DNA from: Candidatus Aenigmatarchaeota archaeon
GTDB lineage: Archaea > Aenigmatarchaeota > Aenigmatarchaeia > CG10238-14 > SCSR01
Direction: 5' to 3'
Assembly (NCBI GenBank): GCA_016187415.1
Contig: JACPJT010000007.1
Location: 1,289 to 65,288, forward strand
DNA length: 64,000 nt
Shown: positions 1 through 64,000 of the stretch, piece by piece
Layout of the letters: each line of letters opens with the position of its first letter
Numbering within the stretch: the stretch's first letter is position 1
Translations under genes and position numbers: made by a program
The notes under the pieces: model-generated
Databases searched by the model: none
The model's input: the letters and a program-made list of their open reading frames with translations, nothing else
Told to the model about the DNA's origin: nothing

Positions 1-175
1 ATTCGTATGTAATAGATGCTTCTTGAGCAGGCCTGAGAGAGTGATGACCTTCAATCGCGAGTCTTATGCAATCATCTGGAAGATGTACAATCACACCGGT
101 GTATTTTTTTCCTTTCGATACATAATATAATACATTACCGATTATTCCGGTACGTATTTCGAAATCTTCCTTCAT
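1..175 (-). CDS. hypothetical protein, N-terminal part only (runs off window edge), directly downstream of the Fic gene
   Basis: Open minus-strand frame from ATG at 175-173 with no stop to position 1 (MKEDFEIRTGIIGNVLYYVSKGKKYTGVIVHLPDD...). No recognisable motif. Confidence 0.35.
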   Translation of the reverse strand, partial: MKEDFEIRTGIIGNVLYYVSKGKKYTGVIVHLPDDCIRLAIEGHHSLRPAQEASITYE

Positions 176-317
176 AAATATGAACAGATTGAATAAACTA
201 TTTAAATCAAATGGTTGTAAAGTTGCTCGCTTGCGATAGCTAGAATAAAGTATACAGGAGATAACATCACACGTAGAAACTGGCATCCCACTGTACAGAG
301 TAATTATAAATTCTATA

Positions 318-881
318 CTATTTTTTCTGTTTTCTATATTCGTCTAGCATATGATAATAACCCAATTTGTCTTTAGAACGTACAATAACAAGATCATCTG
401 GAAAATAGTGCATCCTTACGAAGTTTAGCAATAATCTTCCTGTTCGTCCATTTCCATCCACAAAAGGATGAATAATTTCAAATCGATTGTGAAAATACCA
501 TTCCGTATCTGGCTTATATTCTCCTTTGAGAGAAGCTTCTATATCATCTTGTAGATTTTTCATTAACAATTCCACAATTTGTGGAGGTGGTGGTATATGT
601 GACCCGATTCGAACGCGATGTTTTCTATACTCGCCTATTCTTTCACCATAATCTATTAGAAATCTCTCGCTGTCAACCTCCATTAGTATTCTGTGTAACT
701 CTCTTATCGATATCCTTTTATTATTTTTAATATAGTCGAAAGCGGCTAAATGATGAACAATATACAGGCTTGTTGGATCATCATGTGTTATGTTTTCAAT
801 CCTGTTTGATTCTTTACAAAATCTTAATATGTTTTCTTGTGTTGCTGGAACTACTTCACTAAAAGAATTATAACGTGGCAT
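318..881 (-). CDS. Fic/Doc family protein (AMPylase-like)
   Basis: Canonical Fic motif HPFVDGNGRTGR in the 187-aa ORF. Confidence 0.85.
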   Translation of the reverse strand: MPRYNSFSEVVPATQENILRFCKESNRIENITHDDPTSLYIVHHLAAFDYIKNNKRISIRELHRILMEVDSERFLIDYGERIGEYRKHRVRIGSHIPPPPQIVELLMKNLQDDIEASLKGEYKPDTEWYFHNRFEIIHPFVDGNGRTGRLLLNFVRMHYFPDDLVIVRSKDKLGYYHMLDEYRKQKK

Positions 882-949
882 GATAAAACCAATTGTTATA
901 AACTATTTAAACGTTTCCTCTATATAGATTTAGATGGATGTGGTAGTGA

Positions 950-1321
950 ATGCCGAAATCGTATGTAAAGTTTGAAGTACCAAAAGAATTGAGCGACAAG
1001 ATATTGCAAGTCGTCGAAGCTGCAAAGACGAGCGGCAAGATTAGAAAAGGTACGAATGAAAGCACAAAAGCCATAGAAAAAGGCGATGGCAAACTAGTTG
1101 TTATAGCTGCTGATGTTGACCCAGAAGAAATCGTGATGCATCTTCCTCCGCTATGTGACGAAAAGAAGATACCGTATGTTTATGTGCCAAGCAAAGCAGA
1201 ACTGGGAAGATCGGCAGGACTGGATGTTCAAACTGCTGCCATATGCGTAACAGAAGCCGGCGAAGGCAAAGATTTGCTCAAAGAAGTTGTAGACAGTATC
1301 CAGAAATTGGCAACAAAGTGA
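950..1321 (+). CDS. rpl7ae: ribosomal protein L7Ae (box C/D and H/ACA K-turn binder)
   Basis: 123 aa, L7Ae/L30e pattern ([26 protein letters not shown]). First gene of the L7Ae-S28e-L24e operon. Confidence 0.9.
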
Positions 1322-1322
1322 T

Positions 1323-1535
1323 TTGATGGTACAGGGATCTTTTCCTGCAGAAGTATTGCAATTAATGGGCAGGACTGGTGTCAAGGGTGTCATGCAAATC
1401 AGATGCCGCGTTCTTGATGGTCCTGACAAGGGAAAGATTTTAACAAGAAATGTCATCGGTCCTATAAAAGTCAAGGACGTACTTATGCTTAGAGAGACTG
1501 AAATGGAATCCTCTGGAAGAATGGAAAGTAGGTAA
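1323..1535 (+). CDS. rps28e: ribosomal protein S28e
   Basis: 70 aa, S28e signature [16 protein letters not shown]...[19 protein letters not shown]. Confidence 0.9.
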
Positions 1536-1539
1536 TTCG

Positions 1540-1722
1540 ATGAAGTGCTCTTTTTGCGGTTCTAATATCACCAGAGGCACTGGGAAAATGTTTGTCAGAA
1601 ATACCGGCGAGATATTCTACTGGTGTTCTTCAAAATGCGAAAAGAATTTTAGGATGGGAAGAGAGAGGAAGAAACTAAGATGGATAAAAAGAGAGAAGAA
1701 AAGAACCGTTAAGAAAGAATAA
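1540..1722 (+). CDS. rpl24e: ribosomal protein L24e
   Basis: 60 aa, L24e zinc-binding N-terminus [10 protein letters not shown]...[11 protein letters not shown] and basic tail. Confidence 0.9.
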
Positions 1723-1742
1723 ACTAATTATTATATTATAAT

Positions 1743-1831
1743 GGGCTGGTAGGTCAGTCCGGTAGACCGCGAGCATGGCATAGATACATCACCGAAGCTT
1801 GAAGCCGAGGGTTCAAATCCCTCCCAGTCCA
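1743..1831 (+). tRNA. tRNA-Ala (anticodon GGC) with ~15-nt intron at canonical 37/38 position
   Basis: Acceptor GGGCTGG/CCAGTCC with G3:U70 Ala identity pair. D-arm GGTC..GACC, anticodon stem CGAGC/GCTTG, T-arm GAGGG-TTCAAAT-CCCTC, discriminator A. The 22-nt region between anticodon stem halves implies an intron. Confidence 0.7.
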
Positions 1832-1879
1832 TAAACTTAAAAATATTGTTGTATAAAACTATTCTGGGTTGATTGGCGA

Positions 1880-2233
1880 TTGTACGTAAATGGTTTGTAT
1901 ACTCGTGCCTATGAGTTATGGAATTCTCATAAAGGTTCTTCTGTTAGTATTGAGAGGCATATGAAAACTGGTGAGACATATAAAGTGGTGATTTTTTCTC
2001 AGGAATCCAAACCGGTGGTACGCATTACTGTCATTCGTGGTGATCGAAATATTCAAACGGTATATTCAATAATTCCGTATCAAGAACGTGTACAGAAAAG
2101 ATTCTTTTTCACGGGTAAAGAACTTACTAATGGCGATGGTAAAAAACGCTACGATAATAATGGTAGAAGTGAATGGGAGGAAGCGACTGATGATGAATTA
2201 ACACACTTGAATGGTATAATAAAACTTTTCTAA
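1880..2233 (+). CDS. hypothetical protein (117 aa), tRNA-adjacent
   Basis: ORF only; no recognisable motif. Confidence 0.4.
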   Translation: MYVNGLYTRAYELWNSHKGSSVSIERHMKTGETYKVVIFSQESKPVVRITVIRGDRNIQTVYSIIPYQERVQKRFFFTGKELTNGDGKKRYDNNGRSEWEEATDDELTHLNGIIKLF

Positions 2234-2237
2234 CAAC

Positions 2238-2540
2238 TCAAGAAATTGATATTTTGCCTTCGTCTATTTCTTTAATAACTTCTCTCGGCTTCTTCCCTTC
2301 AACCAATACCCCGTTCATGCTGTTTAACGTACCAAGAACAATTTTAACCGCGCCTTTCAAATCTTTCCCTGAAAGTTTGTCCATTCGTTGCTTTGCAACT
2401 GAAATAACTTTGTCCATCTTCACGTCTGCGATTGACACGACGCCTTTCGCCTTGTCCTCTTCTGTTATTTTCGCGGTATCGATCTTCATTTCTTTCTTGA
2501 TTAATTTCACTGTCTCGCTTCTTGGTTCCTTCTTAGCCAT
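2238..2540 (-). CDS. hypothetical Lys/Glu-rich small protein (100 aa), possibly nucleic-acid binding. It sits where rpl11 normally follows spt5
   Basis: ORF with charged low-complexity N-terminus. It lacks the L11 PPxGPxLG motif, so it is not L11. Confidence 0.4.
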   Translation of the reverse strand: MAKKEPRSETVKLIKKEMKIDTAKITEEDKAKGVVSIADVKMDKVISVAKQRMDKLSGKDLKGAVKIVLGTLNSMNGVLVEGKKPREVIKEIDEGKISIS

Positions 2541-2544
2541 ATAA

Positions 2545-2982
2545 TCACTTTGCCTTGTCTGTAACTCTTATGAATTCAACTGAAACCGTTATAGGGATTG
2601 GTACCGGCGTCTCAGTTGGTTCCATTGTTACTTCCCTTTTTATTTTGTCCCATCTTGTTACCTTGCCTTTCTCGCCTTTGAATGGGCCGCCAATAATTTC
2701 TATTGTATCGCCTATGCTGATTTCGACTTCAACTTTTCTTGGTTGCAGAAATCTTTCTATTGATTTTATGTCGACTTCCTTTTTTATGAATCCGCGCGAA
2801 TGCGGAATTGACTTGGACACCTTCTCAATATCGTCAACATTGCCCTCTACAAAAACATAACCCTTGATTTCCTCGGGATGGACTATGGACTTTATGTCAA
2901 GCCCGTCTGTTTTTGCCTTCGATGCTATGGCATCGAGCACAACATTCTCTCTTCCGACAACCGTCTTTATTGTGTATATCAT
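2545..2982 (-). CDS. spt5: transcription elongation factor Spt5 (NusG homolog)
   Basis: 145 aa, NGN domain N-terminus plus KOW motif GDTIEIIGGPFKGEKGKV. Position downstream of secE. Confidence 0.85.
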   Translation of the reverse strand: MIYTIKTVVGRENVVLDAIASKAKTDGLDIKSIVHPEEIKGYVFVEGNVDDIEKVSKSIPHSRGFIKKEVDIKSIERFLQPRKVEVEISIGDTIEIIGGPFKGEKGKVTRWDKIKREVTMEPTETPVPIPITVSVEFIRVTDKAK

Positions 2983-2983
2983 C

Positions 2984-3154
2984 TTAGAGCACCCCTATGA
3001 AAACAGATGCAAGGTAAAATACAAACCCTATCACTCCGATGACGCCTATGCCCAATCCGCATATCCTTACCGTGTCTCTGAATTCTTCTGCGTCCGCCTT
3101 CTTGGCAATAGACAAAATGCGCACATAGTTTTGTAGTGTTTCTTTTAGACCCAT
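2984..3154 (-). CDS. secE: protein translocase subunit SecE/Sec61-gamma (56 aa; below the ORF-track length cutoff)
   Basis: Hand translation of minus strand: MGLKETLQNYVRILSIAKKADAEEFRDTVRICGLGIGVIGVIGFVFYLASVFIGVL. This is the archaeal SecE pattern with a C-terminal TM helix. Its stop overlaps the spt5 start, and the ftsZ-secE-nusG order is conserved. Confidence 0.75.
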   Translation of the reverse strand: MGLKETLQNYVRILSIAKKADAEEFRDTVRICGLGIGVIGVIGFVFYLASVFIGVL

Positions 3155-3163
3155 AAAATCACT

Positions 3164-4258
3164 CTATTCAACATAGTCAACGCCAAGAATCTTCTCAATA
3201 TCCTTCTTGCGCTGCTTATCAAATGGTCTATCAGAATTAAATATCTGTGGTGACTTGACTCCGGTTATGACCAGCATCGTTTTTATTGTGTCGCCCAGCG
3301 ACTTGTCGACTTGGACGCCCCAAATAATCTTCGCCTCTGCCGACAGTTTTGATGATATGGTATCCGCAATTTGTTGCGCATCCCTTATTGTTATTTCAGG
3401 TCCACCTATGACATTAATCAGTGCGCCGTTAGCACCGTTGATATCTATGGTTAACAATGGGTTGTTTAATGCTCTTTCAACAGATTCGAACGCTTTATTT
3501 TCAGAATTGCTTTCGCCCATACCAATCATTGCCAGGCCGCCTTCTTTCATAATTGTCCTTACATCCGCGAAATCAAGATTGACAAGACCTGGTTTCGTAA
3601 CAAGTTCTGTAAGACCCTTGACAGCGTTGACCAAGATATCGTCTGCGACTTTGAATGCTGTTGTGATACTCACATCCGGGACTATCTCCAAAAGCCTTTC
3701 GTTTGGAATGACTATCAGCGTGTCCACGGCCGTTTCTAAGCTTCTCAAGCCTTCTTTGGCGTTGTTCATTCGGACACGACCTTCCATTGAGAATGGAAGT
3801 GTGACAACTGCTATAGTCAACGCGCCCATTTTCTTTGCAATATCAGCAACGATAGGCGCACTGCCAGTTCCTGTTCCACCGCCAAGGCCCGCTGTGATGA
3901 ATACCATGTCTGCACCCTGCAAAAGTTTCTTGATTTCCTCTTTGCTCTCTTTTGCAGCTTCCATTCCGATACTGGGATTGGCGCCGGCTCCAAGACCTTG
4001 TGTCAGTTCTTTTCCTATAACAAGCTTCTTATCAGCTTCTGTATACAGCAAATCCATTGCGTCTGTGTTGAGTGCTATCGTCTCCGCGCCCGTGATGCCG
4101 ACCTGCACCAATCTCGTTACAGTGTTGCCTCCTCCTCCGCCACAGCCGACAACCTTGATCTGAGTTTTTCTGGCTTCCATCAAAGATCTTATTTCGTTGT
4201 CGAATTCGCTGGATTTTTCTATTCTTATTGTCCTTTCAGACAGTTGCTTTATTCCCAT
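3164..4258 (-). CDS. ftsZ: cell division GTPase FtsZ
   Basis: 364 aa, tubulin signature GGGTGTGSAPIVA and the GCGGGGGN nucleotide-binding loop. Confidence 0.95.
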   Translation of the reverse strand: MGIKQLSERTIRIEKSSEFDNEIRSLMEARKTQIKVVGCGGGGGNTVTRLVQVGITGAETIALNTDAMDLLYTEADKKLVIGKELTQGLGAGANPSIGMEAAKESKEEIKKLLQGADMVFITAGLGGGTGTGSAPIVADIAKKMGALTIAVVTLPFSMEGRVRMNNAKEGLRSLETAVDTLIVIPNERLLEIVPDVSITTAFKVADDILVNAVKGLTELVTKPGLVNLDFADVRTIMKEGGLAMIGMGESNSENKAFESVERALNNPLLTIDINGANGALINVIGGPEITIRDAQQIADTISSKLSAEAKIIWGVQVDKSLGDTIKTMLVITGVKSPQIFNSDRPFDKQRKKDIEKILGVDYVE

Positions 4259-4298
4259 AGAAATCTTATATTAATTTCATAAAGCTAAAGATAAATGC

Positions 4299-4967
4299 TT
4301 AATTTTTCTTTTCGAACACGTCTACAAAACTTACCTTGCTGATCCCGTCGACCCATTTCATTATGGTATCTGAGATGTTTTCTTTTAGCTGCCTTGTCAA
4401 ACCGAATTTTTTGATCATTATTGCTGTCTCGGCGCTGTTGACTGTGACCTCGGAGTCTTCGTATTTTATCCCTGTGAAGTATCTTACGATAGCTTTCACC
4501 TTTTCGCCCGTCTCTGTCACTTCGCCTTTGACTTCGATCTCGTACTGTATGTCTTTTCCTGCAAGCGGATGATTAAAGTCCACTTTCACCCGTCCGCCAT
4601 CGACACTGAGTATCTTTCCCTTGAGGCCGTTGAAGTCCACAATCCTGTCAATTGCCGGTTCAAGGTTGTTCTCTTTGAAAACTGACATCGGAATTATCTT
4701 GACCAGTTCCGCGTTCTTTTCGCCGAACGCCTTTTCAGAAGCCAAATCAATCTTTTTGCTGTCGCCCACATTCATTTCTTTCACGGCATCCTCCATCCCC
4801 GGAAGTATCTGGTTCGCGCCTATGATTATGGGCACCGGACCGTAGTTTGTCTTCGGGCTGTGGATACCCGCAAGCTTTGCCGTCTCCTCATTGGTGGTAT
4901 CGAAAATATCTCCCGTGTCCTTGATTCTTCCGGTAAATTCTATGTTGACTATATCGCCCTGTTTCAT
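4299..4967 (-). CDS. FKBP-type peptidyl-prolyl cis-trans isomerase (long archaeal SlyD-like type)
   Basis: 222 aa, FKBP core (GDIVNIEFTGR...PVPIIIGANQILPGMEDAV) followed by insert-in-flap/C-terminal domain. Confidence 0.8.
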   Translation of the reverse strand: MKQGDIVNIEFTGRIKDTGDIFDTTNEETAKLAGIHSPKTNYGPVPIIIGANQILPGMEDAVKEMNVGDSKKIDLASEKAFGEKNAELVKIIPMSVFKENNLEPAIDRIVDFNGLKGKILSVDGGRVKVDFNHPLAGKDIQYEIEVKGEVTETGEKVKAIVRYFTGIKYEDSEVTVNSAETAIMIKKFGLTRQLKENISDTIMKWVDGISKVSFVDVFEKKN

Positions 4968-5041
4968 TCTTTCTCTTTTGTGGAGAAGATTTAAGAAGTT
5001 TTCTGAAACTGGGTCAAGGATTTAAGCATTAACTCTAATCT

Positions 5042-5398
5042 GTGATTATGGAACTTATTAAAAAGAAAGCAGACTGGAAAGACAATCTCAACGACGAAGA
5101 CAAACCAGTAATGAACCAAATTATTGATTCTACAAAAAAACACAGGTATGCATACACATCAGCAGATGACCCGAAGATTGCACAATTGTGGACTGCGATA
5201 ATCGAATTGAAGAAAGAAATGAACAAGACTCAAGATATGTTAGGGAAACTGAAAGAACCTTGGAGCGCTATCGTTTCTGTCGGCGAGGAAGAGAAAAGAA
5301 GGACCGTTGAAAAATTGGTGCAGGAGATTATCAAGCCTGTTGACGAAACAACACAGGAAGCCACGCAGAAATTGGTTGAAAGCTTGATGAAATTCTAA
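5042..5398 (+). CDS. hypothetical charged/coiled-coil protein (118 aa)
   Basis: ORF only. Confidence 0.4.
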   Translation: MIMELIKKKADWKDNLNDEDKPVMNQIIDSTKKHRYAYTSADDPKIAQLWTAIIELKKEMNKTQDMLGKLKEPWSAIVSVGEEEKRRTVEKLVQEIIKPVDETTQEATQKLVESLMKF

Positions 5399-5409
5399 TT
5401 AAATTTAAT

Positions 5410-6072
5410 TCATATACGACTAATCTTAACAACCTCAAAGGCTTCTACATATTTCCCAACACCAGTAGCGCCGCCACGATACCTGTTCAGCCCTTCAACC
5501 CATTCGTCATATCTTATGTCTCTAATTTGTGATTTATGTTGCCTCAATGCTTCGAGTTTCTTATCCATAAACTGAGTTATATCTTCACTATAATGGACAG
5601 CAGGCAACGGCGCCCATATTTCATATGCTAATACTGTATCAGTCCTCCATGGTTTTCCTTTTGTTTCCTGAAACCATGGTCCGGCTGCCCGAAAAACAGC
5701 TTGCGTTACTAATTGATTTGTAATTCTATGATCTGCATGCGTATCATTACTGGAGTGAGTATAGATGGTGTTGGGTTGTTTTTGTCGAATCAAATTAATT
5801 AATCTTACTAGATTATCTTGGCTATACTGCAAATAACCGTCTGGATTCCGCAAAAATACCAAATCTTTTATCTTTAAGACGTCAGATGCTTTTCTTGCTT
5901 CTTCTTCACGTATTTTTGCCAATTTTTCTTTGGAATAAGTTAAGCTCCCTGCGCCCCCCGATGTCATATAAACAACAGTTATTGAACTGCCATTTGCATA
6001 TTTTGCTAAACTACCGCCGCATCCGATTACGTCATCGTCAGGATGCGCAGCAAATACCATTATGTTTCTCAT
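5410..6072 (-). CDS. PIG-L/LmbE family N-acetylglucosaminyl deacetylase
   Basis: 220 aa, N-terminal AHPDDDVIGCGG motif and HxDH pattern typical of LmbE-like zinc deacetylases. Confidence 0.8.
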   Translation of the reverse strand: MRNIMVFAAHPDDDVIGCGGSLAKYANGSSITVVYMTSGGAGSLTYSKEKLAKIREEEARKASDVLKIKDLVFLRNPDGYLQYSQDNLVRLINLIRQKQPNTIYTHSSNDTHADHRITNQLVTQAVFRAAGPWFQETKGKPWRTDTVLAYEIWAPLPAVHYSEDITQFMDKKLEALRQHKSQIRDIRYDEWVEGLNRYRGGATGVGKYVEAFEVVKISRI

Positions 6073-6136
6073 AGAAAATAAGAAGCGAGATAGATTTTAA
6101 TAACTATATCTCAAATCAATTTCGAATAAAATCGGA

Positions 6137-6261
6137 TGCAGGGGGAGAGATTTGAACTCTCGAAGGGACTAACCCAGCGGATTTCTTATATCATCTTTTG
6201 TTCAAAACTTAAGCTGCATAACTTAAGTCCGCCGCAATTGGCCAGACTATGCGACCCCTGC
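6137..6261 (-). tRNA. tRNA-Leu (anticodon UAA), type II with long variable arm and ~39-nt intron
   Basis: Minus-strand acceptor GCAGGGG/CCCCTGC plus discriminator A, T-arm GAGAG-TTCAAAT-CTCTC, anticodon stem GCGGA/TCCGC, loop C-U-UAA-G then intron, and a 15-nt variable arm. Confidence 0.65.
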
Positions 6262-6288
6262 GTAATTCATTTATGACAGTTCTGTATT

Positions 6289-6849
6289 TTAACCTTTCGT
6301 AACAAAACTCAAAACAGGCAGCAATATATAAAAGACCGCCATGAATGTCCTGATCAGAATCTTCCTTGCATTGACTGGCATCCTGCTCGGCTTGTACAAT
6401 ATCCACGGCACATTCAGCCTGTCAGACATGAACAGCGCGTAAAGAAGAAGGAGCGTTATTGAATACATGACTTCATTTAGCATAGGAACGATGGAAAACA
6501 GGAGCCACACGCCGACTACCGACATTAGCGTATGATGGATCCACACCAAGAATAAGTTCCAGAACTTGAACAGGAATTTCTTATTTTCAACCGAATACGC
6601 CAGATACAAGACCATCAGACCCAGACTGGAAACAATAAACAGGCCTCCTGCGACAAGCTTCAGAATATTCGAACCGAAACCGAGAATGGAAAATAAGGAA
6701 GCCAGCCCGCTTAACAGCACGGCGTGCCCGCTAAACGCATACGCCCACCATACTTTCGATTTGACATATTTCTTATACGGAACGAATGCGAAAAGCAGAG
6801 AAATTAATGAAAATATTAGGACTGCCACGTCCACATTGCCAAGTATCAT
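6289..6849 (-). CDS. hypothetical polytopic membrane protein (186 aa, ~6 TM)
   Basis: Hydrophobic helices throughout; no motif. Confidence 0.5.
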   Translation of the reverse strand: MILGNVDVAVLIFSLISLLFAFVPYKKYVKSKVWWAYAFSGHAVLLSGLASLFSILGFGSNILKLVAGGLFIVSSLGLMVLYLAYSVENKKFLFKFWNLFLVWIHHTLMSVVGVWLLFSIVPMLNEVMYSITLLLLYALFMSDRLNVPWILYKPSRMPVNARKILIRTFMAVFYILLPVLSFVTKG

Positions 6850-6867
6850 ATAAGATTATTTGATTTC

Positions 6868-7562
6868 CTATTTTAATTTCTTTAAAGCCCTGTCGAATTC
6901 CTTTACTTTTTCCTCTAGAATGGTTGCTGAATCCAGAATCACGTCTTCGGTGGCCAGACCTGAAGCCGTTTCGACATTGAAAATGTAACTGTCGTCTATG
7001 GCCTTGAACTCCGAACTTTCTTCATTTAGAAATTTGCACATCAAACAATCCATGGGCTGCGACTTGACGCTCTTTACATCCCTGACATTGTAAAAATGGT
7101 TGCCGCATAATTTTGCTTCGCTGATCCTTGATTTGTGCTCAAACTGGTTTATGTAGCCCACTACAGCGCCCTGCCATTTTGAATGTTCCTTGCCCAACCC
7201 CAACACGGCTATGGCCTCGAATTCCAATTCCTGAGCATCTCGCCGGAATAAACCATAGCTGGTCCCTTCTTTTTCAAAATTAATTTGACTTGGCACAGGC
7301 TGCATCCCTTGCCTTCGCACTTGCAGTCTTTCGTCATGTTGTAAGCCCTTTTGTCAAACTTCAGCGGCACATGACCCATCCTGTTGGCAAGTATCTCATC
7401 GTTCAAAACAGAACCGTTCTTTACATAATCAACCCACTCTATCGCCATTGTTGGTATCTCTCCCATCATTATCCTTCTGAGCTCGTTGGCGAACTGGGGC
7501 TTTATGCCCTCGACTAGAAATTTAACGCTGGAATCCGTTTTGCTGAGTATCTGAATTTTCAT
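6868..7562 (-). CDS. rpoD: DNA-directed RNA polymerase subunit D (Rpo3/Rpb3 homolog) interrupted by a frameshift between N- and C-terminal halves
   Basis: ORF 7209..7562 is the Rpb3 N-terminal dimerisation domain plus 4-Cys cluster (DCKCEGKGCSLCQ). ORF 6868..7320 in another frame carries the conserved C-terminal GLGKEHSKW motif. The two frames overlap over 7209-7320 with an A5 run at 7270-7274. Confidence 0.8.
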
Positions 7563-7682
7563 TTAACCACAATTCACAGTAGACAATTTTGTTTTTGAAC
7601 CAATTTAAACTTTTGCTATTTTACGGCTTTGCACCTTAAATGGATTCTGCGCCCTAAAATCGTTTTCTGGGATTGACATCTA

Positions 7683-8417
7683 TCATCTTAAATTCACAAG
7701 CTGGCTAGCGAACGGCCAAGCAAGTATTTCACGGGATCTGACTACAAAATCAACAAGCATGTGCTGACTTAATTGCCTGTACAAATTTCTAACCTGTTTT
7801 TCTTTCAGACCTTCGTTCTTCTCCATTCTTTCGACTTCGCTCCTCACCCATTTTGGATCAGGATTTTCTGGTCTGGTGAATCTGTATATCGTGTTCACTG
7901 CTTTGGCATCGGAATTTATCATGCCGTTTGCTTGGACATACAATTGCGTCTGCCACAATGTTTCTCCACGTCTGGCGACTTCAGGTTGCACAAAATAATC
8001 GATTCCATGTATTTTTAGGCGACTTTTGCCTTCAACGACGCTACCCAGCAACGAACCCCAATAAGGGTTCGAATCCCAGGGCCCGGCGACCGAAAGCATG
8101 ACCATCATCCTATAGGCCTTGAAGTTCCACCTGAGAGCCCTCAAACCTTCCGCGTCTTCTGGATTAGTATTTCTATTAACGTATGTATTGGGATCCACGT
8201 TCAATAATTGCCGCATCTGTGGAGTTGTAGTGAATCCCCTTGCCACCCAGTCTATGTCTCTCAACGGACCTTTTACTCCCTTCAAATCAATTTGTGGATT
8301 GTCTGCTGTTCCTGCAACCCTGTAATCGACAATATATAATGGGTCGGGCGATGGGTTGTCTAATATGGGAAGCTTCAGTCCTGTTATTCTTGGCGAGTAT
8401 ACTTGCAACGATGCCAT
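7683..8417 (-). CDS. hypothetical protein (244 aa), GC-elevated, inserted inside the conserved r-protein/rpoD operon
   Basis: ORF with no recognisable motif. Composition differs from neighbours. Confidence 0.45.
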   Translation of the reverse strand: MASLQVYSPRITGLKLPILDNPSPDPLYIVDYRVAGTADNPQIDLKGVKGPLRDIDWVARGFTTTPQMRQLLNVDPNTYVNRNTNPEDAEGLRALRWNFKAYRMMVMLSVAGPWDSNPYWGSLLGSVVEGKSRLKIHGIDYFVQPEVARRGETLWQTQLYVQANGMINSDAKAVNTIYRFTRPENPDPKWVRSEVERMEKNEGLKEKQVRNLYRQLSQHMLVDFVVRSREILAWPFASQLVNLR

Positions 8418-8515
8418 AATTAATTAGTAAATAGTAAAGGATTTAAGTTTTGATGACTTTGCAAAGTTCATCCAATACTTGCAGATAAAAGTTATTTTAG
8501 GTGCAAGGCTCTGTT

Positions 8516-8725
8516 TTACTTGAGCAACCTGAGGAAACCGACCACATCTTTCGTTTTACCTATGTTTTTAATTTGGATGAGATAGGATGAAAGGATTATC
8601 AAAGATAATAGTGCCGTAGCCAACGAAAACGCTCTGATCGAGCTGTTTCCGGTAAGTTCGTATGCTACCGCTGAAACGAAACTTATCAATAACCCCATCT
8701 TACCAATATTCTTGTACATTTTCAC
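8516..8725 (-). CDS. hypothetical small membrane protein (69 aa, 2 TM)
   Basis: Two hydrophobic helices. Confidence 0.35.
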   Translation of the reverse strand: MKMYKNIGKMGLLISFVSAVAYELTGNSSIRAFSLATALLSLIILSSYLIQIKNIGKTKDVVGFLRLLK

Positions 8726-8845
8726 CGATCACACCAGCTTAGAACTAGGACTAAGGAGGATATAAAGGTTGCTGTTTTCAAAAAAATGACAATAATTTTA
8801 AAGGCGAAATAACTCTGATTTTTAGTAAAAAAGACTCTAAATGGC

Positions 8846-9265
8846 TTATACACGCCTTCCCAATCTTCCGCCTTTCTTTCTCAACTCGCCGTGGGTTGTA
8901 GGAGTGCAGTCTTCGATTGTACCTATTCTCAAGCCTGCACGGGCCAAACTTCTGATTGCAGGTTGTGCACCCATGCCAGGCGACTTGCTGTATTGGGATC
9001 CCCGAGCCCTTACCCTGATATGTATGCCTGTTACGCCCTTTGCCACAGCCGTTTCCGCGGCTTTTCTTGCCGCCAACATAGCTGGAAACGGCATCCCCTG
9101 TTCCCTGTCCTTGTCGGTCATCATTCCACCGCTGCATCTGGCGAATGTCTCGCTTCCAGTCATATCTGTAATATGGATTATTGTGTTGTTGGCAGTACTA
9201 TAGATGTGAGCCACTCCCCACACTTCTTCCTTCCTAGTTTGCTGTTGTTGGTTCTGTACTGACAT
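8846..9265 (-). CDS. rps11: ribosomal protein S11
   Basis: 139 aa, S11 pattern [19 protein letters not shown]...[28 protein letters not shown]. Confidence 0.9.
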
Positions 9266-9749
9266 TTACATCACTTGCGTTGTTTTTCTTTACCGGGGTT
9301 AACTTTACAACTATCTTGTCCTCTTCGTCAACGGGGACCATATAACTAGGGATTTTTACCGACCTGTTGCCTATTATAACATGCCCGTGAGCGATGAATT
9401 GCCTTGACTGGTGTGGCGTATTGACAAAGCCTTTCTTTAGCAGCACGGTCTGCAATCTTCTATCAAGGAAATTTTCTATCGAAAGCCCTAAAATCGTATC
9501 TACAGTCGCGTCCTTTGTGATTAACCCCAATTTCATTAACCTGTCTTTCAGCACTTTTTCTTTTGCGGCATCGTATTTTGCGATAAGTTCCCTTGCCAAT
9601 CTTCTGTATTTTCTAAGCATTGCCTGCATCTTCCAGATTTCCCTTTTGGACTTTAACCCAAAGTTCTTTACGATAGTCTTTTCGTATTCCAGCCTTTGTT
9701 TGTCCCATGGCCGCGATGGCGTTTGATATCGTTTTCTTTGTCTTTTCAT
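9234..9749 (-). CDS. rps4: ribosomal protein S4
   Basis: 171 aa, S4 N-terminal domain plus S4 RNA-binding fold ([44 protein letters not shown]). Overlaps the rps11 start by 32 nt. Confidence 0.9.
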
Positions 9750-9755
9750 AAATCA

Positions 9756-10421
9756 TCACTTCTTTGCAGGCTTGGCTGCGGCTGGAGCTGCTGTGGTTTT
9801 GTCTGCTTCTGGTTTTGCTATTGTTGGAGATGCTGCTCCCGCTGCGGCTGGAGCTGCACCCGGCTTTTGCAAAACAGCCTTCTTTATCACGCCGACTGTT
9901 CCATCGCCATGTCTGAAAGAGCTTCTTGTTCTCTGCCCTCTTACCGGCTGCCCCAGCATGTGTCTCCATCCACGGTAGGTTTTAAGATCAATGTATCTCA
10001 TAATGTCAAATTTTTTTGCAGTATCCAAATCCGAGCTTGTTAAATGCATATCTGCGCCTGTCGCTGGATCTTTTCTTCGATTTAATATAAATGCTGGCAA
10101 GTTGAATTTTGCCGGGTTCTTAACAGCGCCTTCCAAGTTAGAGATTCCCTCTTCGTTCAACGAACCTAATTTTACATTGGGGTTTATGTTTGCGACACGG
10201 CAGATTGCAAAACTGGTCACGACGCCTATGCCTTTGATTTTTCTCAATGCTCGTACGACTGGTTTTTCGCCATCCAAATCCGTACCGGCAACACGAATAA
10301 TAAGCCTTGGTATGTCGCGCCTTATTTCCGGCTTTTTCTTTTCTTCTTTTTTAGGCTCTTCCTTTTCCTTTCCTTTTCCCTTTGGTTTCTCTTCTTCCTT
10401 GACTCTTTTATTCGAACCCAT
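9756..10421 (-). CDS. rps13: ribosomal protein S13 with unusual N-terminal KE-rich (~35 aa) and C-terminal Ala/Pro-rich (~45 aa) extensions
   Basis: Core IRVAGTDLDGEKPVVRALRKIKGIG...RYIDLKTYRGWRHMLGQPVRGQRT is S13. The flanks are low complexity. Confidence 0.9.
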   Translation of the reverse strand: MGSNKRVKEEEKPKGKGKEKEEPKKEEKKKPEIRRDIPRLIIRVAGTDLDGEKPVVRALRKIKGIGVVTSFAICRVANINPNVKLGSLNEEGISNLEGAVKNPAKFNLPAFILNRRKDPATGADMHLTSSDLDTAKKFDIMRYIDLKTYRGWRHMLGQPVRGQRTRSSFRHGDGTVGVIKKAVLQKPGAAPAAAGAASPTIAKPEADKTTAAPAAAKPAKK

Positions 10422-10603
10422 TCTATCACAGTGATTTAATTCTATATGAATTTAAGCCTTATAAAAATATTGAAAAATAAAAAATGTGCCGACTTCTCCC
10501 ATTGGCCCTTCGTGAACGCCCTTACTTTAGCCCGCGTTAACATTTAAATATATTAAAATCGTAGTTCGTTTGTCCCGTGGACTACTTCGGTAGGAGGGTG
10601 TGC

Positions 10604-11221
10604 GTGTTAGAAGAAATTGAAAAGGCAATAAAAGATTTGAAAGTCAATGGTAAAAGAGGGTTTACGCAGACTGTTGACTTGATGGTTTCTCTCAAAGGAA
10701 TTGATTTGAAAAAGCCTGAAAATAAATTCTCGGACGATGTTTCTTTGCCATATGGCCGTGGAAAGGACGCCAACATTGTTGTTTTTTCTGATAATTTAAA
10801 AGACCTGGATTGCGATATCCTAACATCGCAAGACATTCAAAGATTCACGACCGATAAAAGGGAGGCTAGGAAATTGGCCGTTCAAACTGATTTCTTCTTT
10901 TCGGAAGCGCCGCTTATGCCTTCAATCGGGAAAAGTCTGGGTCAGATATTGGCCCCGCGAGGGAAGATGCCTAAAGTGCTTACCGGCGACGTGAAAAAAC
11001 TTATTGAAACATATAAGAAGAATGTTAGGATTGTCGTCAAAAATGCGCCTGTGATACAATGTCTTGTAGGAAAAGAGGACATGGAAGACAGGAAACTCGC
11101 GGAGAATGTTGAAGCTGTATTGAAATTTTTGGAAATGAAACTTTCACGAGGAAGACAGAATATCGGAAAGGTTATGGTTAAGTTGACTATGGGCAAGCCT
11201 GTAAAGATAGAGGTGAAATAA
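10604..11221 (+). CDS. rpl1: ribosomal protein L1 (probable GTG start at 10604 after a GGAGG Shine-Dalgarno; ORF track begins at 10577)
   Basis: L1 pattern LEEIEKAIKDLK...GFTQTVDLMVSLKGIDLKKPE...PRGKMP. SD GGAGG at 10593-10597. Confidence 0.9.
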   Translation: MLEEIEKAIKDLKVNGKRGFTQTVDLMVSLKGIDLKKPENKFSDDVSLPYGRGKDANIVVFSDNLKDLDCDILTSQDIQRFTTDKREARKLAVQTDFFFSEAPLMPSIGKSLGQILAPRGKMPKVLTGDVKKLIETYKKNVRIVVKNAPVIQCLVGKEDMEDRKLAENVEAVLKFLEMKLSRGRQNIGKVMVKLTMGKPVKIEVK

Positions 11222-11962
11222 ATGCCGCTGGAAGAGAAAAAAACTCAATTGGAAGATTTGAAAAAATTATTCAATCGCTACAAAGTCATTTGCCTAGTTG
11301 ACATGCTTAAGATGCCGACGAAACAAATGCAGATAATCAAAAAATCGCTAGGCGGTAAGGTATTGGTGAAATTCAGCAAGAAATCCCTAGTCGAATTCGC
11401 AATGAAAGAAACCGGGAAGGATCTGATAGGGAATTTGCCTAAGCAGCCCGCACTCATATTTTCGGATTTGGATCCTTTCACACTTTTCAAAGAAATCGAT
11501 AACCTCAGATTCAAAACGTATGCAAAAGAAGGCTATGTGGCCACTGAAAATATAGAAGTAAAGCCTGGACCGACTGAACTTTTGCCCGGGCCCGCTATCA
11601 GCGAATTACAAAAGGTGGGATTGACTGCAGGCGTGGAAGGCGGAAAAATAGCCATTAAAAAACCGTCAACGGTCTTGAAGAAAGGTCAAATTGTAACAAA
11701 GGAACTTTCAGGTGTTTTGAGAAAACTGAAACTTCAAGTTGCAGAAATAACATTGAATGTTGACGCTATTTTTGACGGGATTCTTTACAAAAAAGACACG
11801 CTTGAATTGGTTAAGCAGTACCCAAGCAAGATGAAAGAATATTTTAAACAAGCTTTAAATCTTTCTCTTTCTATTAATTATCCTACAAAGGAAAACATTA
11901 AATATTTGTTAGTTAAAGCATATCAAAGAGTAAAGGCGTTGGAGAAAAAGATTGGTGAATAA
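11222..11962 (+). CDS. rpl10: ribosomal protein L10 (acidic stalk protein P0)
   Basis: 246 aa, P0 N-terminal domain pattern. Position between L1 and L12. Confidence 0.85.
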   Translation: MPLEEKKTQLEDLKKLFNRYKVICLVDMLKMPTKQMQIIKKSLGGKVLVKFSKKSLVEFAMKETGKDLIGNLPKQPALIFSDLDPFTLFKEIDNLRFKTYAKEGYVATENIEVKPGPTELLPGPAISELQKVGLTAGVEGGKIAIKKPSTVLKKGQIVTKELSGVLRKLKLQVAEITLNVDAIFDGILYKKDTLELVKQYPSKMKEYFKQALNLSLSINYPTKENIKYLLVKAYQRVKALEKKIGE

Positions 11963-11964
11963 AA

Positions 11965-12258
11965 ATGCAAGAAGTATACGCTGCACTGATGCTGCATGAG
12001 AGTGGTCAGCAGATTAGTGAAGACAGCGTCAAGAAAGTTTTGTCTAGCGTGGGCGCTAGTGTGGAAGAGGCGAAAATAAAGGCGCTGGTTTCTGCATTGC
12101 AGGGCGTTGATATTGATAATGCTTTGAAGGAAGCTGCTTCTTTTGCTGCACAGCCAGCCGCCGCGGCCCCGACTGAAAAGAAGGAAGAAAAGAAAGAAGA
12201 AGACGAAGGTAAAAAGGCTGAGGAAGCTGCCGCCGGATTGAGTGCATTGTTCGGATAA
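11965..12258 (+). CDS. rpl12: ribosomal stalk protein L12 (P1)
   Basis: 97 aa, N-term MQEVYAALMLHESGQ, Ala-rich hinge, acidic KKEE tail ending GLSALFG. Confidence 0.9.
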   Translation: MQEVYAALMLHESGQQISEDSVKKVLSSVGASVEEAKIKALVSALQGVDIDNALKEAASFAAQPAAAAPTEKKEEKKEEDEGKKAEEAAAGLSALFG

Positions 12259-12261
12259 AAT

Positions 12262-12714
12262 CTACTTTTTCAGAAAAGTTTTAATTGATTTCCTAAGTTT
12301 TTTCCTGAGTTCATCTATATTTTCATAAGTTATTATTTCACATTGCGTAACTTCCTTGAATCCTTGGTAGATAAGTCCTGGAAGGGAGTCCATATCGAAA
12401 TTTTTATTTAAGACGATAATTACCGGCTTCTTGAATGCTTCGGCCATGCCCAATGTTATATTGGGTCCAATACCCTCGTCTGGATGGACTGCCAAAAGTA
12501 TGTCGGCTGTTTGGAATTCCTTGTTCCGCTTGGCGTGGACCGTAATCGGGTTGTATGTTACTTTACCCCAGCGCAGAAGGTCTCTGTAAGTCATGTACGT
12601 GTCAATCTTGAATTCTTTCAGAATTAGATCGATTGAATTTACTAATTTGATTAATTCTTCGGAATTTTCGTTTTTGAAGCTTTGTGCAAGAGGCGCTGAG
12701 ATATAAACCTTCAT
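12262..12714 (-). CDS. nucleoside 2-deoxyribosyltransferase-like (NDT/SLOG-fold) protein, paralog A
   Basis: 150 aa, N-term MKVYISAP. C-terminal GPNITLGMAEAFKKPVIIV resembles the NDT catalytic Glu region. A paralog with the same N-terminus lies at 16730..17188. Confidence 0.55.
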   Translation of the reverse strand: MKVYISAPLAQSFKNENSEELIKLVNSIDLILKEFKIDTYMTYRDLLRWGKVTYNPITVHAKRNKEFQTADILLAVHPDEGIGPNITLGMAEAFKKPVIIVLNKNFDMDSLPGLIYQGFKEVTQCEIITYENIDELRKKLRKSIKTFLKK

Positions 12715-12755
12715 AGTCTTGAATTATAATTTAATAGATTAAAGCAGTTGATAAG

Positions 12756-13853
12756 ATGAACGTTCTTGTAGATGTGACAATCGGACCGGCGATAGAATTT
12801 ATCAGGAAAATTAAAAATGGGAAAGTCGCGATTGTTCATGGGCACGACAATGACAGCATCTGTTCAGCTGCGATAATTTACAGATTGCTGAAGAAAATTC
12901 ATAAAATAGAGCCGAAGCTGGTTGCTTCCGAATTTAATTATGCCATATCGAAAAATGTTCTCAATGAGGTCAAAAAACTTAAAGCTGAATATGTGATAGC
13001 AGTCGATTTGGCCGAAATAAACGTGGATCTTTTAACCGAACTTAGAAATATCTCGCAAGTAATGCTGATAGACCACCATACGCCGCGCGGTTATGTCAAA
13101 ATAACTTACGTGAACCCTAGAAACTACGACAAGTCGATTTACTTGCCAGCAACTTATCTTTGTTACAAAATTTATGAAAAACTGGCAGATGCGAAAGAAA
13201 TCCTATGGATCGCTGGCATTGGGACACTGTCTGACATGGGATTGAAAAATTGTAAGGACTTGTTTGAGGATATAAAATATCATCATAAAGAATTGATTGG
13301 CAATAACGAAAACATAGATGAAATCTTATTTGATAAATCTTTGCTTGGCAAGCTCGCTAAAATTTTTGATAGCGCGAGAGTTGTAAATGGGATTGATGGT
13401 GCCATCGCTGCTTTGGATGTTTTGCTGAAAACTGGGAATTACCAGAATGTCTTAAATGGGGAAGTTTCCGGTAGTAAGAAGCTCTTGGACTGGTATGGGC
13501 TGTCGGAAAAGGAATTCAATCGGCTGCTTAAAGATTTTTCAGTTAAGAAAAAAACGATCAAGAAATTTGTTTTGTATGAAGTGAAATCAAAATATAACAT
13601 GAAATCCGCTTTAGCTACATATTTGTCCAAGAAAATGAGTAGCGAAGTTCTTGTGATATACCAAAAATCTGGCGAGTATACTGATGTTAGTTTCAGGAGG
13701 GGTCCTGTTTCTATCATGGACCTGAATCAACTTGCAATCAATTCAATAATCGGAATGCCAGATTCGAATGGCGGTGGACACATACAAGCCGCCGCATGCA
13801 GATTCCCAACCAGATATTTTAAAAAATTCATGGGAAATTTGAAGTCGATATAA
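12756..13853 (+). CDS. DHH/DHHA1 family phosphoesterase (RecJ-like core or nanoRNase)
   Basis: 365 aa, DHH motifs (IVHGHDNDSICSAA, LIDHHTP) and C-terminal DHHA1 GGGH motif. Confidence 0.8.
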   Translation: MNVLVDVTIGPAIEFIRKIKNGKVAIVHGHDNDSICSAAIIYRLLKKIHKIEPKLVASEFNYAISKNVLNEVKKLKAEYVIAVDLAEINVDLLTELRNISQVMLIDHHTPRGYVKITYVNPRNYDKSIYLPATYLCYKIYEKLADAKEILWIAGIGTLSDMGLKNCKDLFEDIKYHHKELIGNNENIDEILFDKSLLGKLAKIFDSARVVNGIDGAIAALDVLLKTGNYQNVLNGEVSGSKKLLDWYGLSEKEFNRLLKDFSVKKKTIKKFVLYEVKSKYNMKSALATYLSKKMSSEVLVIYQKSGEYTDVSFRRGPVSIMDLNQLAINSIIGMPDSNGGGHIQAAACRFPTRYFKKFMGNLKSI

Positions 13854-13862
13854 TGGTGTTAT

Positions 13863-14720
13863 TTAGTAGTGTTTAATAATAGACATTACTTCATTTTTTG
13901 AGATTTTTCGACTTCTTGCACCGTAAAAAGTTGTTGCTAATGCGCCCATTCCATTAGCAAAGGCACAAACTTCTGGAAGCTCCCATCCTCTAAAATAACC
14001 GTAAATGAAACCAGAAGAAAATGCATCACCTGCACCAACAGTATCTATAGAATTTACTTTTAATCCGTGATACCTTTCATGGTAGTTTCCTTTATAAACT
14101 TCACAACCACCCGCACCATGTGTTATAACAACTAGAGTTTTTCCATTTTCAATTACATCAGTTATGTAATTTTTTTCGACAGTTGCTTCTTCTTTATTTG
14201 AAAATAAAATTTTAATTCTTCTTTTTGAAAGTAAAGGTAGATTTGTGTGTGGCTCTGATAAACCCTGCAAACTTGTAAAGATATATAAACCATTATCGTC
14301 TGCGACTGCAGAAGATTCTTCAAAGAGTGAATGTGTAAGATTTACGTATAAGCTTTTGGATAAGTTCAGGTACTCCACATCTTTGCTTGTTAATTTTCTT
14401 ACTCCAACACCACTGGTTCTTCCTATCCTACGATAAGATTGTGGAGATGTTTGCATTGTCCAAGTTCGAGTATCTCCTTGTAATTTTCTAATTCTTTCTG
14501 TATCAACTCCTTCTTTCCGCAACTCTTCTAGTATAATATGTCCATAATCGTCATCGCCAACAAAACCAATTAGACATGTTTTTAAGCCGAGTCTAGACAA
14601 GTGAACAACAACATTTGCACCACTTCCGCCACCACTTTCTAAAACTGTATTCTCTGGAGTATGAAAAATGTCGATTGCTGGATTTTCAATAGCTATAACA
14701 TCAAAATCTCTGGATGTCAT
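13863..14720 (-). CDS. PfkB-family carbohydrate/nucleoside kinase (ribokinase-like)
   Basis: 285 aa, N-terminal GG motif (ESGGGSGANV) and C-terminal DTVGAGDAF anion-hole motif. Confidence 0.85.
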   Translation of the reverse strand: MTSRDFDVIAIENPAIDIFHTPENTVLESGGGSGANVVVHLSRLGLKTCLIGFVGDDDYGHIILEELRKEGVDTERIRKLQGDTRTWTMQTSPQSYRRIGRTSGVGVRKLTSKDVEYLNLSKSLYVNLTHSLFEESSAVADDNGLYIFTSLQGLSEPHTNLPLLSKRRIKILFSNKEEATVEKNYITDVIENGKTLVVITHGAGGCEVYKGNYHERYHGLKVNSIDTVGAGDAFSSGFIYGYFRGWELPEVCAFANGMGALATTFYGARSRKISKNEVMSIIKHY

Positions 14721-14772
14721 AATTTAGAATTAAAATGCTGTTTTAAAAGTTCGAGAATGTTTAAATCAATGC

Positions 14773-14787
14773 GGTTAATGATTAACC
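14773..14787. promoter_or_regulatory. Perfect palindrome GGTTAAT-G-ATTAACC about 55 bp upstream of the PfkB kinase start; candidate operator
   Basis: Seen directly in sequence (gcGGTTAATgATTAACCccg). Confidence 0.3.
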
Positions 14788-14917
14788 CCGTTGGTTATTT
14801 AAGGAAAAATAGCGGGATTTCCAGCATTAATAAGCTAGTTTAAAGTTGGATTGCCTTAAATTAGGCTTAGATTACCTTCTTTATAGAAGAAGTGGGAAAT
14901 GACCCCCTGCGAAAAGA

Positions 14918-15142
14918 GTGTATAGTTACTTGACCAAATCTATTCTGGTGCGAGACATGAGATGCGTTAGGTGCAGTTCATTTAGGATGATCAAATTCGT
15001 AGACGGGTTTGGTCAAAAAAGAATCTTCTGCAGAGGCTGTTCGGGAAGCTTTCTAGATGGTCCGGTCTTGAGCCAAGAACAAACTAGACTACAGCAATTC
15101 AACACCTATTACAATAGGCGGGCTGTAATAAGACACTTTTAG
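14918..15142 (+). CDS. possible small CxxC..CxxC zinc-ribbon protein (74 aa)
   Basis: CVRC-x17-CRGC spacing. Lies in an otherwise gene-free 600-bp gap. Weak. Confidence 0.25.
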   Translation: MYSYLTKSILVRDMRCVRCSSFRMIKFVDGFGQKRIFCRGCSGSFLDGPVLSQEQTRLQQFNTYYNRRAVIRHF

Positions 15143-15338
15143 GAGGTTAAAACATGGAGGAAATAGCTACGCTCACAAAGACGTTATTGATTGACAGAGG
15201 AAAACGGAAAATCCGTTTCAGCGTCATAAACAAAAATAATATGATGGGATGCATCATCCCATATGACAGATGATTATAAAACTTGCGTTATGAGGATCGA
15301 TGCTCAATTTTATTTTTCTCCTCCTTTTTTATTTTTCT

Positions 15339-16679
15339 TTAATATATAATTCCTTTACTTGAAGCCACGCCTTCTGGTTGGGAACGATCTATTCTAGTTC
15401 CCATTCTAAGTGCCCCACCAAGAACGTAAAATTGTGCTAATTCGGGATTGTCAAAGTGGTGTTTCCCATATGGTATTATACCATTGGTAGGCTCCAGATA
15501 CTCTGAATTTCCTCTTAATATTTCATGCAAAATATCATATGCCGTATTATCAGCAAACGGCATTTGTGTAATATCGGAGGGACCCACATGTAAATAAGCT
15601 TCTAACCCAGCTTTACTAAATATGGGCTCCAAATGATGTAAAGTTGTGCCGTATTTTTTTCTATACTCTTTTGTATGATTGCCGATATAGGAATATCTGT
15701 TACTAATACCGACAATAGCCAATGCCAACATTTTATCGTCTATGTAAAAGGCATTACCAAATCTAACAAGTCTCTGCGGAGACGACTTAACACTTGTAAG
15801 AAAAGCTTGAGCTTCAGCTTCTCCTTCGTCCTCAACTAAATGATGCTTTCCTATGCTACTACCTCTAATTTTATAATCAAACAAAGCACGCCTTGCCATT
15901 ATTCTTTTACCTTCTGAAAAGAGGGCTACATAGCCAGAATCTATAGGTGAAATTAGCTGTATATCAGAATCACCTGTACCGTCAAGATTTAGCTCGACTT
16001 CTATAGCGGCTTCACCGTGTCCAAGCTTTACATTTGCTGTTCTGCGGGCTATCGAATCTCCGCCCAAACCAATTGCTGGACGTGCCTTATACTGACGTAA
16101 CGCATTGCCTTTAGCTTTGTATAGTGCTTCCAATAGATGATGTAAGTCTATCAAACTACCGCCATATGGTACGGATCCCGGAGCTCTAAAGCGTGAAAAG
16201 TGTGCTGATAATGCGTATATATCGGATTGTAAAGTATGCGCCCATTCATCCAGGTTTTCTTTAATCCATCCTTTGGCTCTGTGGGCTAATTGTAAATCAC
16301 GTTCGTCAAATAGATTTTCTGTATCAAGATACAGACGTACTCTCGGGTTTTGTGATTGTTTCAATGCTACCATAGCTACAACCTCACCAAAAGCTATAGC
16401 TGCATATCCCTTACCAAAGATGGGTTCGTTTCTTCTATCTATCTGCCTTTTGAATTCCTGGCTTAATTCTCTGCCGCCCACTCCCCATGCATCCCGCTCA
16501 TCGAAATTATTTAATTCGACAGTTCCGGAAAGACCACCATGCGTCATCGGTTGTTCTATACCAGCATGACCAAGATATAATTTACTATGTTCGCTTTCTC
16601 TTACAGGTTGGGAGTATTCTACGTATGGCCTAGATTTACCATCGAGTTCAGGATCTCTTATAATAATTTCTGTTGGCAT
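15339..16679 (-). CDS. hypothetical protein (446 aa), GC-elevated, distal gene of a 5-gene operon
   Basis: Long ORF with several His-rich candidate metal/ligand motifs (HAGIEQPMTHGG, LIDLHHLL, GKHHL), but no family recognised. Confidence 0.5.
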   Translation of the reverse strand: MPTEIIIRDPELDGKSRPYVEYSQPVRESEHSKLYLGHAGIEQPMTHGGLSGTVELNNFDERDAWGVGGRELSQEFKRQIDRRNEPIFGKGYAAIAFGEVVAMVALKQSQNPRVRLYLDTENLFDERDLQLAHRAKGWIKENLDEWAHTLQSDIYALSAHFSRFRAPGSVPYGGSLIDLHHLLEALYKAKGNALRQYKARPAIGLGGDSIARRTANVKLGHGEAAIEVELNLDGTGDSDIQLISPIDSGYVALFSEGKRIMARRALFDYKIRGSSIGKHHLVEDEGEAEAQAFLTSVKSSPQRLVRFGNAFYIDDKMLALAIVGISNRYSYIGNHTKEYRKKYGTTLHHLEPIFSKAGLEAYLHVGPSDITQMPFADNTAYDILHEILRGNSEYLEPTNGIIPYGKHHFDNPELAQFYVLGGALRMGTRIDRSQPEGVASSKGIIY

Positions 16680-16729
16680 AAAATTCCTTTACTTGAGTTT
16701 TGAAAATAAGAGTTCCTACATTTAAAAAG

Positions 16730-17188
16730 CTATTGTTTAATGCTAGCAAGTTCTTCCCTTAGTTTTGTCCTCAAATCCATTATGTCTCTAAATCTGATTA
16801 TTTTGGAATCTGTTACACCGGTTAATCCTGAATGCATGATACTTGTCCGCTGATTTTCTTTCAATAAAATCAAAACCTTCTTTTTGAAGGCTGAAGCCCA
16901 GCCCAATTCGATGTTTACACCGACACTTTCTTCTGGGTAGGCAATTACCAAATCGGAATTATTCAGTTCTTCGAAAGACTTTCTTCCAACATCTTCTTCT
17001 GAAAGGTTTGATTTACCCCATTCGTGCAAATCTCTATGCGGTAAAAATGTCTGGAAACCTAGAGATTTCACGGCAGACTCTATAGAATCTAAAAAGTTAA
17101 TATAGGAAGCGTCCTTTATCTCGCCATGGATTGAATTGCTTTGTTGAACTGATTTATTGGTATATGGTGCGGATATGTAGACTTTCAT
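16730..17188 (-). CDS. nucleoside 2-deoxyribosyltransferase-like (NDT/SLOG-fold) protein, paralog B
   Basis: 152 aa, same MKVYISAP N-terminus as 12262..12714. C-term VGVNIELGWASAFKKKVLIL matches NDT-like catalytic region. Confidence 0.55.
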   Translation of the reverse strand: MKVYISAPYTNKSVQQSNSIHGEIKDASYINFLDSIESAVKSLGFQTFLPHRDLHEWGKSNLSEEDVGRKSFEELNNSDLVIAYPEESVGVNIELGWASAFKKKVLILLKENQRTSIMHSGLTGVTDSKIIRFRDIMDLRTKLREELASIKQ

Positions 17189-17944
17189 TTATACACCAAT
17201 TAACAAATATTCTAAACTTTTGCTCCAATCTCTTTCAATTCTAGATCTGAATTTAGCAATTGGTGATTCTGGTTTTAAAGATAGTGTTGGGATTTTTTTC
17301 AAGGATTCTGCAACTTCATGTAAATCATCTTCGTTTGGTACAAACAGTTTTGTATAAAATCTTACTGTTGGTCTTCCGTTATCAGACGGAGATGTGGATC
17401 GTGGTGGAGCATAAATTGTAAAAAATGTTGCGCCAAATTCCTTTTCTCTTCTACTAATATCTGGTACCTTATGAGCAAGTTCCTTAAGTTGTTGTGCAGT
17501 TTCTTTTACTGACTTGATTCCTAATAACATTCTGGCAGCTTCATGAGGAGTTTGTATCATAGATACAAGTTTTTCACTATCATCTGAAACTTGTATATTC
17601 GCGTCGACCCAGTAATAGGCCGATGGCACTAATTGTCTCGCTGTAGGATCGTATGACTTGAACCCCGATTTTAGATAGCCTATAACTGGTTCCGGTACTT
17701 TTTGATGTAATTCTTTTAAACGACCTTTTATGGTGTAATTTTTTGGTATTCTATAAATTATTCTACCATTCGCAAGTTCAACACTTGTATCAAATAGTAG
17801 AACTGGATTACCGCCGTTAGATTCTATCTCCAGTTCTTTCTGCACATTATACTGTGCCGATTCCAAATCTGTAGTTTTATCATCAAAAGTATACCTTACC
17901 AAAAATAAAGGAGGTAAATATGGACTAACTTTATCTTCTGTCAC
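17189..17944 (-). CDS. hypothetical protein (251 aa) in 5-gene operon
   Basis: ORF abutting the NDT-like gene with no gap and overlapping the upstream ORF by 14 nt. Confidence 0.45.
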   Translation of the reverse strand: MTEDKVSPYLPPLFLVRYTFDDKTTDLESAQYNVQKELEIESNGGNPVLLFDTSVELANGRIIYRIPKNYTIKGRLKELHQKVPEPVIGYLKSGFKSYDPTARQLVPSAYYWVDANIQVSDDSEKLVSMIQTPHEAARMLLGIKSVKETAQQLKELAHKVPDISRREKEFGATFFTIYAPPRSTSPSDNGRPTVRFYTKLFVPNEDDLHEVAESLKKIPTLSLKPESPIAKFRSRIERDWSKSLEYLLIGV

Positions 17945-18731
17945 CTAAAACACCAACCCTAACCAATGGAGTAGACCATTCATCTGGATGTAGGAAACTA
18001 CCCAAGTCCAATTCTGTTATACGGTTTAAATTACCCATCAAAACATTTTCTAAATGTTCATCCGATAGGTAGAGTCCTGCCTTTCTTAAATAGGTTTCAT
18101 ATTGTCGCAGTCTATCTGGTATAATTCGGCCATTTTTAATGAAGTTCTCAACTTCTTCAGTTGTCCGATTGTTCTGTTGCATTCTTGCAGCAACCTCTAT
18201 TGGTATGGAATTTAACATAACGAATCTTTTTGGGCCCGTATACACCCTACCTTTTGTTTTATAGTCCGAGTGTATTGGAACTGTAGAAACCCCTATTTCA
18301 TCCCATGTCACTATACTCGCAAGTGTAGGTATATCTAAATAATCTGCAAGTCTTAAGAAATCTATCCATTGACCACTATTACTTGTACTAGTAGGTATGA
18401 AAACGCCGTCGACAAGTGTATATTCTTTGGCAGATGTATCAAAAATTATTCCTGAGGTCGCCCCCCTGACCCTAAGTTCATTTGGTCTTTTAAGTATGGG
18501 TCTGTATCCCCCTTCTTCTACTTCATTATCGTCTTGAGGTACAAATACAGGAACCAATCCGTCCAAGTACTCATTAAAAATTTCAGCTACACCACCATGC
18601 CAATCACGATGAGCGCCATGCCCAACAAGATAGACTGCTTTACGCCCTGTTGGTAAGAGTGTATATGCTCTATTAGCAGCAGCTGTTATTTCATATACCG
18701 GTGGTAAATCTACTTTTCTTTCTATTGTCAT
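17931..18731 (-). CDS. hypothetical protein (266 aa) in 5-gene operon
   Basis: ORF with candidate metal-binding stretch LVGHGAHRDWHGG. No family assignment. Confidence 0.45.
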   Translation of the reverse strand: MTIERKVDLPPVYEITAAANRAYTLLPTGRKAVYLVGHGAHRDWHGGVAEIFNEYLDGLVPVFVPQDDNEVEEGGYRPILKRPNELRVRGATSGIIFDTSAKEYTLVDGVFIPTSTSNSGQWIDFLRLADYLDIPTLASIVTWDEIGVSTVPIHSDYKTKGRVYTGPKRFVMLNSIPIEVAARMQQNNRTTEEVENFIKNGRIIPDRLRQYETYLRKAGLYLSDEHLENVLMGNLNRITELDLGSFLHPDEWSTPLVRVGVLGDRR

Positions 18732-18738
18732 AATTACA

Positions 18739-19674
18739 CTATTCCAAAATTTTTATCGAGTCTATTACATCATCGCCATCTGAATCAAATCCTCTAACTA
18801 CCTTTACAATATCATCAAAGCTTTTAATACTTTCCATAAACATGGTACTGTACTTGGTTAATGCTAAAGCGGCGGCCTGCGCTCCTCTTCTACCGATTCC
18901 TCCAATCAACAATATTTTTTTGCTACTATCGAACGGGTTTGTTGTTTTTACGATTATACCTATTCTTGGATCAGAGTAGGTTGTTTTGCTTATCTTAGAA
19001 ATTATAGATTCTTTTCCAGTCTCGTCGAAATGTGCTGGTAATTTCGAGTTTAGCCTTTCTATTACAGAATTTGTTTTATTGTTGCCAATAAGAATAAGGT
19101 TGTTTTTTAGGTCGCTATCTTTAATTTTCACATCTAGTTTTCCAAATGACCCAAGCCCATCAGCAAATCTGCCAAAGAATAAGAGCAGATCTACCATATA
19201 GTTTACTTCGTCTGAACTTTTATCAAATCTTCCATGAGAATAAGTATCTCCTACTACGATAATAGAATTTAACTTGGTATCAAAAACGAGTGGTGAAAGA
19301 AATTCCAAAGATTTACGATCTAATTCAAAGCCAAAACTTTCTTTTATCTCTAAACCTCTGTCATACAATTTAGCAGAAATCACAGGCGATACCACGCTGT
19401 ATATCTTGGCTATCATTCCTTGTCTTCTTTCACTAGAAATAGTATAAATTATACCAGCTTTTTCAAGATTTCTAATGTGATAATAAACCTTTTGTTCATG
19501 CAGCTTTAATTTTCTAGATACATCAATCGCGCTGGCTGGCGATTCTGATAAAGCTTTCACAATCTTTAAGGCGACTTTACTGTTAAGCGCAGAAAATGCT
19601 TTTGGATTATCCAAAATTAAAGAGTCGTATGCTTTCCTGCCGTTTCCGTTATTCTCTATAAGTGTCGCTTGCAT
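18739..19674 (-). CDS. winged-HTH (ArsR/TrmB-like) N-terminal domain fused to an unknown C-terminal domain; first gene of 5-gene operon
   Basis: HTH-like segment ALKIVKALSESPASAIDVSRKLKLHEQKVYYHIRNLEKAGIIYT. The C-terminal 200 aa are unassigned. Confidence 0.5.
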   Translation of the reverse strand: MQATLIENNGNGRKAYDSLILDNPKAFSALNSKVALKIVKALSESPASAIDVSRKLKLHEQKVYYHIRNLEKAGIIYTISSERRQGMIAKIYSVVSPVISAKLYDRGLEIKESFGFELDRKSLEFLSPLVFDTKLNSIIVVGDTYSHGRFDKSSDEVNYMVDLLLFFGRFADGLGSFGKLDVKIKDSDLKNNLILIGNNKTNSVIERLNSKLPAHFDETGKESIISKISKTTYSDPRIGIIVKTTNPFDSSKKILLIGGIGRRGAQAAALALTKYSTMFMESIKSFDDIVKVVRGFDSDGDDVIDSIKILE

Positions 19675-19865
19675 AGCTTCTCTCCTTTTATTAAATCTTT
19701 AATAATAAACCATTAATTACTATGAAAAATTCTATACTTGTATAAACTTTCTTATAATAACATATATATAAAGCTTGTGGAATTTGGGTGTTGCAGCTGA
19801 ATTCTATAAATTCTGTTATAGAAGTGGTTTATAAGCATCCATTCGAATGTCTGTTCAGAGAGAAA

Positions 19866-20042
19866 ATGTACATAAAAAAATTATCAATTCCGTCAGTGCG
19901 GTCATATGAAGTAGAACAGGCAGGACCGAGTGTTGCATTCGAATGCCCCACATGCACAAGAGAAGTAAGCCTGAATGAAATTATAGAGGAGAAAGGAACG
20001 ATAAGATGCGTCAAGTGTAGTCCTTTTGGCCGATCAACCTAG
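19866..20042 (+). CDS. small zinc-ribbon protein, paralog 1 (ORF track start 19788; likely start MYIKK at 19866)
   Basis: C-terminal CPTCTREVSLNEIIEEKGTIRCVKC matches the 20839..20997 paralog. Confidence 0.5.
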   Translation: MYIKKLSIPSVRSYEVEQAGPSVAFECPTCTREVSLNEIIEEKGTIRCVKCSPFGRST

Positions 20043-20092
20043 CTGGAGAACAAACCCCTTGGAGGATTCCACAAAACAAATGTTCTCCAGCT
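20041..20092. terminator. 12-bp perfect inverted repeat (AGCTGGAGAACA ... TGTTCTCCAGCT) with 28-nt loop immediately after the zinc-ribbon ORF; terminator or regulatory hairpin
   Basis: Seen directly in sequence. Confidence 0.35.
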
Positions 20093-20128
20093 TCGCCCCT
20101 TCTTTAAACCAATGTCGCTTGTGATAAC

Positions 20129-20257
20129 ATGAAAATGTGTGCCGTATGCAGGTTGGAATACTCCGATTACTCTAATCAGTGTGTTAAATGCGGTTCCAAG
20201 TTGGAGCTAGGTCGTGAAAAATGGATAAGTCCTGGCGACTATGAAGAGGATTATTGA
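20129..20257 (+). CDS. small zinc-ribbon protein (42 aa; MKMCAVCRLEYSDYSNQCVKCGSKLELGREKWISPGDYEEDY)
   Basis: Hand-translated; CxxC-x10-CxxC. Below ORF-track cutoff. Converges on the Lrp gene end. Confidence 0.35.
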   Translation: MKMCAVCRLEYSDYSNQCVKCGSKLELGREKWISPGDYEEDY

Positions 20258-20775
20258 ATCATCACTCTGAAATCTTCTTTAACGGTGTTTAAGACTATTC
20301 TCGTTTCGCTTCTCTGAATGTCAAGATTGTCGTATAATCCTGAAAGAAATTTCTGCAGTTCGTCGATGCCTTTAAACTTCGCGATTATTATCGCATCTAC
20401 ATCTCCTGTAGTGTGATATATTGCATAAACGTTGGGTGATTCTGTTATCTTTTCCATTGTTTTCAAGAGACTTAATTTTGGCGCGACAAGTTCGATGATC
20501 GCGGATAATTCGTATCCTAATTTTTTCGAATCTAAATTGACAGAATAACCCTTTATTATGCCGCTTGATTTTAATTTTTTGAGATGTTCTATGACTGTTG
20601 TCGTTGAAAGTTTGGACTGCCTCGCTATTTCACGGTAGGAAAGCCTTGCATCCCAGATAAGAAATCGCAATATTTTCTTGTCTATCTCGTCGATGGACGA
20701 ATGTACATTATTGGTTTTAAACGTTTTTAAAGGTGTGTTTACTTTTGTCTTGAATTCACTAGATTTAATTGACAT
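20251..20775 (-). CDS. Lrp/AsnC family transcriptional regulator
   Basis: 174 aa, N-terminal HTH (LDARLSYREIARQSKLSTTTVIEHLKKLKSSGIIKGY) plus C-terminal RAM/ACT-like domain. Confidence 0.85.
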   Translation of the reverse strand: MSIKSSEFKTKVNTPLKTFKTNNVHSSIDEIDKKILRFLIWDARLSYREIARQSKLSTTTVIEHLKKLKSSGIIKGYSVNLDSKKLGYELSAIIELVAPKLSLLKTMEKITESPNVYAIYHTTGDVDAIIIAKFKGIDELQKFLSGLYDNLDIQRSETRIVLNTVKEDFRVMIQ

Positions 20776-20838
20776 ATGTAATAGATTTGGTCAGAAAGGT
20801 ATTTATTTGTTATAATCATGTCTTGAATTGGTGATTAA

Positions 20839-20997
20839 ATGAAAGGTTTCATATTCAGACCGGTTCAGACTGGCGGATTTGGACGATTAGCAATGGAGCA
20901 TGCTCTGGTTATTTGCCCCGCATGCAATACAGAAATTGGAATTAACGATGTTATAGAAATGAAAGGATATGTTGGGTGCGTCAACTGTGCCAGGTGA
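20839..20997 (+). CDS. small zinc-ribbon protein, paralog 2 (52 aa; MKGFIFRPVQTGGFGRLAMEHALVICPACNTEIGINDVIEMKGYVGCVNCAR)
   Basis: Hand-translated; C-terminal motif paralogous to 19866..20042. Confidence 0.45.
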   Translation: MKGFIFRPVQTGGFGRLAMEHALVICPACNTEIGINDVIEMKGYVGCVNCAR

Positions 20998-21055
20998 TTT
21001 CATGAAAAATAAGACTTGGGTCAGGCTGGTGATTGCAAAATTTAAGAAGTCGCAG

Positions 21056-21730
21056 TCATCTCTTTGATTTCATTACAACGAATAGATGGTATTTTTCATA
21101 CGGATCCAACTCGACTTTATCAATGATATCGAAATGTTTCTCGAACTCCTTAATGCATTCTTTGTATATTTCTCTGGGGTTGCGTGTTACATCTATTGAC
21201 TGGCTTTTAATTGCAATGACAGCGTAACCTTTGGGTTTCAGAAACTTCAAACAATTCCTTATCAATATTTCAACCTGGTCATTGCTCGCGACGTCTTCAT
21301 AAACTAAATCAACCTTGCTAAGGACATTATTTTCATAATCTTCCGGCATTCGTGCATTTGCCAATATGGGAATGATGTTGCCTCTTTTTTCGGCGATTGG
21401 CAATAATTCACGGAATGGTCGGCCGCTTATCTCAACTCCATATATCAGACCTTCTTTTCCTATGATATCGGAAAAATGCGATGATGTTGTGCCATTTGCT
21501 ATTCCAAGATAAAGTATGGCCATTCCTTTCTTCAACGGCAGTTCTTTTAAGCCGTTCTTGATGGCGGCTGCAGGCTTGCTTCTCCAAAAATCCCATATTC
21601 TATATTCAACACCTCGGTCCTTTATCAGGTCTTCGCCATATGCCTTCTTCCCTGGGACAAGATTAACCGTGGCTATCCTACCGTCTATCTTGAAAACGCC
21701 ATGAAATTTTGTCTGCTTCATTTCTGCCAT
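21056..21730 (-). CDS. flpA: fibrillarin-like rRNA/tRNA 2'-O-methyltransferase
   Basis: 224 aa, fibrillarin SAM-MTase pattern (ILYLGIANGTTSSHFSDI...VIAIKSQSID). Follows nop5. Confidence 0.9.
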   Translation of the reverse strand: MAEMKQTKFHGVFKIDGRIATVNLVPGKKAYGEDLIKDRGVEYRIWDFWRSKPAAAIKNGLKELPLKKGMAILYLGIANGTTSSHFSDIIGKEGLIYGVEISGRPFRELLPIAEKRGNIIPILANARMPEDYENNVLSKVDLVYEDVASNDQVEILIRNCLKFLKPKGYAVIAIKSQSIDVTRNPREIYKECIKEFEKHFDIIDKVELDPYEKYHLFVVMKSKR

Positions 21731-21733
21731 AAA

Positions 21734-22765
21734 TTACTCTTTTGAGGAAAGTATTTTTTTAACCTTGTTTTCCAAGTCTTTTTTCATTTCATCTGCTTTA
21801 TACTCTTTTGAATAATAGTCGATTCTTGATGCTATTGAAAGTTTGGCTGCTAGAAGACGGGCAACTTTTCCCTGGGTTTCCCTAGGAGAATTTTGAATCA
21901 TGGGATGATTGTAGATCAGTCCGAACTTTGGACTCTTGGATCTTCCTCGAGATTTCAGGAACCTGAACAACGCCTTTTCGCTTCCTAATAATTGTATTGT
22001 GCTTGACGGCATCCTAGACAATCTCTCCAATCCGCCGGCTTTTGCGATTAGCTTTGCTGCAATTGCATCGCCTGCTATAGCTGAGAAATTTGGTGCGACA
22101 TCTTTAACTAATTTGCTCTGATAATCCAACAGGGATTCGCGCAATTGATAAAGTTTTGTTATATCCGATGCGAACAATTTTAGAATGTTAGTGTCATCTT
22201 CTGTAAAATCCATTCCAGAACTCCTGTCCTTCAAATGATTCAGTTTTTTATCGTCTATGTTCTGCCTGTTTCCGAATTTTTCTATTAAAGCCACATAAGT
22301 TTCATGATTTTCGATCATGCGATCCATTTCTGGGAAATGGAAGGAATACCATTCGCGCAAACGTTCGATAAAAACATTTACAGATTTGTCCAACTCTTCA
22401 ATTGCGTTATTTACGTGGATTACAAGTTGGTCTCTCCTTGATGTCTCTTTTATTTTTTGTTTAGCCAACTCCGAATTTACTTTCGTCAACAGTTGGTTAA
22501 ATTCAACTTGATTCTTGACAAAACTGTATTCAATCGCATACTTGAGCAAGTTTTCTTTTACGAAAGCCTCCATTTTCAGGTTGCCTGAAACGAATTCGAA
22601 ATTCTTAAATTCTGTTCTGATCTGTTGTATCTCACTGGGCGAATCTTCCGATAATTTCATGGCGATTTGCGAAGGGTCCTTAGAGAAGGGTTTGAATGAA
22701 ATTACTCTTCTATTCTCATCGAGAGAGAATACGCCTATTAAAGTCTTTACCAAGTAAGCATACAT
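21734..22765 (-). CDS. nop5: box C/D snoRNP protein Nop5 (Nop56/58 family)
   Basis: 343 aa, Nop domain C-terminus (GLIYNHPMIQNSPRETQGKVARLLAAKLSIASRIDYYS) and coiled-coil middle. Confidence 0.9.
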   Translation of the reverse strand: MYAYLVKTLIGVFSLDENRRVISFKPFSKDPSQIAMKLSEDSPSEIQQIRTEFKNFEFVSGNLKMEAFVKENLLKYAIEYSFVKNQVEFNQLLTKVNSELAKQKIKETSRRDQLVIHVNNAIEELDKSVNVFIERLREWYSFHFPEMDRMIENHETYVALIEKFGNRQNIDDKKLNHLKDRSSGMDFTEDDTNILKLFASDITKLYQLRESLLDYQSKLVKDVAPNFSAIAGDAIAAKLIAKAGGLERLSRMPSSTIQLLGSEKALFRFLKSRGRSKSPKFGLIYNHPMIQNSPRETQGKVARLLAAKLSIASRIDYYSKEYKADEMKKDLENKVKKILSSKE

Positions 22766-22800
22766 AGTTCTTAATTTTAAATAACAACCTTTATTAGATT

Positions 22801-23688
22801 ATGAGATACGCCGAAAAGACTGTATTGAAGGACGTTTACAAAAAGAGGCAACCGTGGGTTCATAAGGGCCAGTTTGGCAAACTTGTTATAATATCTGGAA
22901 GTAAAATCCACACCGGTTCTCCGATATTCGCTGGTATGGCTGCATATAGGGCTGGTTGTGATATGGTATATCTGGTTGGCCCTAGAAGAGCCATGGATGT
23001 TGCCGCCAATCACTCCCCGACACTGATGACGAAACCTCTTGACGGAGATTACTTGGAAGAAAAGGATTTGGACAGAATTTTGTCGCTGATAGAAATTAGC
23101 GGAGCCACCGCAGTTGTAATAGGACCTGGATTGGGAAGGGTTGACAACACAAGAAGAGCAATAAACGTTCTCATCGAGAAAATTGATATACCCATGGTGA
23201 TAGATGCCGACGCTATAAGAGCCGTTAGCACGATAAAAGAAAAATTGAAAAACAAAAAGATACTATTAACACCTCATGCAAATGAGTTCTTTGAATTGAG
23301 CGGAAATAAGGTTTCGGAAAACATTAAGGAAAGGATAACTATGACGAGAAAGGAAGCCTATAATCTAAATTGCGGTGGTAATGGTACTTGCCCGTTATAT
23401 CCGCCGATAACAATTGTTCTGAAAGGCAATGTTGACGTGATATCCGACGGGAAGGAAATTATGCTTAATGATACTGGCACGCCTTTCATGACCAAAGGCG
23501 GATGTGGCGACACACTTACTGGTATTGCTGGTGCTCTGATTGCTCGTAAACTTGACACATTCGCTGCAGGCTGCGCAGCATCATACATAAACGGCAAGGC
23601 CGGCGAGCTTGCTGCGAAAAATTATGGTGAAGGCATGCTGGCCACGGATCTTATAGAAGAAATACCCAACGCGATCAAAAGCGGTTAA
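22801..23688 (+). CDS. nnr: ADP-dependent NAD(P)H-hydrate dehydratase (YjeF C-terminal domain, Nnr)
   Basis: 295 aa, YjeF_C pattern (QFGKLVIISGS...GPGLG...KGGCGDTLTGIAGAL). Confidence 0.8.
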   Translation: MRYAEKTVLKDVYKKRQPWVHKGQFGKLVIISGSKIHTGSPIFAGMAAYRAGCDMVYLVGPRRAMDVAANHSPTLMTKPLDGDYLEEKDLDRILSLIEISGATAVVIGPGLGRVDNTRRAINVLIEKIDIPMVIDADAIRAVSTIKEKLKNKKILLTPHANEFFELSGNKVSENIKERITMTRKEAYNLNCGGNGTCPLYPPITIVLKGNVDVISDGKEIMLNDTGTPFMTKGGCGDTLTGIAGALIARKLDTFAAGCAASYINGKAGELAAKNYGEGMLATDLIEEIPNAIKSG

Positions 23689-23723
23689 TAACATTTAAAA
23701 ACTAGAGCATATAGTTAGAAAAT

Positions 23724-24563
23724 ATGTCATACTTAAGAACGGCATTATTGCTTGGTTTACTGACAGGGCTGCTCTTGGCCATAGGCTACATATGGTCTGG
23801 CATTTCTGGTATGACTATTTTCCTTCTGATTGCATTTGTAATGAACTTTTTGGCGTACTGGTTTTCTGATAAGATTGTTTTGGCTATGTATGGTGCGAAA
23901 CAAATCCAAAAATCCGACCAGCCGAAGCTCCATGAGATTGTTGAGAAGCTGGCGAAGAAAATGAATATACCCAAGCCGAAAGTCTATCTTGTAAATCTTC
24001 CTGTTCTAAACGCATTTGCCACTGGGAGGGATTATAAGCATGCTGTGATTGCTGTAACATCCGGATTAATGAAGAACTTGAACTGGTCGGAAATCGAAGG
24101 TGTCGTATCACATGAACTTTCACATGTTGTGAATCATGATACTCTGACATCAGCCATGGCTGCAACGATAGCTGGCGCCATCGCTTACATAGCCCAGATT
24201 GCATGGTATGGATTGTTCTTAGGCGACAATAGGCGCCAAGGAGGAAGCTTGATATTTCTACCTCTTGTTTTACTTGCTCCTATAGCAGCGACCTTAATAC
24301 AACTGGCCATTTCAAGAAACAGAGAATATGCCGCCGATAGGACTGGAGCTATAATATCTGGAAAACCTCTTGACCTCGCATCGGCTTTGGAGAAGATTGC
24401 GAATGTTGCCAAAAATTATCCACTGAGAGGCAATGCCGCCACATCGCATTTGTTCATTGTTAATCCTTTCAAGGGAGATGCTTTGCTGAGTCTGTTTTCA
24501 ACCCACCCGCCAGTCGGCGCAAGAATACAAAAACTAAAAGAATTGGCAAAAGAACTTAAATGA
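23724..24563 (+). CDS. htpX: membrane zinc metalloprotease HtpX (M48)
   Basis: 279 aa, N-terminal TM helices and HELSHV zinc motif. Confidence 0.85.
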   Translation: MSYLRTALLLGLLTGLLLAIGYIWSGISGMTIFLLIAFVMNFLAYWFSDKIVLAMYGAKQIQKSDQPKLHEIVEKLAKKMNIPKPKVYLVNLPVLNAFATGRDYKHAVIAVTSGLMKNLNWSEIEGVVSHELSHVVNHDTLTSAMAATIAGAIAYIAQIAWYGLFLGDNRRQGGSLIFLPLVLLAPIAATLIQLAISRNREYAADRTGAIISGKPLDLASALEKIANVAKNYPLRGNAATSHLFIVNPFKGDALLSLFSTHPPVGARIQKLKELAKELK

Positions 24564-24564
24564 T

Positions 24565-25317
24565 ATGAAACTCAGATTGGATGACAGGGTTCTGCTATTC
24601 GGGAAGGACGAATCTTATCTTGTAACAGTTTCCAGAAGAAAATTCAATGTAAAGAGCGGGATTATAAATCTCGGTAATTTAATTGGTAAATCTTATGGTT
24701 CCAAGATAAAAACGCACATTGGAAAGGAATTCTGCCTTGTCAAACCGACTGTTATTGATTATTTCAGCAAATTGTTCACAAGAGGTGCACAGGTCATATT
24801 GCCGAAGGACATCAGTCTCATTCTTGCTTATACCGGTATATCCCCTGACAGTTTTGTTGTGGATGCGGGCACTGGTTCGGGGTATTTGACGATATTTCTG
24901 GCGCATTATCTTTCTGGCGGAAAGGTTGTCACATACGAGAAGGATAAAAGATTCGTCAGGGTTGCTAAAGAGAACATAAAGTCATCCGGATTGAAGAACA
25001 TAAGGCTGAAGAAGAAGGATATATCCAAATGTATAGATGAAAGGAATGTTGACATGATTACATTGGACTTGCAGCATCCGGGAAAGATAATCAAAAATGC
25101 TTACAAATCTCTAGCTGTCGGAGGATGGCTGGTTGTCTATTCTCCTACCGTTGATGAGATGTTCGAAGCTGGGAAGAAAATGAAGAAATATTTTTCTGAT
25201 GTGAAGATTGTGGAAAATATTGTGAGGGAATGGCAGTCTGAGAGGACGCTGAGACCGAAAACGATGGGATTAATGCATACGGGATGGTTGATGTTTGGAA
25301 GGAAAGTTTCTAGTTAG
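24565..25317 (+). CDS. trmI: tRNA (adenine57/58-N1)-methyltransferase TrmI (Gcd14 family)
   Basis: 250 aa, SAM motif VVDAGTGSGYLT; TrmI-type architecture. Confidence 0.75.
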   Translation: MKLRLDDRVLLFGKDESYLVTVSRRKFNVKSGIINLGNLIGKSYGSKIKTHIGKEFCLVKPTVIDYFSKLFTRGAQVILPKDISLILAYTGISPDSFVVDAGTGSGYLTIFLAHYLSGGKVVTYEKDKRFVRVAKENIKSSGLKNIRLKKKDISKCIDERNVDMITLDLQHPGKIIKNAYKSLAVGGWLVVYSPTVDEMFEAGKKMKKYFSDVKIVENIVREWQSERTLRPKTMGLMHTGWLMFGRKVSS

Positions 25318-25421
25318 AATTTTTATGAATAAATTAAATTACTAAAAAAATGTGTCTAACTTATTAAATTCCCTCATTCAATTTTATAATATATAATCAG
25401 GGAAAATAATTATGTGGTAAA

Positions 25422-25748
25422 TTGTTTGAATACATGATATGGCTATCACTTTTTGTTTGGCTGACAACATTAGTCTTGTGGACATTTAATTTTAACGTTT
25501 TGAAACATTACAAGAAGACCTTATTGCTGTGCATATTTTTTGCCTTGGTTTTCAGCATTCCTTGGGACTATCTGGCATTAAAAACTGGTATGTGGAACTT
25601 CCCTAAAGAAAACAACATAGGTATTTTGTTGGCTGGGCTGCCTTTAGAAGAATTTCTTTTCATAATTTTTGTTACATTAGAAGTTAGTACAATCACATTA
25701 GTCCTGAAAAAGAGAGTCAAGAGCTTAATAAATGGTGGAACAAAATGA
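25422..25748 (+). CDS. small membrane protein, lycopene-cyclase-domain-like (PxEE motif), pair member 1
   Basis: 108 aa, 3 TM, GLPLEEFLF motif. Confidence 0.4.
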   Translation: MFEYMIWLSLFVWLTTLVLWTFNFNVLKHYKKTLLLCIFFALVFSIPWDYLALKTGMWNFPKENNIGILLAGLPLEEFLFIIFVTLEVSTITLVLKKRVKSLINGGTK

Positions 25749-26110
25749 TTTTAGGTGTCTTTTCTTATCTGTTTACAATAATTGTTTTCGCCGGCATTGC
25801 GATTTTAATTGAATGGAAATTATTTCCTGCGATACTGAAGAAGTACGCGAAGATCATCGGTATTGTTCTGATAGTTGGTATCATATCTACCTTAATCGGA
25901 GAACCGATAGCATTACAACTAGGTATTTGGAGTTACTCGTCTGAAAAGACTTTTGGCATATACGTCTTCGGGGCTGAGCTAGAAACACTAATTTATGCAA
26001 TGTTTGTTTTTGTGGCAATAGCTTCGGCTACAATCATCGGAAGTCAATATGAAGACGCTAGGAAGTTAACTGTAAGAGAATTTAAAAGTAAAATTGGAAT
26101 ATTTCACTGA
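25745..26110 (+). CDS. small membrane protein, lycopene-cyclase-domain-like, pair member 2
   Basis: 121 aa, 3-4 TM, GAELETLIY motif. Overlaps its partner by 4 nt. Confidence 0.4.
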   Translation: MILGVFSYLFTIIVFAGIAILIEWKLFPAILKKYAKIIGIVLIVGIISTLIGEPIALQLGIWSYSSEKTFGIYVFGAELETLIYAMFVFVAIASATIIGSQYEDARKLTVREFKSKIGIFH

Positions 26111-26112
26111 CT

Positions 26113-26185
26113 GGGGTCGTCGGCTAGCTTGGTAGGCTTCGAGCTTCGGGTGCTTGAGACCTGGGTTCAAATCCCAGCGACCCCA
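26113..26185 (+). tRNA. tRNA-Pro (anticodon CGG), intron-less
   Basis: Acceptor GGGGTCG/CGACCCC, anticodon stem CGAGC/GCTTG with loop TTCGGGT, T-arm CTGGG-TTCAAAT-CCCAG, discriminator A. Confidence 0.75.
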
Positions 26186-26208
26186 TTGACGAAATGTTTA
26201 AATAGTTT

Positions 26209-26652
26209 ATGTCGAATGTTGTTTCAGATAGTATGAATGAGAATAAACTTGTGGGAAGATTGTATGGAGTAAAGGGATTTGCTAATGAAATTGGTAGTGA
26301 TGTGACGCATTGGGCTATAAGAGTTGGTGCTGTTCTTGTAGCAGATGGTTTAATTCCTTTACCAAGCGATTATTTTCAGTTAACGAATGGGCTTGGTATG
26401 GCACCTGGATTTGATTTGGCTGTGGGATCTGGGCTTGTAAATACAAGCGAGGAACGAGCATGGACTGGTATTTTGGGACTAGGATTAGCGATGACATCAG
26501 AATTGGTGGAATTTGCAAAGGGTGGTGATTATGGGATGCTATCCACTAGAGCGCTGCTTAAAGTCGGTGCATATGGATTATCAAGTATAGCTACTATAGG
26601 GGCAAAACATGTGTATGATCATTATCGAAGTGCTCATGCAAAAACTAGATGA
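26209..26652 (+). CDS. hypothetical Gly/Ala-rich protein (147 aa), GC-elevated, tRNA-adjacent
   Basis: ORF only. Confidence 0.4.
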   Translation: MSNVVSDSMNENKLVGRLYGVKGFANEIGSDVTHWAIRVGAVLVADGLIPLPSDYFQLTNGLGMAPGFDLAVGSGLVNTSEERAWTGILGLGLAMTSELVEFAKGGDYGMLSTRALLKVGAYGLSSIATIGAKHVYDHYRSAHAKTR

Positions 26653-27481
26653 TTTTTCTGATTATGCTTCCTGAAAATATCAATTTCACAAACTGGTACA
26701 TGACATAAATTTCTAAAGCAAATGGACCGTAAGCTAGAAATCCTAAAACGGGTATTTCGAATATTTTTATGTTTTCTAGTATCGGAATTGTATAATACCA
26801 TTTGGAGTACGCCCAATAATTCCAAAACTCCCATAAAAATCCGCAGATATAACCTGCTACGAGTAGAGATAAGATAATGCTGAATTTTCTATTTTCCAAC
26901 TGATACAATAGAGATTTCTCATTGTGAAAAGTGTAAAGTATTGGATCTAATAACAAGATGAAACCTGTCCAGACAAAAGCCCATATCCATGGTGTTGTAA
27001 TAACAAATGGTAATAAAATGAATATCATTCCCAAAGCGAACATCAGATAACCAATATGGCTGTTGAGTGGCATTTTTAGTTTGGATTTGATGTTCGAAAA
27101 TAAATGGAGGCACCCTACTAAATCTGATGTCTCCAAGACAGCCGGTATGATAGTTCCGAACGTCAATACTCTTCTGATGAAAGTTATTATATCTGCATCC
27201 GGTATGCTGTAAAACCAGCCGTGAAAATTGGAGAATTTATTAATTATCTCGAATATGAGCCAAAAATTAATTGAAGTCAGGTACATCAAGAGAAACTTTG
27301 AGCGTTTGTTCATTAGATAAGAATTATTTTTTAACATGTAGATGAGACAATCGACTAATAGGATGTATCCTGTCCAAACTATTAACATAAAAAACGTGGC
27401 AAAAGGTTGAATCCTAAAAATATTTGCTACCTCGCCGAATAGAATCAAAAAAATACCAAGTGTGCCATACCATTTGAACAT
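26645..27481 (-). CDS. hypothetical polytopic membrane protein (278 aa)
   Basis: About 8 hydrophobic helices, rich in W/Y/F. Confidence 0.5.
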   Translation of the reverse strand: MFKWYGTLGIFLILFGEVANIFRIQPFATFFMLIVWTGYILLVDCLIYMLKNNSYLMNKRSKFLLMYLTSINFWLIFEIINKFSNFHGWFYSIPDADIITFIRRVLTFGTIIPAVLETSDLVGCLHLFSNIKSKLKMPLNSHIGYLMFALGMIFILLPFVITTPWIWAFVWTGFILLLDPILYTFHNEKSLLYQLENRKFSIILSLLVAGYICGFLWEFWNYWAYSKWYYTIPILENIKIFEIPVLGFLAYGPFALEIYVMYQFVKLIFSGSIIRKII

Positions 27482-27496
27482 AATAATAAATTGCGG

Positions 27497-29713
27497 TTAA
27501 TGCTTAATAGTTTTCAACGTAGATTGTGACTCGCTTGCATTTTTAACGTCTTCACCCAGCTGTTTTTTAATTTCATACGCTGCTTTAATTCCAATAATCC
27601 CTATTAGCATTTCAGTCGGTGTGCTTCTTAATTTATCGAGTGTATCAAACCCAGCATTAAATAACCTTCGTGACCTTACTCTGCCTATCCCCTTCAACTT
27701 TACTAGCGGTACTAATTCCTCTTTGATGCCGTACTTCAATCTTATACGCAACTTTTTTAGAGGATTCAACAGTCCCTTTTCTCCGTTTAAAACCGCCAAT
27801 TCGTATAAGCCATATACTAGCCAATCGAGTATCCTAAGTTTACTATATAATTCACCAGGCGCGATTTTGAATTTTGTTAGCAGTTGGTCTTCTGAAGACT
27901 CGCTTATCCACCCATCGAACATCAGTGCTGTTTTGACTGATTTAAGAAATTCGTCATATTCGAGATCATACTCTTCTGGTATTTCTGCCAATAGTTGGTT
28001 ACCATGTCTTATAATTAGTTCTTCCGTATCGGAAATCTCATCTGACCTTACTGATACAAGCGGTCTTATTTCTAGTGAGTTTGAAGCAAGTTGCAGAAAA
28101 CTGAACTCTGTCAAATGTCTTTCTTTACATAATTTCAATCCTTCGAGAAAATAATGCGCAGTTAGTGGGTCGATATACAAATCTGAGATTCTTTTTCCGA
28201 TGGGTGTGGTTGTTATAACATTTTTTTGAATTCTAATCATAGACCATTCTTCAAGCTGCTTCAATATGTCATATAATTTTTCTTTTAGGATATCTATGTC
28301 ATTGTAATGAAACGCGTAAAATGTTCTGTTGAAAAACCCGATAATCGATTCCCTAGAATTACAGAACCCGCTCGAAATCAAAGCTAGTATATGCGCCCTA
28401 AGAATCGGCTCTAGCGCGAGTTTGGATGTTATATCCTCTGGCTGACCAAGAATAAAATGTTGTATCATAGACCTGGCGTCGCCTTCTGATTTTGCCAATA
28501 ATATCGATTCACCGAAAGTATCGTAAGTTGGTCTTCCAGCTCTGCCAACAAACTGCTTGTAATCCATTACAGGTATGTAAGTTGAACCGATTCCATCGTA
28601 ATATCGTTTCGCATCCCGTATAATAACTCTGAACGCTGGCAGATTAACTCCCATTGCCAATGTTGGCGTGGCGACAATTGCTTTTATCAAGCCATTTCTG
28701 AAATTGCTTTCAATCAGTCTTTTTTGTTCGCCTAATAAACCGGCGTGATGAAAGGCTGTGCCGAACTTTACACATTGTGCTAGTTTTCTGCACTGTTGTG
28801 TGGGTATTTCAATAACGCTCTCGATATCTTTGCTCAATTTGGTTAATTTCAACCGCGTATCACTATCCAATTTCTGGCTGGTTGTTTTACATAATTTTTC
28901 CGCAAGACTTTCAGCATTTCTCCTGGTGGAAGTGAAAACTAGCGCTTGTTTTTTTAGGTTCAACGTATTGTCGATGATTGAATTTTCTATTTCTAAAGTG
29001 TCGTTCAGTTCGTATCCTTCTCTGTCTTCAAAGTGTATTTTAGAATCGAATGCCACACCTTCATACAATTTTACAGGCCTGAAGTCGCTCGTGATTGGTG
29101 TTGCATTTAACCATTTTGATAATTCCTCGGCGTTGTTGATGGTGGCCGACAGCCCTAGAATCTGGGCGCTTGGAATAATAGACATCAACTTCGTTAACAT
29201 GATTTCCAATGTTGGACCACGCGAAGAATCGTTCATTGTGTGAATTTCATCAACTATTATAAGATCTACGTTTTGCACCCATCCAACATTATGCCTTAAC
29301 AGACTATCGAATTTTTCTGTAGTTAAACATACAACATCGTAATCCGCTAGCCACGAATCAGCAGAATCGAAATCACCGACACTTATTGCAACTTTAAAAT
29401 CACCGTCGAGAAATTTCTTGAAGTACTCATATTTTTCATTCGCCAGTGCTACCAACGGCGCAATATACACTACCTTAACACCCCTCTTATCTAAGAGTTT
29501 ATGCAGCATGCAAATTGCCGCGATTAATGTTTTCCCACTGGCTGTTGGCAAGGTCCCACTGGCTGTTGGCAAGGACAACACAAGATTCCTTTTGAATAGC
29601 CCTTCCTTAATCACATCTGCCTGAGGTTTGTATAACTCTTTTATGTTATCCTTTTCCAGCCTTTGGACGTATTTCTCAGGTATTCCATAACCGACTAACT
29701 CTCCGACTTTCAT
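27497..29713 (-). CDS. hel308: Hel308/Hjm (Ski2-like) DNA helicase with an in-frame 7-aa tandem duplication at the Walker A motif
   Basis: 738 aa. Walker A LPTASGKT duplicated as LPTASGTLPTASGKT, DEIH box (IIVDEIHTM), SAT motif (LSATI), motif VI (QFVGRAGR), winged-helix, ratchet and C-terminal HhH domain (LKGIGRVRSRRL). Confidence 0.9.
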   Translation of the reverse strand: MKVGELVGYGIPEKYVQRLEKDNIKELYKPQADVIKEGLFKRNLVLSLPTASGTLPTASGKTLIAAICMLHKLLDKRGVKVVYIAPLVALANEKYEYFKKFLDGDFKVAISVGDFDSADSWLADYDVVCLTTEKFDSLLRHNVGWVQNVDLIIVDEIHTMNDSSRGPTLEIMLTKLMSIIPSAQILGLSATINNAEELSKWLNATPITSDFRPVKLYEGVAFDSKIHFEDREGYELNDTLEIENSIIDNTLNLKKQALVFTSTRRNAESLAEKLCKTTSQKLDSDTRLKLTKLSKDIESVIEIPTQQCRKLAQCVKFGTAFHHAGLLGEQKRLIESNFRNGLIKAIVATPTLAMGVNLPAFRVIIRDAKRYYDGIGSTYIPVMDYKQFVGRAGRPTYDTFGESILLAKSEGDARSMIQHFILGQPEDITSKLALEPILRAHILALISSGFCNSRESIIGFFNRTFYAFHYNDIDILKEKLYDILKQLEEWSMIRIQKNVITTTPIGKRISDLYIDPLTAHYFLEGLKLCKERHLTEFSFLQLASNSLEIRPLVSVRSDEISDTEELIIRHGNQLLAEIPEEYDLEYDEFLKSVKTALMFDGWISESSEDQLLTKFKIAPGELYSKLRILDWLVYGLYELAVLNGEKGLLNPLKKLRIRLKYGIKEELVPLVKLKGIGRVRSRRLFNAGFDTLDKLRSTPTEMLIGIIGIKAAYEIKKQLGEDVKNASESQSTLKTIKH

Positions 29714-29761
29714 GTATAGAATGTCTATTTATAATATTTCTGTTTTATTCATAGTGATAGT

Positions 29762-30745
29762 ATGATAGTTTTAGGTATAGAATCGACCGCACATACATTC
29801 GGAGTTGGTATAATAAATGGAAAGGGCGATGTGCTATCTTCGAATAGAGACATGTACAAACCTAAATTGGGCGAAGGTTTCACACCATTTGATCTCGCTG
29901 AACACCATTATAATGGTTGCCTTAAGACACTAAAATCTGCTCTAAGCGGTTCGGAATTAAAGTTGCGTGATATTGATGTGATAGCCTTTTCGCAGGGTAT
30001 GGGCATCCCAAACTCATTGAAGGTTGGCGCTGTACTGGCACGATACCTAGCATTAAAATTCAATAAGCCACTTGTCGGCGTTAATCATGGGATAGCACAT
30101 ATAGAAATTGGGAAGTTTAAAACATGCGCTAAGGATCCTGTTATCGTATATCTTTCTGGCGGAAACTCGCAAATATTGGCATATATCGATAGTAGATACA
30201 GAATTTTTGGGGAAACTTTGGATATACCGATAGGTAATGCGTTTGATGTATTGGCTAGAGAAATGGATTTGCAAATGCCTGGCGGACCAGAGATAGAGAA
30301 ATCTGCAAATGGGGGGAAGTTTGTCGAATTGCCGTATGTTGTAAAAGGCATGGATATGTCGTTTACAGGTATAATGACTGCTGCCATGGAGAAATTTAGA
30401 GACGGGGTTGATAAAAAAACCGTATCTTACTCTATGCAAGAGACTTGTTTTTCGATGTTAGTTGAAGTCACAGAACGTGCACTGGCGCACACAAACAAAA
30501 AGGAGGTTTTGCTTGTTGGTGGTGTGGCGGCCAATAAAAGGTTGCAAGAAATGATGAGCATAATGTGTAGAGATAGAAAAGCCGAATTCTATGTGGTTCC
30601 TATGGAATTTTCTGGTGATAATCCTGTAATGATAGCATATACCGGATTTCTGGCATTTACCAGTGGTCAAAAACTGAAAATTTCTGATAGCTCTGTTAGA
30701 CAGAATTGGCGTACAGACGAGGTCGAAATAAGCTGGATTATATAA
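29762..30745 (+). CDS. kae1: tRNA N6-adenosine threonylcarbamoyltransferase Kae1 (stand-alone, not Bud32-fused)
   Basis: 327 aa, Kae1/TsaD N-terminus MIVLGIESTAHTFGVGII and ASKHA fold motifs. Confidence 0.9.
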   Translation: MIVLGIESTAHTFGVGIINGKGDVLSSNRDMYKPKLGEGFTPFDLAEHHYNGCLKTLKSALSGSELKLRDIDVIAFSQGMGIPNSLKVGAVLARYLALKFNKPLVGVNHGIAHIEIGKFKTCAKDPVIVYLSGGNSQILAYIDSRYRIFGETLDIPIGNAFDVLAREMDLQMPGGPEIEKSANGGKFVELPYVVKGMDMSFTGIMTAAMEKFRDGVDKKTVSYSMQETCFSMLVEVTERALAHTNKKEVLLVGGVAANKRLQEMMSIMCRDRKAEFYVVPMEFSGDNPVMIAYTGFLAFTSGQKLKISDSSVRQNWRTDEVEISWII

Positions 30746-31001
30746 GTTCGTTTTCGCTCACTATAACGAAATCGCCTATCGATTTGACAGAACTAAACGG
30801 CACTAACATCCTACCCTTATCATCGGCTTTTACGTTCAATTCGGTAAGGTGTTTTGTCGGTTGATCGACTATAAGGTTCATAAGTTCTCCACTCTCTGTA
30901 ACAAACTCTATGTTAGTTACAATACCAAATTTTCGGCCGGTCTCTTCACTGATTATAGCTTTACCTACAACATCACCTGCGCGAACCTTTGCCTCTACCA
31001 T
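30738..31001 (-). CDS. PRC-barrel domain protein
   Basis: 87 aa, PRC-barrel-like pattern (GKAIISEETGRKFGIVTNIEF..). Confidence 0.5.
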   Translation of the reverse strand: MVEAKVRAGDVVGKAIISEETGRKFGIVTNIEFVTESGELMNLIVDQPTKHLTELNVKADDKGRMLVPFSSVKSIGDFVIVSENELI

Positions 31002-31044
31002 AAAACCAACTGAGTATAATTAGGTTATTAATTTAATAAAGATT

Positions 31045-31587
31045 ATGGTAAGGTGTTTTGTCGGTGTTTTTCTTCCCGATGAAATCGTGAAGAAGATCGT
31101 AGAATTTCAGAAACGGTTGGTTTCATTGCCGATAAAAGCGAAATTTGTTGAAACAGAGAATCTTCATATAAGCCTGTCTTTTCTTGGTGAACTAGATGAA
31201 AATCAAATAGAAAACATCAAACTCAAATTAGATGAAATTTCAAAACGGTTTCAAAAATTTGAAGTTATTTTACAGGGTATAGTTTTAATACCAAATGAAA
31301 AGTTTGTACGCGTAATCGGATTGGAAATAACAGATAAAAAACTCGAATATTTAAGAGGAATTATCCACCAGAGTATTGATGGTAAGACAAATCCTTCTCA
31401 TATAACACTTTGCAGAGTGAACTCAGTCTTCAATGAGAAGAAATTTATAAAAGAAATCCACGCTATGGAATTTGGCCCATTCATAATGAATGTCGATGGA
31501 ATATATCTTATAAAGAGTGTTCTGGATAAAAGGGGTCCAACATATTCTGTTTTATATAAAACGTGTCTTAATGGACAAAAGAGTTAA
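31045..31587 (+). CDS. ligT: RNA 2',3'-cyclic phosphodiesterase / 2'-5' RNA ligase LigT (2H phosphoesterase)
   Basis: 180 aa, two H-x-T/S-x motifs (HISLSF and HITLCR). Confidence 0.8.
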   Translation: MVRCFVGVFLPDEIVKKIVEFQKRLVSLPIKAKFVETENLHISLSFLGELDENQIENIKLKLDEISKRFQKFEVILQGIVLIPNEKFVRVIGLEITDKKLEYLRGIIHQSIDGKTNPSHITLCRVNSVFNEKKFIKEIHAMEFGPFIMNVDGIYLIKSVLDKRGPTYSVLYKTCLNGQKS

Positions 31588-32372
31588 AGTAATTCTATTA
31601 TATCGCGCTCAGTGATGATGCCTTTTAGGCGACTTCCTTCGTCGATGACAGGAATTCCTCCGATCTTGTTGTCATTCATTAATTTTATAGCGTTTGAAAC
31701 ATCATCGTGTTCGTTTATATACATAATTGGTGATGTCATTATACTTTCTACATTCTCGTCCAGAAGTGATGTATTATAATTAACTTCATTGAGATATCGC
31801 AGAACATCATGACCAGTAACTATACCTATCACCATTCTATCATTAACGATAGGTAATCTTCTATAATGTGTGTTCACCATTGTCTTTATACAATTCTTTA
31901 TCGATGTGTTGGGTGTTATGTAAAACGGTTTGTGAGACATGACCTCAACTACCGGTATACCGAAATATTTACTTGTTAATAGTTTAACAAAGTCGTGCTC
32001 GGTAACCATACCGAGGAGTTTTTTATTTTTTACGACTGGCAGACAGTCTCGTCTCGAAATTTTTATTTTTTGCAATGCCTGACCTATGCTGTCTGTATCT
32101 TCTGTTAACACCATGTCACGCGTCATAAAATCTGATATACGTATATTTCTGGATACTCCTCTGAGTAATGCATTTAGTATGTCCATGTAGCTTATTATTC
32201 CGACTATTTCTTGTGATTTTGATACTATAGGTATAGTCCTATGTTCAGAAGATATTATGGTTTTCACCACAGATGTTAAACTGTCAAACTCAAACGAATA
32301 AGATGGCGTCAAATTGGCTAGATGTTTAATATTATCGGATTTATTGATACCAATATCCTCTAATCTGATCAT
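31584..32372 (-). CDS. CBS-domain protein (four CBS repeats)
   Basis: 262 aa, repeated CBS pattern (GIPVxD.....GIITxxDI). Confidence 0.8.
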   Translation of the reverse strand: MIRLEDIGINKSDNIKHLANLTPSYSFEFDSLTSVVKTIISSEHRTIPIVSKSQEIVGIISYMDILNALLRGVSRNIRISDFMTRDMVLTEDTDSIGQALQKIKISRRDCLPVVKNKKLLGMVTEHDFVKLLTSKYFGIPVVEVMSHKPFYITPNTSIKNCIKTMVNTHYRRLPIVNDRMVIGIVTGHDVLRYLNEVNYNTSLLDENVESIMTSPIMYINEHDDVSNAIKLMNDNKIGGIPVIDEGSRLKGIITERDIIELL

Positions 32373-32911
32373 GATTCTCTTTCTTCTCTACAACTCTCAC
32401 ACAACCATTCATTGCCAGCATTCTCCAAGTCCTCTGAATAGTTATCACAAGAATCGCAGATACCAAGTGCAATTTTCTCTTTGATTTCAAGCGGCTTTTC
32501 CTTCATTTTTAATCTATATTCAAGCAAATCCAGCATCTCTGGTGATGTTCGTGCTATATCGGTTAAAGATATAACACCAACAACTTTTCCATTTGATACA
32601 ACAGGTAATCTGTGTATATTATTTTCTTTCATTTTCCTAGATGCGGCAAGAATATCGTCTTCAGGATCTATTGCTACAACAGGTTCCTTCATCATTTTTT
32701 CAATCTTAATTCCGCTTGCCTTGAAATTTTTAGAAACAATTTGCTCGATTAAATCGCTTTCAGAAATTACACCAACCGGGTTGTTTTTTTCAACAACTAC
32801 AAGAAATCCTTTCCTATGCTTTCGCATCAATTTTCCAGCGTCTTGAGATGTCTTCTTTGAATCTATCGTCAGTACTGGAGATGACATTACATCTTTAACT
32901 AGTATAACCAC
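32369..32911 (-). CDS. CBS-pair protein with C-terminal CxxC..CxxC zinc ribbon
   Basis: 180 aa, two CBS motifs plus CDSCDNY...CESCREE. Confidence 0.75.
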   Translation of the reverse strand: MVILVKDVMSSPVLTIDSKKTSQDAGKLMRKHRKGFLVVVEKNNPVGVISESDLIEQIVSKNFKASGIKIEKMMKEPVVAIDPEDDILAASRKMKENNIHRLPVVSNGKVVGVISLTDIARTSPEMLDLLEYRLKMKEKPLEIKEKIALGICDSCDNYSEDLENAGNEWLCESCREERES

Positions 32912-32941
32912 ACTACCACAATTAAGATTGGTTATTTTATA

Positions 32942-33268
32942 TTAATAAGATTCTATGAATTTTTCCAACGGCTCACCATCTGAGGTGGTAACCTTCCCTT
33001 TTGGGGGGAGTATTCGAATTTTACTGTATCCGAAGTCGACAATTAGGAAGAATGGAAAGCCTTCGAATTCTGGAAGGTTATAGCCATAATAATAAAATGC
33101 TTTTTTGTTTGTTGATTTGACCTGCAAGAGAATGCATTTTTGATTTTTTAAACAAACCAAATCTGCCTCTCCAAGACTTGCACCTGCCCGTATGACAGTC
33201 CAACCGAACTTTTGGAAAAAAAGTCTGATTTTTCTCTCTATTCTATATCCTTTTCTCTTTGTATGCAT
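32942..33268 (-). CDS. hjc: Holliday junction resolvase Hjc-like PD-(D/E)xK nuclease
   Basis: 108 aa, RKGYRIERKI...GWTVIRAGAS..GEADLVCL...ILLQVKST matches the Hjc E..D..EXK arrangement. Confidence 0.65.
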   Translation of the reverse strand: MHTKRKGYRIERKIRLFFQKFGWTVIRAGASLGEADLVCLKNQKCILLQVKSTNKKAFYYYGYNLPEFEGFPFFLIVDFGYSKIRILPPKGKVTTSDGEPLEKFIESY

Positions 33269-33300
33269 TATTTATTATTTGTATATAGGATAAAATTGAT

Positions 33301-33981
33301 ATGGTAAACATAGCTATCGTCAGTTGCATACATGGTGATATGGAAAACTTAATGAAGTTTGTTGATAAAATATCTCTTCTAAATATAGATTTCGTAATCT
33401 GTCCTGGAGATTTCACAGATTTCGCTATACCAAAGGGATTTACTAGACGCGATATAGGAAAACTGATCATAGAGGAGTTAAAGGGATTGGGAAAACCGTT
33501 GATGGCTGTACCTGGTAGTTGGGATAAAGAAATTATAGACCTTCTAAAGAAGGAGAAGGTGAGTGTCCACGGAGAGGGAAAGGTGATTGGTGGTATTGGT
33601 TTCTATGGGTATGGCGGGGCCAAAACTCCCTTTAACACACCATTCGAGCCGAGTGAGGGTGAAATAGAATTGGGGCTGGAAAAGTCATATAATGAAATTA
33701 AGAGTGCCGGTGTAAAAATTCAGGTCACACATGCACCGCCAAATAGAACAAAAATGGATATGATAGCAAGTGGTGCTCATGTTGGTTCTGATGCTGTGAG
33801 AGAATTTATAGAAAAAAAACAGCCTAATGTGGCAATTTGCGCACATATACACGAAAGTAGAGGTGTCGACGAGCTTGGAAAAACTAAACTTATTAATTCG
33901 GGGAGATTCCCTGAAGGGTATGTTGGGATAATCGAGATTAACGATTCAGAGATGACAACAAAAGTAATCAATCTGATATGA
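33301..33981 (+). CDS. metallophosphoesterase (MJ0936/YfcE-like calcineurin-fold phosphodiesterase)
   Basis: 226 aa, motifs D-x-H (CIHGD), GDFTD, THAPP, AHIHESRG. Confidence 0.75.
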   Translation: MVNIAIVSCIHGDMENLMKFVDKISLLNIDFVICPGDFTDFAIPKGFTRRDIGKLIIEELKGLGKPLMAVPGSWDKEIIDLLKKEKVSVHGEGKVIGGIGFYGYGGAKTPFNTPFEPSEGEIELGLEKSYNEIKSAGVKIQVTHAPPNRTKMDMIASGAHVGSDAVREFIEKKQPNVAICAHIHESRGVDELGKTKLINSGRFPEGYVGIIEINDSEMTTKVINLI

Positions 33982-34051
33982 TGTATGTAGAATATAAAAC
34001 GACTTTAAAGGGGGCGTGTTAATGTTATATCCGCAAACTGTGGGGTAAAAA

Positions 34052-34444
34052 ATGACGGAGACTGTTTTAACTCAATTAAACGAGATACAACCTAGAGATA
34101 ATATAAATATTGATTTCGAACACGCCATTGCACTTGCGGAACGTTTAGACTTCTTGGATGTCCAACTTTTGAGAAAGTTTTACATGAGCGGGAAGGAGCA
34201 ACCGTTTGATTTGCAACCGTATTGTTTTCCGATGCTCTATGGTGAGATGAAAATAACACATAAAATCAAGATAGGAAGAGAAGCTCTAAGGAAGCGCTTA
34301 GATAATCTTGTCTTAAACGGGTTGTTAGAGAAGGTTAAAAGATCCAGTCCAGCGAACTATTCTCCTTATACTGAGAAAGTAAGTTTCATACGTGCAATTA
34401 TCACAAAGTTTTTTGTTATTAATGGGCTAACTAAATTTTTATGA
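34052..34444 (+). CDS. hypothetical protein with probable winged-helix (130 aa)
   Basis: C-terminal REALRKRLDNLVLNGLLEKVKRSSPANYSPY looks wHTH-like. Confidence 0.4.
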   Translation: MTETVLTQLNEIQPRDNINIDFEHAIALAERLDFLDVQLLRKFYMSGKEQPFDLQPYCFPMLYGEMKITHKIKIGREALRKRLDNLVLNGLLEKVKRSSPANYSPYTEKVSFIRAIITKFFVINGLTKFL

Positions 34445-34760
34445 GATTTCCTAACCTTTTTTACGAGCATTCTGTCTTATTTTTCTGATATTCCCAACGG
34501 ATATTTCTGCGCTTTCCTCGACAAACCAATAAAACTTCAGAATGTAGTAGATATAGTAGGTGGGTGCTTTACGGTTCTGTATCTGTAAACTAAAAACATA
34601 TCTATTATATATATTATAACTATGTTATTATGTATAATAATATTTATTTTCTTATGTACAGACGACAAGGACATACATCGACTATTACAACTTCGAACTG
34701 AAATCTAACAAATTCTTTTAGAATCTTTATAAAAATCATTTTACAAATAATAACGTTTAT
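34445..34760. other. 316-bp AT-rich non-coding region (alternating TATATA runs) between two wH genes, directly upstream of the DP1-like/PolB module
   Basis: Seen in sequence; largest AT-rich gap in the window. Confidence 0.5.
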
Positions 34761-35018
34761 ATGAAACGTGGAAGACCCAACATACGTCACATGGTCCAGA
34801 AGGAGATAATTACATTATTAACCAGTTTAAGCACACCAGTAACAACCTCATCGATCTTAAAGGAGATTTCAAAAACTGTGAACAGGCGTATAAGTTGGAA
34901 CACCATACAAAAATACATACAAGAATTGGTTGAAAGCGGTAAGATTCAAGTGATTCAACTGCCGCATTCGAAGATAGATAACAAACCAGGTCTCATAGTA
35001 TATACCTTAAAAAAGTAG
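34761..35018 (+). CDS. small winged-helix DNA-binding protein (85 aa)
   Basis: HTH (TSSILKEISKTVNRRISWNTIQKYIQELVESGKI) plus wing (PGLIVYTL). Abuts the DP1-like ORF with a 1-nt gap. Confidence 0.55.
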   Translation: MKRGRPNIRHMVQKEIITLLTSLSTPVTTSSILKEISKTVNRRISWNTIQKYIQELVESGKIQVIQLPHSKIDNKPGLIVYTLKK

Positions 35019-35019
35019 A

Positions 35020-36129
35020 ATGATTCTACCATATATGAATAAAACAGAGATATTAAATTATTTCCTAAGAAAGGGTGCACAGATAAATAAAGAGGCGTTG
35101 GAGGAACTTGAAAATAACCAATATCTCCAAGAGGTAATATTAAAATCAACAGAAATGAGATTACCTCCAGTAATCACAGACGATTTCCTAAAACAATATA
35201 AAAATACGTCGTCCGTAAAAGAAAAGATACCAGTTAAAAATTTATCTCAGATACTAGATTATAGATACAATTTCATAAAAAACATTCTGATAAACAACCC
35301 ACAATTAACGAATTTAATTTCAATTAATAGAATTGGGGACAAAATTAAACAGTTCTCAGTTATCGGTGTAGTCACCGAACATAACAATAAGAAGTTAGTC
35401 ATAGAAGACACAACAGGAGAAAGTCTATTTGAGATAAGTGAAGAACTAGGAAAATATATCATAGAAGACGAGGTGATAGGACTTGCCTGTGAGCGGCAAC
35501 AACAAACCAACAATGTAACAAATATAGTATATCCAGATATACCGTTAAAGAGGGACGCTAGTAAAACTAAAACACCCAAATCATGTATCTTCATTTCGGA
35601 TATGCACATGGATTCGCCTGCATTCAACGAAAAATATTATAAAAATTTCATCTCCTGGCTTAAGGAGCAAAAAGACCTAGATGTTTTTATATTCGGTGAG
35701 GTGTCGACTAAAATAGAACAAATTGAAAGATTGCGGAATGATATATCCCAAACCTCAGTCACACTCGAAAAGCTTAACGTTAACGATTCAGTGAGAGTGA
35801 AAACCGAAAATATAGAAATAATGTTATCACGAGGGTGGTTTCTCGACCAATATATGAAATTATGGAAATCCGCACCCGATTTAACTCTAGTAAATTTGTT
35901 CCGAAAGCGAAACCTCAACCCGAAACTGACACCACAATATTATAACAATACATTTTTCCTCGATACAATACCAGATATAATATCACTGTCTGACATCGGA
36001 CAACCAGCTATAACAAACTACAAAGGTACTACAATATTGACCAACGGCAGCTTTTTGAAGGAACCTATATATTGGGTAATAAATTTACAAACACGCGAAA
36101 CATTTAAAATTGACTTTTCTATTACTTAA
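35020..36129 (+). CDS. DP1-like / eukaryotic-B-subunit-like DNA polymerase small subunit homolog with degenerate phosphodiesterase motifs
   Basis: 369 aa. OB-fold signature SVIGVVTEHNNKKLVIEDTTGESLFEI. Retained motif I CIFISDMHMDS...F..WL. Motif II degenerate (FIFGEVS instead of GDxxD). No GNHE or GHxH. Stop is 3 nt before the polB start. Confidence 0.6.
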   Translation: MILPYMNKTEILNYFLRKGAQINKEALEELENNQYLQEVILKSTEMRLPPVITDDFLKQYKNTSSVKEKIPVKNLSQILDYRYNFIKNILINNPQLTNLISINRIGDKIKQFSVIGVVTEHNNKKLVIEDTTGESLFEISEELGKYIIEDEVIGLACERQQQTNNVTNIVYPDIPLKRDASKTKTPKSCIFISDMHMDSPAFNEKYYKNFISWLKEQKDLDVFIFGEVSTKIEQIERLRNDISQTSVTLEKLNVNDSVRVKTENIEIMLSRGWFLDQYMKLWKSAPDLTLVNLFRKRNLNPKLTPQYYNNTFFLDTIPDIISLSDIGQPAITNYKGTTILTNGSFLKEPIYWVINLQTRETFKIDFSIT

Positions 36130-36132
36130 CGT

Positions 36133-38853
36133 ATGGAACTAGATTTTCAGCTTCTCGACTGCGATTATATAAACTTAGGTAATAAGCCAGTTGTGAGGCT
36201 CTTCGGAAAAACTAAAGATGGTAAATCAGTATGCGTATTTTTCAGGAATTACAGCCCATATTTTTATGTGTTACCAAAAAACAACTTTGAAAAAATAGAA
36301 GAGATGATAACAAAAAAATTCACTGGTCTCGTGACAAAAATAGAGAATGTTCAAAAGTTCCTCCCTAAAGGGTATCAAGTACAGAAGCAATCTATTTTGA
36401 AAATAACATTGAACGACCCATCAAGAGTACCGGAAGTACGGGATTCACTGCAGTCAGAAAAACTAGTGGAAGGCGTTTACGAGGCCGACATACTCTTCAA
36501 ATATAGGTTTATGGCAGATTTTAACATATCTGGCTTCAACTGGATAAGAGCTACAGGTATACAAACACGGACATCCACAGTGAAAGTTGATATTGTTGTA
36601 GAGGCGACAGAACTTAAAGAAATCGACAATTTCAGAAATGTTGACTTGAAATACATGTCTTTTGATATAGAAACAATTTCAGAGGAGGGTGCACCGGATC
36701 CCAGAAAAGATATAATCGGAATGATTAGCATATCGTTTTCACCACATTACAATTCACAAACATCTCTTGTTATAGTATCGAAAATCTCCCCTAAACTAAA
36801 CAAAAACATTAAAGTTTTTCAAAACGAAAAGGAAATGTTACAAGAGTTCCTACAAATTTTGGAAAATTATGACCCAGATGTATTGGTCGGTTATAACATA
36901 AACAATTTCGACTTACCATACATACTTTCTAGACTAAAGGAAAATAATTTACATCAGATGCTCGGCAGATGCAAGCAAAAACCTATGATATCCCGAAAGA
37001 TTGGTGTGCAATACAGAAATGTTGCAGTCGGCAGAATAATCGTGGATGCATACGAATTGATCAAGGAATCTATCAGGAAAGGAAATCTCAGACTTAAAAG
37101 GCTTGGCTTGGGTGATGTATCAAAAGAATTGTTAAACGACACAAAAATGGATATTTCACACAGCGAAATATTCGGCCATTGGCATGGAGAGAGTGAGCAA
37201 GTAGCAAAACTTATCGAGTATGCACGAAAAGACTCAGATCTCGCGCTAAGGTTAGTCCTAGAGAAAGGATTTCTTGACAAGTTTTTCGAACTAGGAAAGG
37301 TTTCAGGGCTTGTTTTACAAGATTGTTTGGATGGTGGCGAGGCACAGAGAGTTGAAAACATCTTGTTGAAAGAATTTGACAAAAATGAGTATGTTCTACC
37401 ATGTAAACCGCGCGAAGAGATGCTGGAAACAGAGGAAATGCAAGAACTTAAGGGTGCACTTGTCTTAGAACCGAAGATCGGTTTGCATACAGATCCGATT
37501 GTATATCTTGACTTCAAGTCAATGTACCCGTCAATTTTTATTGCATACAACATTTGTCCGACAACTCTAATGACGAACGAGAATATGAATGTGGAATCAA
37601 TAACAACGCCTTACGGTACAAAATTTGTTTCCAAATCTGTGAAAACAGGAATCATGCCAACAATACTCAAAAAATTAATCGACGAAAGGGATAAAGTACG
37701 TGCAGAAGAGAAAAAAAGTACTGAAAAAGAAGTCAAACGCCTGCTTGAGGCAAAACAGATAGCGCTAAAAATAATGACCAATGCATTTTACGGATATACG
37801 GGTTATTTGCGTGCTAGGTTATACATTCCAGCTATAGCCAACACAATAACAGGTTGTGGTAGATTTCTAATAAACAAAACAAAACACATCATTGAAGAGA
37901 AGACAGGTTATGAAGTTGTTTATGGCGACACCGATTCTATAATGGTAAAGATTAAAACCGATGCAATAGAAACAGCGTTCGATATAGGTAAAAATTTGGA
38001 GTCCCTGGTAAATACGGAATTGACAGGAATAATACAAATGAAGATTGAAAAAATATTCAAATCACTCCTGATTCTTTCAAAAAAACGTTATACCGGGTTA
38101 GCTTACGAAAAATCAAACGGCGAATGGAAAGAAGATTTGGTAATGAAAGGTATTGAAACTGTTAGAAGAGATTGGTGCAACGCGGCTACAAAAACACTTT
38201 TTGAAGTTTTGAATATTTTATTGCGTGAACAAAACCCCAAAAAAGCATTCATATACATCAAAGACTATGTATCAAAACTTGAAAGAAATGAAATACCAAT
38301 AGACGATCTAATCATAACAAAAAGTATTTCCAAATCACTTTCGGCATACAAGGGTATGCAGCCTCATGTAGAGCTTGTTAAAAAAATGAAAAAGAGGAAT
38401 GGCACGGCTCCAGGTGTAGGTGATAGAGTGGGTTTTGTTATTGTGAAAGGAATGCAACTATTATCACAACGATCGGAAGATCCAGAGTTCGTAACTGCTA
38501 ACAAAATACCACTAGATTCAAAATATTATCTCGAAAGCCAAATATTACCACCCTTGGAAAGGGTGTTTGAAGTTATAGGAATTAGCAAATCTGAACTGAT
38601 GGGCATCGGGAGGCAAACTTTGTTGAAAGAACTTTTTGGAAATAATCATCGTGTTAACGGCACAACAAATGATGTTAAGGAATCCATAGACAGTTTCGAC
38701 GGGTTCGTCTGCAGTAAATGTAATAAATTCTATCGTAGGATACCACTTATAGGAAAGTGTCTTGAATGTCAAGGTGAGATTTTATTTTCTTCGCCCCAGG
38801 GCAAATCACGGAATCTAATGGCCTATACATATGGTAACAATTTAAAGGTTTAA
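36133..38853 (+). CDS. polB: family B DNA polymerase with intact exo and pol motifs and a C-terminal CxxC-x12-CxxC zinc finger
   Basis: 906 aa. Exo I FDIET, Exo II YNINNFDLPY, Exo III YARKDSD. Pol motif A DFKSMYPSI, motif B KIMTNAFYGYTGY, motif C VYGDTDS. C-terminal CSKCNKFYRRIPLIGKCLEC. Confidence 0.95.
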   Translation: MELDFQLLDCDYINLGNKPVVRLFGKTKDGKSVCVFFRNYSPYFYVLPKNNFEKIEEMITKKFTGLVTKIENVQKFLPKGYQVQKQSILKITLNDPSRVPEVRDSLQSEKLVEGVYEADILFKYRFMADFNISGFNWIRATGIQTRTSTVKVDIVVEATELKEIDNFRNVDLKYMSFDIETISEEGAPDPRKDIIGMISISFSPHYNSQTSLVIVSKISPKLNKNIKVFQNEKEMLQEFLQILENYDPDVLVGYNINNFDLPYILSRLKENNLHQMLGRCKQKPMISRKIGVQYRNVAVGRIIVDAYELIKESIRKGNLRLKRLGLGDVSKELLNDTKMDISHSEIFGHWHGESEQVAKLIEYARKDSDLALRLVLEKGFLDKFFELGKVSGLVLQDCLDGGEAQRVENILLKEFDKNEYVLPCKPREEMLETEEMQELKGALVLEPKIGLHTDPIVYLDFKSMYPSIFIAYNICPTTLMTNENMNVESITTPYGTKFVSKSVKTGIMPTILKKLIDERDKVRAEEKKSTEKEVKRLLEAKQIALKIMTNAFYGYTGYLRARLYIPAIANTITGCGRFLINKTKHIIEEKTGYEVVYGDTDSIMVKIKTDAIETAFDIGKNLESLVNTELTGIIQMKIEKIFKSLLILSKKRYTGLAYEKSNGEWKEDLVMKGIETVRRDWCNAATKTLFEVLNILLREQNPKKAFIYIKDYVSKLERNEIPIDDLIITKSISKSLSAYKGMQPHVELVKKMKKRNGTAPGVGDRVGFVIVKGMQLLSQRSEDPEFVTANKIPLDSKYYLESQILPPLERVFEVIGISKSELMGIGRQTLLKELFGNNHRVNGTTNDVKESIDSFDGFVCSKCNKFYRRIPLIGKCLECQGEILFSSPQGKSRNLMAYTYGNNLKV

Positions 38854-38876
38854 CTACACCCTTATTTAGGGATTAT

Positions 38877-39416
38877 ATGGAACAAATTATCGATACACCA
38901 ATTGAAGGATTGAAAATAAAATTAGGCAAAGTAGTCCCCGATGAAAGGGGGTTCTTAGCAGAATTATCACCAACAGGTATTCAACATACATTCTTCAGCG
39001 CCGGTATAAAGAACATATACATATCAACTTCTACAGGCAAACATATTCACAGAGCAGAACATATTCACAAAAGGAATACAGAAAATTTCTATACCATATC
39101 AGGAACAGCATTATGGGTTTTTGTCGATTTTAGAAAAGATTCCCCAACATTCAACAAAGTTTATTCCGTTGTTTTGGGGTCAAACGTGCCGCAATTTAAT
39201 ACTAATGACGATGTTTACACAATAGACAAAGGAAAAATGGCTCAGTTGCTCGTTCCGAAAGGCGTCTTTCATATTTATTGGCAATTGACAGATGATGCGG
39301 TAAGAGTTCTCGCGTTGGCATCAGAACCTTATGATAAAGACGATTATGAAAGAATTGATTTCAAAACAATACCCGAAATAGTTAAAAAGCTGAATGAGTA
39401 TGGAATAATGGTTTAA
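38877..39416 (+). CDS. rmlC: dTDP-4-dehydrorhamnose 3,5-epimerase-like cupin (RmlC family)
   Basis: 179 aa, RmlC-like N-terminus (IEGLKIKLGKVVPDERGFLAEL). Confidence 0.7.
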   Translation: MEQIIDTPIEGLKIKLGKVVPDERGFLAELSPTGIQHTFFSAGIKNIYISTSTGKHIHRAEHIHKRNTENFYTISGTALWVFVDFRKDSPTFNKVYSVVLGSNVPQFNTNDDVYTIDKGKMAQLLVPKGVFHIYWQLTDDAVRVLALASEPYDKDDYERIDFKTIPEIVKKLNEYGIMV

Positions 39417-40375
39417 TGAACTCTAAGAAAATTCTGATCACAGGCGGTTGTGGATTTATAGGAACAAATTTTACCCATCACATCGTAGAAAAATATCCCG
39501 ACTATGAAGTAATAGTCTTGGATAAATTGACATATGCTGGCAAAAAGGAAAACCTCGATGATATCATAAATAAAATAACATTTATACACGGTGATATCTG
39601 CAATAAATCAGATGTTGAAAAAGCCACAAAGGATGTTGACATGATTGTTAATTTCGCGGCAGAAAGTCATGTCGATAAGAGCATAGTAGATTCGGAACCA
39701 TTTATTTTGACAGAGGTCTTGGGTGTTAATAGGCTTCTTGAAGCTGTTAAAAAATTTAATGTTGAAAAGTTTGTCCAAATATCTACAGACGAAGTTTATG
39801 GGACTATAGAATCCGGTTCTTTCAAAGAAACAGATCCATTGGATCCAAGGAATCCTTATGCAGCATGTAAAGCATCTCAAGAATTATTAACAAGAAGTTA
39901 TTTCGAGACATTTAATTTACCGATTCTCATTACAAGAACGACAAATAATTACGGGTCATTTCAAAATTCCGAAAAGTTTATTCCAAAAATTATAAGTAAT
40001 GCATTGCAGAATGTACCCATTCCATTGTATGGTGATGGACAACAAGTCAGGGATTGGATATACGTTATGGATAATTGTGAGGCAATTGATTTGGTATTAC
40101 ACAAAGGAAAACTTGGTAAAGTGTATAACATACGTGGAAATAACGAAAAAAGAAATATAGATGTGGCTAAAATAATTCTAAAGATTCTAGATAAACCAGA
40201 AAGTCTGATAACTTTTGTTGCTGACAGACTCGGGCATGACAGACGATATTCTCTGGATGGTTCAAAAATCAAAAAGGAGCTGTCTTGGGAGTCCAGTACA
40301 AAATTCGAAGATGGCATAAGAAAAACAATAGAATGGTACAGGAATAACACATCGTGGTGGCTATCTAAAAACTAG
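39416..40375 (+). CDS. rmlB: dTDP-glucose 4,6-dehydratase (RmlB)
   Basis: 319 aa, TGGCGFIG Rossmann, YAACKASQE catalytic YxxxK, RmlB-like C-terminus. Confidence 0.85.
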   Translation: MNSKKILITGGCGFIGTNFTHHIVEKYPDYEVIVLDKLTYAGKKENLDDIINKITFIHGDICNKSDVEKATKDVDMIVNFAAESHVDKSIVDSEPFILTEVLGVNRLLEAVKKFNVEKFVQISTDEVYGTIESGSFKETDPLDPRNPYAACKASQELLTRSYFETFNLPILITRTTNNYGSFQNSEKFIPKIISNALQNVPIPLYGDGQQVRDWIYVMDNCEAIDLVLHKGKLGKVYNIRGNNEKRNIDVAKIILKILDKPESLITFVADRLGHDRRYSLDGSKIKKELSWESSTKFEDGIRKTIEWYRNNTSWWLSKN

Positions 40376-40418
40376 TTATATAATATCTTTAAGAATCTTC
40401 TTGGCATAGATTGTTGAT

Positions 40419-41624
40419 ATGGAGACAATAACTATTGTGGGATTGGGATATGTAGGATTGCCTTTAGCATTGGCGTTATCATCAAAGGGATTCAAAGTAT
40501 ACGGGTATGACATATCAGAGTCGAGGATTACAGCCATAAATAATGGCAATTACGGAAATGTCGATACAAGTTTTACAGGTCAAAAAATAACTGCTACTAC
40601 AGATCCTAAAGAATGCATACCAGTCTCCGATTTCGTAATTGTTTGTGTACCAACGCCACTTAATGATAAAAAGGAGCCAAATATGAGTTTTGTAATAGAT
40701 GCTATTGGTAAAGTGAGTGAGAATTTAAAGGATGGAGCAACAGTCATCCTTGAAAGCACAACATACCCAGGCACCACTGAAGAATTGATAAAACCGATGT
40801 TGGATAAATCTAATAAGAAATTTTATCTTGGATACTCGCCAGAAAGGATAAGTCCTGGTGAGAAAGACCATCCTTTAGAAAAAATAACAAAAATCATATC
40901 TGGTATAAATGATGAAAGCCTGAGGAAAGTTGAATATCTCTATTCTCATATCATAGAAAAATTGATTAGAGTCAAGTCACCAAAGACCGCAGAAGCAGCA
41001 AAGCTTCTGGAGAATGTTTTCAGGGCAGTTAATATATCATTAGTAAATGAGTTGGCCATAATTTTTGAGAAAATTGGAATAAACATATACGAAGTTATTG
41101 ACGCGGCTAAAACAAAACCCATGGGATTTATGCCATTCTACCCAGGTCCTGGTGTCGGTGGTGACTGTATACCAGTCAGTCCGATGTATTTAGCATGGAA
41201 AGCCAAACAAGTTGGCATGGAAAGCAGTTTTATTTCCCTTGTCAATGAAACAAACGCTAAAATAGCGGATCATGTAATCAGTAAAATAAAAAACAATATG
41301 AAAGACGGCTCCAAAATTTTGGTCTTAGGCGTTTCCTATAAGAAAGGAGTCGGAGATATAAGAAATACACCAGCTGAGCAAATAATTAAAAAAATAGATT
41401 CGAAGGTTGATTTTTACGATCCGTATATCGATACGTTTTTAGGCATAAAACGAGTAGACAATCCAATTATTGGAAACTATGATTGTATAGTGATTTTGAC
41501 TGACCATGACGAATTCAAAAATATTAATTTTTCGGATTTCAAAGGGGTAGTAATCGATACAAGGAATTTCTTCAAAGAAAGATATCCCGTGAATTATATC
41601 GGTCTAGGTAAGGGCACTATATAA
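40419..41624 (+). CDS. UDP-sugar 6-dehydrogenase family (UDP-glucose / UDP-ManNAc dehydrogenase)
   Basis: 401 aa, N-terminal GLGYVGLP NAD motif and catalytic Cys region (GGDCIP). Confidence 0.85.
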   Translation: METITIVGLGYVGLPLALALSSKGFKVYGYDISESRITAINNGNYGNVDTSFTGQKITATTDPKECIPVSDFVIVCVPTPLNDKKEPNMSFVIDAIGKVSENLKDGATVILESTTYPGTTEELIKPMLDKSNKKFYLGYSPERISPGEKDHPLEKITKIISGINDESLRKVEYLYSHIIEKLIRVKSPKTAEAAKLLENVFRAVNISLVNELAIIFEKIGINIYEVIDAAKTKPMGFMPFYPGPGVGGDCIPVSPMYLAWKAKQVGMESSFISLVNETNAKIADHVISKIKNNMKDGSKILVLGVSYKKGVGDIRNTPAEQIIKKIDSKVDFYDPYIDTFLGIKRVDNPIIGNYDCIVILTDHDEFKNINFSDFKGVVIDTRNFFKERYPVNYIGLGKGTI

Positions 41625-41626
41625 TA

Positions 41627-42553
41627 TCAGACAACAATCTCCTCAAAATATCTCACAATTGTAATCTCCTTAATTCTTGGCATATCTAGTTTTTTCGAAT
41701 CTAAAAGATCCAGCGTCATTTCAGGGATATTTGCCCCAGCCAATGTAGAGAATATAGAACCGCCGCCAAACCTAGGATTCAATTCTAATATTCTAGGCAC
41801 ACCATTTCCATCTTCTTTCATTTGTATACAAGCAGGTCCAATAATTCCAAGATGATTTAGCAAATCCTCAGATAATTTTTGTATGTTTTTATCCAAAACG
41901 ATTCTACCTTTTGTGGATATGCCCGCTTTCGTTTCCAACCGTATTCTAGGTACAGTTACCAATGATTTACCATCAAGATTGGACAACGTGTCAATGGTAT
42001 ACTCTCTTCCCGGTAACAATTCTTGGAAAATCATTTCGCTAAATTTAGAATTTACATATTTGATATCATTCTTTGTATTACATACGATAACATCTCTTCC
42101 ACCTTTTCCATGTAGTGGTTTTGCTATGCATGGCAACACAATGTCTGCATGATTTTTTGATGTCCTAGGCATGTCAAATTTATTTTCAAGTTCCTCGAAG
42201 AATTTCAATTTGTCTGTACATTTTTCTATTACGTCGTAGTTGTTCACAACTATCGATACGCCCATTTTTGATATATCATCCTTATGCTTGCTATACGGAA
42301 AAATATCAAATCCAGATGTAGGTAAAATTGTATCAATATTTTCTTTTTTTATTATTTTTTTGGCGGCATCTATGAATTTTGGATCTTTTGCTTCAGGTAC
42401 CGTATAACCTCTGTTAGTGAGAAAAAATCCAGCCGACAACTCATTAGAGTCAGTCGAAATAATTTTCCCACGAAATCCACACAGCTTCAAGGATTTTATA
42501 ACTGAAATTGCCGCCGGTCCGCCAGCTCCGGGTATTAAAATCGTTCTGTCCAA
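41627..42553 (-). CDS. ATP-grasp domain ligase
   Basis: 308 aa, ATP-grasp pattern (CIAKPLHGKGGRDV ... ILELNPRFGGG). Confidence 0.7.
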   Translation of the reverse strand: MDRTILIPGAGGPAAISVIKSLKLCGFRGKIISTDSNELSAGFFLTNRGYTVPEAKDPKFIDAAKKIIKKENIDTILPTSGFDIFPYSKHKDDISKMGVSIVVNNYDVIEKCTDKLKFFEELENKFDMPRTSKNHADIVLPCIAKPLHGKGGRDVIVCNTKNDIKYVNSKFSEMIFQELLPGREYTIDTLSNLDGKSLVTVPRIRLETKAGISTKGRIVLDKNIQKLSEDLLNHLGIIGPACIQMKEDGNGVPRILELNPRFGGGSIFSTLAGANIPEMTLDLLDSKKLDMPRIKEITIVRYFEEIVV

Positions 42554-42557
42554 GTCA

Positions 42558-43187
42558 TCACCATTTCTTGATTCTTATTATCTCGAAAACTTCCGCATAT
42601 TTCTTGCCTATAAAATATCCATTATATGCCGCTCTACCGCGTAATGCTTCTATCAATTTATCACCATATTTTTTTACTTGGGAGAAATGCATATTCAGCG
42701 CCTTTATTTTATCTTCGAATTGCCCAGTTACATCAACAAACAATTGAGCTTTAAATGAAGCATTTGTTATAGTCCCAGGTATTGTCCTTTCATACATCAA
42801 AATGTCCATGTCATTGTTTCTTGATGCAGATATTACCGACTGCGTTAATTTAATATGGTCTTGATGAGAATCTCCTAACCAGTGCGTAAAAACGGTATCT
42901 GGTTTTATCCTAACCATTATTTCATCAATCTTACCTATTAGTTTCCTATTGAAATCCAATTGATGTGGATCATCAACTAGTATAATTGGTTTATTTTTGG
43001 AAAAACATCTCGCAGATTCTTCAGCTTCTTTCAATCTCGTTTCAACTGTGCTCGCATCACCTGGCACAGTGCCTATAACAGGGTATATATCATAATTCTC
43101 TTCGTGCAACTTTACTAGAGTACCCCCCGCACCGATTTCCATATCATCAGGATGTGCACCAAATACCAATATAGTACCCTTTACCAT
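42558..43187 (-). CDS. PIG-L/LmbE family deacetylase (second copy)
   Basis: 209 aa, GAHPDDMEIGAGG and HQDH motifs. Confidence 0.8.
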   Translation of the reverse strand: MVKGTILVFGAHPDDMEIGAGGTLVKLHEENYDIYPVIGTVPGDASTVETRLKEAEESARCFSKNKPIILVDDPHQLDFNRKLIGKIDEIMVRIKPDTVFTHWLGDSHQDHIKLTQSVISASRNNDMDILMYERTIPGTITNASFKAQLFVDVTGQFEDKIKALNMHFSQVKKYGDKLIEALRGRAAYNGYFIGKKYAEVFEIIRIKKW

Positions 43188-43274
43188 ACTTTAAATCTGG
43201 TCTGGCAAGCTTTAAAAGCATTCAACAATTATATAGGATTAAGATCTGGAAATGAGCTAAATGTTGGTGAAATC

Positions 43275-44273
43275 ATGAATATTGAAGTAGTCGATTCGGT
43301 TGATGAGGTTGAATGGAACAATGCATTAAAAAAATATAATTTTTCTATGCTCCAATCGCACGAATTTTCTAAATTTGTCAGCGACTCATCAAAATACATT
43401 GTAGCACGCGATAATAGCGGAGAGATTGTTGGTGGGCTGACTTACCATATTGTAAATTTCATCTTTACTAATGTAGCTCAGACTCACGCCCCGCCATTCG
43501 GCATCAATGACGAAATTAAAACACAGGTGCTCAAAGAGTTCAAAAAGTTGCATTATAAAATAAAAATTGTCAACACGTCCTTTTTCGACGAAAAAGAAAA
43601 CATAAAAATATTCACAGATTCTGGGTTTTTACCCACTGAAAAAGGCACTGTAGTTGTAGATTTGAAGAGGGATTTAGATCAGTTATGGAAGAATATTGAT
43701 AAAAAGCGTCGGTATGATATAAAACAGTCAGAGAAATTGGGAGTAAAAATCAGCGAACAGACAGCCAATCCGTTGGCATGGAAAGATTTTTGTAAAATCT
43801 ATTTCAATGCAAGTAAGGAGTGGAATGGTGTACCATTAGAAGAAAGCTACTTCTCCCAGTTCCAAAAATATTTAGTACCTAGTGGATTAGCAAAACTTTT
43901 TCTAGCTGAATATAATAATCAGTTCGTATCGGGCGCTATTGTTACAATTTCTGGCAACATATTAACATTTTTGATTAATGCAACTGATCCTTCCATGAAA
44001 AATACAAAAGCCAATAGTCTTCTAGTGTGGGAACTGATAAAATACGGAAAATGTGAAAATTTCACTTATTTTGACCTATGCGGTTATGATTTACATGCCA
44101 AGAAAGGTGAGAAACAATTTAGTATAAGTATGTTTAAGGCGAGTTTCGGCGGTGTAATTAAACGGTATAATAAATTTTCAAGTTCCAAGTTGTTTATTAT
44201 ACTTAGAAAATTCTACAATAAACTGCGAATAATAAATAAACTTTATTCTTTTTTCAAAAAATCTAGAGTATAA
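43275..44273 (+). CDS. FemAB-family/GNAT-fold aminoacyl- or acyltransferase-like protein (start taken at MNIEVV; ORF track begins 43152)
   Basis: Two-GNAT-lobe architecture typical of FemABX-like transferases. Upstream ORF-track start overlaps the convergent deacetylase. Confidence 0.5.
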   Translation: MNIEVVDSVDEVEWNNALKKYNFSMLQSHEFSKFVSDSSKYIVARDNSGEIVGGLTYHIVNFIFTNVAQTHAPPFGINDEIKTQVLKEFKKLHYKIKIVNTSFFDEKENIKIFTDSGFLPTEKGTVVVDLKRDLDQLWKNIDKKRRYDIKQSEKLGVKISEQTANPLAWKDFCKIYFNASKEWNGVPLEESYFSQFQKYLVPSGLAKLFLAEYNNQFVSGAIVTISGNILTFLINATDPSMKNTKANSLLVWELIKYGKCENFTYFDLCGYDLHAKKGEKQFSISMFKASFGGVIKRYNKFSSSKLFIILRKFYNKLRIINKLYSFFKKSRV

Positions 44274-44275
44274 AA

Positions 44276-45190
44276 TTATTTTGTATTTTGTCGATACCAA
44301 TCTATTGTTAGTTTAAGAGCGTCTTTGAATGGAACCTTAGGTTTCCAATTCAATTCTTTTCGTATTTTAGAATTATCGCAAAACAACCTCATCGATCCTA
44401 TTACTTCTTTGTTCAATACATTTAAGCGTACACCCAATTTACTTGCGATTTCCTGTGCTATATCACCCACTCTCAGCTCTACGCCAGACCCTACATTCAA
44501 AGGTCCGCCAACAAAGTCGGATTCGGCCGCTTTTATGAAAGCATCCACAGTATCTTCTACGAAAGTAAAATCCCTAGTTGGTTTATCGTTCCAAATTTCT
44601 ATTTGTTTGGTTTTTAATGCTTGTAAAATCACTGTTGGTAAGAAATATTCAGGCTCTTGGCGTGGGCCAAAACAATTAAACAACCTGAAATAGACTACTG
44701 GTAAATTAAATCTTCTGATGAACAGTTCACACAAATCCTCGTCTATTTTTTTAGTAATGTTGTAAACAGAGTTGAGTTCCACAGGATGGTCTTCATTTAC
44801 AGGAAGATATTTCGGATATTTCCCGTACAAAAGTGCAGATGACGGAAAAATAACTTTCGATGCATGTGATTCCACAGCAAATCTAAGAACATTGTAAGTT
44901 CCTTGAACATTGGTTCTGAATGCAACATCAGGGTTTTCTTCGCATGATTTCGGTGCTGCGCATGCGGCTAAATGGAATATAAGATCGAACTTACCCAAAT
45001 CTTTAAATCGTGTCCAATCACTTATGTCGATAGTAATTGTTGATATACTTTTATTATTCTCTGTTTCTTTTGGGTGTTTAATATCAGCAACAGTGACATT
45101 ACACCCGATCTCCACCAGATTCTTTACCAAATGATAACCGATGAAACCTGAGCCGCCTGTCACCAAAACTTTACTATTTTCTAATTTCAT
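44276..45190 (-). CDS. NAD-dependent sugar epimerase/dehydratase (SDR)
   Basis: 304 aa, TGGSGFIG, YNITK catalytic YxxxK. Confidence 0.85.
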   Translation of the reverse strand: MKLENSKVLVTGGSGFIGYHLVKNLVEIGCNVTVADIKHPKETENNKSISTITIDISDWTRFKDLGKFDLIFHLAACAAPKSCEENPDVAFRTNVQGTYNVLRFAVESHASKVIFPSSALLYGKYPKYLPVNEDHPVELNSVYNITKKIDEDLCELFIRRFNLPVVYFRLFNCFGPRQEPEYFLPTVILQALKTKQIEIWNDKPTRDFTFVEDTVDAFIKAAESDFVGGPLNVGSGVELRVGDIAQEIASKLGVRLNVLNKEVIGSMRLFCDNSKIRKELNWKPKVPFKDALKLTIDWYRQNTK

Positions 45191-46464
45191 TAAACCATCT
45201 TAAGTTTCATGAATTCTTCTATAGAATTTGCAACATGTTCTCTTTCCTCTTTACCTATGTTTTGATGGTTACCGAAAAAGAATGAATTGTTCATTACAAG
45301 GTGAGAATTAGCTAGGTCACCAGCAACACGGTAATCAAGAACCTGTGACACGGGTTGTTCAACTATATTACCAGCCATTACTGGTCTAGTCTCAATTTTT
45401 TTATTTTCAAGAAATTCCATCATTTCCTTTCTTGTAAATGGAGCATTTGGTTTTATTGTTATGGGATAACAGAAACGGGAATGCCTTATACCACGTCTTT
45501 CTTGAGGTAGAGTCAAATAATCAGAAAATTTCTCAAAACTCTTATTCCAAAAATCAGCGTTTTCTCTTCTGATTTTTATAAATTCTTCTATTTTTGCCAT
45601 TTGGTGAATACCGAAACCTCCCTGCAGCTCCGTAGGTCTCAAATTATAACCCATACTAATAAACAAGAACCTGGGATCGATGTTGGGGTAACTTTTACTT
45701 ATTTCTTCTTTGTTTTTTAAATCCCTTATCCAACCAAATGTTCTCGCCTGTTTAGCAAACTCAAACAATTCTTCATCGTTTGTATTAACCATGCCACCTT
45801 CAATAGTTGTTATATGATGTGATATGAAAAAACTTGAAGTAGACAAGTTGCCAAAACTACCCGCTTTCTTGCCATCAACTTCAGCGCCGTAAGATTCGCA
45901 GTTGTCTTCTACAACAAAAAGATTATGATTTTGCGCAATTTCCATTATAGTTTTGATATCACATGGATTGCCCATCATGTGAACCGGCATTATGGCTTTC
46001 GTTTTGTCTGTTATCGCAGATTCTATTTTATTGACATCGATATCATAATCAGTTCCAACATCAACAAAAACAGGTTTCAAACCCACATTTAATATAGGGT
46101 ATACCGTAGTAGCCCATGTAATGGCAGGTGTTATAACTTCACTCCCTTTAGGGATTCGGTTCCTGAAAAGTGGGTTTGTTAGAATAGTCAGAGCTACCAG
46201 ATTAGCCGACGATCCAGAGTTAACCATAAGCCCATATTTTACACCAATGTAATCAGCAAAAATTCTTTCGAATTGCCCGACTTTTTTACCCATTGTCACC
46301 CATGTAGAAAGTAAGGACTCAATAGCTTCTATGACTTCTTTGTGACCGTAACTGGGGTATTGTAAAGGTACCTTTGTCACACCGGGTATGAACTCTGGTT
46401 TTTGCGATGAGAAATAAACTTCCACTATCTCGCTTATTTTAGATAAAGCCTCGTCTTTTTGCAT
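45190..46464 (-). CDS. DegT/DnrJ/EryC1/StrS-fold enzyme with His in place of the PLP lysine; ColD/E1-like sugar 3-dehydratase candidate
   Basis: 424 aa, SSFFISHHITTIEGG where aminotransferases carry SFxxxKxxxxGxGG. Confidence 0.7.
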   Translation of the reverse strand: MQKDEALSKISEIVEVYFSSQKPEFIPGVTKVPLQYPSYGHKEVIEAIESLLSTWVTMGKKVGQFERIFADYIGVKYGLMVNSGSSANLVALTILTNPLFRNRIPKGSEVITPAITWATTVYPILNVGLKPVFVDVGTDYDIDVNKIESAITDKTKAIMPVHMMGNPCDIKTIMEIAQNHNLFVVEDNCESYGAEVDGKKAGSFGNLSTSSFFISHHITTIEGGMVNTNDEELFEFAKQARTFGWIRDLKNKEEISKSYPNIDPRFLFISMGYNLRPTELQGGFGIHQMAKIEEFIKIRRENADFWNKSFEKFSDYLTLPQERRGIRHSRFCYPITIKPNAPFTRKEMMEFLENKKIETRPVMAGNIVEQPVSQVLDYRVAGDLANSHLVMNNSFFFGNHQNIGKEEREHVANSIEEFMKLKMV

Positions 46465-46514
46465 AGAACTATAATATACACTAAAAACTTAAACTTTATA
46501 CTGCATCTTAATTT

Positions 46515-47501
46515 ATGCCGCATGACAAATCATTCTGGGACGGAAAACGCGTCTTAATAACTGGTGTAACCGGTTTTGCAGGATCGTGGCTGGCTGAAAA
46601 ACTGTTAGAAATAGCGGAAGACATCAAGATATTCGGACTAAAAAGGGAAAACTCGTCTCTAGAAAAGATATCACATATTAAAGATCGGATAACGCTTTCC
46701 AATGCGGATATGCTCGATAAAACCTCATTAGTGGGAATTCTAAAAAAATTGGAACCGAATATAATTTTTCATCTAGCGGCGCAAGCGTCTGTTGTTAAGG
46801 GATATGAAATCCCATTCGGGACATTCGAGAGTAATTTTGTAGGTACAATGAATTTAGTCGACTCAATAAGAAAATCCGATATAAACATCGAGAAGATGCA
46901 ATTCGCCAGTTCTTCAAATGTATACGGTAAAGTAAAAGCAGAAGAAATACCTATAAAAGAAACGCAGGAACTGAGACCGAATGAGGTCTATGGGGTTTCA
47001 AAAGCAGCGGCAGACCACCTTTGTCATTCATATGCCACCATATACGACATTCCAATAGTTGTTACAAGAGCTTTCCACCACGAAGGTTTGAGGTGTAGTG
47101 AAAATGTTGTGGGTTCACAAATCGCACAACAGATAGCGGCCATAATAAATGGTAGACTTGGATTATTGAAACTGGGAAATATTGAATTGGTTAGAGATTT
47201 TAGTGATGTCAGAGACATTGTAATTGGTTATTTGTCTAGTGTTGAAAATGGCAAGTCTGCAGAAGCTTACAATTTATGCAGCGGAAAAGGATATAAGATA
47301 AAAGATCTTATAAATAATATTTTAACAAAGTTTAATATCAAAAATGTTAAAATAGAAAAGGACCCATTAAAAATTAGGTCGGATGAAGCACCTGTAATTG
47401 TCGGCGATAACACAAAAGCAAGAAAGGAGCTGTCTTGGGATCCCAGTACAAAATTCGAAGATACTTTAACAGAATTAATAAATTATTATAAAAGTAAATA
47501 A
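46515..47501 (+). CDS. NAD-dependent sugar 4,6-dehydratase-like SDR (GDP-mannose/CDP-glucose 4,6-dehydratase-like)
   Basis: 328 aa, TGVTGFAGSWLAEKLL Rossmann, YGVSKAAAD catalytic YxxxK. Confidence 0.75.
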   Translation: MPHDKSFWDGKRVLITGVTGFAGSWLAEKLLEIAEDIKIFGLKRENSSLEKISHIKDRITLSNADMLDKTSLVGILKKLEPNIIFHLAAQASVVKGYEIPFGTFESNFVGTMNLVDSIRKSDINIEKMQFASSSNVYGKVKAEEIPIKETQELRPNEVYGVSKAAADHLCHSYATIYDIPIVVTRAFHHEGLRCSENVVGSQIAQQIAAIINGRLGLLKLGNIELVRDFSDVRDIVIGYLSSVENGKSAEAYNLCSGKGYKIKDLINNILTKFNIKNVKIEKDPLKIRSDEAPVIVGDNTKARKELSWDPSTKFEDTLTELINYYKSK

Positions 47502-47509
47502 ATGATTAG

Positions 47510-48463
47510 ATGACATTCTGGAAAAATAAAAAAGTATTGGTAACCGGTGCAAGCGGATTTACAGGTTCGCATTTATGTAGAAAATTGGTCAATTCTGGCG
47601 CCGTTGTCAGAGCATATGTTAGAAGAGGCGGCAGTAAGAATAGAATAAAGGACATTCTTACCAAAGTCCAAATTGTCGAAGGCGATTTGATTGATATAAC
47701 CAGTTTAATAAATGCCACAAAGGATATCGATTATGTTTTTCATACCGGTGCTATAGTACCCGTATCAGAAGCACGAATGGTACCTTACAGTTCGGTTCAG
47801 GTTAATGCCGTTGGCGTGTTTAATACCGTCTGGGCTGCGAAAGAAAATAATGTAAAAAAATTATTGTATACAAGCACTTGCCACGTTTACGGCAATCAAC
47901 ATATGGATAAGTTGCCCCTGAAGGAAAATACACAACCAAATCCAATTGATATTTATTCTGCCGCAAAATTTGCGGGTGAAATATTCCTAAAGCCATTTAC
48001 ATTAGAAGATTCAGGTACAGATTTCATTATAACTCGCGCATTTAACAAATTTGGTCCAGATCAGATTGGTGACTGGCTGATACCTAGGACAATCAGACAG
48101 GTGTTGAATAAAATAAATCCCAAAGTCGGGAACCCTGATTCGACTAGAGATTATTCGTACATATCTGATATTGTTGACGGGTATATGTTGGCACTGGAAT
48201 ATGGTAAGAATGGCGACTTATTCAATCTAGGTTCTGGAAAAGAAACATCTGTGAAAGAATGTGTAGACAAAATAATAGAATTCAGTGGCTCTAAAGTTAT
48301 TCCAGTTTGGGATACAGGATACAGAAAGAATGATGTACTAAGATCTGTTGGAGACTCGTCAAAAGCCAAAAAAGAACTTGGTTGGGAACCAAAAGTAAGT
48401 TTTGACGATGGAATGAAATTAACATTAGATTGGTGGAAGACACATCCAGAATTACTTTCCTAA
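47510..48463 (+). CDS. NAD-dependent sugar epimerase/reductase (SDR)
   Basis: 317 aa, TGASGFTGSHL, YSAAKFAGE. Confidence 0.8.
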   Translation: MTFWKNKKVLVTGASGFTGSHLCRKLVNSGAVVRAYVRRGGSKNRIKDILTKVQIVEGDLIDITSLINATKDIDYVFHTGAIVPVSEARMVPYSSVQVNAVGVFNTVWAAKENNVKKLLYTSTCHVYGNQHMDKLPLKENTQPNPIDIYSAAKFAGEIFLKPFTLEDSGTDFIITRAFNKFGPDQIGDWLIPRTIRQVLNKINPKVGNPDSTRDYSYISDIVDGYMLALEYGKNGDLFNLGSGKETSVKECVDKIIEFSGSKVIPVWDTGYRKNDVLRSVGDSSKAKKELGWEPKVSFDDGMKLTLDWWKTHPELLS

Positions 48464-49441
48464 AGTGTTTTCGATTATTTCTTTCCAAGTTTTTTCAAAT
48501 CGTTTGATTGTAAACCTTTTTGCATATTTATATCCTGTAGAAGACATTTTTTTGCTTTTTTCAAGCGCCTTATCGACAAGTTTATTCAAGTCCTTGAAAT
48601 CGTTGCAAATTATCTGCCCGCCTCCCGACAATAACTCTGGCAAAGCTCCCATATTAGAACCTATAACCGGTCTTTTCAGTAGCATAGCTTCGTGTAAGGT
48701 GATGCTCCACCCCGTATTAAATTTATCCATACCTATCACTATGTCAGCAGACTTCAACAACTTAAGGTAATCTCTGTACGATAATTCAAAATTTCTGGCA
48801 GGTAAATTCACCTTTCGTTTCCCACTTGTTACCAAAGTGAAGTCTCGGTTTTTGAGCTGGTTATAGATTTCTACAACACCCTTATTTTTTTGGCAGTTTC
48901 CCATGTAAATTATTGGTTTGTCGCCTAGACCATTTTCTTCTTTAAACTCTTCAACTTCACCGTCGGAAATATCATAGTTCTTCAAATCAAACCCACAATA
49001 TGCTATGTCAATATTTTTAAATCCAAGTTTATTGAAATGTCCTTTCCAATATTTCGAAATAACGACGATTTCATCAAGCAGTCTAAGGTTTCTGTAGAAA
49101 AACTTGTTAAGTATATTATTGAACATCGGTGATCTAGTTGCGGATGGATCCAAATGGTAAAATAATAATAGATTTTTACCTTCTGTTCTATCTATATCGA
49201 GAGTAATTGTCGAATAAATACCCCTAATAAATAAATCTTTTTTTGAAGAAATTCGTGCAAGCTTGTAAAGTTGTGAAATTCTGTTTAAAACTATATTATT
49301 TGGTAATTTTTTCGGGAATATATCTTCTACATTATAATACTTTTCCAAGAAAGCTATGAGTTGTGCATCATACCGACTACCACCAAACAATGAATTTTTT
49401 TCAACGAAAGCTTTTAGCCAGCCAATGTCAACAGATTTCAT
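48452..49441 (-). CDS. glycosyltransferase, GT-B (GT4-like)
   Basis: 329 aa, C-terminal GT4 nucleotide-sugar binding pattern (GWSITLHEAMLLKRPVIGSNMGALPE). Confidence 0.7.
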   Translation of the reverse strand: MKSVDIGWLKAFVEKNSLFGGSRYDAQLIAFLEKYYNVEDIFPKKLPNNIVLNRISQLYKLARISSKKDLFIRGIYSTITLDIDRTEGKNLLLFYHLDPSATRSPMFNNILNKFFYRNLRLLDEIVVISKYWKGHFNKLGFKNIDIAYCGFDLKNYDISDGEVEEFKEENGLGDKPIIYMGNCQKNKGVVEIYNQLKNRDFTLVTSGKRKVNLPARNFELSYRDYLKLLKSADIVIGMDKFNTGWSITLHEAMLLKRPVIGSNMGALPELLSGGGQIICNDFKDLNKLVDKALEKSKKMSSTGYKYAKRFTIKRFEKTWKEIIENTLGK

Positions 49442-50550
49442 ACATTATCACACGCCATCGAATAAATTTCCTTCAGTTTTTTATTTCGCTCTTTTATCGA
49501 GAACTTACCACACTCTATAACTTTATAGCAATTCCTTCTTATTCTGTTTTGAATTTTCTTATTTGTTATCAAATTTTCAACACTTTCGGCAAACTCTTCA
49601 ACGAACTCAGGGAAGTGTGTCTTTTTAAGAATTTCATTAAAATCATTAAAAGTCTTCCATTTGCTGATGAAACCTTCACCATAAAGCGATATGGGAGAAT
49701 GTACATTCAAACCAGTTTTATTATCCTCTATTATTTCCGGTATATCAAAAACGTCTGTAGTTACAACTGGAACTTGATATGCCAGAGCTTCCAAATATAC
49801 ACCAAAGCTCGCCTGAAATAACGGAAATATGAATGCATCAGACGTTCTGTACAATGTCTCAAGTTCATCCCAAGGAATATCATGTAAAAAGTGAATGTTT
49901 TGATAGGAAGAATATTTTTGTATATATTCTGGTGGCGTTTCGGATACAAAGAATAGTTCCACATCATATTTTTTATTTAGTTTTTCGAAAACTTCTAGCG
50001 CTTCTTTACCACCTTTCGCATGGAATTTAGTACCCACAAAGAGTAATTTAATTTTTTCCTTGTTTACAATCCTGATTTTCCCTACACTATGATGGGCTGG
50101 ATAAACTACTTCTAATTTATTTTCAAGTTCCTTGTCATGGAAGTATTTCTGAAATTCTTTTTTGGCCGATTCTGTGAACGGCAGAATAAATTTACATTTT
50201 TCTTTCTTCAGTTGCATTGTTATAAAATTTCTAACACCAGAATTTACAAGAAATCTATAATCACGTTGATTGGGGGTAAGAATTATCGGGTGTTCCAGAT
50301 CAACGACGTAGTTTACATTGTTTAAAACTATCCTTCCTACACTATGCACCAAATCGGCTCTTTTAAATATATGACATACACGACCTTTATTTTTATAAAA
50401 TGAAACATTAATGGACTTGTTAACTACCCTGAATATCGGATTGTTATAAGAAAAATCCGTAACGTATTTCACAGGCGGGTATTTGTATAATTCCTGATAT
50501 ATTTTGTGAGAGTCTTTCTTAACATCTAATAATATTTTCATTTGCTTCAC
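49438..50550 (-). CDS. glycosyltransferase family 4 (GT-B)
   Basis: 370 aa, FIFPLFQASFGVYLEALAYQVPVVTTDVFDIPEII motif. Confidence 0.8.
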   Translation of the reverse strand: MKQMKILLDVKKDSHKIYQELYKYPPVKYVTDFSYNNPIFRVVNKSINVSFYKNKGRVCHIFKRADLVHSVGRIVLNNVNYVVDLEHPIILTPNQRDYRFLVNSGVRNFITMQLKKEKCKFILPFTESAKKEFQKYFHDKELENKLEVVYPAHHSVGKIRIVNKEKIKLLFVGTKFHAKGGKEALEVFEKLNKKYDVELFFVSETPPEYIQKYSSYQNIHFLHDIPWDELETLYRTSDAFIFPLFQASFGVYLEALAYQVPVVTTDVFDIPEIIEDNKTGLNVHSPISLYGEGFISKWKTFNDFNEILKKTHFPEFVEEFAESVENLITNKKIQNRIRRNCYKVIECGKFSIKERNKKLKEIYSMACDNV

Positions 50551-50553
50551 GAT

Positions 50554-51006
50554 TTAGGCTCTTATGCTTGAATCCAAAAATTTCTTTATGTCTTCAGCAA
50601 TAGTACATTTCGGTTGTTTGTAGACCTTATATTTTCTATTGTTTTTAATGTATGATTCTAATTCTTCCAGATTTCCACACATTGTAATATAATTTTCTCT
50701 CGCCAATTCTTCAACCAAATCCAATTGATGTTGACCAGATGAACCAAAATTTGGTACAGCGATAACACGTTTACCTAATTTGAGGCATTCAAATAATGTG
50801 CCAGAACCCCCGTGGCTTATTATCAAATCTCCCATCTTGTAATACCTTTTCATCTCAGATGAGAATCTGAACCATTTACAGTTTTTTGGGATATAATTTC
50901 CCCTACCAATTTGAACCACGACATTCTCTTTTAATTTGGGTGCTATTTCATCTATTTTTTTTACAAGCAATTCGAATTTGTCAGAACCAACTGTAACAAA
51001 AATCAT
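50554..51006 (-). CDS. Alg13-like glycosyltransferase catalytic subunit (GT28 C-terminal domain)
   Basis: 150 aa, ISHGGSGTLFECL motif; paired with Alg14-like upstream. Confidence 0.7.
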   Translation of the reverse strand: MIFVTVGSDKFELLVKKIDEIAPKLKENVVVQIGRGNYIPKNCKWFRFSSEMKRYYKMGDLIISHGGSGTLFECLKLGKRVIAVPNFGSSGQHQLDLVEELARENYITMCGNLEELESYIKNNRKYKVYKQPKCTIAEDIKKFLDSSIRA

Positions 51007-51010
51007 TTAA

Positions 51011-51496
51011 TCACGTTAAAATACCCGCATAAATCGATTTTGGATAATATCTCTTTAGAGAGGACCATTGCACGAAAAACAGGTCCGCTATTTTATATGC
51101 CAATTTTCCTGCTCTCGATGGTCTGGTGATTCTCGCTCTCGTTTCGATGTAAATTACTTTCATTCCTAGTAATTTGGCTATGTAACAAAACGGTAGAGCT
51201 ACATCGGAGCCACACGTTATAATAGCTTGTGGATTTTCTCTTAAAAGAATTACCAATGCTTGTAACGGTAGCAGAATAAAATTTATTAGGTTAGTTAAAA
51301 AGAAGGATTTCAAAACTAGACTATCCAAACCTACCATAAAATCAAATCTATAGTTTTTTGTATACTGTGTGACAACTTCATTCCTTAATGTAGCAAATGA
51401 CAGATCATATTTATACGCTTTTAACTGATTTGCCAATATCAAACACTGTTTTAGGTGCCCCCCAGTACTAGTCGGAATCAGAATTTTCATATTCAA
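51011..51496 (-). CDS. Alg14-like glycosyltransferase membrane-anchor subunit
   Basis: 161 aa; N-terminal TGGHL(x)Q motif region and adjacency to Alg13-like. Confidence 0.6.
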   Translation of the reverse strand: MNMKILIPTSTGGHLKQCLILANQLKAYKYDLSFATLRNEVVTQYTKNYRFDFMVGLDSLVLKSFFLTNLINFILLPLQALVILLRENPQAIITCGSDVALPFCYIAKLLGMKVIYIETRARITRPSRAGKLAYKIADLFFVQWSSLKRYYPKSIYAGILT

Positions 51497-51499
51497 ACC

Positions 51500-52516
51500 C
51501 TATAAAAAGTGTTTGCCAAATTTAGATTTGAAGAATATTTTGAGTGTGTCAATGAATCCCGTCATCATATATTTTGATTTACCAGTTCTTTTATAGTTTG
51601 CCGTATACCGTTTCTTAATAACCCAAGGCAAATTCGATACTGGCCATATCAGGCCTTTAATTGTTGATTTAGCTGCTATAAACTTGCCCCTAATTAGAAA
51701 TAGAAAAGCCAGTGTAGACCACGAAACAAAATATAGTGGGACCATCCACAACAGATCCATCGTAGTGGCATTTTTTATTATTGTCAACAAGCCGTTCCTT
51801 GTATTATAAAAGTAGAACAGATTGCTGTAACTTTTCTTCCCAAGACCTTTCAGCGCAGCACTCCCTAAGTGATAAACAATAGACTTTGGAGCCAAACATA
51901 CTTTGTAACCGTTGTCCCAAATTCTCCAACCAATATCGGGGTCTTCACAATAAAGAAAATAATCATCGTCGAATTTTCCTAAACTCAAATAAAGCTCCTT
52001 TTTCATTATCATAGAACAGCCAGTTGGGTAGAAAGTATATACTGTATCATCATACTTGTCTTGGCTGTCCATTTCTCCTATGGAACCAGATACGCCAAGT
52101 ACGCTCCAAAAACCACCTATTGTGTTTATTTTACTTTTGTCTGCGTAATACAGAACTTTAGAGGAGCATGCCCCTATACCACTGTCGCTGATTATATGTT
52201 TCACAAGTTCTTTCAGCCAATTTTTGTCAACCTCCGTATCGGGGTTCAAAATTACTAAATATTCCCCCTTCGCATTTTCAACACCAACATTATTCCCACC
52301 TGCATAACCAAGGTTTTTACCCGTTTCAATGAACTTTGCCCAAGGTGTATATTTTTTGATAACCTCCACAGATTTATCCGTTGAAGCATTGTCGACTACA
52401 ATAACCTCAAAACGATCATTATCATAATCTATGTTTTTTAAAGATTCCAAACAGTCTTTAATAAAACGCTCTCCATTGTAGTTCAATACGACTACTGAAA
52501 CAAATGGTAATACCAC
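51500..52516 (-). CDS. glycosyltransferase family 2 (GT-A) with C-terminal TM helices
   Basis: 338 aa, VSVVVLNYNG...VVDNASTD and DxD region. Confidence 0.85.
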   Translation of the reverse strand: MVLPFVSVVVLNYNGERFIKDCLESLKNIDYDNDRFEVIVVDNASTDKSVEVIKKYTPWAKFIETGKNLGYAGGNNVGVENAKGEYLVILNPDTEVDKNWLKELVKHIISDSGIGACSSKVLYYADKSKINTIGGFWSVLGVSGSIGEMDSQDKYDDTVYTFYPTGCSMIMKKELYLSLGKFDDDYFLYCEDPDIGWRIWDNGYKVCLAPKSIVYHLGSAALKGLGKKSYSNLFYFYNTRNGLLTIIKNATTMDLLWMVPLYFVSWSTLAFLFLIRGKFIAAKSTIKGLIWPVSNLPWVIKKRYTANYKRTGKSKYMMTGFIDTLKIFFKSKFGKHFL

Positions 52517-52567
52517 ACAACCACAATATAATCTGAATACAATAAAGATTTAAAGCAACCCCCATAA

Positions 52568-54124
52568 TTGATAAATTCGACAGCAAAGAATGATTTGATG
52601 AAAACAAAAGGTTCGTTAAGGTCTAAGCTTGTTTCTAATGTATTTTACGTAGCTCTTGAGTGGGTGTCAAACTTCGCTCTTTCTCTTCTTTATTGGTTTT
52701 TGGTCGGAAAAACGCTCGTGCCAGCTGATTATGGCGTTGTATATATATTTCTTAATCTGACAGTTTTACTCTCAGGGTTTTTACCATTGGGTACATCATA
52801 CGCACTGACAAAGCTAATACCAGAATACATAGGCCGTAATGAATTAGGAAAAATAACATCCGCAATACGATTCACATTAAACATTATTTTATTAATGTTC
52901 GGAATATTGGCAATTACATTCCTTATTTTTTCGAATAATATAGCGGCAATACTCAAGGTGCCCATTTATATAATCTGGTTAATACCGATAAGCGCTCTTT
53001 TCTACACATTGTTTTATCATCAGACATCGATAATAATAGGATTCCAACATATGAGGATTCTAGCTACAACGGCTTCTATAGGATATGTATTGAAAGTCGT
53101 GATTTCTGGAATTCTTATAATTCTTGGTTTCAAATTCTTTGGTCCAGTTATAGGTTTTATACTTAGTTCTCTTTTCATAGTCTTGGCGCGTATAAAATAT
53201 CTGTTGTACAACGAAAAATCTATAAAAATAGACGGAAAGTCAATCCTTCTCACCTTTGGTATGCCAGCCCTATTAACGAGAATGGCTTATATGGTGTTCA
53301 CTAACACGGAATCTTTACTGCTGGCATTTTTCCATAGCGCAAGCGTTGTAGGAATTTTTGGTATAGGCATGCTCCTTTCTAACCAAATGAGTGTAATATC
53401 GAACATATTCTCTGTTGCTCTGTTCCCAATAACATCTTTACTTTCTGCAGGTCAAAATACAGAAAAAAAACGGTCTAGATTGATCAATCTAATTGTCAGA
53501 TATACACTGCTTGTAACATTGCCATTAATAATATTCATAATATTGTTTGCGAGTAAGTTGATTTTATTGTTTTCTCAAGCGTCTTATTTACCAGCGGTTT
53601 CAATAATACCTATACTAGCTGTAGGGTCTTTACTTTTCGGATTGGCCGGCATATTTACAGACAGTTTGTACGCTATAGGAAAACCTAATGTTCAGAGAAA
53701 TTTGATGATAATAGCTACTATTATATACGCCATTTTATCAGTACCGTTAACATATCTGTTTTCGGTGTCTGGCATTTCCATAACATATACTATTTCAGGT
53801 CTGGTTTTATTCGTCGGAAGTCTGATTTATCTTAGAAAATTCCTACACTTCTCACCGCATTTGTTAAGCATAGGAAAGTTGCTTCTCGCTAACATCATTT
53901 CTTTTTCCATCTTGTTTGTTTTATCCATGTTTGCTCCAAATATTGTAATCGCAATACTATTTGCCATTATAACAGGTCTGATTTATTTGGTAGTCCTGAT
54001 GTTTCTAAAGTTTTATACCAAAGAAGATGTTAACATTTTAGAAATAGCGCACAACTATTTGCCTTTCGGGAAGGGGATCTTTAAAACCATTACAAGAACT
54101 GTTTCGAAATTCACTAGCGACTAG
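52568..54124 (+). CDS. oligosaccharide flippase (Wzx/MOP superfamily polysaccharide biosynthesis protein)
   Basis: 518 aa, ~12-14 TM helices, position in glycan cluster. Confidence 0.75.
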   Translation: MINSTAKNDLMKTKGSLRSKLVSNVFYVALEWVSNFALSLLYWFLVGKTLVPADYGVVYIFLNLTVLLSGFLPLGTSYALTKLIPEYIGRNELGKITSAIRFTLNIILLMFGILAITFLIFSNNIAAILKVPIYIIWLIPISALFYTLFYHQTSIIIGFQHMRILATTASIGYVLKVVISGILIILGFKFFGPVIGFILSSLFIVLARIKYLLYNEKSIKIDGKSILLTFGMPALLTRMAYMVFTNTESLLLAFFHSASVVGIFGIGMLLSNQMSVISNIFSVALFPITSLLSAGQNTEKKRSRLINLIVRYTLLVTLPLIIFIILFASKLILLFSQASYLPAVSIIPILAVGSLLFGLAGIFTDSLYAIGKPNVQRNLMIIATIIYAILSVPLTYLFSVSGISITYTISGLVLFVGSLIYLRKFLHFSPHLLSIGKLLLANIISFSILFVLSMFAPNIVIAILFAIITGLIYLVVLMFLKFYTKEDVNILEIAHNYLPFGKGIFKTITRTVSKFTSD

Positions 54125-54180
54125 GTATGAAGACGAATAGGATTTAAATATTTAACACTGGCAAACAATAGATTAAAAAT

Positions 54181-55161
54181 ATGGCATTGAATAAAGACAA
54201 TTGGGACGGCAAAAGAGTTCTAGTAACAGGTGCAGACGGTTTTGTAGGATCGCATCTAACAGAAAGGTTATTGTCTCTAGGCGCAAAAGTATCTGTCTTT
54301 GTCAGAGGCACATCTCACAGCGGAACCACCAAGTATACTTTTCAGAACATACGTCACATTCAAGACAAATTGGCAGAAATTATTACAGGCGATATAGGCA
54401 GCAGTGACACAATAAGCCTTATCAAAAAGAATAAGCCCGAGACGATATTTCATTTGGCCGCTGAAGCTTATGTACCAAGGTCCTTTGATCAGCCACTAGA
54501 GATAACACAAACAAATCTGATAGGAACTCTACACGTTTTACATGCGGCAATGGGAATTGAAAATATTGAAAGAGTGGTATGCACTTCCTCGAGTGAGATT
54601 TATGGGACGCCCAACTATGTGCCCATAGACGAAGATCATCCATTAAACCCCGCACATCCGTATGGCGCGTCTAAAGTCGCCGCCGACAGATACGCATTTG
54701 CTTACTATAACACATATCAATTACCAATTTCCATTATCAGGCCGTTCAATATGTACGGGCCACGACACACATACGATGTGTTGCCAAAATTTATTAAACT
54801 CGCCCTAGAGAACAAGCCACTTACGGTACATGGCGACGGAAAACAAACTAGAGATTTCTTATACGTTGACGATGCCGTGAATGCATTTTTGATAATGGGA
54901 CAGGATAAAAAGGCTATAGGACAAGCTGTTAATTTCGGTACTGGTAAGGAGACTACTATAAAAGAACTCGCCGAAAAGATAAAGAAATTGAGCAATAGCA
55001 AGTCAGAAATTGTTTATACAAAAGAAAGGACAGCCCAGGTTAAAAGATTGTGTTGCGATTTCTCAAAAGCACTGAAATTGTTCGGATGGTCACCAAAAGT
55101 TACTTTGGATGAAGGTTTGAAGATAAACATTGAATGGGAACGCAAAAATATGCGTATATAG
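54181..55161 (+). CDS. NAD-dependent sugar epimerase/dehydratase (UDP-glucuronate decarboxylase / 4,6-dehydratase-like SDR)
   Basis: 326 aa, TGADGFVGSHL, YGASKVAADRY. Confidence 0.8.
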   Translation: MALNKDNWDGKRVLVTGADGFVGSHLTERLLSLGAKVSVFVRGTSHSGTTKYTFQNIRHIQDKLAEIITGDIGSSDTISLIKKNKPETIFHLAAEAYVPRSFDQPLEITQTNLIGTLHVLHAAMGIENIERVVCTSSSEIYGTPNYVPIDEDHPLNPAHPYGASKVAADRYAFAYYNTYQLPISIIRPFNMYGPRHTYDVLPKFIKLALENKPLTVHGDGKQTRDFLYVDDAVNAFLIMGQDKKAIGQAVNFGTGKETTIKELAEKIKKLSNSKSEIVYTKERTAQVKRLCCDFSKALKLFGWSPKVTLDEGLKINIEWERKNMRI

Positions 55162-56341
55162 AGTATTGATTCAAATGCAAGATGAGTTACGGTCTATTTC
55201 TCTTGTGGAAAATTGGATGTTAAATTCTGGTATACAAAACATATCCGAAAACAAACTTTTTAGAGGCGGCTTTAATTCCTGGTTTGACACAGAAAAAAAA
55301 TATTATCCGTTCATCTATTCCGAGATAACAGGTTATGGGATTACAACTTTACTGTTTTTGAACTCTATGTATAAAAAATCTGTTCTCGTCTCGCGAGCAA
55401 AACTTGCCGCAGACTGGATTATAGCCAACGCTCTCAACGAAAGCGGCGGCGTGAAAACAAGACTTTATTATGATTCAGGGAATGAAGATAAACAATATTC
55501 TTTCAACAATGGCATGATTTATGCATTCGATTCAGGAATGATATTGACTGGTTTAGTTAATCTGTATAATGAAACAAGGGATTCTAAGTACCTTGAAGCC
55601 TCTAAGAGGATAGCCGATTTCCTAGTGGATTGTATGATTTCAAAAGAGGGGCATATATTTCCTATGTACAATCCGTCTGAAAAGACGACTGCTGTAACTT
55701 ATGATAAATGGTCGACCCAATTTGGCAGTTTCCATTCTAAAATATTCATAGGCCTGTTGAAGCTGTCAGAAGCAATTAAGAGCGATAAATATGCAGACGC
55801 AGTAAGCAAATCCTTAAAAAATATTTTTGATTTTCAGAGAAATGACGGCAGATTCATAACGGACACTAAGACAGGAAAGACCCATCTGCACCCACATCTT
55901 TACTCTGCAGAAGGGCTGCTTTATGCAGGAATAAAGACGAATGACCAAAAACTAATAGATAAATCAGCAAACGCAATAAAGTGGTTAATGGATAACCAAC
56001 CACATGATTTTTCTATACCGCAAGTCTTTCTGAAGGACGGTTTCATAAAATACGAGAGATACGATGTCGTATCGCAATTTGTTAGATTAGGATCATTTTT
56101 CATTCAGAATAATTACATTGATATAGATTACCAGAAAAACATTGATACAGCCGCTAAGAAATTATTGTCGATGCAAAATACAAACGGTCAACAAAATGGC
56201 GGATTTTTCTATGGTTTTGACGAGACTGGCAAAATGTTACAGCACCTCAACTCTTGGTGTACGATGTTTGCTGTTCAGGCGATGGACTTCTACCACAAGT
56301 TGAAAAATAATAAGACTATAAAAATCGATTTTCTTATCTAG
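55130..56341 (+). CDS. hypothetical protein (403 aa), possibly alpha/alpha-toroid (AGE/six-hairpin-like) fold
   Basis: Repeated aromatic-Gly motifs. Family not assigned. True start probably downstream of 55130. Confidence 0.4.
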   Translation: MNGNAKICVYRVLIQMQDELRSISLVENWMLNSGIQNISENKLFRGGFNSWFDTEKKYYPFIYSEITGYGITTLLFLNSMYKKSVLVSRAKLAADWIIANALNESGGVKTRLYYDSGNEDKQYSFNNGMIYAFDSGMILTGLVNLYNETRDSKYLEASKRIADFLVDCMISKEGHIFPMYNPSEKTTAVTYDKWSTQFGSFHSKIFIGLLKLSEAIKSDKYADAVSKSLKNIFDFQRNDGRFITDTKTGKTHLHPHLYSAEGLLYAGIKTNDQKLIDKSANAIKWLMDNQPHDFSIPQVFLKDGFIKYERYDVVSQFVRLGSFFIQNNYIDIDYQKNIDTAAKKLLSMQNTNGQQNGGFFYGFDETGKMLQHLNSWCTMFAVQAMDFYHKLKNNKTIKIDFLI

Positions 56342-56349
56342 GTGTTTAT

Positions 56350-57531
56350 ATGAAATTCTCAATAATCTCCTACAATTTTATAGGCGGAAGCACAGGATAC
56401 TACCACTTTGGAAAAGACATTCTGATTGGTGGTGGTGAAGTATACTTATACTATCTTGTGAAATTCTTGTCGAAGGAAGGCCATGATGTACATATCATAC
56501 AAACAGATTCAAAAGAAATCTCAACAAATCTGGACAATGTTACAATTCACGGCGTGAAAATGCCATTTAATCTGAGTGGCGATAAAGGCTTGATAAACCG
56601 TTACGTGTTTTTCAATTTATTGTGGAAAAAAGCAGATGCTTGGAAGAATTCAGATAGAATACATTTTCATGATTATTTGAATGCATTTCCGCATGGCGAT
56701 AATAGGATGACAGGAATGTCAATGGCGATCAACTGGGATGATCCACGATATGCTGTATTAGATTCTCTCGGATTGAAAATGAGATTTTATAGAGATTATG
56801 TCAGATTTCTGGCAAAATACGCCATCAAGAACCTGAAGAAAGTAGTTTCTATTGACAGGTTTTTCTTCAGATTTGTCCAGTCTGAGATGCCGGAGTACAG
56901 AGACAAAATAGAAGTCATATTGAATTTTGTTGATACAGATTTGTTCAACTCTAGAAACAATGGGCGTAGTCTAAGGAGCCAGTACGGTAATGACAGAACA
57001 GTGATTTTGTTCCCAAGAAATTTCGGTTTGGGAAGAGGGGGTTTAGAACTAATAAAAGCTGTTTCAATTCTGGTTAAGAAGTACCCCGACGTTTTACTCC
57101 TTATGACTGGTGAAGGTCCTGAAAAGCCACTGGCAGAGAAGATTGTGAAAGAAAACAGACTGGCCAACAATGTAAAATTCATTGGTCATGTCGATCATTT
57201 CAAGGATATGCCAAAACTTTTTGCCGCCGCTGATATAGTGGTTGTCCCGACGCTTTCGTCCGAAGCTACTTCATTGGCTTGTTTGGAAGCAATGGCAACA
57301 AAGAAACCAGTTGTGGTCACGAATGTGGGAGGTCTACCAGATATTGTTACAGATGGATTCAATGGATTGGTTGCGAAGCCACATTCAAAATATCTAGCTG
57401 AAAAATTAGAATCGTATATTCTTGATAAAAAACTACGGCAAACACTTGCAAACACCGGTTACAAATGGGTTAAGAAATACCATAATTACAAGTTATGGTG
57501 CAACCAGTACAAACAATTTTTTGATATCTAA
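56350..57531 (+). CDS. glycosyltransferase family 4 (GT-B)
   Basis: 393 aa, EATSLACLEAMATKKPVVVTNVGGLPDIV. Confidence 0.85.
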   Translation: MKFSIISYNFIGGSTGYYHFGKDILIGGGEVYLYYLVKFLSKEGHDVHIIQTDSKEISTNLDNVTIHGVKMPFNLSGDKGLINRYVFFNLLWKKADAWKNSDRIHFHDYLNAFPHGDNRMTGMSMAINWDDPRYAVLDSLGLKMRFYRDYVRFLAKYAIKNLKKVVSIDRFFFRFVQSEMPEYRDKIEVILNFVDTDLFNSRNNGRSLRSQYGNDRTVILFPRNFGLGRGGLELIKAVSILVKKYPDVLLLMTGEGPEKPLAEKIVKENRLANNVKFIGHVDHFKDMPKLFAAADIVVVPTLSSEATSLACLEAMATKKPVVVTNVGGLPDIVTDGFNGLVAKPHSKYLAEKLESYILDKKLRQTLANTGYKWVKKYHNYKLWCNQYKQFFDI

Positions 57532-57532
57532 T

Positions 57533-58102
57533 TTATTCTTCAAAACGTTTTTTAATTACTTTAGCAGGCACACCTACAGCTATACTATGCGGTGGCACAT
57601 CCTTAGTCACTACAGCTCCAGCACCTATGACAGAACCCCTTCCTATCTTCACACCTTTAAGGATTTTAACCCCCATCCCAATCCATACATCGTCTTCTAT
57701 TATAATTGGTGCGTACGTGTGTCCGGCTTTCCATATAGGCTGAGTTTTGTCCGTAAATATGTGGTCGTTGGTGACCATCAAAGTGCTGTTGGCTATCATT
57801 ACATCATTCCCAATTTGGATATAACCGTCATCATGATCACTTGCGAAAAGTACACAAAATTCGTTTATATCAACATTCCTACCTATGGAAATTTTATTCG
57901 GATGAAACATGAAAACCGCCGGTTTTATCACAACACTTCTTCCAATATTTTTTAAAAGTGTAGAGTAAAAGAAATATCGAAACACCCATCCCAGTTGAGT
58001 ATCCATATATCTTGTTAAATGAACGCCAAACCAAGCCACGAATCGCGGTATTATTTTAGCAATCCCCCTTAGAATGTCTTGTGCTGTATCTTTGAAAGTC
58101 AT
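57533..58102 (-). CDS. hexapeptide-repeat (left-handed beta-helix) sugar O/N-acetyltransferase
   Basis: 189 aa, LbH repeats (IGRGSVIGAGAVVTKDVPPHSIAVGVPAKVI). Confidence 0.8.
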   Translation of the reverse strand: MTFKDTAQDILRGIAKIIPRFVAWFGVHLTRYMDTQLGWVFRYFFYSTLLKNIGRSVVIKPAVFMFHPNKISIGRNVDINEFCVLFASDHDDGYIQIGNDVMIANSTLMVTNDHIFTDKTQPIWKAGHTYAPIIIEDDVWIGMGVKILKGVKIGRGSVIGAGAVVTKDVPPHSIAVGVPAKVIKKRFEE

Positions 58103-58109
58103 CTTAACA

Positions 58110-59219
58110 CTACAATTTTCTTAATATAATATTCTTTATAAAAGTTATCTTGAGCAGGTTTATCGCTATCCTTTTTGCAGAATCGTAAATGAAACTGTAC
58201 AGTTTAAATAACGAATAATATAAACCACTTGAATAAATTGTAACGCTATAGTTTTCATATACATCGCACCCCCAATCAAGCTTGTAAGGTGAATCACCTC
58301 TCCCGAAATCGAAGTATTTCAGACCCATTTTAATGGCTTCTTCTATAGCATGCGATATCAAAATTCTTCCTACGGAATATTTTTTATATTCAGGCAACAA
58401 TCCTATGTTCAAAAAATAACGTGTATCATCCAAATCAATATACATCAACGATGCAACTACATTATCATCTAATTTCAAATTGAATAAACCCGCGTTTTTC
58501 CCGAATGCCGATAGCATGTCGGTGTAGTATTTCTGGAAGTTTTCAAATTCCAATAAGCTTAGGTCGTTTTTACTTTCCATTGACGATTTGTGCAACTTGA
58601 AGAAAAGTTTTATATCTTCAGAATTATCTGATTTGTAAAAAACTATTTTAAAACCGTCCCCCAACTTTTTATAATAATATTTTAAATTCTTCCTGAATTT
58701 ACTGCCTAATGTGGATAAAAAGTCTTCCCATTTATTTTTCAGAATTAATTTATACAAATGTTCTTTACTCACAGTTTTTTTTGAGCTCATATTCATAGAC
58801 GACGACATAATTTTTAAATGTCCTGAGAATTCTTTCCCCACATTGTCTAATAAGACAATGGAACGTCCTTTAACGATGTATCTAAAAACATTTCCTAGAA
58901 ATCTTTCCATCGTATTTTCATCCAAATCCCCAACAGGCTCCAGATCAAATCCAAAATTATAGCATATAAGATGATATAATCTATTTAATCCGAAGTCAGA
59001 ATATCTGAAAGGTAAAATAGATTTAATCACACCCTCATCCGTTTTCAAAACAAATATCAATATATTTTTCCCCACCACATTCTTGACATAAGATTTCACA
59101 GATTGAAAACTCAGATAAAGCGAGGCGTTTTTTTGAAGTTTTTCCCACTCGTTTCCCAAGTCATCCAAACTTTCATACTTACAGATTGTAAATGAGTCAT
59201 CCTCAAAGATAGTTTCCAT
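58110..59219 (-). CDS. GNAT-fold FemAB/CelD-like acyl- or aminoacyl-transferase
   Basis: 369 aa. C-terminal half resembles the acetyltransf_6/FemAB lobe. Weak. Confidence 0.45.
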   Translation of the reverse strand: METIFEDDSFTICKYESLDDLGNEWEKLQKNASLYLSFQSVKSYVKNVVGKNILIFVLKTDEGVIKSILPFRYSDFGLNRLYHLICYNFGFDLEPVGDLDENTMERFLGNVFRYIVKGRSIVLLDNVGKEFSGHLKIMSSSMNMSSKKTVSKEHLYKLILKNKWEDFLSTLGSKFRKNLKYYYKKLGDGFKIVFYKSDNSEDIKLFFKLHKSSMESKNDLSLLEFENFQKYYTDMLSAFGKNAGLFNLKLDDNVVASLMYIDLDDTRYFLNIGLLPEYKKYSVGRILISHAIEEAIKMGLKYFDFGRGDSPYKLDWGCDVYENYSVTIYSSGLYYSLFKLYSFIYDSAKRIAINLLKITFIKNIILRKL

Positions 59220-59221
59220 TA

Positions 59222-60361
59222 CTATACCACCATTTTGTAAATCTTTCTGAAATTTTCAGCTATGTATTCTATATCGTCAGTTTTCATGTAAGTAGGGTCG
59301 ATTTTGATTTGTAGTATGTCAGAAAATATTCTTTTAGAATTTTGTAAATTTTTATTATTTGACTGAACACCCAAATGATAAGGCCATGGTAAGCTAGCGA
59401 ATATACCTTTATTTTCCAGTAATGATTTTATTCTGTCCCTATTTTTCACAAGTAAATTAACAGAAAAGAAATTAGAGTTGCCTTTTGATACCAAGATTTT
59501 TATTTTCTTCAAGTCTTTTATTTTTTCCACGAAAAGCTCCCACAAAATTTTACTCTTACTTTTTAGTTTTTCCATTTTTGTGAATTGTTTATATGCAAAC
59601 TTTTTGGATATAGTGGGCATTGCATAATTTAGGCCGTTTATATCGCTCTGGAAAACGGCCCCTGTATTTCGGTTCTCGCCGAATAATGATATTTTAATTT
59701 TTCTCAGAATTTTATAAAAACATCTATTGCTTATTACTTTCCAAGTTGCATATTCAAAAAACAGACACATTTCTGTAAACAAATCAGGTCTTGTAAGATT
59801 TACACTCCTTACAAAGTTATCATACTTTTTATTGTTCACTACTACAGCTCCACCGCCACTAGTAGAAAATTCCTTGCCTTTCCCGAAACTATACAGAGTA
59901 AAATCTGCATATCTCGACGGTTGCATAAAGTAGGACGCATTATCTTCTATGATTATAGCGCCGTTTTTTAGAAGTTCTTCAGAAGGTTCCGACTTCAAAT
60001 CAAAGTAATTGACCCACAGTATCGCATCGTTTTTGTCAGCTACAATATGTTTGGAATCAATTCCCAATGTCTCTAAATTATTATCGACAAAGACCAGTTG
60101 TAGCCCGGTTTTTTTGATGGCGTGGACAGCTTCCTTGCAGATGTAGCTTGGAATCAGGATTCTTTTAATCCCGTAGTTGCTTTTCAGGTAAATTAACAAG
60201 TGGTACAACCCAGTTCTTGCCATGTACGTGTACAATACCTTTTTCCATTTCACCCACTGGTTAAAAGCAGCTTCAAACTTACTAGGGGAAACTGAAAGAA
60301 GACTCAAAAAATCCCATACGGTGTGAAAACACCTTAAAGGTGGGTAAACATGCAAATCCAT
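59222..60361 (-). CDS. DegT/DnrJ/EryC1/StrS family PLP-dependent sugar aminotransferase-like
   Basis: 379 aa, YSFGKGKEFSTSGGG lysine region. Confidence 0.65.
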   Translation of the reverse strand: MDLHVYPPLRCFHTVWDFLSLLSVSPSKFEAAFNQWVKWKKVLYTYMARTGLYHLLIYLKSNYGIKRILIPSYICKEAVHAIKKTGLQLVFVDNNLETLGIDSKHIVADKNDAILWVNYFDLKSEPSEELLKNGAIIIEDNASYFMQPSRYADFTLYSFGKGKEFSTSGGGAVVVNNKKYDNFVRSVNLTRPDLFTEMCLFFEYATWKVISNRCFYKILRKIKISLFGENRNTGAVFQSDINGLNYAMPTISKKFAYKQFTKMEKLKSKSKILWELFVEKIKDLKKIKILVSKGNSNFFSVNLLVKNRDRIKSLLENKGIFASLPWPYHLGVQSNNKNLQNSKRIFSDILQIKIDPTYMKTDDIEYIAENFRKIYKMVV

Positions 60362-60413
60362 AAAACTAATAAAACTGACAAATTTATAAGCTATTTAAAG
60401 CTTTTTCACACTC

Positions 60414-61514
60414 TTGAAATATATGATATCCACAATAATCGGTACAAGACCTGAAATTATCAAGATGTCTAGGTTGATTCCACTTCTAGATAAGAATTTT
60501 GACCACAGGTTCGTTTTCTCAGGCCAACACTATTCAAAGGAAATGGTAGACATATTCTTTGAACAACTGAAAGTAAGGCAACCCAATCATGTTCTAACAC
60601 CAGGCAAACTAGAACACAAGCCAATGGCGAGTTCTGATTACACTTATCTTCTGCCAGCTATCTCTAATGAAATTAGAGAAAACAACCCCGATTATGTCAT
60701 TGTTTACGGTGATACAAATTCCACTCTGGCAGCTGCATTAGCAGCACAAAAATTCGGTAAAAAAATTATCCATATAGAAGCCGGATTAAGAAGTTTTGAC
60801 GAAAGAATGTCAGAAGAGCTTGTAAGAATATTGGTAGATCACATGAGCGAGTTGTTATTTGTACCTACAGATTTGGAATCGATGTTTTTGGAAAAAGAGG
60901 GGATTAAGAACAACAAATTTGTAGTTGGAAATACTGTAGTCGATGCGTGCCTGTATTACTCGGATATAGCTGACAAGGAAAGTAGAATTCTAGAGAACAT
61001 TGGTTTGCAGAAAGACGAATATGCATTTGCAACAATACACCGAGCAGAGAATGTTGATTCGCCTGAAAAATTAATCAAAATTTTGCGTGCGCTTGCCACA
61101 TTGGACAAGCAAGTTGTTATACCAATGCATCCAAGGCATAAAAAACGGCTTAACGAATTCGGGTACAATGTACCGTCTAATATCAAAACCATAGAACCGT
61201 TGGGTTACATTGATGCACTGAAAATTATGAAAAATGCCGCTTATGTCCTTACGGATTCAGGCGGTGTGCAGGAAGAAGCCATAACACTTAAAGTGCCATG
61301 CATAACATTGAGAGAAACAACAGAAAGATGGGAAACAGTGTCTGCGGGTGCGAATTTCCTTACAGGGATTGATCCAAGATTGATTAACTACAAGGCAAAG
61401 ATGATTCTAGGCACCGATGTTAAGACAAAAATCCAAAATATACCTAATCCGTATGGCGACGGCAAAACAAGCGAAAGAATTACAAACATACTTTTGGATA
61501 AGCTTAAAAAATGA
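60414..61514 (+). CDS. wecB: UDP-N-acetylglucosamine 2-epimerase (non-hydrolysing)
   Basis: 366 aa, WecB pattern (IIGTRPEIIKMSRLI ... GDTNSTLA ... HIEAGLRS ... DSGGVQEEA). Confidence 0.9.
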   Translation: MKYMISTIIGTRPEIIKMSRLIPLLDKNFDHRFVFSGQHYSKEMVDIFFEQLKVRQPNHVLTPGKLEHKPMASSDYTYLLPAISNEIRENNPDYVIVYGDTNSTLAAALAAQKFGKKIIHIEAGLRSFDERMSEELVRILVDHMSELLFVPTDLESMFLEKEGIKNNKFVVGNTVVDACLYYSDIADKESRILENIGLQKDEYAFATIHRAENVDSPEKLIKILRALATLDKQVVIPMHPRHKKRLNEFGYNVPSNIKTIEPLGYIDALKIMKNAAYVLTDSGGVQEEAITLKVPCITLRETTERWETVSAGANFLTGIDPRLINYKAKMILGTDVKTKIQNIPNPYGDGKTSERITNILLDKLKK

Positions 61515-61532
61515 CAAGCTGATAGAAAATAC

Positions 61533-62675
61533 ATGCGCATACTAATAATTTCCGATTTAGCGCCACCGGTAGTCATGGGTGGTATAGAGAACTATATCAT
61601 AAATCTGTCGAAAGGCCTCATCAAGAAGGGCAATGAGATTCATTGGCTTACATCAAAACTGCCAAATACAAAATCCGAAGAAGATTATGAAGGAATAAAG
61701 ATTCATAGAGTTTACATTCCCTTCTCTCGAAGCTACATGTTTCCTGGTCGACAAATGTTCTTTTTAACGTCCTTAATCAAGGGTGTTGAACTTGCAAAAA
61801 AAGTGGACATCGTTCTCGTTAATACACTTGTGCCGGGATTTATCGGCTGGTTGATAGCAAAACTTGCCGGTAAACCGTCTGTATTGTTTTGCCATGAGTT
61901 TTACGGTGGTTTGTGGCGTTCTTTAGGTCAAAATCTTTTTGAAAAAATATCGTACCCAGCCTTCGAAAAGTTTACAGCCATGGGACTATACGATGCATTT
62001 CTGTGTCCGTCAGAATATTCCAAGAAAACGCTTATGAAATATGGCGTAAAAGAAAATAAAATTCAAGTAATTCCACATGGAACAGAGTTCTCTGAAACAG
62101 CAGGAAAAATCGATTACAGAAAAGAATTCAAACTCGAAAACTATTTTCTAATAGGTTATATAGGAAGGTTGGGTCAGAAAGGTACAGGGCAGGCCAAAAA
62201 TATCAAAGGTTTACTTGAAGCCGTGAAATATGTGATAGAAAAACTACCAAATTCCAAACTTTTTTTGGCAGGTACGAAATTCGATGAGCTGGAACCTTAT
62301 ATAGAAGAATTAGGTCTCGTTGAAAACGTAGTTTACGCAGGCAAAATCCCCGACGAAGAAAAATACAACTTTTTAACTGCGTGTGATGTAGTGGTGTGCC
62401 CAGCCATCTCAGATGGATTTTGTTTTCTGTTGGCAGAAGCAATTGCCGCCGGTGTCAAAGTTGTCGGCACAAATTGTGGATCACACCCAGAAAGAATTGA
62501 AAATTATGCAGACGGAATCTTGACACAACCCGATTCAAGGTCCCTAGCAGATGGTATAGTAAAAGTTCTTGGAAACAAAACAAAATCTCACATTAAAGTT
62601 AATAGAAAACCCCAAACATGGTCAGATTCTGTGAATAAGCATCTTGAACTGTTTGAAAAGTTAGTTAAGGCTTGA
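61533..62675 (+). CDS. glycosyltransferase family 4 (GT-B)
   Basis: 380 aa, GGIENYIINL N-terminus and C-terminal EAIAAGVKVVGTNCGS. Confidence 0.8.
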   Translation: MRILIISDLAPPVVMGGIENYIINLSKGLIKKGNEIHWLTSKLPNTKSEEDYEGIKIHRVYIPFSRSYMFPGRQMFFLTSLIKGVELAKKVDIVLVNTLVPGFIGWLIAKLAGKPSVLFCHEFYGGLWRSLGQNLFEKISYPAFEKFTAMGLYDAFLCPSEYSKKTLMKYGVKENKIQVIPHGTEFSETAGKIDYRKEFKLENYFLIGYIGRLGQKGTGQAKNIKGLLEAVKYVIEKLPNSKLFLAGTKFDELEPYIEELGLVENVVYAGKIPDEEKYNFLTACDVVVCPAISDGFCFLLAEAIAAGVKVVGTNCGSHPERIENYADGILTQPDSRSLADGIVKVLGNKTKSHIKVNRKPQTWSDSVNKHLELFEKLVKA

Positions 62676-63792
62676 AACCTTTTACGACATCAACTATTTT
62701 ATCCAAATCTTCTTTAGTCATTCCTGGATATACGGGTAATGTGATTATTTCTTTCCATATGCGGTCAGTTATAGGCACATTAGCAGGTTTCATCTCTCCC
62801 CTCTTTATCATATTTGCAAAAAGCGGCTGCAAATGAAGCGGCAGATAATGTACACCGGCCGATACACCGTTTTTAGACATGTGTTCTACGAGTCCGTCTC
62901 TATTTTTCACTTTAGGCACGAACATATGCCACGAACTTTTAACATAAGATTTTTCTACAGGCAGTTTCATCCAATCCAAGCCCGCGAATTCTTTCATGTA
63001 TCTCTGGGAAATCTTCTTTCTGAGTTCATTTGCCTTATCAAGCTTTTTCAACTGAGCCAATCCGATAGCGGCCGTTATGTCATTCATATGATATTTGTAA
63101 CCCAAACCATCTATCTCGTAGTACCACGAATACGATTTGACTTCGGCTCTCTCAAATGTTGATTTGTTGATGCAAAACCATCGCATTTTTTTAACAGCGT
63201 TATAAATCTTCTCATCGTTGGTAGTTACCATCCCGCCGTCGCCCGTAGCCAAGTTCTTAACAGGATGAAAACTGAAGCACGTAATGTCGGCAATCGAACC
63301 TATTTTCTTTCCTTTATATTCGGATCCTGAAGCATGCGCAGCATCTTCTATTACTGGCAGTCCTTTAGATTTGGCAAACGCAAGTATCTCATCCATATCA
63401 CATGGATGACCGCCGTAGTGAACTGGTATAACAGTCTTGATATTTTTGTTGAATTTTCTCTTAATGTCATCAAGACTTATGCAATTTGTGCCAGTATCAA
63501 CATCAACAAACACAGGTTTCGCATTGCTGTATAGCGCAACAATCGCAGTAGACGCAAATGTAAGCGACGGTACAAGTATTTCACCGGAATTTATGCCCAG
63601 AGCTTTCACCGCCAGATCAAGCGCGGCAGTACCCGAATTTACAGCCACCGCATAATCAGAGCCGACATATTTCGCGAATTTTTCTTCAAATTCCTGGGTT
63701 TTCGGACCCATCCCAAGCCAGCCAGAATTGATAACTTTGGCTACAGCGTCGATTTCTTCCTTTCCCACCCATGGTCTGAATAGAGGTATCAT
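62665..63792 (-). CDS. DegT/DnrJ/EryC1/StrS PLP-dependent sugar aminotransferase
   Basis: 375 aa, FSFHPVKNLATGDGG with catalytic Lys. Confidence 0.9.
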   Translation of the reverse strand: MIPLFRPWVGKEEIDAVAKVINSGWLGMGPKTQEFEEKFAKYVGSDYAVAVNSGTAALDLAVKALGINSGEILVPSLTFASTAIVALYSNAKPVFVDVDTGTNCISLDDIKRKFNKNIKTVIPVHYGGHPCDMDEILAFAKSKGLPVIEDAAHASGSEYKGKKIGSIADITCFSFHPVKNLATGDGGMVTTNDEKIYNAVKKMRWFCINKSTFERAEVKSYSWYYEIDGLGYKYHMNDITAAIGLAQLKKLDKANELRKKISQRYMKEFAGLDWMKLPVEKSYVKSSWHMFVPKVKNRDGLVEHMSKNGVSAGVHYLPLHLQPLFANMIKRGEMKPANVPITDRIWKEIITLPVYPGMTKEDLDKIVDVVKGFKP

Positions 63793-63859
63793 TGGGTCAC
63801 CAATTAACTTTAATAAATTAACTCTTATATCTTAAGTGTAAATTTAAGTGGTTTTCGAC

Positions 63860-64000
63860 ATGAAAGGATTGATTTTAGCAGGCGGGCACGGTACCAGGTT
63901 ACGACCTATAACACATACAAGCAACAAGCACTTGATTCCTCTGGCAAACAAACCAATGCTCTATTATGCGATAGAAACTTTGAGAAATGCCGGCATTAAA
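63860..64000 (+). CDS. rmlA: glucose-1-phosphate thymidylyltransferase (RmlA), N-terminal fragment at window edge
   Basis: MKGLILAGGHGTRLRPITHTSNKHLIPLANKPMLYYAIE is the RmlA signature. Confidence 0.85.
   Translation, partial: MKGLILAGGHGTRLRPITHTSNKHLIPLANKPMLYYAIETLRNAGIK

Follow-up and report, generated by a model that had tools for sequence, protein, structure and literature searches.

A family-B DNA polymerase with a DP2-type zinc finger and an inactivated DP1-type partner in a replicative-polymerase operon of Aenigmatarchaeota

Organization of the operon and its upstream spacer

The window, a 64-kb stretch of DNA, derives from a Candidatus Aenigmatarchaeota MAG (DPANN). At positions 34761-38853 on the + strand, three closely packed genes encode an 85-aa winged-helix protein (34761..35018, the operon's first gene), an inactivated DP1-type small subunit of 369 aa (35020..36129) and an exo+/pol+ family-B DNA polymerase (PolB) of 906 aa (36133..38853). 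The true start of the DP1-like protein is probably M6 (35035, giving 364 aa) and not 35020; public gene calls and all homologues use M6. The DP1-like and PolB genes are separated by 3 nt (TAA-cgt-ATG), and this spacing suggests that their translation may be coupled. The original prediction had described these two ORFs and their junction, with a small winged-helix gene and a 316-bp AT-rich non-coding region ahead of them. The ORF list, the junction sequence and the coordinates agree with this description, as does the G+C content of the non-coding region (34445-34760; 28% versus ~36% for the window). The locus is the main replicative-polymerase operon of the Aenigmatarchaeota chromosome.

Register analysis of the spacer revealed five phased 22-nt repeat units (34442..34551, + strand; consensus TGAAnTTTCCAAAnAATTTTTn), beginning at the preceding gene's stop codon. 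The period of 22 nt was the best in 8/8 related genomes (z = 4.5-11.1), and 0/2000 shuffles reached the observed score. An AT-rich tract (34580..34660; at least 87.5% A+T in 40-nt windows) also lies in the spacer and was found at a similar position in most related spacers. It is flanked in the window by GTAGTAG/ATAGTAGG (34544, 34553) and CTATTAC (34682). A BRE/TATA-type sequence, AGAATCTTTATAAAAA (34720..34735, + strand), is located ~35 nt upstream of the operon's first ATG, and GAAAGTTTATAAAAA was the sole near-invariant block in an alignment of seven spacers. The agreement of the 34720..34735 block with the archaeal BRE/TATA consensus points to a promoter role.

The 85-aa winged-helix protein is basic (pI 10.45), possesses an AT-hook-like N-terminus (MKRGRP, with RGRP) and carries an invariant WNTxxK at the start of the recognition helix. 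It is always a separate protein, without any fusion to a subunit of the polymerase. Read on the opposite strand, the promoter block is similar to the core of the repeat, and a repeat site scoring 9.8 bits at 34716 overlaps the BRE/TATA sequence. These features suggest a putative autoregulator of the operon, which would bind the phased repeats, kept in eight genomes, and the inverted copy over BRE/TATA. However, the repeat motif has a low information content, and its single-site matches are neither specific nor enriched. Furthermore, distant lineages that retain the winged-helix gene showed no such repeats, and L015 has no spacer whatsoever. We regard autoregulation, which concerns the upstream part only, as a possible but tentative reading.

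The DP1-like protein and the polymerase

The 369-aa protein matched the NCBIfam PolD small-subunit models (E=1e-29) with 103.8 bits, far under their equivalog cut-off of 445, and solved DP1 chains in the PDB (E=5e-8). The Pfam models DNA_pol_E_B and DNA_pol_D_N, with which a search had been proposed, did not match the protein; the similarity to the DP1 family was borne out by the NCBIfam models. An AlphaFold (AF2) model was obtained with a pLDDT of 91.7. In Foldseek, the top match was P. abyssi DP1 (E=3.6e-21, TM 0.69), followed by Pol delta p50 and the B-subunits of Pol epsilon and Pol alpha, in agreement with the OB-fold/B-subunit likeness predicted for this ORF. The protein consists of an N-terminal helical domain, an OB fold (residues ~111-170; OB segment at 35356-35430) and a degenerate phosphodiesterase domain. 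The correspondence of the N-terminal domain to DP1N comes only from its alignment with DPANN DP1s; a profile search against solved structures gave no match for this domain.

The states of the nuclease motifs were read from an alignment of the protein with active DPANN DP1s. Motif I (SDMHMDS, 35590-35616) is kept. Motif II (35686-35706) is degenerate, with GD changed to GE and ~19 residues deleted. The segment of motif III (GNHD) is deleted, the His of motif IV is replaced by Arg, and GHxH of motif V is replaced by SDIG. The deletion includes the His of GNHD; in P. abyssi DP1, mutation of this residue (H451) yields the proofreading-deficient form (PDB 6hmf). The alignment thus reproduces the predicted pattern of a retained motif I, a degenerate motif II and missing motifs III-V. 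Since each of motifs II-V has been mutated or lost in comparison with the active DPANN proteins, the alignment supports the reading of the protein as an inactivated DP1/B-subunit-type protein, not an exonuclease.

PolB matched the Pfam families DNA_pol_B (E=9e-117) and DNA_pol_B_exo1 (E=4e-40), and its best solved relative was the human Pol delta catalytic subunit (E=5e-113). All exonuclease motifs (ExoI FDIE177, ExoII N255-D260, ExoIII Y363-D367) and polymerase motifs (motif A D460, motif B K546, motif C YGDTDS597, KKRY650) are present. As had been predicted for a complete exo+/pol+ enzyme, these motifs support a catalytically intact PolB. Downstream of the thumb and ahead of the zinc finger lies a PIP-box-like sequence, QTLLKELF (residues 828-835; 38614..38637, + strand), whose pattern suggests PCNA binding; Q-x-x-L-x-x-h-h was retained in every PolB C-terminus examined.

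The extreme C-terminus of PolB contains the predicted CxxC-x12-CxxC, a Cys4 zinc finger formed by C860, C863, C876 and C879 (38710..38769, + strand). Profile searches identified it as a homologue of DP2 Zn-III: the C-terminal domain (CTD) matched T. kodakarensis DP2 residues 1108-1160 (E=8e-9) and P. abyssi DP2 residues 1111-1152 (E=1.4e-6) in the PDB, and NCBIfam DP2 models matched the finger with E ~1e-5. Conversely, DPANN DP2 queries matched the window at the PolB finger only. The RRxP loop of the finger is invariant. These results support the assignment of the finger as the DP2 Zn-III module, equivalent to eukaryotic CysB. The CTD is reduced to the finger: the helical bundle, which in PolD makes further contacts with DP1, is absent, and the aenigmatarchaeal PolB CTD has been termed a 'degenerate DP2CTD' (PMC12680538). 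In the PolD structure, the KxRRxP loop of Zn-III inserts into the OB/PDE groove of DP1, and an isolated 20-aa Zn-III peptide binds DP1 with nM affinity (PMC6355029). Since the RRxP loop of the PolB finger corresponds to this KxRRxP loop, we propose that the finger docks on the DP1-like protein.

Conservation and chromosomal context

The finger was carried by 119/120 of the closest PolB clusters, and each named source among these 120 was Aenigmatarchaeota or an unclassified archaeon. The distance between the dp1-like and polB genes was 3-55 nt in 12/12 sampled lineages. The winged-helix gene precedes this pair in 11/11 related lineages with upstream sequence, and the trio lies in a core chromosomal context in each of them. 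PolB is widespread in Aenigmatarchaeota (973 matches at E<=1e-50). Inteins were present in some PolB homologues.

No DP2 segment besides Zn-III, and no ORF of >450 aa that could be DP2, was found in the 64-kb window or in ~136 kb of related loci. The 369-aa protein is closest to DP1 by sequence and fold, and this view of the genome covers 64 kb; it could be a genuine, though diverged, small subunit of PolD whose DP2 partner is encoded elsewhere and whose position beside PolB is a coincidence. However, four of its five nuclease motifs are lost, the DP1-docking finger is borne by PolB itself and the gene pair is kept in 12 lineages. In addition, DP2 is missing from most Aenigmarchaeota (Kazlauskas et al. 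2020, PMC7544198), and an interaction between DP1 and PolB has been reported (PMC12680538). We consider a genuine PolD subunit highly improbable.

The original prediction had also raised the idea of a mobile-element module. A mobile-element origin of this PolB was suggested by Kazlauskas et al. (PMC7544198), and the inteins of some homologues would be compatible with a casposon, provirus or plasmid-derived island outside the host replisome. However, the operon is flanked by housekeeping genes (Hjc, CBS, Kae1, Hel308, Nop5/fibrillarin, ribosomal proteins and FtsZ). The locus is syntenic in nine genomes, with the same set of neighbours at a DP1-like identity of 32-51%. The locus showed neither an integrase nor terminal repeats, and the nearest phage PolB is just ~25% identical. 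With the trio in all 11 lineages and PolB throughout the phylum, a mobile element is hardly a credible explanation.

Among the nine genome loci (L004-L012), the DP1-like protein evolves much faster than PolB (32-51% versus 51-73% identity), and progressively shorter forms occur, down to 319 aa. As Zn-III in PolD also contacts the DNA minor groove (PMC6355029), the DP1-like gene might be a decaying relic beside a PolB that acts alone and uses its finger otherwise, e.g. for DNA binding. However, the ORF is uninterrupted, its product has a fold that is predicted with high confidence and still kept across these loci, and 60+ positions are invariant among 12 homologues. The non-catalytic DP1 blocks RKRNLNP and NLxTRE are preserved, and close gene linkage is maintained phylum-wide. 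Together with the reported DP1-PolB interaction, these observations make a relic unlikely.

A two-subunit replicase and its relatives

The evidence argues strongly for a two-subunit replicase, in which a PolB with the Zn-III finger very probably takes the place of DP2 and a nuclease-dead DP1-type protein serves as the scaffold. One BRE/TATA promoter would drive all three genes. PolB would have acquired the last piece of DP2, the Zn-III finger, which with its RRxP loop would dock onto the DP1-like protein, in the groove formed by its OB and phosphodiesterase-like domains. The geometry may be that of DP2 Zn-III on DP1 in PolD, or of CysB of Pol alpha/delta/epsilon on the B-subunits. By this docking, PolB would substitute for DP2 as the catalytic subunit. 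Proofreading would be performed by PolB's own 3'-5' exonuclease, and the DP1 nuclease site would therefore have been free to decay. The DP1-like subunit may have been retained as a scaffold that, for example, connects the polymerase to GINS/CMG via its N-terminal helical domain, as DP1N-Gins51 in PolD. In sister DPANN loci, cdc6-dp1-dp2 occur in the same order (4/4), and polB may have replaced dp2 in situ within such an ancestral operon.

The eukaryote-like arrangement that had been predicted is real, with a DP1-like fold and a Zn-III finger, but earlier work had already described it. Kazlauskas et al. (2020, PMC7544198) reported the PolB group B6-aenigma1, which has a single DP2-zfIII-like motif, and the inactivated DP1 clade 'Aenigma_GB_GCA_002789635-like'. 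In 2025, binding of Aenigmatarchaeota DP1 to PolB-DP2CTD was presented by yeast two-hybrid and AlphaFold3 (PMC12680538). The window shares with the B6-aenigma1 system the phylum, the single finger, the exo+/pol+ PolB and the dead DP1; there is no essential difference, and it represents a further member. The order of genes in the operon, the winged-helix gene at its head and the repeats of the spacer are mentioned in the main text of neither PMC7544198 nor PMC12680538. Three secondary features are apparently novel: the conserved basic winged-helix gene at the operon head, the operon order mirroring oriC-cdc6-dp1-dp2 of the four sister DPANN loci sampled, and the 316-bp spacer, in which an AT-rich tract accompanies five phased repeats of 22 nt.

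PolB3-DP2CTD of Baldrarchaeia (Asgard) is likewise a PolB fused to a DP1-binding, DP2-derived CTD in a lineage without DP2, but its CTD is full-length, whereas the aenigmatarchaeal one is 'degenerate' (PMC12680538). The former B6-aenigma2 sequences, with two motifs, are now ascribed to Baldrarchaeia contamination (PMC12680538).

With archaeal PolD (DP1-DP2), the operon shares a homologous small subunit (OB plus PDE fold), a homologous docking module (Zn-III finger, RRxP loop) and the small-then-catalytic gene order of the sister DPANN loci. In contrast, the catalytic body of PolD is the double-psi beta-barrel DP2, whereas the window has a family-B polymerase, a dead DP1 nuclease site and none of the helical part of the DP2 CTD. 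The 85-aa winged-helix gene stands in the place of cdc6; no homology of its product to the Cdc6 WHD was detected.

Eukaryotic Pol delta (p125-p50), Pol alpha and Pol epsilon likewise combine a family-B polymerase, a C-terminal Cys4 tether and a nuclease-dead DP1 homologue, and the closest solved sequence relative of the window PolB belongs to Pol delta. However, the window PolB possesses one metal-binding module, without CysA, an Fe-S module or a helical CTD, and its genes form a prokaryotic operon. Homologues of p66/Pol32 and p12 were not identified. The crenarchaeal PolB1 holoenzyme (PolB1-PBP1-PBP2) likewise combines an archaeal replicative family-B polymerase with small accessory subunits, but these subunits differ: neither PBP1 nor PBP2 is related to DP1, and a DP2-type finger is not involved.

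The DP1-like protein and its nuclease motifs

The module consists of three genes, which encode a winged helix-turn-helix protein (wHTH; 34761..35018, 85 aa), a protein resembling DP1, the small subunit of PolD (35020..36129, 369 aa), and a family-B DNA polymerase (PolB; 36133..38853, 906 aa). These positions are as originally predicted, and the junction between the DP1-like and PolB genes reads TAA-cgt-ATG, with the expected 3-nt gap. The DP1-like product is probably 364 aa in length with a start at 35035, rather than 369 aa, since the public gene calls and every homologue begin at the residue aligned with M6.

The original prediction had proposed a comparison of the 369-aa protein with DP1 and B-subunit models. 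No DP1 or B-subunit match was obtained in the Pfam search, and the sole match was a sub-threshold one to ATP-synt_ab_Xtn. PF04042 is matched by 21 of the 52 relatives of the protein and not by the protein of the window. Therefore, the homology was drawn from NCBIfam, PDB and fold comparison. The NCBIfam PolD small-subunit models match residues 62-219 at E=1e-29 (103.8 bits against an equivalog cut-off of 445), and solved DP1 chains match the protein at E=5e-8. In the AlphaFold2 model, built with 52 homologues as input (pLDDT 91.7), a helical domain at the N-terminus precedes an OB barrel and an alpha/beta sandwich. When this model was compared with the PDB by Foldseek, the top match was P. abyssi DP1 (E=3.6e-21, TM 0.69). 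The next matches were the B-subunits of Pol epsilon (human replisome 7pfo), Pol delta (p50) and Pol alpha, and the accessory subunit of Pol zeta (E=1e-16 to 1e-10 for the B-subunits). By model and fold search, an OB fold is thus followed by a calcineurin-like phosphodiesterase (PDE) fold. The N-terminal domain can be aligned with the corresponding part of DPANN DP1s, and its predicted structure is helical; only spurious repeat-protein matches were obtained when solved structures were searched with its profile.

An active PolD DP1 exonuclease possesses five metal-binding PDE motifs (DxH, GD, GNHD, H and GHxH). In the alignment with active DPANN DP1s, motif I is kept as SDMHMDS. In motif II, GD is changed to GE and a deletion of about 19 residues follows; the whole segment of motif III (GNHD) is deleted; the His of motif IV is replaced by Arg; and GHxH of motif V is replaced by SDIG. 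Motif I alone remains of the five, and the predicted state of the motifs, with motif I kept and motifs II-V mutated or deleted, was correct. The deleted motif III includes the His equivalent to H451, which is mutated in the proofreading-deficient P. abyssi DP1 (PDB 6hmf). The eukaryotic B-subunits share this motif state.

Among the relatives, P0028-P0036 (387-398 aa) keep GD and several of them also the motif IV His and GHxH, and all are devoid of the N-H of motif III. From other forms, of 350-355 and 319 aa (P0037-38, P0045/47), most of the nuclease domain is missing. Because motif loss and shortening vary among the relatives, the DP1 nuclease domain shows graded decay within the phylum.

The polymerase and its DP2-type zinc finger

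PolB matches Pfam family-B models at E=9e-117 and 4e-40. All exonuclease motifs (ExoI FDIE177, ExoII N255-D260, ExoIII Y363-D367) and polymerase motifs (motif A D460FKSMYPS, motif B K546, motif C YGDTDS597, and KKRY650) are present, confirming that it is a complete exo+/pol+ enzyme. Among solved structures, the catalytic subunit of human Pol delta is closest to it in sequence (E=5e-113), with the Thermococcales PolB behind (about 7e-102). Between the thumb and the C-terminal finger lies a PIP-like segment, QTLLKELF, in which the pattern Q-x-x-L-x-x-h-h is conserved; from this sequence, PCNA binding may be supposed.

As predicted, the PolB C-terminus carries a single Cys4 zinc finger, CxxC-x12-CxxC (C860-C879, 38710-38769). 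A profile made from nine PolB C-termini matched only DP2, the catalytic subunit of PolD, in the PDB, and did so at Zn-III, the C-terminal zinc finger of DP2 (T. kodakarensis DP2 residues 1108-1160, E=8e-9; P. abyssi DP2 residues 1111-1152, E=1.4e-6). NCBIfam DP2 models match the same finger residues. Furthermore, when three DPANN DP2 proteins were searched by tblastn against about 200 kb of aenigmatarchaeal DNA, the PolB finger segment was the only match. The helical bundle of the DP2 C-terminal domain (CTD) is absent from PolB, as just 27 residues follow the finger. In the CTD of eukaryotic PolBs, two Cys4 modules (CysA and CysB) and a helical linker are present, whereas the PolB of the window has one module only. 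The original prediction depended on the finger being shared by related PolBs, and this was borne out: it is carried by 119 of the 120 closest PolB clusters, the single exception being a truncated record, and also by the distant lineages that have the three genes.

Some minor observations were made on related segments. A stray second copy of the finger segment, 65% identical to that of the window, is found in one related genome locus (L004, 15496-15741), 3.8 kb downstream of polB and near the contig end; it has no upstream reading frame or obvious start, and could be left over from a duplication or stem from misassembly. Some of the aenigmatarchaeal PolB homologues (P0194, P0218 and P0246; 1251-1335 aa) contain intein/LAGLIDADG domains, none of which occurs in the PolB of the window. 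The CBS-domain protein encoded at 32369-32911 (-) has a zinc ribbon of its own, CxxC...CxxC (CDSCDNY...CESC), at its end. The PolB C-terminal segment gave a weak tblastn match not there but in the adjacent CBS gene (32142-32285, E=0.011), and this match was regarded as chance.

In the PolD structure, the KxRRxP loop of Zn-III inserts into the acidic groove that DP1 forms between its OB and PDE domains, and a 20-residue Zn-III peptide by itself binds DP1 at nanomolar affinity (PMC6355029). The RRxP loop is invariant in the PolB C-termini compared. The best-supported reading is a two-subunit replicase composed of PolB and the DP1-like protein. PolB would be the catalytic and proofreading subunit, and the DP2-derived finger would tether it to the nuclease-dead DP1, with a docking geometry that we infer. 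The nuclease-dead DP1 would act as a scaffold, a role suggested by the binding of Gins51 to the DP1 N-terminal domain in Thermococcus (PMC9023282). The homologies, motif states, fold and operon conservation are established here; the interaction and the absence of DP2 are taken from the literature.

The original prediction raised the possibility of an undescribed architecture. This does not hold, because the core finding is already known from two publications. Kazlauskas et al. (2020; PMC7544198) defined the PolB group B6-aenigma1, which bears one DP2-zfIII-like motif, and named an inactivated DP1 clade "Aenigma_GB_GCA_002789635-like"; as most Aenigmarchaeota are without DP2, they concluded that PolB replaced it. 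In the second study (PMC12680538, 2025), Aenigmatarchaeota and Baldrarchaeia were the only archaeal lineages that lack DP2 yet retain DP1, the aenigmatarchaeal PolB was described as bearing a "degenerate DP2CTD", and yeast two-hybrid and AF3 results were given for binding of the CTD to the DP1-like subunit in Aenigmatarchaeota. The PolB of the window, likewise from an Aenigmatarchaeota genome, shares with B6-aenigma1 (PolB-DP2CTD of Aenigmatarchaeota) the intact exonuclease and polymerase motifs and, at the C-terminus, a single Cys4 motif whose closest match is DP2 Zn-III. The original observation is thus confirmed, and its molecular interpretation, which coincides with the published one, is supported. 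The arrangement is a living example of a stage through which eukaryotic replicases are proposed to have arisen: a family-B polymerase acquires the docking finger of DP2 and takes as its partner a nuclease-dead DP1, which later becomes the B-subunit. Since this significance has already been recognised (2020, 2025), the window is one more member and not a discovery.

The operon, its head gene and the upstream spacer

The operon, its gene neighbours and the winged-helix gene are unmentioned in the main texts of PMC7544198 and PMC12680538. What appears to be left as new is the gene that heads the operon and the spacer, which resembles an origin; together with the gene order, they make the replication origin and regulation in Aenigmatarchaeota directly testable.

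All three products have 100% identical counterparts in the records of a "Candidatus Aenigmarchaeota archaeon" MAG. Nine related genome loci share the order Hjc(-) | metallophosphoesterase - HP130 - spacer - wHTH - DP1-like - PolB, where HP130 is a 130-aa protein. The identities in these loci are 51-73% for PolB, 51-78% for wHTH and 32-51% for the DP1-like protein. The related loci with a taxon name are Aenigmatarchaeota MAGs; the others are labelled uncultured archaeon and, in one case, uncultured bacterium. In three more distant lineages (DP1-like identity 25-34%), wHTH - DP1-like - PolB with the finger is retained, and in one of them (L015) the three genes are kept amid entirely different neighbours. 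The intergenic gaps range from -17 to +45 nt between wHTH and DP1-like and from 3 to 55 nt between DP1-like and PolB.

The wHTH gene heads the three genes in every lineage in which the upstream DNA could be examined, including the one in which all other neighbours differ, so that a conserved basic winged-helix gene as operon head may be added to the published picture. The protein is strongly basic (pI 10.45) and is modelled as a confident winged helix (pLDDT 90.4), with an invariant, AT-hook-like MKRGRP at the N-terminus and an invariant WNTxxK where helix 3 starts. Its structural matches are generic. It is phylum-specific: all 81 relatives are about 85 aa long, each one with a source name is from Aenigmatarchaeota, and no fitting functional annotation was found among them. 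An exhaustive profile search gave 96 relatives, nearly all small stand-alone proteins and none fused to a polymerase subunit. Descent from the Cdc6 winged-helix domain was rejected at the sequence level (hhalign probability 0.2%; no Cdc6_C match in Pfam with 76 members). Of the roles considered for wHTH, we tentatively favour that of an autoregulator which binds the DNA upstream of its gene; it might instead bind the origin or serve as a third subunit, but these roles are unsupported.

In all four canonical DPANN PolD loci examined (L016 3931-12463, L017 4251-11144, L018 3263-10025 and L019 3532-10139), a long spacer is followed by tightly packed orc1/cdc6, dp1 and dp2; the dp2 gene of L016 carries an intein. 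In their cdc6-proximal spacers, an AT-rich tract is surrounded by clear ORB-like elements (TTCCAnnGGAAAT...GGGGTG). This organization is likely the ancestral state of the aenigmatarchaeal locus, where the order spacer - wHTH - dp1-like - polB::Zn-III is the DPANN order with each gene remodelled. Because the gene order matches, it suggests that the 5' part of dp2 was replaced in situ by polB within the ancestral cdc6-dp1-dp2 operon, which may also be new to the published account.

The 316-bp AT-rich non-coding region that had been predicted upstream of wHTH was confirmed at 34445-34760 (28% G+C against about 36% in the whole window). Five phased 22-nt repeats with the consensus TGAAnTTTCCAAAnAATTTTTn extend over 34442-34551, starting from the stop codon that closes the preceding gene, and the same array is found in relatives (L006 7402-7511, L007 3695-3804, L011 455-542). 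By phase-register statistics, no other period scores as well as 22 nt in any of the 8 close genomes compared (z 4.5-11.1). The array is evident only by these statistics and is missed by TRF. As a single-site motif, the repeat shows no enrichment in the window (147 matches observed, 140 expected), and a PWM trained on seven other genomes was unspecific for it. The repeats are in direct orientation with a TTTCCA core, and were not seen in the distant lineages. An AT-rich tract (34580-34660, at least 87.5% A+T) has similar counterparts in related spacers. Next comes a BRE/TATA block that is nearly invariant and lies some 35 nt ahead of the ATG; its reverse complement is similar to the core of the repeat. 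No match to the spacer was found in Rfam.

In 34544-34690, GTAGTAG/ATAGTAGGTGGGTG stands to the left of the AT tract and CTATTAC to its right, and a similar CCAGTAG...ACTACTAC pair occurs in the L011 spacer. The GTAGTAG/CTATTAC inverted pair is weak, only loosely reminiscent of ORB elements placed around an unwinding element, and inconsistent across the genomes. By the archaeal criterion, ORB elements are an inverted TCCAnnGGAAA dyad and a G-string flanking the AT tract; the spacer shows only the direct 22-nt repeats, a GGTGGGTG block and this weak pair. It shares with an archaeal oriC an AT-rich tract of the unwinding-element type, at 34580-34660. An archaeal oriC has an adjacent orc1/cdc6, whereas the aenigmatarchaeal locus has the 85-aa wHTH at that position, and no Cdc6 was found in the window or the related loci. 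The GC skew shows no switch at the spacer. We consider it unlikely that the spacer is a replication origin descended from an ancestral oriC-cdc6-dp1-dp2 arrangement, with wHTH, in the cdc6 position, binding the 22-bp repeats. If it were so, wHTH would be an origin-binding factor or a third, DNA-tethering replicase component, and the locus would have been remodelled in place from cdc6 to wHTH, from dp1 to a dead scaffold and from dp2 to polB with Zn-III. The presence of a conserved spacer, AT-rich and with repeats, in the place that oriC occupies in sister lineages may be a further addition to the published picture.

Genomic setting

The original prediction offered a mobile-element polymerase module as the other explanation. 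The window is core chromosome, with genes for FtsZ, ribosomal proteins L1, L10, S4 and S13, Nop5/fibrillarin, Kae1, a DHH/DHHA1 RecJ/GAN-like protein (12756-13853), a Hel308-type helicase with DEAD, archaeal helicase domain 4 and HhH (27497-29713), and the Hjc resolvase (32942-33268). No DP2-capable ORF was found within the 64-kb window and no DP2 in about 136 kb of related loci, and no phage PolB was found with more than about 25% identity to the PolB of the window. Thus, the mobile-element explanation is not supported.

An intact 226-aa calcineurin-like metallophosphoesterase (33301-33981) is encoded two genes upstream of the dead DP1 and is syntenic in most loci. The metallophosphoesterase beside PolB in L015 belongs to a different subfamily (E=0.013), and a common family was ruled out. 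HP130 (34052-34444), directly upstream of the spacer, is conserved in most Aenigmatarchaeota loci, with identities of 52-71% in closer genomes and 29% in the most distant one aligned. No homology to Pfam or PDB entries was found for it, and the sequence of its C-terminal half follows a pattern like that of a winged helix.

Directly after polB, a long glycan/cell-surface biosynthesis cluster (38877-63792) encodes a cupin epimerase, dTDP-glucose dehydratase-like enzymes, UDP-glucose dehydrogenase, DegT aminotransferases, glycosyltransferases, FemAB-like acyltransferases, a flippase and UDP-GlcNAc 2-epimerase. The tRNA predictions disagree: Rfam places tRNAs at 1743-1831 (89 nt) and 26113-26185, and ARAGORN a tRNA-Cys at 8426-8521 (96 nt, possibly intron-containing) and a tRNA-Pro at 26112-26186.
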